Shown: positions 1-20,000 of the stretch, piece after piece | Numbering within the stretch: position 1 is the first letter of the stretch | Layout of the letters: every line of letters starts with the position of its first letter | Virus record (IMG/VR): IMGVR_UViG_3300047557_000941 | Coordinates: 45,152-65,151 of that record | Reading direction: 5' to 3' (one strand) | From: an uncultured virus (IMG/VR IMGVR_UViG_3300047557_000941) | Taxonomy: Duplodnaviria; Heunggongvirae; Uroviricota; Caudoviricetes; Crassvirales | DNA length: 20,000 nt | Position numbers and translations under genes: made by a program | The notes under the pieces: generated by a model | The model's input: the letters and a program-made list of their open reading frames with translations, nothing else | Databases searched by the model: none | Told to the model about the DNA's origin: nothing

Positions 1-588
1 CTTAAGTTTATTGATTGCTGACTTGACTTGATCTGATAACTCATACTTCTTGGATAAGTTCTTGAACACATCCTCAGACTTTAGCCCTATGTTATCGACA
101 ACATAGTTGACTACTTTCTCCCAGTTCGCATCCCCTACCACAAGAGCAATCTTGCCTGCAGGTTTAGCCACCACCTTAGCAGGAGTGCCATCGGTTGCCT
201 CAGGGAAATCTTCTTTGGCATAGATGTTAAGAGCCAAGCCGTGTAATGCCAACGCCTTAACCGTGGAACGCTGAATAGTTTTGTTCACATCGAACGATGT
301 AAGACTAGCTAGTGGGATAGACTTGTTCATGTGATTCATTACTGGTAGATAGTCAATGTACTCCAAGCCATTGATGGTAACACCAACCTTGACCCAAGCC
401 GTAGCCCCATCTGAAAAGTAATTCATCCCAGTCTCTGATTCGTACACCGTACGTGTCATGTCAGGGAATAATTTCTTGCATTCTGCCCAAGCAGTAGCCC
501 AAGAAAGGTAAGATAATTGACCCCTCTTCTCGACTTTGGATGAGAGGTTGAGAGCAGATAACTGCTCGAACACTGATTTGTTAGACAT
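1..588 (-). CDS. Sak-like (DUF1071/Rad52-like) single-strand annealing protein, 3'-truncated by window edge
   Basis: Manual translation from ATG at 588: MSNKSVFEQLSALNLSSKVEKRGQLSYLSWATAW...YLPVMNHMNKSI...FDVNKTIQRSTVKALALHGLALNIYAKED. The YLSWA, LPVM and NKTIQRxxVKAxAxHGLxLxIY motifs match phage Sak/DUF1071. Open to position 1, so absent from the ORF track. Confidence 0.85.
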   Translation of the reverse strand, partial: MSNKSVFEQLSALNLSSKVEKRGQLSYLSWATAWAECKKLFPDMTRTVYESETGMNYFSDGATAWVKVGVTINGLEYIDYLPVMNHMNKSIPLASLTSFDVNKTIQRSTVKALALHGLALNIYAKEDFPEATDGTPAKVVAKPAGKIALVVGDANWEKVVNYVVDNIGLKSEDVFKNLSKKYELSDQVKSAINKLK

Positions 589-612
589 ATTAGATTAAGT
601 TAAAGTGAGCGA

Positions 613-643
613 CAAAGATAAAATTAAAATTGATATTTACAAA
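613..643 (-). promoter_or_regulatory. Bacteroidota sigma-ABfr-type promoter for the sak-like gene
   Basis: Minus strand reads TTTG-19 nt-TATCTTTG, the TTTG-N19-21-TAnnTTTG consensus, 24 nt upstream of the ATG. Confidence 0.8.
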
Positions 644-647
644 AAAA

Positions 648-1148
648 TTATTTCTCAAAAAGTTCTTTTAATAAGATAACTCTATTCTCTAAATCAAATA
701 AATCACCTGAATTAGGTATAATAATATGTGACTTTCGTAATATATTGATATCAAAAGAATCCAAAGGTTCATCTTGTTTGCGTGGGTCGTACACTCCAAT
801 AACTAAATCAAATATGCCATCACGTAAGCAAGCATCTAGTTCTTTATCACTACGCATACCAGTATAAATTTGGTTGTGATTCATGATATCTTTAGCTAGT
901 TGACCGGGATAGTCTTTGTTGTATTCGCAAATCATGTCGAACCATTCAGCTCTATGATTTACCCTGTCCTCAAAACATTCTTCCTCGGTTTTGTATCCAT
1001 ACTTTTCCTTTAAAGCATCAAATAAAAACAATCTTGATGCAGCTTGCGAACTACTCTCACTTTTGTACCCATAATGCTTGTTAATAAACTCAGCAACAGT
1101 GTCTTTCCCATGCCTTGCATGACCGATAATGCAAATTTTCTTTTTCAT
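648..1148 (-). CDS. deoxynucleoside monophosphate kinase-like P-loop protein
   Basis: N-terminal ICIIGHARHGKDTVAEFI Walker A variant; later GMRS..E resembles the D(V)R..E motif of phage dNMP kinases. Confidence 0.65.
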   Translation of the reverse strand: MKKKICIIGHARHGKDTVAEFINKHYGYKSESSSQAASRLFLFDALKEKYGYKTEEECFEDRVNHRAEWFDMICEYNKDYPGQLAKDIMNHNQIYTGMRSDKELDACLRDGIFDLVIGVYDPRKQDEPLDSFDINILRKSHIIIPNSGDLFDLENRVILLKELFEK

Positions 1149-1408
1149 AATGATTTAGATAAATTTAAAATGTATTCTTCTTGTTCATAAGATAATCTAA
1201 GGTAGTTTAAGTTAATCTTTTCAATTGCATCCTCAAATTCAATTTCCCTGACACTTAACTTATGAGTATCTCTAAAAATACCATTAGGTATGTTATACCC
1301 TTTATCTCTAATTTCTTCAAGCAATTCTTTAATTTCGCTATCTGAACATTCTCTTACGTACTCCCACGGAGAGATATCTATTTCAACATCGTGATTAAAT
1401 TCTGGCAT
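1145..1408 (-). CDS. hypothetical phage protein
   Basis: 87 aa ORF with a 4-nt overlap into the next gene. Confidence 0.7.
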   Translation of the reverse strand: MPEFNHDVEIDISPWEYVRECSDSEIKELLEEIRDKGYNIPNGIFRDTHKLSVREIEFEDAIEKINLNYLRLSYEQEEYILNLSKSL

Positions 1409-1419
1409 TGTTTTGTTGT

Positions 1420-1611
1420 TTAAAATGTTAAGTAATTAATTTTTTCTTCTAAAACTTTTACTACTCCATTGTGCATCTGATCTATTAAACCAAATACTAA
1501 TGCTACTTCTTTTTTATTTAATGCTACTTGATGATATGTATCATCCTTAGTTTTTATAATAATAACTAGACTATCTGCCTTGTATTCTTTTTCTGATTCT
1601 TCTTGTGTCAT
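1420..1611 (-). CDS. hypothetical phage protein
   Basis: 63 aa ORF in the tightly packed leftward operon. Confidence 0.65.
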   Translation of the reverse strand: MTQEESEKEYKADSLVIIIKTKDDTYHQVALNKKEVALVFGLIDQMHNGVVKVLEEKINYLTF

Positions 1612-1886
1612 ACTAAATATCTGTCTATTGCGTTAGTTAATTGCTCGTAATTTAAAGCACTCGCTATCTTAATGTTAAAGTAGCGTTGTTGCTCCAACCA
1701 GTGCTCAGGCAGAGCATCGAATTGGATGAGTAGGTAGTGGTAATCGCCTGATGCTTTAAGCACCAATAAATTCTTACCACCTACCACACTTGCGTACCGC
1801 AACCCTCTCTCCCGAAGGTGTCTGCGTGTCTTGGACAATAGTCCATCAGGCGTAATCTTGCGTCCCATTTCTTGGTACTGGCACAT
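1608..1886 (-). CDS. hypothetical protein (start uncertain, possibly MGRK)
   Basis: 92 aa ORF with a 4-nt overlap at its stop. Confidence 0.6.
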   Translation of the reverse strand: MCQYQEMGRKITPDGLLSKTRRHLRERGLRYASVVGGKNLLVLKASGDYHYLLIQFDALPEHWLEQQRYFNIKIASALNYEQLTNAIDRYLV

Positions 1887-2130
1887 GACCAGATTTAATT
1901 AAGCGTCTCTTCTTATAGTCAATGTATTTGTAAAAACTGAAGTGACCTAATTTGTGACGTTGCAATAACATACGCTTGTCACACACATCGCAGGTAGTGT
2001 GCATCGTTGTCTTGTTACCTGAGCGTTCAAATATCTTACGTAAGACATTCACATCGTGCTCGTGCCCACACCATGGGCATGCCGTATTGGATTCCTCGTA
2101 TCCTTCTCGGGATCTAGCTATTCTTTGCAT
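1846..2130 (-). CDS. zinc-ribbon protein
   Basis: CPWC...CDVC pair of CxxC motifs. Confidence 0.65.
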   Translation of the reverse strand: MQRIARSREGYEESNTACPWCGHEHDVNVLRKIFERSGNKTTMHTTCDVCDKRMLLQRHKLGHFSFYKYIDYKKRRLIKSGHVPVPRNGTQDYA

Positions 2131-2402
2131 ACAACTTTTCTTTCTATTTTCTTTTCTCTGAATTCAATATGTTTCTTTGCTACTTCAATAGATTTGAATC
2201 TTGTCCCTTCGGTAGATCCGTATACTCTATAAAATTGAACTGCATACCATCTTTTAAATGTCATCCATAAAAATTTTTCTATTACTAATTCTTGCACATG
2301 ATAAGTTGATTCATATTCAATTTCGGGTACAAAATTTGCAATTCCCTGTGTGTTTTGGGATAACACTGGTACTTTGGTTTCTATTATTCTATATCTTTCC
2401 AT
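2118..2402 (-). CDS. hypothetical phage protein
   Basis: ORF 2118..2450; the likelier start is MERYRIIE (ATG at 2402), which minimises overlap. Confidence 0.6.
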   Translation of the reverse strand: MERYRIIETKVPVLSQNTQGIANFVPEIEYESTYHVQELVIEKFLWMTFKRWYAVQFYRVYGSTEGTRFKSIEVAKKHIEFREKKIERKVVCKE

Positions 2403-2655
2403 ATGTTTTGTTATAGTATTGTTCAGGTGTATCATAAATTGGAGTACCAATTTGCGTAAACATTACTCCATCTTCAAATCCTGAGTCATTAGCATCGATT
2501 ATTTGTTCTTTCTCTTTACTAATTAAGTGTTCTGCTAATTCAATTGATGATACTAAAGACGTGGCCTCGTTAATCATTCCTGATTTTGTATACACAATAT
2601 GCTTTTGTATCAAATCAGAATACATTTCTTGCATTGCCGTTTGTTTCTTTGTCAT
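2389..2655 (-). CDS. hypothetical phage protein
   Basis: 88 aa; MTKKQTA...EKEQIIDA...EQYYNKTY pattern recalled from small Bacteroidota-phage proteins. Confidence 0.7.
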   Translation of the reverse strand: MTKKQTAMQEMYSDLIQKHIVYTKSGMINEATSLVSSIELAEHLISKEKEQIIDANDSGFEDGVMFTQIGTPIYDTPEQYYNKTYGKI

Positions 2656-2786
2656 GATAGTCTAATTAAAATGTAAATACAAAGCAGTGCACTAAGTGTA
2701 CCTGATACACCAATAATAGCACCAATAACAAATTGTCTGAAGGCAATCTCTGAGACTTCCTTGCAGTTAAACTTCTCATTCTCCAT
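2652..2786 (-). CDS. small membrane protein (44 aa, below ORF-track cutoff)
   Basis: MENEKFNCKEVSEIAFRQFVIGAIIGVSGTLSALLCIYILIRLS*; fills the gap with an ATGA overlap; one hydrophobic helix. Confidence 0.6.
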   Translation of the reverse strand: MENEKFNCKEVSEIAFRQFVIGAIIGVSGTLSALLCIYILIRLS

Positions 2787-3132
2787 CTAATTGCATTTGT
2801 TTAATGGCACGCTCTTCTTGTCTCTGCTCAATTAATGATAAACCAGTGACTAAATTCTTTTTGCCTGCCTTGATTAGTTCTTGTTCGTACTCCTTCATCT
2901 TCTTGATGCCATAAATAACTGTGGCATGCTCAACTGGATAGCCGTAACGCTCACAATATCTTTGTATCTCAGATATTTTAAAGCCTGCCTCGTGCAACAA
3001 AAAATAAAAATGTTGTCGGGCCCTGACCACTGGGTGGAATCTGGTATTGAGAAATATATCTTTCTTTCTAATTCGGTGACGATAGCACACCTTGCGTGCT
3101 ATAACGTCCATTGCATCAACGTCTGTTATCAT
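2776..3132 (-). CDS. DnaA C-terminal-like (domain IV) HTH DNA-binding protein
   Basis: RFHPVVRARQHFYFLL...SEI...EHATVIYGIKK resembles the DnaA_C signature R....ARQ...S..IG..RDHSTVIHA. Confidence 0.6.
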   Translation of the reverse strand: MITDVDAMDVIARKVCYRHRIRKKDIFLNTRFHPVVRARQHFYFLLHEAGFKISEIQRYCERYGYPVEHATVIYGIKKMKEYEQELIKAGKKNLVTGLSLIEQRQEERAIKQMQLDGE

Positions 3133-3280
3133 TGTTTTTTAAATCATTAACGTAAACACCTAGTGCTAGTACTAGCACGCCGGCAGTAAATAATAAAAAG
3201 GTGGCAGTCATGTAGCCTAGATAGGCTGACAAAAGGACCAAGGCAAATAGCCCATAGGAAATTTTAAATAGTGAATTCAT
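3116..3280 (-). CDS. small two-TM membrane protein
   Basis: Likely start MNSLFKISY (ATG at 3280) within ORF 3116..3376; two hydrophobic segments. Confidence 0.55.
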   Translation of the reverse strand: MNSLFKISYGLFALVLLSAYLGYMTATFLLFTAGVLVLALGVYVNDLKNNDNRR

Positions 3281-3348
3281 AGTAAATGTCCAATTATTGC
3301 GACCAAAATGGTCAGTATCCACAAAATAATTATTGTTCTTGTTTTCAA
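3277..3348 (-). CDS. tiny hydrophobic peptide (23 aa, TTG start)
   Basis: MKTRTIIILWILTILVAIIGHLL*; 4-nt start/stop overlaps with both neighbours. Confidence 0.4.
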   Translation of the reverse strand: MKTRTIIILWILTILVAIIGHLL

Positions 3349-3587
3349 AGCTCTGTATATTGAGAGATAATCTCATCGAAATCTCTGATTAAATTCTTAC
3401 TGATATTATCGTAGCTAGTCCATAGCCAATCGCTACCATCGTAGCACTGGAGAATATATTTCTTGGTGATCGGATCTCGTGTAAACTTCATTTGCACCGT
3501 ACGTTTGGTTGCGGTCGGTAGGTAGAATGTCCCCCCTTTCGTGCCAGAAATTATCAGTTCTCTGAATCTGTCTATTTGCTCTATCAT
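3345..3587 (-). CDS. hypothetical protein
   Basis: 80 aa ORF with A-rich start context. Confidence 0.6.
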   Translation of the reverse strand: MIEQIDRFRELIISGTKGGTFYLPTATKRTVQMKFTRDPITKKYILQCYDGSDWLWTSYDNISKNLIRDFDEIISQYTEL

Positions 3588-3714
3588 TATTTTGTTGGTC
3601 TAAGAATTGCTGATGCTTTGCATTATTGTATTGCTCCACAAATTGTAAGATTTGATTATCGTATTCGCAAGCCTGCCCGAACTGAGCATACTCGCACCAT
3701 TCGTTGTATGTCAT
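3433..3714 (-). CDS. hypothetical protein
   Basis: Starts 1 nt after the upstream stop; C-terminal part overlaps the next gene by 155 nt. Confidence 0.5.
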   Translation of the reverse strand: MTYNEWCEYAQFGQACEYDNQILQFVEQYNNAKHQQFLDQQNNDRANRQIQRTDNFWHERGDILPTDRNQTYGANEVYTRSDHQEIYSPVLRW

Positions 3715-3715
3715 G

Positions 3716-3937
3716 TTAGTATTTATCTAGTTCGTTTAAAATTGGAACAATAGTCTCTTGTAAATCATTAATGATGTCTATCATCTCTTCATCTTCTAAG
3801 TGGTCTTTAATCCAATCAAGTTTGCAATAGTAAACATCACCTAATTTTAAAGGCTCATTTGTCTCGTCGTCAGTCCAATTGTCCCAATTGACTATATTCA
3901 TTGCTTTTTGTAATTGCGTTTCTAAGGTCGTATTCAT
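3716..3937 (-). CDS. acidic hypothetical protein
   Basis: 73 aa, D/E-rich; leader TAAACGCAATTTAAA-ATG. Confidence 0.65.
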   Translation of the reverse strand: MNTTLETQLQKAMNIVNWDNWTDDETNEPLKLGDVYYCKLDWIKDHLEDEEMIDIINDLQETIVPILNELDKY

Positions 3938-3957
3938 TTTAAATTGCGTTTAGTTTT

Positions 3958-4296
3958 TTATAAAAGGATTTTTAATTTATTTAACATCTCTTCGCCACCA
4001 TCAAACACTCCATTGTATTCTAGCCAGTACTTGAGTAAATCAAAATCTCTTAGCTCCATATTGTTGGCGTAATGTTGGTCAAATGTTTTGCTAGGGAAAT
4101 TTATGAAATCTATTTCAGCCATATATTTTGCTAAGTACTCTTTAAATTTATTTGATGGTTTTGTGGAATCTAATTTAAATTCTTGCTTCTCTGTATTGCA
4201 GTCTTCACAAATTCCATCAAACCAAAGGTCATGTCGACCCTTCAGTTCACCACATTCGTGGCACGACCAAATGTCTTGTGATTTAGTTAGTCCCAT
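3958..4296 (-). CDS. N-terminal zinc-finger protein
   Basis: CHEC...CEDC; leader TAAACGCAATATAAA-ATG. Confidence 0.65.
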   Translation of the reverse strand: MGLTKSQDIWSCHECGELKGRHDLWFDGICEDCNTEKQEFKLDSTKPSNKFKEYLAKYMAEIDFINFPSKTFDQHYANNMELRDFDLLKYWLEYNGVFDGGEEMLNKLKILL

Positions 4297-4297
4297 T

Positions 4298-4507
4298 TTA
4301 TATTGCGTTTAAATAATCTTGCACCTTTGTCACACTCACCCCAATTGAGGTAAGATAGTCTTCGAGCTCGTCGTTCATTGAGGTGAAATATTTCTGTTCC
4401 ACCTCTTCTCGAGTTAGTTTGTCCACTAACTGGGATTTAATTAAGCCACCGATCGAGGTGGTTAAGTATAAGGTATACCCTGCGGTCTTAAATGATTTGC
4501 GTGCCAT
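4298..4507 (-). CDS. hypothetical protein
   Basis: 69 aa, abuts both neighbours. Confidence 0.6.
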   Translation of the reverse strand: MARKSFKTAGYTLYLTTSIGGLIKSQLVDKLTREEVEQKYFTSMNDELEDYLTSIGVSVTKVQDYLNAI

Positions 4508-4800
4508 TATTTTTCGAATAAGTTTTGATAAATTTTTTCATATAGTAACTCAGATATTGCACTCATTACAACCGATGAAGATATCGCTTCATTCAGTATT
4601 TGCATCAACTGCTCATGAGTCAGTTCATTCTCAGTAAAATATATACTCTTAATTCCTGAATAGGTATCGATTGCGTCATCAAGTAACCACATCGTATCTG
4701 TTGCATACTCTTTTGAGTGGTACACGTCGTAACCACGGGCCCATAATTCACGGGTTAGTTCAGTGGTGCTAAACTCTTTTAAGTCTTTCATATCGTGCAT
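4507..4800 (-). CDS. hypothetical protein
   Basis: 97 aa ORF in the operon. Confidence 0.6.
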   Translation of the reverse strand: MHDMKDLKEFSTTELTRELWARGYDVYHSKEYATDTMWLLDDAIDTYSGIKSIYFTENELTHEQLMQILNEAISSSVVMSAISELLYEKIYQNLFEK

Positions 4801-4976
4801 GATTCTATAATTGAATAATATTTATCATATAACTCATTGAACTCATCTTGTGCCTCTTCTGTGTAAGTCGTCGAGTCTTCGCCGTCTTTGTATACTGCAC
4901 CATAATTCATATGCAGTATTAAATCAGCGTGGGCCAGTTCACTAGCCAGTTCTAAAATGTTTATCGTTACGTTCAT
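4788..4976 (-). CDS. acidic hypothetical protein
   Basis: 62 aa; TAATG overlap with the upstream gene. Confidence 0.65.
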   Translation of the reverse strand: MNVTINILELASELAHADLILHMNYGAVYKDGEDSTTYTEEAQDEFNELYDKYYSIIESCTI

Positions 4977-5203
4977 TAGTTTTGTGGGTTATTTAATAGC
5001 ATGATAGATATTAATTCTGAATTTGTATGCTCATCGTATAGGTCCTCTTCTGCGTGGTTAACCGCCTCGTCATCTGAATCTCTATCTGTTCGATAATACA
5101 CGTCGACCTTTGATAAATCGTAGACTTTGTCTAGTTCTAAAAGATATTCTAATAGCTTATTTGCCTTCATCGCCGTATGGTCTATAGGTTGTAAAAAATA
5201 CAT
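4976..5203 (-). CDS. acidic hypothetical protein (start may be MKANK at 5170)
   Basis: 75 aa ORF, D/E-rich. Confidence 0.55.
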   Translation of the reverse strand: MYFLQPIDHTAMKANKLLEYLLELDKVYDLSKVDVYYRTDRDSDDEAVNHAEEDLYDEHTNSELISIMLLNNPQN

Positions 5204-5420
5204 TATCTTTCTTGAATGTTATTTTAATGCATGAAATTTCTTCTACAATTTCATAGTTCGCACGTATCATGGCCTTAATAAATTCAAAGTCAAATTTGAA
5301 ATGCAACCAAATTGTTCCTTCAGCCATTGACGTTTCAATAACTTCTAATCCTATACTTTCAAAGTGATTTATAAGTCCTTCTAATTGTTTCAGTGTTTCT
5401 AATAAATATTTCTTCTTCAT
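5157..5420 (-). CDS. hypothetical protein
   Basis: 87 aa, preceded by the repeated early leader motif. Confidence 0.6.
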   Translation of the reverse strand: MKKKYLLETLKQLEGLINHFESIGLEVIETSMAEGTIWLHFKFDFEFIKAMIRANYEIVEEISCIKITFKKDNVFFTTYRPYGDEGK

Positions 5421-5428
5421 GATTGTAT

Positions 5429-6079
5429 TTAGTTTGAGGTGATTAAATTTAGTTCTTCGGCGGTGTATTCTACCCCGTGCTCATCTACCACGGTGATATA
5501 TTCTAGCTCGTCCTCAATTTCGCTTTGTCCCATGTACTCAGAAATGTATTCCGCATATTCGTTGACCTTGAATAATTTCGCATCTGTGTACCCTCCGCGA
5601 ACGTCTGCACCATTGTGTATTTGAATAAGTGCGTAATCCTCATATTGCCCGTCTACAAATAAACGCAATGAGACACCCTGCAAAGTTTGGGAAAGGTCGC
5701 TATCTCCATTGTATGTGTTCCACTCTCTGGGGTTTTTATCATATCCGATCTCGTTTAAAAATGCTTGATGCTTTGCGGATACTCCGTAGAAATCGCCGTC
5801 CCAGTCTGTGGATTTAATGCGGTTGAATTTATCACAAATAGAGTCTAATTCGTGCGTCATTGAAATGTAATGAAATACGGATACACTCCGCTCGATATAA
5901 TCATCGTTTCTATATTTTATATATAGTTCCGCTGGCTCATTTGCAAAGTCTTCGATTGTTTTCTTTGCGTTGCGTTGCCACATCCGGCCATCTGTCCCAC
6001 CTGAATCGAGGAAGTGCACGCCCGTGTTTTCTGTTAACATTTTGTAAACTAACTTTTGGATTTGTGTGTACTTTTTCAT
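5429..6079 (-). CDS. hypothetical early phage protein
   Basis: 216 aa; conserved-looking motifs ENTGxHFLDSGG..GRMWQRN, WNTYNGDSDLSQTLQG and QIHNGADVRGGYTD; no function assignable. Confidence 0.75.
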   Translation of the reverse strand: MKKYTQIQKLVYKMLTENTGVHFLDSGGTDGRMWQRNAKKTIEDFANEPAELYIKYRNDDYIERSVSVFHYISMTHELDSICDKFNRIKSTDWDGDFYGVSAKHQAFLNEIGYDKNPREWNTYNGDSDLSQTLQGVSLRLFVDGQYEDYALIQIHNGADVRGGYTDAKLFKVNEYAEYISEYMGQSEIEDELEYITVVDEHGVEYTAEELNLITSN

Positions 6080-6103
6080 GATTGCGTATTTTTTAAAATG
6101 TGA

Positions 6104-6271
6104 TTAACAATGGTAAATAGTTTTTTCTAATTCGACTAAATCTAGATTATTATTGTATTGCGTGGCTAAAATTGTAGCCTTTCCGTATGCGGAAAATCTG
6201 CTATTTGCTTTTACTTTAATTTCTTTCTTTTCGCCTCCGAAATAATAAGCGTTAAAAATGTAGGTATCCAT
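6104..6271 (-). CDS. small hypothetical protein (55 aa, not in ORF track)
   Basis: MDTYIFNAYYFGGEKKEIKVKANSRFSAYGKATILATQYNNNLDLVELEKTIYHC*; preceded by the leader motif AAAAAATACGCTC-ATG. Confidence 0.6.
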   Translation of the reverse strand: MDTYIFNAYYFGGEKKEIKVKANSRFSAYGKATILATQYNNNLDLVELEKTIYHC

Positions 6272-6281
6272 GAGCGTATTT

Positions 6282-6515
6282 TTATAGGTTGTTAATTTGA
6301 TTTTCTAAGTCGTTAATATTGTAAGATTGGAACACAATACCACCACCGAAGGATTTAGTATGATATTTTTTCCCGCCTATTGTGTTCGCCTTCTTGCATG
6401 CAAGGGCGTATTTTTGGTCAATGCTTAAGCCTTCGCCATCAATAGGTATATTTAAAAAGTGCGTAACGTAGCGAGGGTTTCCGTTTGTGTCGTTGTTTAT
6501 TCTAGTGAATTCCAT
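6282..6515 (-). CDS. conserved small early phage protein
   Basis: NNDTNGNPRYVTHFL...GGKKYH.KSFGGGIVFQSYN pattern recalled from phage early regions; preceded by the leader motif. Confidence 0.7.
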   Translation of the reverse strand: MEFTRINNDTNGNPRYVTHFLNIPIDGEGLSIDQKYALACKKANTIGGKKYHTKSFGGGIVFQSYNINDLENQINNL

Positions 6516-6544
6516 AGTAGTATTTTTTAAGGTGATTAAATTAT

Positions 6545-6757
6545 TTATAGGACTAGTCCAAAATCTAAAAATGTATTTGCGTCCTTATTCGCTTCGTCAA
6601 TTTCAGAAGCCAAATAAAGTTTTAACGTATTGTATTTTTCTTGGAAGTAAAACTCAATTACAACCTTGTCAAGTAGTTTGGAAATTACTACGGATTTTTC
6701 CCCCTTTGTAGCTTTGTTTACGCCGGTCAAATTTTGAATTTCTAGGTAATTGTTCAT
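6545..6757 (-). CDS. first gene of the leftward early operon, hypothetical
   Basis: 70 aa, downstream of the TACCTTTG promoter element. Confidence 0.6.
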   Translation of the reverse strand: MNNYLEIQNLTGVNKATKGEKSVVISKLLDKVVIEFYFQEKYNTLKLYLASEIDEANKDANTFLDFGLVL

Positions 6758-6792
6758 TGCGTTATTTTTTAAGGTGTGTTTGATTTCTTTTT

Positions 6793-6826
6793 CAAAGGTA
6801 AAAAAAGATTTCGAATAAACAATACA
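6793..6826 (-). promoter_or_regulatory. Bacteroidota-type promoter driving the leftward early arm
   Basis: Minus strand TACCTTTG (6800-6793) with TTG about 20 nt upstream. Confidence 0.7.
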
Positions 6827-7246
6827 ACACGTAAAAAAAAATGCAAAGTTTTTTACGATATTTTTAAAATATGGCTAATTGTAGCGTATTGACGTGTTTT
6901 GTGTTAAAAATATTTTGGCGTGTGTAGTCGAGTGCGTGAAAAAAATTGAGCGTTTGAAATCGTGCGGGATTTGTGGCGGTGGGTAACAGAGTCAGCGTGT
7001 ACACCTCAACCGCTTTTTGTTTACGTCTGTGTTGAGCCGTGCGAAATCGTAACAGACAGAGGGCAGAGCGGAGCCAAACGAGCGGAGCCCGTCGCCGTGA
7101 CCCATGGCACCCAGAAAAGCCAAAAAATCTACGGCAATTTTCCCAAATCGTACCCCCCGTACCAAGATCCAGGGCGTTTCCGGATTGGCCCCGGCCGGCT
7201 GAGATGGTGGTGTTACCCAAAACCCATATTTATCTAATAAAATTTT

Positions 7247-7254
7247 TAACTTTG
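7247..7254 (+). promoter_or_regulatory. Bacteroidota -7 element TAACTTTG
   Basis: TAnnTTTG 22 nt upstream of ATG 7277. Confidence 0.6.
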
Positions 7255-7276
7255 CCTAAACCAAAACAAACAAACA

Positions 7277-7417
7277 ATGGCAAAAATGATTAAAGAATAT
7301 GGTGGCAAGGAGAAGTACGCTTCTAAGTCTGCTATGATGAAGCACGAGAAAAAGGAAGGCAAGAAGGTAGAGAAGATGGAGAAGAAAGGTGTCTTTCCAA
7401 AGATGAAAAAGAAATAA
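7277..7417 (+). CDS. small Lys-rich protein (46 aa, not in ORF track)
   Basis: MAKMIKEYGGKEKYASKSAMMKHEKKEGKKVEKMEKKGVFPKMKKK*; has its own promoter and terminator. Confidence 0.7.
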   Translation: MAKMIKEYGGKEKYASKSAMMKHEKKEGKKVEKMEKKGVFPKMKKK

Positions 7418-7447
7418 TTTTTATTTTAAACATCGTACTATTTAAAG

Positions 7448-7475
7448 AGACTTGGCTATGCTGAGTCTTTTTTTT
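7448..7475 (+). terminator. intrinsic terminator
   Basis: AGACTTGGC-TAT-GCTGAGTCT stem (two G-U pairs) followed by a T-run. Confidence 0.7.
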
Positions 7476-7489
7476 GCTCATTATCTTGT

Positions 7490-7755
7490 CTGTTTATACA
7501 ATTCGTACACTTTTGTGACTTCTTTGTGTACAAAATATGTACAACTTGTATTTTCTTACAACCACTTAACTTATTGATTATTAGTTATTTATATTAAGTA
7601 TTTATTCTTTTATGAACAAAATGAACAAAATAAATAAGAAAAGTAAAAAAAATTTCACACGCTCAAAATAAAAAAATATATTTACGTAATGTGGCAAAAA
7701 AGTTTGCAAGTTTACATATTGTACATTTCATTTGTTTTTAGTATATTTGTACAAC
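7490..7755. other. putative replication origin (AT-rich; TGTACA/TGAACA repeats; IHF-like site)
   Basis: TGTACAA at 7527 and 7538, tandem ATGAACAAA at 7612/7621, TTGTACA at 7719/7747; rc AATCAATAAGTTA at 7567-7579 matches WATCAANNNNTTR. Confidence 0.4.
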
Positions 7756-7768
7756 TAATAAATATAAT

Positions 7769-8086
7769 ATGAAACCATACTTTTCAAAACCTACAAAATT
7801 GATCAGAGTTAACATCTCTCAGGAGGGTTGTGACACTGAGCATTTAATGTTCCAGGATTGCGACTTATTGCAATGTGCTCAAGAGCTAATGGGATTCTCT
7901 CACGAGATGGTAACGAGTGCAGATTCTAATCCATATGACAAGAAGTTAACTATCCAGTGTCGTGAATGGGAGAACTCTAGAAACGGCTTGTCTAACACTT
8001 TTAGTTTCTTTGGACCAAGTCCGAGTAGCATGAAGGGTCTTATACTAAGACATTTTGGCTATGGGCTAGAATATGAGGACAAATAA
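7769..8086 (+). CDS. hypothetical protein
   Basis: 105 aa; TATATTTG -7 element at 7742-7749. Confidence 0.65.
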   Translation: MKPYFSKPTKLIRVNISQEGCDTEHLMFQDCDLLQCAQELMGFSHEMVTSADSNPYDKKLTIQCREWENSRNGLSNTFSFFGPSPSSMKGLILRHFGYGLEYEDK

Positions 8087-8137
8087 TCTTGCTTGGCATT
8101 ACAATTGTATATAAATTTGTAACAAATAAAATCTAAA

Positions 8138-9697
8138 ATGATAGTAAAAGAGATCGTCTTCGGAGATGAAGGCAGACAGAAATTAATTAAGGGTGTTAAT
8201 ACAATTGCAAATGCAGTTGGGTCTACACTAGGAGCTCGTGGTCGCACGGTGCTTATTGAGTCGGAGCAACACGTTGGTGGCATTACAGTAACCAAGGATG
8301 GTGTGACCGTCGCTAAGTCAATTAACTTAATGGATCCAGCTGAGAACTTGGCTGTGATGATCATGCGAGAAGCATCTGAGAAGACGGCTAACTCAGCAGG
8401 TGATGGGACGACGACGAGTATGGTGCTGGCACAAGCCATCATCCATTCGGCAATGGGTGTGCTTACACCAGAAGACAATACCACACAAGTATTGCGTGAT
8501 GTGCAGGCTGCAGCACTTAAGGTGGCTGAGGAGCTAACTGCTATGTCAACGGAGATTACATCAGATAAGTTGGTGGACGTGGCGACTATCTCGGCCAATG
8601 GCGATGCGGAGATTGGCAAGATCATTGCTGATGCGTACAATCAAGTTGGCTTAAGTGGTGTAGTGACAGTTGGAGCATCCGAGACATCGGACACATACGC
8701 TGAGGTGGTCAGTGGCATGAAGATAGACAGAGGGTTTGCGAGTAAGTACTTTGTGACAGACCATAAGAAGCAAGAGGCTGTGCTAGACAAGCCATACATC
8801 TTGGTGACTGACCAGCCCATTACAAACCTTAACGACATCTTGCCTATTCTAGAGTTCATCCACCAAGGCAGACATTCATTGCTTATTATTGGGGAGCTCG
8901 ATGAGAACTCACTAAACTCACTTAACGTGAACAAGATTAAGTTGGGTCTAAAAGTAAGCACTATTATTCCTCCGTCATTTGGCTACAAGCGTCATCAGAT
9001 CATGCAGGACATCGCTATTGCGACAGGGGCTAAGTATTTCTCTGAGCAGACAGGTGACAACTTAATGATGGTCACTATTGACGACTGCGGACAAGCAGGC
9101 AAGGTGGTGAGCTCACGGTTCAATACAATTATCTTCGATGCTGTTGGAGCAGGGGATGAGAGAGTGCAAGAGTTGCAAGAGCAGATAGAGGTGGAGATGC
9201 AGGCTGTCGAGAAAGAATTCTTAAAAGAACGCATCGCTAATCTAGGTGGTGGGGTGGCTATCATCAAGGTGGGTGCTAACTCAGACATTGAGCAGAAAGA
9301 GAAGAAGGACCGGGTGGACGATGCGGTGTGTGCAGTACGTGCAGCACTAGAAGAAGGCATCCTTCCAGGTGGTGGCGTGGCGTTAAAAGATATCGCTGCT
9401 ACTATGGACGTGGAGAACAAAGGCACCGAGATATTACAAATGGCGATGCTGGCTCCAATGATCAAGATACTATCCAATGCAGGCATAGATGTGGATGGTG
9501 CAGACTTTGATGAAGGTAAGCAGTTGTCTAAGGGAGGCATAGGGGTGAACGTAGCTACAGGGGCATACTGCCACATGATGAGCGTTGGGATCATTGACCC
9601 GACTAAAGTGTGCAAGGAGGCTCTAAAAAATGCTGTATCTGTTGCAGTAACACTATTATCTACAGAAACTGTCATAACAAATGTACGTCAAATGTAG
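8138..9697 (+). CDS. groEL: phage-encoded chaperonin GroEL (Cpn60)
   Basis: 519 aa with TKDGVTVAKSI, AGDGTTTS, VATISANGD, ERIANLGGGVAIIKVGA, EKKDRVDDA, EEGILPGGG and GIIDPTKV motifs; TAAATTTG -7 element at 8112-8119; no GGM tail. Confidence 0.97.
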   Translation: MIVKEIVFGDEGRQKLIKGVNTIANAVGSTLGARGRTVLIESEQHVGGITVTKDGVTVAKSINLMDPAENLAVMIMREASEKTANSAGDGTTTSMVLAQAIIHSAMGVLTPEDNTTQVLRDVQAAALKVAEELTAMSTEITSDKLVDVATISANGDAEIGKIIADAYNQVGLSGVVTVGASETSDTYAEVVSGMKIDRGFASKYFVTDHKKQEAVLDKPYILVTDQPITNLNDILPILEFIHQGRHSLLIIGELDENSLNSLNVNKIKLGLKVSTIIPPSFGYKRHQIMQDIAIATGAKYFSEQTGDNLMMVTIDDCGQAGKVVSSRFNTIIFDAVGAGDERVQELQEQIEVEMQAVEKEFLKERIANLGGGVAIIKVGANSDIEQKEKKDRVDDAVCAVRAALEEGILPGGGVALKDIAATMDVENKGTEILQMAMLAPMIKILSNAGIDVDGADFDEGKQLSKGGIGVNVATGAYCHMMSVGIIDPTKVCKEALKNAVSVAVTLLSTETVITNVRQM

Positions 9698-9724
9698 ATT
9701 TTATTAATTATATTTGCATATACA

Positions 9725-9813
9725 AATCCGAGTTGGTAATATTGCAGCTTACTAATTCGGATTATCAAGGAAACTTGACCGCCCCCTTCGCTGCAATCGT
9801 TGGGGGTTTTTTT
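9725..9813 (+). ncRNA. structured three-hairpin leader/small RNA with loop-loop complementarity; third hairpin terminator-like
   Basis: 15-bp stem 9725-39/9749-63; TCAAG-GAAA-CTTGA; GCCCCC...GGGGGT plus T7. Loop sequences ATTGCAGC and GCTGCAAT are exact complements. Promoter element TATATTTG at 9709-9716. Confidence 0.6.
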
Positions 9814-9816
9814 ATT

Positions 9817-10320
9817 ATGGAAATTTGGAAACCAATTAAGGGTTATGAAGACTTATATGAAGTCAGTAACCTAGGAAGAGTAAACAGTTTATTCACAAGG
9901 AAAGGTAAAATAATGAAGCCTAAGGTAGAAAGAGATGGATATCTTAGGATAGGATTTTGGAAAGAGGGCAAACAAAAGTATTATAATGTTCATCGATTAG
10001 TAGCAGAAGCATTTTTACTAGAAAAGCAAGATTACCAAAATCAGATAAACCATATTAATAAAATAAAATCCGACAATAGAGTTGAAAATTTAGAATGGGT
10101 ATCTACTATTGAAAATCATTTTCATAAAAATCTAAATAATAATACTAGTAGTAAATATGTTGGAGTTGCTTGGAGCAAAGAAAAAAATAAATGGGCTTCC
10201 TATATAAATTTTAAAAATAAAAAAGTACATTTGGGGGCATTTGACAATGAAGATTTAGCTCATAAGGCAAGAATAGATTTTCAAAATGAAAATAATATAA
10301 TAAACAAGTATCTTAATTGA
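9817..10320 (+). CDS. NUMOD4-HNH-AP2 homing endonuclease
   Basis: Real start ATG 9817. EIWKPIKGYEDLYEVSNLGRV (NUMOD4), VHRLVAEAF...INHINKIKSDNRVENLEW...EN (HNH_3), SKYVGVAW...KW.SYI...VHLGAFDNE..A (AP2). Confidence 0.92.
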   Translation: MEIWKPIKGYEDLYEVSNLGRVNSLFTRKGKIMKPKVERDGYLRIGFWKEGKQKYYNVHRLVAEAFLLEKQDYQNQINHINKIKSDNRVENLEWVSTIENHFHKNLNNNTSSKYVGVAWSKEKNKWASYINFKNKKVHLGAFDNEDLAHKARIDFQNENNIINKYLN

Positions 10321-10535
10321 ATACAATGACACCAAAAGAAAAAGCAAAAGAATTATTAGTAGGAATTTATAGATTTACTAATCTAACACCAGATGAATGC
10401 AAAAAATCAGCTATTTTTTCAATAAATGAAATAGCAAAATGCACAAAACATTTTTCTAAACAATTTGAAAATGATAGGTTTTCTGAGGAATACTGGGATG
10501 AAGTAAAAATAGAAATATTAAAGCTAAAGCCATGA
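10317..10535 (+). CDS. hypothetical phage protein (MTPKEKAKEL type)
   Basis: 72 aa from TTG, or ATG 10326; ends in YWDEVKIEI. Confidence 0.7.
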   Translation: MNTMTPKEKAKELLVGIYRFTNLTPDECKKSAIFSINEIAKCTKHFSKQFENDRFSEEYWDEVKIEILKLKP

Positions 10536-10659
10536 CGGTAATAACCAACATTAGAGCATAATATTGCACTTAATGGTGGAGAAAGTCAACAATTATATCA
10601 TTTGGCATATAAATGTATAATATATTGCACATATTGTAAAATATATTTAACTTTACAGT

Positions 10660-11250
10660 ATGACAAAGACATATTTAATTTATGGACTTAGGTGTCCAAA
10701 GACAGATGACTATAGGTATATAGGCAAAAGTTCAAGTGGTATTAATAGAGCTAAATCACACCTAACCTATTCGCACAATGAATCAGTAAATCACTGGGTT
10801 CTTGAATTAAGAGAAGAAGGATTGGCTCCTTTGGTTGATGTAATTGAACAATGCCAAGAAAGTGAATTAGTTATAAAAGAACATTTTTGGATTCAATATT
10901 ATCAAAGAGTTGGATGTATATTGTTTAACCATATTAAGTACAAAGGCAAAGCGATAGAAGGTCTTGAAAAAGAAGTTGATAAAGAAGAATCTAGACTTAA
11001 TGACAAAATTTCTTTAGTGAGGAATTTAATAAATGGAATGTCCTGTATAAGTGAATTTATTAAATATAGGCGAAAACAATTAAATATTTCACAACAAGAG
11101 TTGGCAGATTTAGCTAAAATATCAAGGGTTACAATACATAATATGGAAAACAAAGATAAAAATTCTACCATATCAAATATAGAAACAGTACTTGATATAT
11201 TGGGATGTGAATTGATGCCTTTAGTTAAAACGCCAAGAGGGAGCTATTAA
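10660..11250 (+). CDS. GIY-YIG-like nuclease fused to a C-terminal XRE/Cro HTH
   Basis: YLIYGL...YRYIGKS...R...H...E.FWI..Y......N (GIY-YIG); IKYRRKQLNISQQELADLAKISRVTIHNME (HTH_3). Confidence 0.8.
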   Translation: MTKTYLIYGLRCPKTDDYRYIGKSSSGINRAKSHLTYSHNESVNHWVLELREEGLAPLVDVIEQCQESELVIKEHFWIQYYQRVGCILFNHIKYKGKAIEGLEKEVDKEESRLNDKISLVRNLINGMSCISEFIKYRRKQLNISQQELADLAKISRVTIHNMENKDKNSTISNIETVLDILGCELMPLVKTPRGSY

Positions 11251-11255
11251 ATAAT

Positions 11256-11502
11256 TTACAAATTCGGAAAAATTCCGAGTTTTGTAACAAATTTTGCCAA
11301 AATACGTTACAAAAATGTTAACTTATAAGTTAACAAATGTTAATAATCCAAACCAATATGGGATGGTAAATGATAATTATCCAAACCGTTACAATTTGGA
11401 ACAGGTTGGAAGTGTGCATTACTAATATACACTATTGACGAAACTTGTAAAAAGTTGCAAGTTCTGATAATAAGGTTAAATAAAATTTACAAATTTGTAA
11501 AT
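11256..11502. repeat. tandem array of non-identical short inverted repeats
   Basis: At least 7 consecutive hairpins/palindromes, including perfect TGTTAACTTATAAGTTAACA (11316-35) and ATTTACAAATTTGTAAAT (11485-11502). Confidence 0.7.
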
Positions 11503-11525
11503 AAATGTAAAATATAATTAATGTT

Positions 11526-11783
11526 ATGAAAGTAATCGGAAAGAATATTCTAATCGTGCCTCAAGAAGAGGAGACAAAGTCCAAGGGCGGCTTAATTATG
11601 ACCGCAATGGATGCAAATGAGCTACGCTACAAGAAAGCAACCGTGGTATCACAAGGCTCGCTAGTAGATGGAATTAAGCCAGGCTCATTTATCTACTTTG
11701 ATCGTGCAGCTGGCCACACCATCCGCATCAATGAGGACCTATATACGGTCATCACAGAGAAAGATGTGGTAGTAGTTCTTTAA
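11526..11783 (+). CDS. groES: co-chaperonin GroES (Cpn10)
   Basis: 85 aa; MKVIGKNILIVP.EEETKSKGGLIM (mobile loop), ATVVSQG, IKPG..IYF, Y.VI.EKDVVVVL. Confidence 0.9.
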   Translation: MKVIGKNILIVPQEEETKSKGGLIMTAMDANELRYKKATVVSQGSLVDGIKPGSFIYFDRAAGHTIRINEDLYTVITEKDVVVVL

Positions 11784-11792
11784 TTAAATAAT

Positions 11793-11918
11793 ATGGAGAA
11801 GAAATCTAAAGGGTTTGCTTTAATTATCCTACCACTAATTGCATTTGAAATGCATGAAGATGGAACAAGGGAACTTATGTTCGGGTGGTTGACACACACT
11901 TGGTGGATAAGATTTTAA
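11793..11918 (+). CDS. small hypothetical protein (41 aa)
   Basis: MEKKSKGFALIILPLIAFEMHEDGTRELMFGWLTHTWWIRF*; directly after groES. Confidence 0.5.
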   Translation: MEKKSKGFALIILPLIAFEMHEDGTRELMFGWLTHTWWIRF

Positions 11919-11924
11919 AATATT

Positions 11925-12106
11925 AGTCAGGTGGCGGAAGGGTCGTATCAGGAGTTCCCGGCCGAAGGTAGACGCAAAAAGCCAACTCGTAGGGTAGTAT
12001 TAAACTATCATAGTGTGGAAGCGAGTCTAAATAAGACAATCCCTGGTTCGTGGCTCGCATTAGCGGCTGGCACCAAGGCTTACAGGTTCGAATCCTGTCC
12101 TGACTA
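11925..12106 (+). ncRNA. tRNA-like RNA 1 (182 nt; D-loop insertion, anticodon arm replaced by ~105 nt)
   Basis: Acceptor AGTCAGG/CCTGACT; D arm GCG-GAA[insert]GGTAGA-CGC; T arm ACAGG-TTCGAAT-CCTGT; no identifiable anticodon; no CCA. Confidence 0.7.
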
Positions 12107-12181
12107 AACTTACCTATCCGAAGGTTATGATGAAGCATTTTGTACCGTATGTTCATAAAGTAGATAGGAACGGTACTAATT

Positions 12182-12253
12182 AGTTAGGTGGGGTAATGGT
12201 AACCTAATTGGCTGAAACGCTCGAAGATACATGTTCGATTCATGTCCTAACTA
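12182..12253 (+). tRNA. tRNA-like RNA 2 / pseudo-tRNA (Phe-GAA-like loop, anticodon stem unpaired)
   Basis: 72 nt; acceptor AGTTAGG/CCTAACT, D arm GGGT-AATGGTA-ACCT, T arm ACATG-TTCGATT-CATGT; loop CTGAAAC at canonical spacing but flanks ATTGG/GCTCG do not pair. Confidence 0.55.
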
Positions 12254-12322
12254 CACTTTTAGTGATGTTGGTTACTATAGCATAGTAACTAAACTAATGA
12301 CTGATGGAAAGACATCAAATTT

Positions 12323-12443
12323 TAGCCTGTAGTGGAATTGGTATACACTATGTGAATTGGTTTGCATCCAATAGGTGTGTTAGCATAATAACAAACATAG
12401 TCGCTGTCACGGTGACTTGCGGGTTCGAATCCCGACTGGCTAC
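12323..12443 (+). ncRNA. tRNA-like RNA 3 (class II scaffold with branched anticodon arm)
   Basis: Acceptor TAGCCTG/CTGGCTA (one T-T mismatch); Leu-like D arm GTGGAATTGGTATACAC; stem TATGT/ACATA enclosing two hairpins; variable arm GTCGCTG/CGGTGAC; T arm CGGG-TTCGAAT-CCCG. Confidence 0.65.
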
Positions 12444-12522
12444 GGAGAGATAGCAATCTTCCAATATGGCATTCAGTCCGTTAATCTGGAGAACTTGCTT
12501 GACAGCTGGAAAGACAGCATTT

Positions 12523-13029
12523 TTAAAAATCTTTATTAAGTCTACCAATGACCCTGTCATATTGCCTTGTGGCAAAGTGATGGGGTTTATTGCTTTTAGG
12601 TTTGATGTCAGATAGCTTTGGAATGGGTCTTTCACCCTGCAACATCTCATAAACCTGTCGCATAATGGACTTAGCTTGGTAAGACAGCTCATAAATCGCA
12701 CGTTTGCCCGGTTCAGGCTTGCGAAAATGCACGATTAAACCTTTCTGCATCAAATCTTGCCGTCTATTTTTAGTAAATCCAAATATTTGGCAGTATTGGT
12801 CGAACTGATTGGCGTCAAAAACGTGCTCGGAGTACAAATAACATAGCATCTCAAAGTCTTCTAGGCTCAATCCGTGCTTATGACGAGCCCAGGCACGTAC
12901 AACTTTGATGTATTTTAGAAAGTCTTTGTCGACAGCCTCACGTCTAACTACGATAGGCTTGACTTTATATTCACGCACTTTAATAGCTCTAGGCTTAATC
13001 TTCCTAGGCTTCATGTATGTTTTTATCAT
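12523..13029 (-). CDS. hypothetical protein, possible winged-helix regulator
   Basis: 168 aa; LSLEDFEMLCYLY...LMQKGLIV...RAIYELS resembles MarR-like wHTH; TAATTTTG element on the minus strand at 13045-13052. Confidence 0.6.
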   Translation of the reverse strand: MIKTYMKPRKIKPRAIKVREYKVKPIVVRREAVDKDFLKYIKVVRAWARHKHGLSLEDFEMLCYLYSEHVFDANQFDQYCQIFGFTKNRRQDLMQKGLIVHFRKPEPGKRAIYELSYQAKSIMRQVYEMLQGERPIPKLSDIKPKSNKPHHFATRQYDRVIGRLNKDF

Positions 13030-13044
13030 TAGATTTTATTTTTA

Positions 13045-13062
13045 CAAAATTACTTATCTTTG
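13045..13062. promoter_or_regulatory. back-to-back divergent Bacteroidota -7 elements
   Basis: Minus TAATTTTG (13052-13045) and plus TATCTTTG (13055-13062), 2 nt apart. Confidence 0.6.
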
Positions 13063-13081
13063 TTGAATAATAAGAAAAATT

Positions 13082-13372
13082 ATGGCTAAGAAAAATTCAA
13101 TGATTAAGATTGGCGACTTGAAGGGAGTCGTTGGTGGCATGAGAAAAGCAATGACTGAGCGTGAAGACGAGCGTACAATGCTTCAAAAAAACCGCAACTT
13201 AGGACTAGCTCCAGATCAAGATAAGGCTGCTGCATCTCGCATTGCACAATTACGCAAGGAGAACGCATACTATGCACCAATCGCAGAGCGTTACCAAGGA
13301 TTGATCGACTCAAAAACTAAGGGTCGTGATGTACCTCTTCCTTCTTCTTCACAATTATTCAATAAGAAATAA
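13082..13372 (+). CDS. hypothetical protein
   Basis: 96 aa; first gene of the rightward late-like operon. Confidence 0.7.
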   Translation: MAKKNSMIKIGDLKGVVGGMRKAMTEREDERTMLQKNRNLGLAPDQDKAAASRIAQLRKENAYYAPIAERYQGLIDSKTKGRDVPLPSSSQLFNKK

Positions 13373-13373
13373 G

Positions 13374-13514
13374 ATGGCAAAGCAAGAAAAAACACCAATG
13401 ACACGTCCAATGCCTAAAACACAAATGGGCATTACTAAAATTGCAGCTGCTAAAAAAGCAGTTAAGGTTGCTAAGGTAGTTAAGGCTGCTAAAGCAATCA
13501 AGAAAATGTGCTAA
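13374..13514 (+). CDS. small Lys/Ala-rich basic protein
   Basis: Start ATG 13374: MAKQEKTPM...KIAAAKKAVKVAKVVKAAKAIKKMC. Confidence 0.65.
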   Translation: MAKQEKTPMTRPMPKTQMGITKIAAAKKAVKVAKVVKAAKAIKKMC

Positions 13515-13515
13515 T

Positions 13516-13713
13516 ATGAAAGGCTTAGGAGACGTAGTCGAGCATGTTGCTAAAGTAACAGGCGTTGCAGCCGCTGTTAAAGCCGTCGCAGGTGATGACT
13601 GCGGCTGTGCTGCTAGAAGAGATGCACTAAACAGGGCATTCCCATTTAATAAAGAAGTAAATAATAAAATACAATCAAGTAATGACATCAAAAAAATGCA
13701 CAAAATGCAATAA
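13516..13713 (+). CDS. conserved small phage protein (GLGD...CGC..RR..LN)
   Basis: MKGLGDVVEHVAKVTG...DCGCAARRDALNRAFP pattern recalled from uncultured aquatic phages. Confidence 0.7.
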   Translation: MKGLGDVVEHVAKVTGVAAAVKAVAGDDCGCAARRDALNRAFPFNKEVNNKIQSSNDIKKMHKMQ

Positions 13714-14206
13714 TGTTTTTGATTTAAGTAACTTCTATACAACAGGGAAAAAAGTATCAGGGGAACCTAAGTATAATTCTTGGTGTAAAAAATGTATATT
13801 AGAAAAACAATCTTTATACCACAAACAAACTTGGGGAGAAGATAAGTTAAAGTATACTTCTTTTAAAAGAACCAAATCAGTAAAATCATATTTGTCTTAT
13901 TTAAGGGCTAAAGCATTAGGCAGAAAGAAAGACGATAATATAAACATAGACTATTTAATTAGCCTTTGGGATAAACAAAATGGTAAATGTGCTTTAACTG
14001 GTTGGGATATGACTATGGTTTTAGGGGAAGGTGTTATACAAACAAATTGTAGCATTGATAGAATAGATTCATCAATAGGATATGTTGAAGGAAATATACA
14101 GTTGGTTTGTCGTATTGTAAATATATCAAAGAGTAATACATCTGTTGATAATTTTATAAATTTGTGCAAATCAGTTGTTGATTTTAATAACAAACAAAAT
14201 GGCTAA
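13682..14206 (+). CDS. Zn-finger / His-Me-finger (HNH-like) endonuclease
   Basis: CTKC...WCKKC, then WDKQNGKCALTG...SIDRIDSSIGYVEGNIQLVC..VN..K; AT-rich relative to neighbours. Confidence 0.75.
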   Translation: MTSKKCTKCNNVFDLSNFYTTGKKVSGEPKYNSWCKKCILEKQSLYHKQTWGEDKLKYTSFKRTKSVKSYLSYLRAKALGRKKDDNINIDYLISLWDKQNGKCALTGWDMTMVLGEGVIQTNCSIDRIDSSIGYVEGNIQLVCRIVNISKSNTSVDNFINLCKSVVDFNNKQNG

Positions 14207-14471
14207 AACAGCAGCATGGCAACGGTCAGAGGGTAAAAGTAAAACTGGTGGTCTGAACGCTAAAGGCGTTGCGTCGTACCGACGTGAGAATCCGGGTAGC
14301 AAACTGCAAACAGCAGTGACTACACCCCCATCTAAATTAAAAGCGGGCAGCAGAGATGCTGCTAGACGCAAGTCATTCTGTGCTCGCATGTCAGGCGTAG
14401 AAGGACCAATGAAGAAGCCAAATGGCGAGCCAACAAGAAAAGCATTAGCACTAAGAAAATGGAACTGTTAG
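14199..14471 (+). CDS. basic phage protein resembling DUF6321
   Basis: Start ATG 14199; AWQRSEGK..GGLNAKG.ASY...RRKSFCARMSG...LRKWNC (family assignment from memory). Confidence 0.7.
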   Translation: MAKTAAWQRSEGKSKTGGLNAKGVASYRRENPGSKLQTAVTTPPSKLKAGSRDAARRKSFCARMSGVEGPMKKPNGEPTRKALALRKWNC

Positions 14472-14472
14472 T

Positions 14473-14616
14473 ATGAAAAAGAAACTAAATAAGTTAGGAG
14501 TAGAAAACTCTTTGTGGAATAATATCCGTGCCAAATCAGGAAGTGGAAAGAAGCCAACTGCGGAAATGCTAAAGCAAGAAAAAAAAATTGTTGCTAAAGA
14601 AAAGAAGAAAAAGTAA
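14473..14616 (+). CDS. small Lys-rich protein (47 aa, not in track)
   Basis: MKKKLNKLGVENSLWNNIRAKSGSGKKPTAEMLKQEKKIVAKEKKKK*; TAATG overlap with the next gene. Confidence 0.65.
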   Translation: MKKKLNKLGVENSLWNNIRAKSGSGKKPTAEMLKQEKKIVAKEKKKK

Positions 14617-14891
14617 TGGCAGGACGGACATCTGAATACTATAAGACTCATCCGGAGGCTCGCAAAAAACGTCTTGAATATCAGGCTGAATATAACAAGA
14701 GAGCTGATCAATTAAAAAAGCGTATTGAGCTTAACAAAATCAACCGTGACCGTGGTCAATATGGCGATGGCGATGGCAAAGATATGAGCCACAAAAGAAA
14801 TGGCCGTATCGTTGAGGAATCAGCCAGCAAGAACCGTGGATCTCATTCAAATATGCCTGGTGATCGTCGTGCAAGAGGTAAGAAAAAGTAA
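14616..14891 (+). CDS. small basic protein with minimal HNH-like motif
   Basis: GDGKDMSHKRNG....ESASKNR resembles D.xH...N of short phage HNH-like proteins. Confidence 0.6.
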   Translation: MAGRTSEYYKTHPEARKKRLEYQAEYNKRADQLKKRIELNKINRDRGQYGDGDGKDMSHKRNGRIVEESASKNRGSHSNMPGDRRARGKKK

Positions 14892-14897
14892 AAAGTA

Positions 14898-15104
14898 ATG
14901 GCTATCTTAAAAGTTGGTGGGCAGACCCACAAAGTTTTCAAGAATAAACAGGGCGATGTAATTGTAGACCATACAGCAGGTAGACCTGCTGGCAAATGGG
15001 ATAAAATTAACCTAACTAAAAAGGCCAAAGCCAAGACAATAGAGGATGGTATTGAGTCGATTCGTAAGTGGCATAGAGAGAATCCTTATAAAACAAAAAA
15101 GTAA
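14898..15104 (+). CDS. small basic hypothetical protein
   Basis: 68 aa ORF. Confidence 0.65.
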   Translation: MAILKVGGQTHKVFKNKQGDVIVDHTAGRPAGKWDKINLTKKAKAKTIEDGIESIRKWHRENPYKTKK

Positions 15105-15132
15105 TATCTTTGTAATTCAAAATATCAAGATA

Positions 15133-15261
15133 ATGAAAAAGGTTAGCAAAAAAACAGCGTTCGACATCAAAGAAGCTAGTAATCAAAAATTAAAGCCTGC
15201 TGCACGTAAGCACTATGCTGAGAATGCTCAAGCTGCAATGAAAAACAAAAAGAAGAAATAA
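15133..15261 (+). CDS. small Lys-rich protein
   Basis: Start ATG 15133 (MKKVSKKTAF...KNKKKK); TATCTTTG -7 element at 15105-15112. Confidence 0.6.
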   Translation: MKKVSKKTAFDIKEASNQKLKPAARKHYAENAQAAMKNKKKK

Positions 15262-15262
15262 G

Positions 15263-15526
15263 ATGGGTGTTTTAAATTACGTACAGTCGGGGCGTGCTGC
15301 AGCAGTAACGCCATCAAACACTGATAATATTCCTAGCGTATCAGGTGGCACAAATGATGAGGGATGTATCCTTTACATTGGTGGTACTGGTAACTTAAAG
15401 GTGTTAACTATTGGTGGTGACGAGGTTATCTTCTACGCAGTACCAGCAGGCACAACTCTTCAAGTTCGTGTTAAGAGAGTTTTCTCTACAGGAACAGCAG
15501 CTACTAACATTGTTGCTCTTTGGTAA
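15263..15526 (+). CDS. head spike base-like protein (RcGTA Rcc01079-like)
   Basis: AAAVTPS...LYIGGTGNLKVLT.GG..V.FYAVPAGT.LQVRVKRVFSTGT.ATNIVAL matches the recalled family pattern. Confidence 0.7.
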   Translation: MGVLNYVQSGRAAAVTPSNTDNIPSVSGGTNDEGCILYIGGTGNLKVLTIGGDEVIFYAVPAGTTLQVRVKRVFSTGTAATNIVALW

Positions 15527-15527
15527 T

Positions 15528-15683
15528 ATGACGGAAGAGGATTTGAAAATAGGACTATTGAACGCATCGACATTGATCTTGTCGTTCACAAATATCGAAG
15601 CTGCCTTACGGTTGGCATTGTTGGCTGTGTCTATTATTTACACAGGGTTTAAGTTATATAACTTAATTAAAGGCAAAGAGTAA
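15528..15683 (+). CDS. holin-like membrane protein
   Basis: Start ATG 15528; 51 aa, hydrophobic helices and basic C-terminus, upstream of the endolysin. Confidence 0.55.
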   Translation: MTEEDLKIGLLNASTLILSFTNIEAALRLALLAVSIIYTGFKLYNLIKGKE

Positions 15684-15904
15684 TGTGGAATATATTTAAA
15701 GACTCAAACGATGTAAATGAGCAATCTGTTGCTGCATTTATAGCACTTGGGTTGGTAGCTATTATTGCTTTGGCTGATGTTGTTGCTGGTATTCTAGGTA
15801 ATGACTTAACCGTAAAAGAGTTTATTTTTAATTCACTATTAATATATTCTGCATCTGCATTAGGTATAGCAGGGTATAAATCAATCAATGGCAAAAGCAA
15901 ATAA
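15683..15904 (+). CDS. two-TM holin-like protein
   Basis: 73 aa; two hydrophobic segments and basic tail. Confidence 0.6.
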   Translation: MWNIFKDSNDVNEQSVAAFIALGLVAIIALADVVAGILGNDLTVKEFIFNSLLIYSASALGIAGYKSINGKSK

Positions 15905-16007
15905 CGAATCTAAAAAGGTAACCTTTGGCGTAAGACGAAAAGGTAAGCACTCTAAAACAAGTGGGCCAAAAGATTGCAAGTCAAAGAAATCGAGAGGTCA
16001 AGGATGA
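15888..16007 (+). CDS. small basic protein ending RGQG (39 aa)
   Basis: MAKANNESKKVTFGVRRKGKHSKTSGPKDCKSKKSRGQG*. Confidence 0.55.
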   Translation: MAKANNESKKVTFGVRRKGKHSKTSGPKDCKSKKSRGQG

Positions 16008-16123
16008 TAAAATTAACTACTTATGTAGTGTCGGCTATAGTAGCACTAGCTATGTGTATAGATCTTGTTTTTATTTTCTTGCATTTTTTTAATGAAGATT
16101 TAATTAGACAGATAATCAAATGA
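16004..16123 (+). CDS. small single-TM protein (39 aa)
   Basis: MIKLTTYVVSAIVALAMCIDLVFIFLHFFNEDLIRQIIK*; ATGA overlaps at both ends. Confidence 0.5.
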   Translation: MIKLTTYVVSAIVALAMCIDLVFIFLHFFNEDLIRQIIK

Positions 16124-16605
16124 AACTATCAGAGCACCTAGACTTATCAGAAGTTACAAGGTCAGATTCAGCCAAAAGAAAAGGCATTGCTAATACTCCA
16201 ACACCAGAACATTTAGAAAACTTCAAAAGACTTGCCGAGCATGTATTTGAACCTATTCGTAATCACTTCGGTGTACCTATTTACATTTCAAGCGGATATC
16301 GATCGAAAGAACTCAACAAATCTGTTGGGGGATCATCTACTTCTGACCACTGTTATGGCAGAGCTATTGACATTGATATGGATGGATCTAGTTCGGGTGT
16401 TACAAACAATGATATATTCCATTGGATTAAGGATAATCTAAAGTTCAAGCAACTCATTGCTGAGTTCCCTGAATCTGGCAAGCTAGGATGGGTACACGTG
16501 GCGTATGGAGACGGCTTAAATAACAATCAGATATTAGTTGCGACAAAAAAGGCAGGCAAAACTGTTTATTTACCATACAAAGGAAATGAAAAACTAGTAA
16601 GCTAA
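16120..16605 (+). CDS. endolysin, peptidase M15A (Peptidase_M15_3) family
   Basis: SGYRS..LN..VGG...SDH..GRAIDI...WVHV zinc-peptidase motifs. Confidence 0.9.
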   Translation: MKLSEHLDLSEVTRSDSAKRKGIANTPTPEHLENFKRLAEHVFEPIRNHFGVPIYISSGYRSKELNKSVGGSSTSDHCYGRAIDIDMDGSSSGVTNNDIFHWIKDNLKFKQLIAEFPESGKLGWVHVAYGDGLNNNQILVATKKAGKTVYLPYKGNEKLVS

Positions 16606-17051
16606 TGAAAAGATTGTTTTTATTATTGTTAATTATAACAGTTTCTTGTCGTCCAACAAAAACAATTACTGAATATAAAGAGGTTGTGCGTGTAGATACG
16701 TTTAAAATTGAACGTGAAGCAAAAATACTTCCAGCTGTACATGATACATTATTAATTGAGAATCCATGCGATTCTTCTGGCATTTTAAGCACGTTCTATA
16801 GCAAGATCAAGATACCGCAAGGGCAAGTAGTAATTCGCTCCGTACGTGGCAAGATTGAGGCCACAGTTGACATTGATTCAATCGCTCAAGTGTACGAAGA
16901 TAAGTATAGAAGCAAAAATAATTCTAGCATTAGTGTAAAAAACGTTGAGGTTATTAAATACTTAGTTCCTACTTGGGCTATTATAGTTATCCTAATAGAG
17001 TCGGCTATTATTATATTATATGCCTATTTCAAATTTCTAGTACTTAGATAA
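16605..17051 (+). CDS. lipoprotein with C-terminal TM; putative unimolecular spanin
   Basis: MKRLFLLLLIITVS-C signal peptide II; C-terminal WAIIVILIESAIIILYAYF; directly after the endolysin. Confidence 0.6.
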   Translation: MKRLFLLLLIITVSCRPTKTITEYKEVVRVDTFKIEREAKILPAVHDTLLIENPCDSSGILSTFYSKIKIPQGQVVIRSVRGKIEATVDIDSIAQVYEDKYRSKNNSSISVKNVEVIKYLVPTWAIIVILIESAIIILYAYFKFLVLR

Positions 17052-17092
17052 ATTTGCGTATTTTTGCTAGATAATAAGTAAAGACATTTTCA

Positions 17093-20000
17093 ATGGCGAG
17101 AATACAAACCTACCCAAACGACATATATGTTACTGGTAATGATAAATGGATTGGCTCAGACGCCAACAACGACTTCATAACCAAAAACTTTACAGCAAAT
17201 GCTGTTGCCGATTATTTTAATCGAGTAGGTATTATCGATACAGGTAGTTTCAACTGGTCATACAGAATGTATGCTCCGACAGAATCTCAACCTGCGAAGA
17301 CGTTTGAATTAGTTGACCATCCATACGACACAGTAGATGTAATTGGACTTGCAGGAACCATCAAGGTTTCTTTCTTGACAATGGCTAATACTGAGCCAGG
17401 TATCTTCATTGAGCAGGCTTGGTTAGATAAAATTATTCTTGTTAACCGTCCAGGATTTCCTAGTGAGTATGGATTATATAAAGTAACTGCTGTTGTTGAA
17501 GATGGTGATTACTATTTCTTAGACTTAGATTTTATTGGTGGCCATTCAGGTATTGTTAACGAAGATGAGCCAGTTACATTTGGGTTATTCTCAGGCGTAA
17601 GTGGCACATCAGGAACAACAGGAACCTCGGGTAGTAGCGGTAGCTCAGGCTCATCTGGAACATCAGGTATTGATGGAACATCAGGCACTTCAGGTACTAC
17701 AGGCACTTCAGGTTCATCAGGTACAACAGGTACGTCGGGTTCATCAGGTACAACAGGAACATCAGGTTCTTCAGGTACAGGTGGTACATCAGGTTCTTCA
17801 GGTACAAACGGTTCAGACGGTACGTCAGGTACACGTGGTACATCAGGTACCTCAGGCATTGACGGTATCGACGGTACAGATGGTACATCAGGGACTAGTG
17901 GAACAGATGGAACGGGAGGTACTAGTGGTACAACTGGAACTAGCGGTACATCAGGAATTGATGGAACTAGCGGTTCAGGTGGAACTAGCGGAACTAGTGG
18001 AGTTAACGGTACATCAGGTACAGGAGGTACAAGTGGTACAGACGGCACAGGTGGCACATCGGGTACGGACGGAACAGGAGGTACTTCAGGCACATCTGGT
18101 TCTAGTGGGTCATCGGGTATTGATGGAACTTCAGGAATAAATGGTACATCGGGCATTGATGGAACTAGTGGATCATCAGGAAGCTCAGGCACATCAGCTA
18201 CTTCAGGTACAGATGGCACAGGTGGTACGTCAGGCACGACAGGCACAAGTGGAGTTTCAGGAACATCAGGAACTACAGGTACATCAGGTACAGGTGGTAC
18301 TTCGGGTGTTGACGGTGTTAGTGGTGGTCGTGTTTATTATTTTAATAATAGCCAATCATCATCTGTTTCTCCATACAAAGTATTGTCTACTGAACCTACA
18401 TTAGGTGCATTACAGACTATAACTGTTAATATGACTGGTAACCAACAAAATGTGTTGGTTCAGCAATTTATAACAGAGCAATTAGGATTTACTATTATCC
18501 CATCAGGTGTACAAAGATTTCATCTTCATACATTAAAGCCTCAGGATAATGACAACATTCAAGTTTATGTAACATTACAACTTGCTGACTCCACAGGTAC
18601 TCCTTATGGTACATTAGCTACTTCATCTGTAGTTCTTTTAGCTTGGTTTGGAACAGGTGTAATTGCAGAGACTACAGTAGACTTTGTGTTTCCACATACG
18701 ACAATTTCTGCAACAGACAGAATGATTGTCAAGATTTACTATAACAATAATGTAAGCACTGCAAAAACTGCAGAATGGTACACAGAAGATAGTGAGTACT
18801 CATATGTTACTACATCTATTGCTGCTGCATCAGGTACAAGTGGTGTAAATGGTACTTCAGGTACATCAGGGGTAAGTGGAACTTCAGGTACAACGGGTAC
18901 AAGTGGTGTGGACGGTACATCTGGAACCGCAGGTACATCAGGAGCTGATGGAACTAGCGGAGTTAGCGGCACATCAGGAGTTAGTGGCACGTCAGGGGTA
19001 GATGGTACAAGTGGGGTGAATGGTACTAGTGGTAGTTCGGGAGTTAGCGGAACAAGCGGTAGCTCAGGAGCAAGCGGTACGTCAGGTGTATCAGGTACTT
19101 CAGGTATTAACGGAACTTCAGGCGTTGATGGGACTTCAGGATTAAGCGGTAGTTCAGGGACCTCAGGTGCAAACGGTACATCTGGTACGTCAGGAACAAC
19201 TCCTGTTGGTCAGATTACGGGTACGTTAACTGCAACAAAAGTACCTAAAGCAACAGGAGCTAATACAATTGCAGATAGTATCATCACAGACAGTGGAACT
19301 TATATTACAGTAAGTGCTGCTGCAGTTGATACCTATATTGCTAACTTTATTAACACAGACCCTACTTCATCAGGTATTTATGTAAAAGCAGATGGAGCTG
19401 CATTTGTTACCGAGCCATTATCAATGGTTGGTGGAATTACTTTAAACGCTAGTGGTTCAGCATCATTCAGCGGAGATATTACTGCTAATAAATTTATTAA
19501 ATCAGGTGGTACATCATCTCAGTTTTTAATGGCTGATGGATCAACATCAACAGGGCCTGCAGGTGGTATTACGGGTTCATTGGGTACTAATTACATTCCT
19601 AAAGCTACAGGTTCGACGACTTTAGGTAATAGCCTTATATATGATCACGGTGATGCAATTTCGGTTGCGACAACATCCAATGTAAATGCGGTTAGATTAC
19701 AGGTTGCGGCAACATCAGGAAGTTGGATTAGCGGAACATTTGCAGGTACAGGCAATGCCGATAAAGTCGTAATAGGCAATTATTTAGGGCCGACAATTGG
19801 CGGTCATAATTCTGCATTAAATGCTTGGGCTTCATTAGCAATTAATCCGGAGGGTGGCAATGTAATGATTGGGACACCAACAAATTCAGGATATAAATTT
19901 GATGTAAACGGAACAAGTAGATTTAGTGGAGCATTAACAATTAAAACATCATCAGTTGGAGGTACTTATTTTGGGCAATTAATTGTTGAGGAAAACGGAG
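17093..20000 (+). CDS. large virion fibre/tail-fibre protein with Gly-X-Y repeats, 3'-truncated
   Basis: ATG 17093 (MARIQTYPND...), open to the window end; two G-T/S-S repeat blocks; KFIKSGGTSSQFLMADGS, GTNYIPK and GNVMIGT...YKFDVNGT fibre motifs; TATTTTTG -7 element at 17059-17066. Confidence 0.85.
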   Translation, partial: MARIQTYPNDIYVTGNDKWIGSDANNDFITKNFTANAVADYFNRVGIIDTGSFNWSYRMYAPTESQPAKTFELVDHPYDTVDVIGLAGTIKVSFLTMANTEPGIFIEQAWLDKIILVNRPGFPSEYGLYKVTAVVEDGDYYFLDLDFIGGHSGIVNEDEPVTFGLFSGVSGTSGTTGTSGSSGSSGSSGTSGIDGTSGTSGTTGTSGSSGTTGTSGSSGTTGTSGSSGTGGTSGSSGTNGSDGTSGTRGTSGTSGIDGIDGTDGTSGTSGTDGTGGTSGTTGTSGTSGIDGTSGSGGTSGTSGVNGTSGTGGTSGTDGTGGTSGTDGTGGTSGTSGSSGSSGIDGTSGINGTSGIDGTSGSSGSSGTSATSGTDGTGGTSGTTGTSGVSGTSGTTGTSGTGGTSGVDGVSGGRVYYFNNSQSSSVSPYKVLSTEPTLGALQTITVNMTGNQQNVLVQQFITEQLGFTIIPSGVQRFHLHTLKPQDNDNIQVYVTLQLADSTGTPYGTLATSSVVLLAWFGTGVIAETTVDFVFPHTTISATDRMIVKIYYNNNVSTAKTAEWYTEDSEYSYVTTSIAAASGTSGVNGTSGTSGVSGTSGTTGTSGVDGTSGTAGTSGADGTSGVSGTSGVSGTSGVDGTSGVNGTSGSSGVSGTSGSSGASGTSGVSGTSGINGTSGVDGTSGLSGSSGTSGANGTSGTSGTTPVGQITGTLTATKVPKATGANTIADSIITDSGTYITVSAAAVDTYIANFINTDPTSSGIYVKADGAAFVTEPLSMVGGITLNASGSASFSGDITANKFIKSGGTSSQFLMADGSTSTGPAGGITGSLGTNYIPKATGSTTLGNSLIYDHGDAISVATTSNVNAVRLQVAATSGSWISGTFAGTGNADKVVIGNYLGPTIGGHNSALNAWASLAINPEGGNVMIGTPTNSGYKFDVNGTSRFSGALTIKTSSVGGTYFGQLIVEENG
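17594..18322 (+). repeat. Gly-X-Y repeat block 1 (~81 triplets)
   Basis: 9-nt period encoding GTS/GSS/GTT/GID/GTD; one Gly-to-Ala substitution near 18197. Confidence 0.9.
18833..19201 (+). repeat. Gly-X-Y repeat block 2 (~41 triplets)
   Basis: 9-nt period encoding GTS/GVS/GVD/GVN. Confidence 0.9.

What the first reader, a model, noticed from the sequence alone, without database searches (positions are those of the whole stretch)
9709..10320. Kissing-loop RNA with its own promoter fused to the 5' end of a NUMOD4-HNH-AP2 endonuclease gene
Seen: the -7 element TATATTTG (9709-16) is followed by hairpin 1 (15 bp, two G-U; loop TATTGCAGC), a GAAA-tetraloop hairpin (9765-78), and hairpin 3 (GCCCCC/GGGGGT followed by T7) whose apical GCTGCAAT (9790-97) is the exact 8-nt complement of ATTGCAGC (9741-48). 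The HNH ATG lies 3 nt after the U-tract. Known: homing endonuclease genes are tightly repressed, often by leader hairpins, and some HNH proteins partner with ncRNAs (HEARO/IscB). Inference: a mobile ncRNA+HNH unit in which loop-loop pairing controls termination or readthrough, or a ~90-nt RNA partner of the nuclease.
Basis: partly seen in the sequence, partly recalled or inferred. Interest (0 to 1): 0.75.

Follow-up and report, generated by a model that had tools for sequence, protein, structure and literature searches.

The report
Kissing-loop leader RNA before phage endonuclease
In front of this phage's selfish DNA-cutting gene lies a folded RNA leader of about 93 bases whose first and last hairpin tips pair with each other; related phages keep that pairing with different letters and also use it before replication genes, so it is a real control element found in no RNA family searched, most likely setting how much transcription passes its stop signal.

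Summary
Observation confirmed. In this 65-kb phage, a Bacteroidota -7 box is followed by three hairpins, U7 and a NUMOD4-HNH gene. The pairing between loop 1 and loop 3 is real. In nine three-hairpin homologues, 5 of 7 kissing pairs change on both sides and none breaks; the conserved kiss is 7 bp, not 8. It is not the groEL terminator: 42 of 46 groEL loci lack both leader and HNH. It is unlikely to be a nuclease partner RNA: the same scaffold precedes replication-initiator and primase operons. The leader is identical over 9707-9806 in three phages whose HNH four-fold sites differ by 52-57%. No Rfam match. Best reading (inferred, 0.55): a leaky attenuator in which the kiss, formed just before the U-tract, is the only predicted competitor of the terminator, as in guanidine-IV but with no ligand. 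No expression data cover it. The scan noted this design before on other DNA. Added here: the three-hairpin subtype, its replication-gene links, and copies in cultured Flavobacterium phages.

The parts
9709..9716 (+). Bacteroidota sigma-A -7 box (TAnnTTTG type); predicted start about 9721; no TTTG -33 box seen upstream
   Evidence: box position -12 to -5 from PMC9723704 passage; promoter activity not shown
9725..9763 (+). P1, 15-bp hairpin at the 5' end of the predicted RNA; loop 9740-9748
   Evidence: stem kept with different letters in homologues
9741..9747 (+). 5' half of the kissing helix (loop 1); 9748 can add an eighth, non-conserved pair
9765..9778 (+). P2, weak 5-bp hairpin (-3.9 kcal/mol) with GAAA loop; GNRA kept only in HNH-linked three-hairpin copies
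9781..9807 (+). P3, terminator-type hairpin: 6-bp G+C-rich stem, 2x2 U-U internal loop, 2-bp apical stem, 7-nt loop (-12.7 kcal/mol)
   Evidence: missed by the simple terminator scan
9791..9797 (+). 3' half of the kissing helix (whole loop of P3)
9807..9813 (+). U7 tract, predicted termination point; overlaps the translation initiation region (A at -3)
   Evidence: U-tracts of 28 homologues have 3-8 T in 8
9817..10320 (+). NUMOD4-HNH_3-(weak AP2) free-standing endonuclease gene, 167 aa
10326..10535 (+). 69-aa ORF (phrog_21441, unknown function) inside the inserted stretch
   Evidence: similar small ORFs follow groEL in L020 and L024 without the HNH
10534..10561 (+). Second copy of the groEL 3' tail as found in HNH-less relatives; marks the right end of the insertion
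8138..9697 (+). Phage groEL (Cpn60), the insertion site; context, not part of the RNA

Best explanation
A cis-acting, leaky transcription attenuator that travels as a promoter-to-start-codon module in Bacteroidota phages. SHOWN by sequence comparison: the three hairpins, the covarying 7-bp loop1-loop3 pairing, the module's portability, and its place in front of endonuclease and replication genes. INFERRED: transcription starts near 9721; P1 and P2 fold at once and expose loop 1; loop 3 leaves the polymerase about when the enzyme reaches the U-tract, a few bases before the lower stem of P3 can close. If loop 1 captures loop 3 first, the tethered terminator cannot finish zipping in time and the polymerase reads into the HNH gene; if P3 closes first, a roughly 93-nt RNA is released. 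The kiss would then set a read-through fraction that keeps nuclease (or replication initiator) expression low but not zero. The direction (kiss = read-through) is borrowed from guanidine-IV, and no ligand or other input is identified.
For: Covariation: 5 of 7 kiss positions change on both sides and 0 of 63 cells break in 9 three-hairpin copies; 15 distinct kiss 7-mers family-wide. Loop-free query: 6 of 9 distinct hits with a -7 box have the whole P3 loop complemented upstream, against 0 of 27 without one. A free R/Y position is Watson-Crick in 14 of 14 structured hits, against 48 of 115 non-Watson-Crick in unstructured genome hits. No ordinary antiterminator: opening P3 costs 11-13 kcal/mol and nothing replaces it; the kiss as a duplex is -7.1 (7 bp) or -10.5 (8 bp) against -12.7 for P3. 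In a rough tether estimate, closing the lower P3 stem cuts the reach from about 101 to 65 A, where 64-78 A are needed at 90-120 degree bends. The guanidine-IV passages describe the same competition (PMC11611296; PMC7736828). All 28 parsed leaders end in a hairpin of -9 to -25 kcal/mol plus a T-rich tail. T4 mobE and segF carry 5' terminators, about 30% efficient for mobE (PMC2988022 passages).
Against: No transcript evidence: the RNA-run contigs cover only groEL and groES of relatives, and two of them skip the cassette. U-tracts are imperfect in several copies (L655 5 of 8 T, L696 3 of 8). In short-P1 two-hairpin copies the tether is slack even with P3 closed (150 A vs 65 A), so steric exclusion alone is not general. 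P3 ends 5-14 nt before the ATG in 25 of 28 copies, which fits translational control as well. A fixed dimmer does not explain why the leader is letter-for-letter identical in three diverged phages. My prediction that linker length tracks stem-height difference failed (rho 0.17, p 0.46, 21 two-hairpin copies).
Confidence: 0.55

Rival explanations
The loop sequence is a specificity code, as in P4 CI, IsrK or plasmid copy-control RNAs. This can sit on top of the attenuator.
For: Both ends of the predicted short RNA are hairpin-protected. The in-cis kiss is tight once all three stems are closed. The genes served are endonucleases and replication initiators. Leaders within one genome always differ in kiss: 0 of 14 pairs are the same. 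Whole-sequence identity across diverged phages. Precedent: short IsrK acts in trans on its own read-through transcript in prophage Gifsy-1 (PMC4825925 passages).
Against: The within-genome result is not significant (P = 0.32 by label shuffle; 24 of 311 between-genome pairs are the same). An intramolecular kiss has a large concentration advantage. The near-constant loop-to-loop distance (42.0 +/- 3.5 nt, n = 26) suits an in-cis event. No evidence that the short RNA accumulates.
Confidence: 0.2
2. Translational or stability control: the kissed, compact leader governs ribosome access to the ATG just behind P3, or shields the mRNA; termination is incidental.
For: P3 ends 9 nt before the ATG here and 5-14 nt before it in 25 of 28 copies. 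In Flavobacterium, structure within about 20 nt of the start tunes initiation and A-3 is a positive element (PMC6847099 passages).
Against: The ATG itself is predicted unpaired with or without P3. A T-rich tail directly behind a strong stem is kept in nearly all copies.
Confidence: 0.12
3. A put-like or protein-binding antitermination signal: the kissed fold binds polymerase or a host or phage factor and helps transcription through this and later terminators (the put comparison is recalled, not from a call).
For: Promoter-proximal position; shared fold with free pairing letters; bias for U at kiss position 2 (13 of 15) and G at position 4 (11 of 15); the same kiss sequences recur on different scaffolds.
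Against: Scaffolds differ widely (P1 height 4-15, P3 height 9-23.5) and few unpaired letters are shared.
Confidence: 0.08
4. An RNA partner or guide of the HNH nuclease (HEARO/omega-RNA-like).
For: Leader and HNH travel together at groEL; 10 of 20 further NUMOD4 genes have such a leader.
Against: The same scaffold, twice with the same kiss, precedes non-nuclease genes. 7 of those 20 NUMOD4 genes have no structured leader and 3 have another design. The protein is 167 aa with NUMOD4 and HNH_3 only, whereas HEARO/IscB have RuvC, HNH and PLMP (PMC9755519 passages). No Rfam match.
Confidence: 0.03
5. The ordinary groEL terminator region with a chance loop complement.
For: It lies 12 nt behind the groEL stop and would also act on groEL transcripts.
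Against: 42 of 46 groEL loci lack it. In L217 the identical leader follows other upstream sequence. Covariation.
Confidence: 0.01

Closest known systems
Guanidine-IV riboswitch (GGAM-1; PMC7736828 and PMC11611296, passages read)
   Same: 5' hairpin whose loop pairs with the loop of a terminator hairpin; no classical antiterminator strand; kiss competes with stem elongation.
   Different: Kiss letters vary freely (15 distinct 7-mers), no conserved pocket seen, downstream genes are phage endonucleases and replication genes rather than sugE-type transporters, no Rfam match.
5' terminators and hairpins of T-even homing endonuclease genes (mobE, segF, segB, I-TevI/II/III, seg43(25); PMC2988022, passages read)
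   Same: RNA structure at the 5' end of a free-standing endonuclease gene that limits its expression; partial termination.
   Different: Those are single hairpins or terminators inside the gene, or RBS-sequestering hairpins; no own promoter-leader module and no loop-loop pairing in the passages read.
IsrK of prophage Gifsy-1 and CI RNA of phage P4 (PMC4825925, passages read)
   Same: Phage promoter giving a short terminated RNA and a read-through mRNA; complementary segments within one leader.
   Different: There the short RNA acts in trans on longer complementary tracts, reaching into the downstream ORF. Here the two 7-nt halves lie in loops inside the short RNA, and action in trans is untested.
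HEARO / IscB omega-RNA systems (PMC9755519, passages read)
   Same: A structured RNA 5' of an HNH-containing ORF.
   Different: No RuvC or PLMP match in a 167-aa protein, no Rfam match, and the RNA is not restricted to nucleases.

Membership tests
Guanidine-IV riboswitch | 5' hairpin loop pairs with the terminator loop | tested here: met
Guanidine-IV riboswitch | Highly conserved loop nucleotides forming a ligand pocket | tested here: not met
   15 distinct kiss 7-mers, no invariant position
Guanidine-IV riboswitch | Upstream of sugE or other guanidine-related genes | tested here: not met
   NUMOD4-HNH, DUF1376/primosomal, DUF6291, DUF3223, T5orf172, primase operons
Guanidine-IV riboswitch | Ligand-dependent read-through | not testable with these tools
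   needs in vitro termination
Any Rfam 15 family | Covariance-model match | tested here: not met
   window: only a tRNA and one sub-threshold hit elsewhere; 0 matches at E <= 1 in 13 further loci, 12 of them with a kissing leader
HEARO / IscB omega RNA | Partner protein with RuvC, HNH and PLMP domains | tested here: not met
   NUMOD4, HNH_3, weak AP2 only; definition
HEARO / IscB omega RNA | RNA obligately linked to the nuclease | tested here: not met
   same scaffold before non-nuclease genes
HEARO / IscB omega RNA | RNA-guided cleavage | not testable with these tools
   needs biochemistry
Intrinsic terminator / attenuator | G+C-rich hairpin directly followed by a U-tract | tested here: met
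   P3 -12.7 kcal/mol plus T7; not called by the simple scan
Intrinsic terminator / attenuator | Alternative antiterminator secondary structure | tested here: not met
   forcing P3 open gives no replacement helix; only the kiss competes
Intrinsic terminator / attenuator | Transcript 3' ends at the U-tract | tested here: inconclusive
   no RNA contig covers 9712-10207
Antisense-RNA attenuators (pT181/pIP501 type; label recalled) | Counter-transcribed antisense RNA from a convergent promoter | tested here: not met
   antisense -7 box within 300 nt in 3 of 33 leaders vs 23 of 217 genome windows
Trans-acting phage leader RNAs (IsrK, P4 CI) | Short RNA acts in trans on its own leader or mRNA | tested here: inconclusive
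   within-genome kiss orthogonality 0 of 14 pairs, P = 0.32; action in trans needs experiments
Free-standing NUMOD4-HNH homing endonuclease | NUMOD4 and HNH domains; optional presence at a conserved locus | tested here: met
Free-standing NUMOD4-HNH homing endonuclease | Nicks the HNH-less allele and homes | not testable with these tools
   needs crosses or cleavage assays

The most novel reading that the evidence does not exclude
A ligand-free, letter-coded RNA switch: the terminated ~93-nt leader senses its own copies by loop-loop pairing in trans and so times and caps expression of the gene behind it. The many kiss sequences would be orthogonal channels that let several selfish nucleases and replication initiators in one Bacteroidota phage be controlled separately: an RNA-only copy-number or immunity system built into a portable promoter module.
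Probability: 0.2. Interest if true: 0.85.

Novelty: new variant of a known kind. Interest (0 to 1): 0.6.

Why it matters
It is a covariation-proven RNA element that matches no Rfam family and was not found in four literature searches, yet it recurs in front of homing endonuclease and replication genes of Bacteroidota phages, including cultured Flavobacterium phages. If the kiss controls the terminator, the unusual guanidine-IV mechanism exists without a ligand and in many natural sequence variants, which makes the open question of how a terminator-loop kiss blocks termination directly testable. It would also show how selfish nucleases carry their own expression control when they jump. If it acts in trans, it is a set of orthogonal RNA switches for Bacteroidota.

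Tried and rejected
Exact-loop scans were mostly chance hits in coding DNA: searches (output partly cut; only the window-type leader was real), and genome-contig scans (0 of 115 structured). blastn of the window leader against cultured phages found nothing over 23% coverage; an L251 query also found nothing. RNA runs: shares of 0.10 or less; laid contigs came from relatives, did not cover the leader or HNH, and in X1 and X2 skipped from 9646/9675 to 11458. This says nothing about expression or habitat. My idea that unpaired linker length tracks the height difference of the stems (side-by-side kiss) was not supported (rho 0.17, p 0.46); instead the linker compensates total stem height (rho -0.83), which common descent could also give (L275 dropped because P1 did not parse). 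Within-genome orthogonality is not significant. No conserved antisense promoter. No secondary-structure antiterminator. MAFFT could not align across scaffolds (the L004 row and the L043 row had wrong coordinates and were ignored), and model R1 kept only 7 pairs, so pair counts were made on loop-anchored tables and the count of structure pairs was not used. R1 over 77 records gave 17 matches, one per record, all already known. An anticodon-mimic reading of loop 3 was dropped because U at its second position is not conserved (sequences). Upstream of the HNH genes of Polaribacter phages P12002L and P12002S no kiss was found. No protein fold or complex job was run; none bears on the RNA.

Full report
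Setting. The window is the last 20 kb of a 65,151-bp virus record. It carries a phage groEL (8138-9697) and groES (11526-11783) separated by three ORFs, the first a 167-aa NUMOD4-HNH_3 protein with a sub-threshold AP2 match (PHROGs 'HNH endonuclease'). TAnnTTTG boxes precede several genes, which points to a Bacteroidota host; the top hit by E-value among cultured phages is a Polaribacter phage HNH.

Observation. With the box at -12 to -5 (PMC9723704 passage) the start falls near 9721, so a terminated RNA would be about 93 nt, with P1 at its 5' end and P3-U7 at its 3' end. The fold has z = -4.36. The 8-nt loop complement has P = 1e-4 under loop shuffling, but 100 of 65,071 genome positions have such a complement in any context, so one copy alone proves little.

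It goes with the cassette, not with groEL. Of 46 groEL loci, 4 have the HNH behind groEL and all 4 have the leader; the other 42 have neither in the 260 nt after the stop. The window keeps a second copy of the groEL 3' tail at 10534-10561, matching HNH-less relatives, which marks an insertion. In L217 the same leader follows different upstream sequence, with identity starting two bases before the -7 box. In L003, L004 and L217 the stretch 9707-9806 is identical while four-fold sites of the HNH differ at 13 of 25, 12 of 21 and 10 of 19. This means either very tight constraint or recent swapping of the promoter-to-ATG module; I cannot separate the two.

The kiss covaries. With TTTG added, 6 of 9 distinct hits with a full box did so, against 0 of 27; the 3 misses lack the three-hairpin fold. 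These six variants lie on 13 contigs. (b) Among 20 further NUMOD4 genes (20 of the 34 matches, from records chosen as groEL relatives or leader carriers), 10 have kissing leaders, 3 another design and 7 none. Three of the 10 (L700, L702, L707) are three-hairpin leaders with the same P3 frame and a GNRA middle loop but a largely different kiss. (c) In the nine three-hairpin copies, 5 of 7 positions show changes on both sides and none of 63 cells breaks; these fall into about four independent kiss types. (d) A free purine/pyrimidine position is Watson-Crick in 14 of 14 structured hits (of 26 distinct viral hits), against 48 of 115 non-Watson-Crick in unstructured genome hits. (e) A detector run over all loci then held found 56 promoter-hairpin-hairpin-U leaders; 32 had 7 or more complementary loop letters, against 15 of 2,066 swapped pairs (enriched by the earlier pattern scans). 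Among 97 distinct upstream regions of HNH relatives, 12 were kissing leaders by my reading. Family-wide there are 15 distinct kiss 7-mers.

What it serves. The three-hairpin scaffold precedes NUMOD4-HNH genes, a primosomal/replication-initiation protein (L685: weak DUF1376, phrog_9327 and phrog_270), small ORFs followed by BT4734-like primase genes (L645, L684), a DUF3223 gene (L686) and an unassigned gene (L655). Two-hairpin relatives precede DUF6291, T5orf172 and other HNH genes. A general cis element fits this; a nuclease cofactor does not. Family members occur in cultured phages: vB_FspS_mumin6-1 before gp034, and FCV-1.

Mechanism. Forcing P3 open costs 11-13 kcal/mol and yields no replacement helix, so there is no classical antiterminator; the kiss (-7.1 to -10.5 kcal/mol as a duplex) is the only predicted competitor of P3 (-12.7). 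Taking about 12-14 nt as buried in the polymerase (established knowledge), loop 3 emerges as the enzyme reaches 9809-9811, inside the U-tract and just before the lower stem can close. A rough tether estimate gives 101 A of reach with the lower stem open and 65 A with it closed, against 64-78 A needed for 90-120 degree bends (crude, and slack in short-P1 two-hairpin copies). For guanidine-IV, passages of PMC11611296 state that the kissing loop hinders completion of the terminator and that elongation of P2 shortens the linker and hinders the kiss; PMC7736828 proposes steric exclusion. I therefore infer a kinetic, leaky attenuator with kiss = read-through (0.55). The loop-to-loop distance is nearly constant (42.0 +/- 3.5 nt in 26 leaders reached through protein queries, five of them the window type), consistent with a timed in-cis event or with common descent.

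Results against or neutral. No RNA contig covers the leader. Some U-tracts are poor, and P3 lies 5-14 nt from the ATG in 25 of 28 copies, so translational control stays open (PMC6847099 passages). My linker-geometry prediction failed. Kisses within one genome never repeat (0 of 14 pairs), but this is not significant (P = 0.32). There is no conserved antisense promoter. The trans-feedback model, with IsrK as precedent (PMC4825925 passages), gets 0.2.

Known or new. No Rfam match in the window region or in 13 further loci. Searches for a description returned 0 papers or 2 papers; passages of one (PMC8040213) and of PMC5737381 show no such motif, and the other was seen only in the listing. The supplement of PMC5737381 could not be read and that of PMC8040213 was not opened; either could hold the motif. 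T-even endonuclease control (PMC2988022 passages) is the functional analogue. HEARO/IscB fails on protein domains and gene linkage. Eight earlier notes of this scan describe the same design on other genomes; look-ups by sequence, by relatives and for the three-hairpin/replication wording found nothing. I took the guanidine-IV and mobE comparisons from those notes as leads and checked them in the papers.

Verdict. A real leader RNA with proven loop-loop covariation, in no Rfam family; it works most likely like a ligand-free guanidine-IV-type attenuator but is not a member of that family. New variant of a known kind; interest 0.6; mechanism untested.

Noticed in passing
window 11923-12107 (+): tRNA-like element with acceptor stem and T-arm but about 185 nt long (extra arms); not called by ARAGORN or Rfam; fold z only -0.59. 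Could be a tRNA with large insertions.
   Followed up: partly
window 12182-12254 (+): tRNA gene; ARAGORN reads anticodon AAA (Phe) with an irregular anticodon arm. A further tRNA-like start follows near 12325.
   Followed up: no
window 11250-11525 (+); L019, L023, L025, L027-L031, L038, L040, L041: Intergenic mosaic of short palindromic blocks before groES, reshuffled in order and number among relatives; one block resembles the base of P1.
   Followed up: partly
window 10660-11250 (+): Second optional gene between groEL and groES: GIY-YIG-like N-terminus (label from my reading of the sequence) plus HTH_3; present without the HNH in L021 and L022.
   Followed up: partly
L002:2357 region: The leader begins inside the groEL 3' end: about 30 nt including the groEL stop are missing, so the groEL frame runs into P1. 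Real deletion or assembly artefact.
   Followed up: no
L002:205-304 and L004 (minus strand, before groEL): A second NUMOD4-HNH cassette with a two-hairpin kissing leader of different loop sequence directly upstream of groEL, so groEL is flanked by two such cassettes.
   Followed up: partly
L694, L695, L703, L849, L850: A different structured leader before NUMOD4-HNH genes: an enclosing stem with inner hairpins, and two downstream short repeats complementary to an inner segment, reminiscent of c4-type antisense designs (label recalled).
   Followed up: no
L005, L007, L013, L230, L273, L278, L279, L284, L293: Shared structured segment upstream of NUMOD4-HNH ORFs that looks like a group I intron core (recalled), i.e. 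intron-encoded relatives.
   Followed up: no
L351, L358, L350, L363, L697, L698, L851: Two-hairpin leaders carry an AGUA/GAA internal loop (loop-E-like, label recalled) under the kissing loop where the window has a U-U/U-U loop.
   Followed up: partly
window 13682-14206 (+): Endonuclease VII/HNH-like gene (phrog_1035) with no kissing leader detected.
   Followed up: partly
window 17093-19999 (+): Long Gly/Ser/Thr-repeat structural protein, open at the window end.
   Followed up: no

What the first reader, a model, noticed from the sequence alone, without database searches (positions are those of the whole stretch)
11925..12519. Cassette of tRNA-scaffolded noncoding RNAs with remodelled anticodon arms
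Seen: three consecutive elements (11925-12106, 12182-12253, 12323-12443) keep acceptor stem, D-arm and TTCGA T-arm, but none has a normal anticodon arm or an encoded CCA. Elements 1 and 2 share a scaffold with compensatory changes: acceptor AGTCAGG/CCTGACT vs AGTTAGG/CCTAACT, and T-stem ACAGG/CCTGT vs ACATG/CATGT. Pairing therefore appears maintained while the middles differ completely (~105 nt vs ~23 nt). Known: RNase P, RNase Z and the CCA enzyme read the acceptor/T half of tRNA, not the anticodon. Inference: these are not decoders but a phage family of tRNA-shaped carriers, either processing tags that release stable RNA cargo or decoys for host tRNA-targeting defences such as anticodon nucleases or acceptor-end-modifying toxins.
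Basis: partly seen in the sequence, partly recalled or inferred. Interest (0 to 1): 0.85.

Follow-up and report, generated by a model that had tools for sequence, protein, structure and literature searches.

The report
Phage tRNA-shaped RNAs with swapped middles
Three neighbouring genes in this freshwater phage keep the upper body of a leucine tRNA but have no decoding arm, and they belong to a very large, apparently undescribed phage family in which the same tRNA body carries hundreds of different middle sections.

Summary
Window 11925-12106, 12182-12253 and 12323-12443 are three tRNA-shaped elements. All three have an acceptor stem, D arm and TTCGA T arm. None has a canonical anticodon arm or an encoded CCA.

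Only element 2 is called a tRNA (Rfam 43 bits), and its anticodon stem is mispaired. The 65-kb crAss-like phage has no other tRNA.

Element 1's T arm plus 3' acceptor (24 bases) recurs exactly in at least 130 IMG/VR stretches. The body is constant and tRNA-Leu-like: AGTCAGG, D arm GGCGGAAT(T)GGTAGACGC, T/A after the D arm, T before the T stem, discriminator A. The middles run from 20 to about 130 nt. 127 elements fall into 110 sequence clusters.

ARAGORN finds no more anticodon arms or "introns" in them than in shuffled middles. A D-arm-anchored search found 19 different, fully compensated acceptor stems on long-middle elements. Identical middles sit on different acceptor stems.

A covariance model built without window rows scores E1 at 51.9, E3 at 42.4 and E2 at 40.6 bits. 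It scores phage T5 RNA1 ("tRNA-like stable RNA with unknown functions") at 42.6.

Most likely these are excised, stable, non-decoding tRNA-like RNAs. Their function is unknown. The scan met tRNA-shaped RNAs before on other DNA, but not this family.

The parts
11526..11783 (+). GroES-like gene, the conserved left flank of the variable slot. A sigma-70-like site lies at 11486-11513.
   Evidence: phrog_3188 co-chaperonin GroES, E 6.9e-13. 27 related loci were found with it. Promoter-like match.
11787..11918 (+). 43-aa hydrophobic small ORF, part of the variable cassette
   Evidence: No PHROG match. The upstream DNA 11784-11924 that holds it is 72% identical over 135 nt in L017 and identical in L003. 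It gave no blastn match in the other 25 of 27 loci.
11925..12106 (+). Element 1: tRNA-Leu-bodied RNA gene with a 106-nt middle and a D-loop insertion
   Evidence: ARAGORN -i. Exact 24-mer family. Scaffold model R1 gives 51.9 bits, E 4.2e-11.
11940..11966 (+). 27-nt hairpin module inserted in the D loop of E1, just before G18G19 (11967-68)
   Evidence: Absent from the 4 other complete rows of alignment A1 (L062, L175, L309, L312). Absent as read from the two partial copies L310 and L311. The same module forms the hairpin relic next to the 168-aa gene's stop in L006, L014 and L016-L019. Similar D-loop hairpins occur in L004 and L094.
11976..12081 (+). Middle ('cargo') of E1: hairpin ACTCGT/GCGAGT, then a long arm abutting the T stem. 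It carries an extra ~22 nt (about 11993-12014) in the first hairpin's loop.
   Evidence: RNAalifold on 5 homologues: 36 pairs, 5 with changes on both sides, all in the long 3' arm.
12107..12181 (+). Spacer with interleaved complementary pairs: CCTATC 12113-18 with GATAGG 12163-68, and GTACCGT 12142-48 with ACGGTAC 12170-76. This is a possible pseudoknot.
   Evidence: 96% identical after an AGTCAGG-type element in L014. Its first ~50 nt are also seen after an element in L068. Fold z -0.89. No covariation available.
12182..12253 (+). Element 2: 72-nt tRNA-shaped gene with a mispaired 23-nt anticodon region (12206-12228)
   Evidence: ARAGORN 'Phe AAA'. Rfam tRNA 43 bits with non-standard pairs flagged in the anticodon stem. 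R1 40.6 bits. Its 3' 24-mer is found only in the near-identical relative.
12254..12322 (+). Spacer with two hairpins: 12259-12297 (11-bp perfect core) and 12302-12317 (TGATG-GAAAGA-CATCA, a member of the TGAC-stem-GAAAGA-stem motif)
   Evidence: Fold z -3.63, 0 of 200 shuffles as stable. The same spacer precedes the E3 homologue in L177-L179, with stem GCTG/CAGC in place of TGATG/CATCA.
12323..12443 (+). Element 3: tRNA-shaped gene with a long variable-arm hairpin and a three-way junction in place of the anticodon arm
   Evidence: ARAGORN -i. Fold z -1.41. R1 42.4 bits. A homologue is present in three identical contigs, L177-L179.
12501..12519 (+). Second copy of the TGACA-GCTG-GAAAGA-CAGC-A hairpin motif, followed by TTTTT and the stop of the convergent gene
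   Evidence: The motif has 48 distinct instances in the fetched loci. Most lie 3-8 nt before a tRNA or scaffold element.
12523..13029 (-). 168-aa gene of unknown function, the conserved right flank of the slot
   Evidence: phrog_17028, E 7.2e-9. 17 related loci.

Best explanation
E1, E2 and E3 are genes for non-decoding, tRNA-shaped small RNAs derived from a phage tRNA-Leu.

The part that builds the L-shaped upper body is kept under selection: 7-bp acceptor stem, 5-bp T stem with a TTCGAAT loop, D stem, G18G19, A14/A15, and the bases flanking the core. The anticodon and variable-arm region has become a free slot, and so to a lesser degree has the D loop before G18G19. This slot carries unrelated, fast-turning-over inserts.

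Inferred mechanism, none of it shown here:
- The cassette is transcribed rightwards with the GroES gene.
- Host RNase P cuts at the 5' end of each element.
- RNase Z cuts after the discriminator, and CCA is added.
- The products accumulate as stable RNAs, like RNA1 and RNA2 of phage T5.

The tRNA body would then serve as a maturation and stability handle, and possibly as a leucine-accepting handle. Whatever specific activity exists would lie in the middle.

At the DNA level each element behaves as a discrete unit that is gained, lost and exchanged between phages.
For: Shown:

(1) Anatomy of the three elements.

(2) Family size. It also hits 14 MAG contigs among the GTDB representatives, 5 of them titled as Bacteroidota lineages. 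That gave 148 copies, 129 with the 5' acceptor and 124 unique.

(3) Constant body. 104 of 122 start AGTCAGGTG. 77 of 122 have a contiguous Leu-type D arm. The base after the D arm is T or A in 93%, and the base before the T stem is T in 85%.

(4) Variable middles. 127 elements fall into 110 clusters.

(5) No hidden decoder. ARAGORN default of 122 real elements against 14-20 with shuffled middles. With introns allowed it against 57-68, spread over 44 anticodons.

(6) RNA-level selection on the helices. In the D-arm-anchored set, 61 long elements carry 19 different acceptor 5' strands. On alignment A2, 99.2% of cells pair, 10 of 12 pairs change on both sides, and 0 of 500 shuffles reach this. 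The same middle sits on different acceptor stems: L205/L206, L287 vs L052/L101, L267 vs L118.

(7) The middles are not junk in every case. The E1 middle has 6 homologues in other contexts, with 5 covarying pairs. GNRA-capped hairpins number 31, against 12.9 expected.

(8) Model R1, built without window rows, hits E1, E3 and E2 and nothing else in the genome. It scores T5 RNA1 at 42.6 bits, above every T5 tRNA. The T5 record annotates rna1 and rna2 as 'tRNA-like stable RNA with unknown functions'.

(9) Elements sit among canonical tRNAs in some phages.

Inferred from the literature: the body keeps what E. coli LeuRS needs (A73, A15-U48, G18G19). tRNA-Leu variants lacking the anticodon and variable arms are still leucylated (passages of PMC9976931).
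Against: - There is no direct evidence of transcription, of ends or of CCA. Only assembled contigs of RNA libraries were available, and these may contain DNA.
- The elements are dispensable. 7 of 19 close relatives have nothing between the two flanking genes, and 6 carry only or also a hairpin relic of an E1-like element.
- The middles are only mildly structured: mean z is -0.58 over 92 middles, and E1's own middle has z +0.74. No motif is shared across middles.
- E2 is a singleton and could be a decaying tRNA.
- E3 has a T.T mismatch in the acceptor stem and a 4-bp T stem.
- The rows used for the covariation count were pre-selected. I required at least 6 of 7 acceptor pairs and at least 4 of 5 T-stem pairs, which 102 of 113 copies passed. 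The paired percentage is therefore inflated.
- The exact-24-mer set cannot show covariation, by design.
Confidence: 0.6

Rival explanations
1. Selfish or relic DNA. The elements are leftovers of tRNA genes disrupted by mobile DNA, such as homing-endonuclease cassettes or small insertable hairpins, or are themselves tRNA-derived mini mobile units. On this reading the constant ends are kept as recombination or recognition sequences and the middles have no RNA function.
For: - Clean presence/absence at one slot among phages whose flanking proteins are 80-100% identical, with precise unit boundaries.
- Related middles occur in unrelated flanks.
- A hairpin module has been inserted into the D loop of E1, and the same module forms a relic hairpin in relatives.
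- L293 is a tRNA-Leu(UAA) with a 44-nt hairpin in its anticodon loop.
- The phage has HNH and endonuclease VII-like genes and a Sak annealing protein.
- Earlier notes of this scan describe nuclease genes and palindromes replacing tRNA arms. These are unchecked leads.
Against: - No nuclease gene lies inside or beside the cassette. The HNH gene is 1.6 kb away, beyond two genes.
- Intact targets are rare. Among the 122 copies examined with the exact 24-mer I saw at most one near-canonical tRNA-Leu, L082.
- Positions that matter only for RNA tertiary folding are conserved (T or A after the D arm, T before the T stem, G18G19, the T loop), and stems change by compensation including G.U.
- The E1 middle covaries.
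Confidence: 0.2
2. Interrupted tRNAs. The middles are introns or removable inserts, and splicing yields ordinary decoding tRNAs.
For:
- A few members look like tRNA-Leu with a weak anticodon stem: L046 and L082, both CAA.
- L293 keeps its anticodon stem and variable arm around a 44-nt hairpin.
Against: - Shuffled middles give 57-68 of 122 such calls, and the 'anticodons' scatter over 44 types.
- The bases next to the D arm and T stem are not those of a shared anticodon stem.
- No Rfam intron or ribozyme family matches any middle in the window or in the 37 loci searched.
- No RNA ligase, RtcB, splicing endonuclease or CCA enzyme was found among 62 of 79 ORFs scanned.
- One RNA-library contig is collinear with the DNA across E1's middle, 11963-12170.
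Confidence: 0.05
3. Decoys or sponges. The tRNA upper halves titrate host factors that inspect the acceptor/T half. Candidates are acceptor-end-modifying toxins, tRNA nucleases, and LeuRS, EF-Tu or the CCA enzyme. The middles vary because they are unconstrained or under pressure to avoid recognition.
For: - Strict conservation of exactly the half read by such factors, with free variation elsewhere.
- Several copies per phage in some genomes, for example 6 within about 4 kb (19.3-22.4 kb) of one contig.
- The Leu-type identity set is retained.
- The FaRel2 paper (PMC11559606), of which I saw only the listing and the start of the abstract, shows toxins that read acceptor stems.
Against: - Nothing computed here addresses binding.
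- Some middles are conserved and covary, which a pure decoy does not need.
- No defence or counter-defence gene is linked.
- The elements are absent from many close relatives.
Confidence: 0.15
4. mRNA punctuation. The tRNA shapes are processing signals that cut polycistronic transcripts between genes, as in mitochondria, and the released RNA is a by-product.
For: - Many copies sit in short gaps between co-directional genes. A stop codon lies about 10 nt upstream and an ATG 15-25 nt downstream.
- The unit boundaries coincide with the tRNA ends.
Against: - In this window the cassette lies between convergent genes with no gene downstream.
- Three units in tandem, and up to six elsewhere, are more than punctuation needs.
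- Punctuation gives no reason for long or covarying middles.
Confidence: 0.1

Closest known systems
Phage T5 RNA1, RNA2 and RNA3. GenBank AY543070 annotates rna1 and rna2 as 'tRNA-like stable RNA with unknown functions' and rna3 as 'putative tRNA-like RNA'.
   Same: These are phage genes with a tRNA acceptor/T half and an enlarged middle. RNA1 has the same Leu-type D arm core (GGAATTGGTAGAC) and scores 42.6 bits on my scaffold model, above all T5 tRNAs. RNA2 ends in GCAGG-TTCGAAT-CCTGT.
   Different: The T5 RNAs lie inside a 20-plus-tRNA cluster of a coliphage and are single conserved genes. Here the genome has no tRNA at all. The body is one near-invariant sequence shared by many phage contigs (apparently of Bacteroidota hosts), and the middles differ almost copy by copy. 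That the T5 RNAs are stable comes from the record's annotation. I read no paper on them.
Phage T4 rnaC and rnaD (species 1 and 2 RNAs)
   Same: These are small stable RNAs of unknown function next to the phage tRNA genes (annotation of AF158101). rnaC carries CCGGG-TTCGAAT-CCCGG and scores 24.1 bits on the scaffold model.
   Different: The match is weaker, there is no Leu-type D arm, and they are single-copy. rnaD did not match the model.
Canonical phage tRNA-Leu genes
   Same: They have the identical D arm GGTGGCGGAATTGGTAGACGC, a 7/5 acceptor/T branch and discriminator A. 36 short elements in the D-arm-anchored set are mostly such genes.
   Different: They have a 5-bp anticodon stem, a CUNNNAA-type loop and a 12-15-nt variable arm, and they score 56-70 bits in Rfam. 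The window elements and their family lack this arm. They score 29-43 bits or nothing.
Engineered 'tRNA scaffold' RNAs, and the C4 antisense RNA of P1/P7 cut out by RNase P
   Same: The design principle is the same: a foreign RNA replaces the anticodon arm and the tRNA body secures processing and stability. For the scaffold method I saw only a search listing and the start of the abstract of PMC3753655.
   Different: The first is man-made. C4 is a single antisense regulator with a known target, and the window's middles show no complementarity to the phage's own genome beyond chance.
tRNA-linked nuclease and palindrome modules of Bacteroidota and phages
   Same: In those cases tRNA arms or loops are replaced by hairpins or nuclease genes. 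E1's D-loop hairpin and its relics resemble those micro-insertions.
   Different: No nuclease gene is attached here. The units are complete tRNA bodies with selected helices, not truncated dead copies.

Membership tests
Canonical tRNA (Rfam RF00005) | 7-bp acceptor stem, 5-bp T stem with a T-loop, and a D arm with GG | tested here: met
   Read directly. E3 has one mismatch in the acceptor stem and one in the T stem.
Canonical tRNA (Rfam RF00005) | 5-bp anticodon stem with a 7-nt loop, U33 and a purine at 37, placed one base after the D stem | tested here: not met
   E2: Rfam flags non-standard pairs, and ARAGORN's register has G33.
Canonical tRNA (Rfam RF00005) | Score at or above the curated gathering score of 29 bits | tested here: inconclusive
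   E2 scores 43 bits, which meets the cut-off. E1 has no match even at E<=10. E3 gives only a tRNA-Sec match of 19.9 bits against a cut-off of 47.
tRNA-Leu-bodied long-middle family defined here (model R1) | Matches a covariance model of acceptor, D and T helices built from 34 members, without window rows | tested here: met
   E1 51.9 bits, E3 42.4 bits, E2 40.6 bits. There is no other hit in the 65-kb genome. The model also hits ordinary tRNAs, so it shows shape, not exclusivity.
tRNA-Leu-bodied long-middle family defined here (model R1) | Leu-type D arm GGCGGAAT(T)GGTAGACGC, and the master ends AGTCAGG...ACAGGTTCGAATCCTGTCCTGACT | tested here: inconclusive
   E1 meets both, with its D arm split by a 27-nt insert. 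E2 has related ends with two compensated changes but a type-I D arm. E3 has different ends and D arm.
T5 RNA1/RNA2-type tRNA-like stable RNAs | Accumulates as a stable, discrete small RNA in infected cells | not testable with these tools
   Only contigs of RNA libraries were available.
T5 RNA1/RNA2-type tRNA-like stable RNAs | Lies within a phage tRNA gene cluster | tested here: not met
   This genome has no canonical tRNA. Family members in other phages do lie among tRNAs.
Intron-bearing tRNA (group I or other self-splicing insert) | The insert matches a known intron or ribozyme family, or its removal restores a canonical anticodon arm | tested here: not met
   No Rfam match to any middle. 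Shuffle control.
tmRNA / Y RNA-like (YrlA) | Detected by ARAGORN tmRNA search or by Rfam YrlA | tested here: not met
   ARAGORN found no tmRNA. There is no YrlA match in the window. One weak YrlA match of 26 bits against a cut-off of 69 occurred in L069.
Leucine-accepting tRNA-like RNA | A73, A15-U48, G18G19 and an intact D/T-loop elbow, which are the E. coli LeuRS determinants (PMC9976931, passages) | tested here: inconclusive
   At sequence level E1 has all of them. Discriminator A occurs in 48 of 61 long elements, and T precedes the T stem in 85%. E3 has discriminator C. Charging itself cannot be tested here, and the host's LeuRS rules are unknown.

The most novel reading that the evidence does not exclude
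Phages of freshwater Bacteroidota use one near-invariant, anticodon-less tRNA-Leu body as a universal handle. It would be cut out by RNase P and RNase Z, given CCA and, because it keeps A73, A15-U48 and G18G19, charged with leucine. Onto this handle they graft hundreds of different RNA middles. The units would be exchanged between phages as cassettes by recombination at the constant ends. That would amount to a natural RNA display system. Its cargos could act as aptamers, sponges or regulators against host functions, or the leucylated acceptor end could feed or block a non-ribosomal use of Leu-tRNA.
Probability: 0.25. Interest if true: 0.85.

Novelty: new variant of a known kind. Interest (0 to 1): 0.72.

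Why it matters
Phage tRNA-like stable RNAs appear in the T4 and T5 genome records as a handful of genes annotated with no known function.

This window leads to a family that is orders of magnitude larger. It has a striking design: one constant leucine-tRNA body and an almost copy-specific middle.

The family offers a natural comparative data set for asking what the upper half of a tRNA is used for when decoding is removed. Candidates are processing, CCA addition, leucylation, EF-Tu binding and toxin recognition.

It may also explain many 'pseudo' or 'undetermined' tRNA calls in viral metagenomes. It gives concrete, short constructs for bench tests. If the middles prove functional, it is a ready-made natural scaffold for RNA expression in Bacteroidota.

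Tried and rejected
(1) Cultured phages.
- blastn of 11500-13100 against 50,697 phage records gave no match at E<=1e-5.
- An 87-nt family member at E<=1 gave 194 records, but 0 covered 80% or more. Only single tRNA halves matched. I therefore know of no isolate that carries the family.

(2) This scan's own notes.
- Look-ups by sequence for E1 and for L169 found no look-alike.
- No notes exist on this genome.

(3) Antisense idea. The longest exact matches of the three middles and two spacers to the phage's own 65 kb, on either strand, are 9-12 nt. Shuffles give a mean of 10-12 nt. Rejected for self-targets. Host targets were not testable.

(4) A motif shared among middles. k-mer enrichment returned only leftover D-arm words.

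(5) Known RNA families in the middles. None was found in the window or in 37 loci.

(6) RNA evidence.
- Four RNA-library runs were laid, all as contigs.
- The joints found (for example 11943 to 12079-12082, 11993 to 12233 with 86 other letters, and 11783 to 12317) join the shared scaffold ends or replace cassette content. I read them as other family copies and strain variants, not splicing.
- Parts without cover and depth figures were not used.

(7) Sigma-70 promoter and terminator scan of 11200-13200. There were 8 promoter-like sites against 6.6 expected and no terminator. This was uninformative apart from the site before GroES.

(8) Phage-encoded RNA repair or splicing enzymes. None was found in 62 of 79 ORFs. 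17 short ORFs were not scanned.

(9) Literature.
- The exact scaffold strings occur in 0 papers.
- Four term searches found no description of this family. A fifth was badly targeted and returned unrelated papers.
- Passages of PMC10690425 mention tRNA-like candidates in viruses only in general terms. Its supplementary tables were not opened and might list members.

The ungapped 21-mer was used instead.
Full report
**What is in the window.** The 20-kb window is the right end of a 65,151-bp IMG/VR phage record rated complete. Its proteins include a crAss-type muzzle domain, a BT4734-like primase, ribonucleotide reductase, a Sak annealing protein, GroEL and GroES, an HNH endonuclease and an M15 endolysin. 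It is therefore a crAss-like phage, probably of a Bacteroidota host. Public runs that hold the stretch are labelled freshwater.

The finding lies between a GroES-like gene (11526-11783, +) and a convergent 168-aa gene of unknown function (12523-13029, -).
- E1, 11925-12106
- E2, 12182-12253
- E3, 12323-12443

Each has a 7-bp acceptor stem, a D arm with GG, and a 5-bp T stem closing a TTCGAAT or TTCGATT loop. None has CCA. The two compensatory differences between E1 and E2 are real.

ARAGORN default and Rfam recognise only E2. Rfam gives 43 bits and flags mispairs in the anticodon stem. The 65-kb genome has no other tRNA.

**The slot is hypervariable.** Using the two flanking proteins I fetched 27 and 17 related loci. 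Nineteen loci hold both genes, and their flanking proteins are 80-100% identical in nearly all of them. The space between the genes ranges from overlapping stop codons to 739 nt. It is empty, or at most 4 nt, in 7 loci: L002, L009, L010, L012, L013, L020 and L021.

Eight loci carry tRNA-shaped units: L003 (identical to the window), L004, L005, L007, L008, L014, L016 and L017. Most of these units share E1's ends but have completely different middles. Six loci carry a short hairpin relic: L006, L014 and L016-L019. The relic is AGTC(A)GGTGGC...GCCACCTGACT, capped by the same module that sits in E1's D loop. Small ORFs also come and go in this slot. The units are therefore discrete, dispensable and exchangeable.

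**A very large family.** Several copies often share one contig. They also occur in 14 MAG contigs among 185,579 species representatives, 5 of them titled as Bacteroidota lineages, and never as an evident host tRNA.

Of 148 copies, 129 have the matching 5' acceptor within 300 nt and 124 are unique, at 53-181 nt. The body is nearly constant:
- AGTCAGGTG starts 104 of 122.
- A contiguous Leu-type D arm, GGCGGAAT(T)GGTAGACGC, is present in 77 of 122.
- The base after the D arm is T or A in 93%.
- The base before the T stem is T in 85%.

The middles are almost all different: 127 elements, including the window's three, fall into 110 clusters. In some phages the units are interspersed with canonical tRNAs. 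No Rfam family other than tRNA matches them.

**Not hidden decoders.** ARAGORN of 122 family members as tRNAs, against 14-20 when the middles are shuffled. With introns allowed it, against 57-68 for shuffles, and gives 44 different anticodons. So the 'intron' calls for E1 and E3 carry no weight. A few members look like tRNA-Leu with a weakened anticodon stem (L046, L082). This fits descent from a phage tRNA-Leu.

**The helices are under RNA-level selection.** The 24-mer search fixes the ends by design, so I also searched with the D arm alone. That gave 113 copies, of which 102 close into an acceptor plus T arm under my filter. 97 are unique: 36 short ones, mostly canonical tRNA-Leu genes, and 61 long ones carrying 19 different acceptor 5' strands.

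On an alignment of 27 of these plus the three window elements, 99.2% of cells pair and 10 of 12 pairs show changes on both sides. None of 500 shuffles and none of six slid registers comes near this. The caveat is that my filter required near-complete pairing, so the percentage is inflated. The diversity of fully matched stems is the real signal.

More telling, the same middle occurs on different acceptor stems:
- L205 and L206: GGATAGG against GCTTTGG
- L287 against L052 and L101: AATCAGG against AGTCAGG
- L267 against L118: TGTCAGG against AGTCAGG

**Anatomy of the three elements.** E1's middle has homologues in six other contexts: L062, L175 and L309-L312. All of them lack two pieces that E1 has. 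One is a 27-nt hairpin in the D loop just before G18G19 (11940-11966). The other is about 22 nt in the loop of the first hairpin (about 11993-12014). The shared core is a 6-bp hairpin followed by a long arm abutting the T stem, where a type-II variable arm would be. That arm has 5 covarying pairs.

E2 has normal tRNA length, but its 23-nt anticodon region pairs poorly in either register. It has no relatives beyond the identical phage.

E3 has a long variable-arm hairpin and a three-way junction in place of the anticodon arm. One branch of the junction looks like an anticodon stem-loop with UGC. It recurs with few changes in three identical contigs.

**Independent membership test, and the nearest known thing.** I built a covariance model from 34 family members, with no window rows and only the acceptor, D and T helices specified. 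It scores E1 at 51.9 bits, E3 at 42.4 and E2 at 40.6, and finds nothing else in the genome.

The same model scores phage T5 RNA1 at 42.6 bits, higher than any T5 tRNA. It scores T4 rnaC at 24.1 bits. The T5 record annotates rna1 and rna2 as 'tRNA-like stable RNA with unknown functions', and the T4 record annotates rnaC and rnaD as small stable RNAs. T5 RNA1 even shares the Leu-type D-arm core. Phage tRNA-like stable RNAs are thus a known, unexplained kind. What is new here is the scale and the pattern of constant body with variable middle.

**How it most likely works.** The following steps are inferred, not shown:
- The cassette is transcribed with GroES. A promoter-like site lies at 11486-11513.
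- RNase P and RNase Z, which read the acceptor/T half and elbow (established knowledge), release each unit.
- CCA is added.

The conserved positions are those that build the tRNA elbow. They are also those that E. coli LeuRS uses: A73, A15-U48 and G18G19. According to passages of PMC9976931, tRNA-Leu variants without the anticodon and variable arms are still leucylated. Charging with leucine is therefore a concrete possibility for E1 and E2 (discriminator A), and less so for E3 (discriminator C). What the middles do is unknown:
- They are only mildly structured overall (mean z -0.58), though GNRA-capped hairpins are enriched, 31 against 12.9 expected.
- They share no motif.
- The window's middles are not antisense to the phage itself.

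**Rivals.** I weighed four.
- A selfish or relic DNA reading explains the presence/absence pattern, the relics and the insertable hairpins. It does not explain the conservation of RNA-tertiary positions, the compensated stems, or the rarity of uninterrupted targets.
- Splicing to canonical tRNAs is not supported.
- A decoy role and an mRNA-punctuation role remain open sub-hypotheses about function.

**Expression data.** Only assembled contigs of four RNA libraries could be laid. One 208-nt contig, 100% identical, runs collinear with the DNA from 11963 to 12170. The library may contain DNA, and contigs cannot show ends.

**Literature and limits.** The scaffold strings occur in no paper of the library. 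Four term searches returned no description of this family, and a fifth was off target. I did not open the supplements of the one large survey of viral structured RNAs (PMC10690425, passages only). Earlier notes of this scan describe other tRNA-shaped phage RNAs, and nuclease or palindrome insertions in tRNA genes. Those notes led me to check T5 and T4, and I verified that lead. By sequence look-up, none of the notes concerns this family. No cultured phage in the collection carries both halves of the scaffold.

Noticed in passing
window 12299-12319 and 12501-12519; loci L016, L017, L056, L070, L076, L081, L104, L130, L171, L177, L185, L186 and others: This is a conserved hairpin motif: TGAC(A/G), a 4-5-bp stem, a GAAAGA loop, the complementary stem, then (C)AA. 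Stem versions seen include GCTCG, GCTTG, GCCCG, GCTG, TGATG, CCTCG and GCACG. There are 48 distinct instances in the fetched loci. Most lie 3-8 nt upstream of a tRNA or a scaffold element, and some stand alone before a T run. It might be a phage promoter, a processing signal or a terminator. I could not tell which.
   Followed up: partly
window 12107-12181: The spacer after E1 is 96% conserved after an AGTCAGG-type element in L014, and its start also follows one in L068. It contains two interleaved complementary pairs (12113-18 with 12163-68, and 12142-48 with 12170-76). This is a possible pseudoknot, and the spacer may be an RNA element of its own.
   Followed up: partly
window 11940-11966; L006, L014, L016-L019 next to the stop of the 168-aa gene; L004 and L094 D loops: A hairpin module (GGGT..GGGG/CCC..GGCC type) is insertable. 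It sits in the D loop of E1 and of other elements, and it caps an 11-bp relic hairpin that keeps the acceptor strands. It resembles the micro-palindrome insertions in Bacteroidota tRNA loops noted earlier in this scan.
   Followed up: partly
window 8138-9697, 9610-10320 and 11526-11783: The phage encodes GroEL (phrog_5725, E 5e-125) and GroES. The two genes are separated by a NUMOD4+HNH endonuclease gene and an HTH regulator gene. The endonuclease looks like a free-standing homing nuclease lodged within the chaperonin pair.
   Followed up: no
L293:118-246 (-), L246:137-246 (-), L214:63-246 (-): Other oddities turned up among Leu-bodied genes. L293 is a tRNA-Leu(UAA) with a 44-nt hairpin inside the anticodon loop, at the position where plastid and cyanobacterial tRNA-Leu introns sit (that position is recalled). 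L246 is a Leu-bodied tRNA with a GUU loop and a 40-nt variable arm. L214 appears to hold a second tRNA-like unit nested in its middle.
   Followed up: no
window 11783/12523 junction compared with L002, L005: In empty-site relatives the stop codons of the two convergent genes overlap (TTAA). Where an element abuts the 168-aa gene, the element's 3' end CTA supplies that gene's stop codon (TAG).
   Followed up: yes
L182:3890-10234 (+) of the window's genome: A 2,115-aa ORF with no Pfam match lies beside the muzzle-domain gene. It may be the giant virion protein typical of crAss-like phages. I did not examine it.
   Followed up: no

Follow-up and report, generated by a model that had tools for sequence, protein, structure and literature searches.

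Based on a comparative analysis of 20,000 nucleotides of DNA from a freshwater phage, hereafter the window, the final 20 kb of a virus record of 65,151 bases, we propose that the RNA encoded at 12323-12443 is a natural tRNA scaffold: a tRNA-like shell, matured by host enzymes, that carries a cargo at the anticodon position and probably serves in counter-defence as a protein-binding RNA. We put the probability of this reading at a little under one half (about 0.47). It is favoured because the loops and junction of the cargo are kept while the acceptor drifts, in two families, because pairing has been kept through seven two-sided changes, and because 71 families of non-canonical inserts sit in similar shells. 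It is weakened because only two lineages of the element are at hand, folding energies do not favour the junction and a rival hairpin is isoenergetic in the window. The element is real, and apparently uncatalogued among tRNA-derived phage RNAs. Its parts are as follows.

12323..12443, plus strand: tRNA shell RNA with forked insert; on a Leu-type body, a 41-nt two-hairpin insert replaces the anticodon arm
12323..12329, plus strand: acceptor 5' strand; pairs with 12436-12442, with one U.U mismatch; one pair longer in the second lineage
12332..12348, plus strand: Leu-type D arm; 3 bp, G13.A22, A15, G18G19
12349..12353, plus strand: 5' strand of P1, at the anticodon-stem position; pairs with 12395-12399; one U-A to C-G change
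12356..12372, plus strand: P2 hairpin; 5 bp, loop 12361-67 UUUGCAU (U33, UGC, A37)
12373..12377, plus strand: junction J2/3; 5 nt, invariant in all five sequences
12378..12393, plus strand: P3 hairpin; 5 bp, 6-nt loop GCAUAA at 12383-88
12400..12416, plus strand: long variable arm; 7 bp, 3-nt loop, 100% paired, three one-sided changes
12419..12435, plus strand: T arm; 4 bp plus G49.A65, canonical T loop, one compensatory change

The initial annotation had described the closing stem (12349-53/12395-99), both hairpins, a Leu-type D-loop and a long variable arm, and all of its coordinates were confirmed. The 5-bp stem and 7-nt loop with U33, UGC (12363-65) and A37 are exact in the window sequence, and the second hairpin is present as described, with 5 bp and a 6-nt loop GCAUAA that contains CAT; the three leading letters of this loop, GCA, are complementary to the UGC of P2. 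In standard numbering P1 corresponds to 26-30/40-44. The pairing probability of the variable arm is ~1, and positions 8-25 are identical between the two lineages (19/19). The acceptor stem is followed by C73 in the window lineage and by A73 in L018 and L024; CCA is not encoded in the element. Of the class II tRNA-Leu traits, a 7-bp acceptor, G18G19, A15-U48, the T loop and the long variable arm are there. The view of the element as a chimera that does not decode and that has a Leu-type body also held, the same D arm being found in canonical tRNA-Leu: three of eight matches with the same D arm, a similar T arm and normal spacing are canonical tRNA-Leu genes, and none contains the acceptor or variable arm of the element. 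A canonical tRNA-Leu was itself ruled out, as there is no single 5-bp plus 7-nt anticodon arm with a Leu anticodon. An allo-tRNA, which would have a long, tetraloop-capped D stem, was likewise ruled out by the 3-bp D stem with its 11-nt loop; an 8 + bulge + 4 acceptor branch is a possible drawing of the second lineage and not of the window sequence. A tmRNA was ruled out by G3-C70 (not G3.U70), the presence of a D stem and the 41-nt insert, and neither ARAGORN nor Rfam makes a tmRNA call on the element. The RNA almost certainly does not decode. With default settings ARAGORN calls only 12182-12254 within the array to which the element belongs and misses 12323-12443. Rfam has no match to the element at E up to 1 (purine riboswitch and introns included), and a homologue scores 28.7 bits, under the cut-off of 29. 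As standard tRNA scans miss or mislabel such genes, a widespread class of phage RNA may hide in existing annotations.

Ten records carry the element, namely six viral records and four metagenome contigs, and one of the viral records is identical to the window over the element and perhaps comes from the same phage. The ten reduce to five distinct sequences in two lineages. Pattern scans for homologues gave true matches in 3/13, 6/74, 6/18 and 4/6 cases. No third lineage was found: model R1, run on 100 viral records, returned only three known carriers (127-149 bits, next best 42.5), and further patterns recovered known carriers in 6/6 and 6/15 matches, the remainder being unrelated. A BLAST search of isolated phages gave 42 records with matches of only 22-44 nt, mostly tRNA arms. 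On the five-sequence alignment 96.8% of cells are paired in the shell and fork structure, against 29-47% in slid controls. Seven pairs are changed on both sides (two in the acceptor, one in P1, two in P3, one in the T stem and one between the loops), a number reached by 44 of 500 shuffles, in a structure drawn from the same five sequences that scored it; with only two lineages, each compensatory change amounts to one event. Identity between the lineages is 9/16 in the acceptor versus 16/18 in the cargo loops and junction. No antisense target is evident in the phage's own genome, where the longest match is 12 nt and shuffles give 10-13; a suspected likeness of the insert's start to Bacteroidota CRISPR repeats was dropped, since the homologues differ there.

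These changes bear on the idea that the element is a decaying pseudo-tRNA that acquired an insertion and spreads neutrally by recombination. Its U.U and G.A mismatches, C73, an acceptor one pair short and a fold z of -1.09 would suit decay, as would the patchy presence of the element and the broken P3 in L125. Against this, of the 21 columns substituted between the lineages 14 lie in the seven compensated pairs and four more retain their pair as a wobble, and the same plan is repeated with dozens of inserts. We regard decay as improbable.

Folding energies are less telling. At z -1.09 the full-length RNA is no more stable than its shuffles, and the closing stem is missing from the minimum-energy fold, which does contain both hairpins. 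P1 is weak by energy, with 12395-12399 as its sole partner giving a long helix; with the shell enforced it forms with a probability of 0.38 for the window sequence and of 0.16-0.19 for the second lineage, in which P2 and P3 attain 0.8-0.9. A long irregular hairpin lies within 0.2 kcal/mol of the fork in the window and dominates in L152 (0.73) and L125 (0.97); the single change of the latter locus breaks a P3 pair and strengthens this competitor. As a shared fold the long hairpin was rejected, as none of its 13 pairs is compensated and the second lineage breaks three of the 13. RNAalifold predicted neither P1 nor P2, and the other pairs that it selected show no two-sided changes. The fork is the only fold common to both lineages, and the window lineage may be a two-state RNA that alternates between fork and long hairpin. 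We consider the three-way junction likely to be real, the support coming from comparison and not from energies.

What does the fork present? The annotation made from the letters alone had expected homologues to conserve the 7-nt loop of P2 as an Ala(UGC)-like anticodon stem-loop. The letters of the heptamer are kept in five of five sequences, with one change; the geometry is found in two of the five only. In the other three the P2 stem is 4 bp long or shifted. Its fifth pair is A.G in the commonest close variant, held by five of the ten carrier records and seen also in contigs of RNA-library runs X1, X6 and X7, and in the second lineage the stem is shifted by one, which leaves a 6-nt loop (4 or 8 nt by other closings). 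The single change of the heptamer in that lineage falls at the wobble position and converts UGC to CGC, both Ala, and the single change in its P3 loop converts GCA to GCG. In each lineage the triplets of the two loops are complementary to each other, in the register that positions 34-36 define. That the wobble change has a complementary counterpart in the P3 loop points to loop-loop pairing, and we rate as an even chance that the P2 and P3 loops join in an anticodon-codon-like kiss. With one random substitution per loop, a covarying 3-bp match arises in 2-3% of cases in any register and in 0.3% at positions 34-36, figures to be read with the knowledge that the kiss was noticed post hoc. Among the 21 substituted columns, helices of 3-4 bp often arise by chance around those that covary, and column 42 can pair over 3 bp, the length of the kiss, with another partner as well. 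A U-turn loop presents exactly the three anticodon-position bases for pairing, and for this reason the kiss, if real, would explain the 5+7 geometry. Given that the loops stay complementary, it would also occupy the triplet and not display it.

The same observations bear on the proposal that the fork displays anticodon mimics as decoys. An anticodon-loop decoy for a nuclease or modification enzyme acting on tRNA-Ala would account for the exact 5+7 geometry of the window, found with U33 and purine 37 in 0.7% of insert shuffles (any 5-bp hairpin, 16%), and for a heptamer kept with a wobble-only change between two Ala triplets. It is at odds with the lost stem register (4 bp or shifted in three of the five sequences), with the lasting complementarity of the triplet to the P3 loop, and with the absence of enrichment among the 71 shell inserts, where anticodon-like hairpins number 2 versus 1.3 expected at 5 bp and 5 versus 3.8 at 4 bp. 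The CAT loop of P3, offered as a second mimic, has 6 nt, reads CGU in the second lineage and never takes anticodon geometry. The display of decoys is not supported, the 7-nt loop on which its refutation turned being conserved only in part, and we have strong doubts about a tRNA-Ala decoy in particular. Another idea builds on the kiss itself: an intramolecular mimic of an Ala anticodon on an Ala codon, borne by a tRNA body, within a shuffled library of RNA effectors in Bacteroidota phages. Such a mimic could fill a site on the ribosome or engage a defence protein by which decoded tRNA is read. We hold it to be unlikely; no case of a tRNA body that carries a codon-anticodon mimic was found in the literature searched.

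The element belongs to a larger class. Shell mining drew 214 loci from synteny, the GAC-hairpin repeat described below, D-arm, fork and shell patterns and model matches (L031-L122 excluded), and these gave 117 elements in 99 families. After three had been re-called as canonical and one short parse dropped, 71 families lacked a canonical anticodon arm; a few of these are probably still misparsed tRNAs or anticodon-loop inserts. Among the 71 shells A15-U48 occurs in 60, A73 in 58, C74 in 64 and an encoded CCA in 5, and 12 have D-loop inserts. One acceptor sequence is common to 34 of the 71 (21/57 without the loci fetched by that sequence). The inserts measure 17 to 122 nt and have no common sequence. 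Helices that close the insert where the anticodon stem would be show no enrichment at 5 bp (14/47 versus 12.1 expected) and a weak one at 6 bp (8 versus 4.1), and the median fold z of the class is -0.83. For inserts and spacers in 34 loci Rfam gives only tRNA and sub-threshold unrelated matches. A second shell family was seen at L028:589-709 (-), L163:1075-1193 (-), L155 and L181:1226-1347 (+). Its cargo consists of crossing helices, a double pseudoknot, of which two helices are compensated; 9 of 30 pairs are changed on both sides and all cells are paired. Here the acceptor is identical at 2/14 positions yet fully paired, and the cargo is identical at 54/70. It seems from these alignments that the acceptor sequence, and so charging identity, is free to drift, and that shape and cargo are kept.

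Is the cargo then the working part, or the shell? The insert might be a tolerated passenger and the shell what matters, either as punctuation that releases spacer RNAs or as a decoy for enzymes of the acceptor, T arm or CCA end. Conservation is highest in the D and T arms, the inserts vary from 17 to 122 nt and share no sequence, and a GAC-hairpin trailer stands 3' of 20/71 shells as opposed to 3/27 canonical tRNAs. A precedent is the tail-cutting nuclease Cas12a3, which according to a passage of PMC12851939 binds the T arm, acceptor stem and CCA, the loops not being needed. On the other side, cargo loops outlast the acceptor in two families and cargo helices covary, which a passenger need not do. 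We think it rather unlikely that the shell alone is the working part; this explanation and that of a scaffold with cargo are compatible and can both hold.

The array in which the element lies occupies a variable slot behind groES. The window encodes GroEL, GroES, HNH nucleases, an endolysin and a tail fibre, and a crassvirus-type muzzle domain is encoded elsewhere in the 65-kb phage record. An HNH nuclease gene and two further ORFs lie between the phage groEL (8138-9697) and groES (11526-11783) genes. The interval from the end of groES (11783) to the gene of a 168-aa protein on the opposite strand holds a short ORF-like stretch as well as ~600 non-coding bases, in which there are three T arms.

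8138-9697, in the window: groEL
11526..11783, plus strand: groES, upstream landmark of the array
11925..12105, plus strand: second shell of the array; D-loop hairpin insert, and a 106-nt insert that replaces the anticodon and variable arms
12108..12180, plus strand: spacer RNA; common to L010 and L018, where it lies 3' of other shells
12182..12254, plus strand: third, short shell, without canonical anticodon arm; labelled Phe-aaa by ARAGORN, Rfam tRNA 43 bits
12256..12318, plus strand: spacer hairpin RNA; ends with the GAC + GAAAGA-loop hairpin repeat, fold z -3.63
12444..12519, plus strand: trailer RNA; ends with the GAC + GAAAGA-loop hairpin repeat (12501-12518)
12523..13029, minus strand: 168-aa phage protein, function not assigned; downstream landmark of the array

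The GAC + GAAAGA-loop repeat (window 12301-12317 and 12501-12518) recurs at at least 119 viral loci, where it terminates many spacer RNAs and stands before many shells; it has no Rfam match. L152 and L124 too have the spacer hairpin RNA of 12256..12318 upstream of the element, and the trailer at 12444..12519 is substituted by other trailers in other carriers. In L018 and L024, of the second lineage, the trailer RNA begins with a lone T-arm-like hairpin directly 3' of the element. Neighbouring cassettes vary in order and kind among the carriers, and in 17 syntenic relatives the element cassette is present in one, a shell motif in nine and neither in eight. The simplest cause would be reshuffling of cassettes by recombination at shared shell ends and repeats. 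The D-loop hairpin insert at 11937-11958, in the shell lying first in the array, has related forms in shells with other cargo (L152, L208, L009) and in a collapsed shell of L010; as this insert recurs beside other cargo, D-loop inserts and cargo may be exchanged separately. The proteins encoded at window 10660-11250 and L268:915-1436 are homologous (30% identity) with a C-terminal HTH_3 domain, and each gene lies within 1 kb of a shell array. Their N-terminal part has a GIY-YIG-like look (no Pfam match), and they are possible candidates for a homing nuclease. An ORF of L015 just downstream of a shell behind groES resembles, in our estimation, the Acb2/Vs.4 nucleotide-sponge family, hinting that the slot is a counter-defence hotspot. 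A promoter scan gave 7 matches versus 5.7 expected, and no terminator was found; Pfam scans of 56 ORFs and PHROGs scans of 15 gave neither an RNA ligase nor a CCA-adding enzyme. Of the 13 genome bins that contain the commonest shell end, five are labelled Bacteroidota (Sediminibacterium, Chitinophagaceae and others); the other eight are scattered over unrelated taxa and are probably misbinned viral contigs.

Could the insert be an intron? A spliced tRNA, like those of Lak megaphages, would here become a working tRNA-Val(AAC). With a lowered threshold ARAGORN reports Val(aac) with a 34-nt intron (one of 119 mostly spurious calls), and tRNA introns are recorded in Prevotella phages in the part of 10.1101/356790 that treats them. 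Exhaustive excision, on the other hand, restores U33 and a purine at 37 in only two of the five sequences, both with purine 32 and a Leu-type body. There is no insert-free allele among 74 variable-arm or 8 D-arm/T-arm matches, and no RtcB or tRNA intron endonuclease in the phage genome. Contigs from three of four RNA-library runs span the element (X7 as far as 12436; X5 is without coverage) and hold no splice joint, a weak point, as contigs cannot show absence; the runs have shares <0.2, and assembled contigs show neither transcription, ends nor strand. Splicing to a functional tRNA is in our judgement very improbable. Two tRNA-Leu-like genes, L022:587-709 (-) and L029:592-710 (+), have a long hairpin within the anticodon loop. 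They could be better candidates for Lak-type introns, because excision, judged by eye, could restore Leu(UAA).

How would a scaffold with cargo operate? In the mechanism that we propose, the array is transcribed, and the acceptor, D, variable and T arms are kept so that host RNase P and 3' trimming would release a stable RNA; tRNA-like maturation of the element is quite likely. RNase P recognises the elbow, and phage C4 RNA is another of the RNAs that it processes (PMC11143913). The anticodon position would be used for cargo, here a three-way junction that would become a compact domain if its loops kiss. The cargo would bind a protein, most plausibly a host defence protein, which it would titrate. 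That it is a counter-defence ligand is a tentative assignment, less firm than the scaffold itself. Phages exchange such cassettes, probably via common shell ends and repeats. If shells are stabilising carriers, every insert may be an RNA that inhibits host defence or translation, a kind with few known members, and for unexplained phage tRNA 'introns' the shell class provides another interpretation, which can be tested.

The element has likenesses to several known systems. Pseudoknot I of the dicistrovirus IRES has an anticodon-like loop paired internally with a codon-like triplet, and the purine riboswitch is a three-way junction closed by loop-loop pairs; the element differs from both in its shorter helices, other junctions, tRNA body and lack of an Rfam match. 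With bacterial and phage tRNA-Leu it shares the D arm, A15-U48, G18G19, the long variable arm and the T loop, but it has no single 7-nt anticodon loop, has C73 in the window lineage and has mismatches in the acceptor and T stem. For LeuRS the anticodon arm is dispensable, and A73, the core and the variable arm are required (PMC2377443). Like allo-tRNAs, including the inactive five-stem-junction forms near toxin-antitoxin loci, the element is irregular and has a long variable arm, and some allo-tRNAs lie in polycistrons and are not used in translation, according to excerpts of PMC5389517 and PMC7609411; unlike the allo-tRNAs described there, which have a long D stem with tetraloop, an 8/4 or 9/3 branch and an anticodon, its D loop is of the ordinary Leu kind and its insert is forked. 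The Lak megaphage tRNAs with 'enigmatic introns' are closer: in the portion of 10.1101/356790 concerned with them, they are oversized tRNA-like genes with conserved inserts in Bacteroidota phages, and like the element they are not in Rfam or are left unclassified by standard scans. The Lak inserts have intron-free alleles and predicted anticodons (10.1101/356790, same portion), whereas for the element no insert-free allele was found and excision brings back no conserved anticodon. The pseudo-ToxI repeats of phage TE, in the account given in part of PMC5086642, are a phage-borne structured small RNA acting against host defence, which is the job proposed here, but the element has no sequence or Rfam link to them and no tandem repeats. 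A description of the shell class was not found in the literature searched, a scope that leaves most subscription journals outside; the term 'anticodon-less' in PMC13434031 concerns Schlafen cleavage products, and the four supplements searched of Fremin et al. 2023 (PMC10690425) contain no carrier identifier or motif. The nearest design is artificial. In the engineered tRNA scaffold of Ponchon and Dardel a foreign RNA replaces the anticodon stem-loop and the host processes the product, as outlined in a passage of PMC3753655. The element differs from it in being natural, with a class II body and a place in phage arrays, in that its processing would be a presumed one and in that many shell inserts have no clear closing helix. 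Like the engineered scaffold, it keeps the acceptor, D and T arms and has the anticodon stem-loop as its insertion site.
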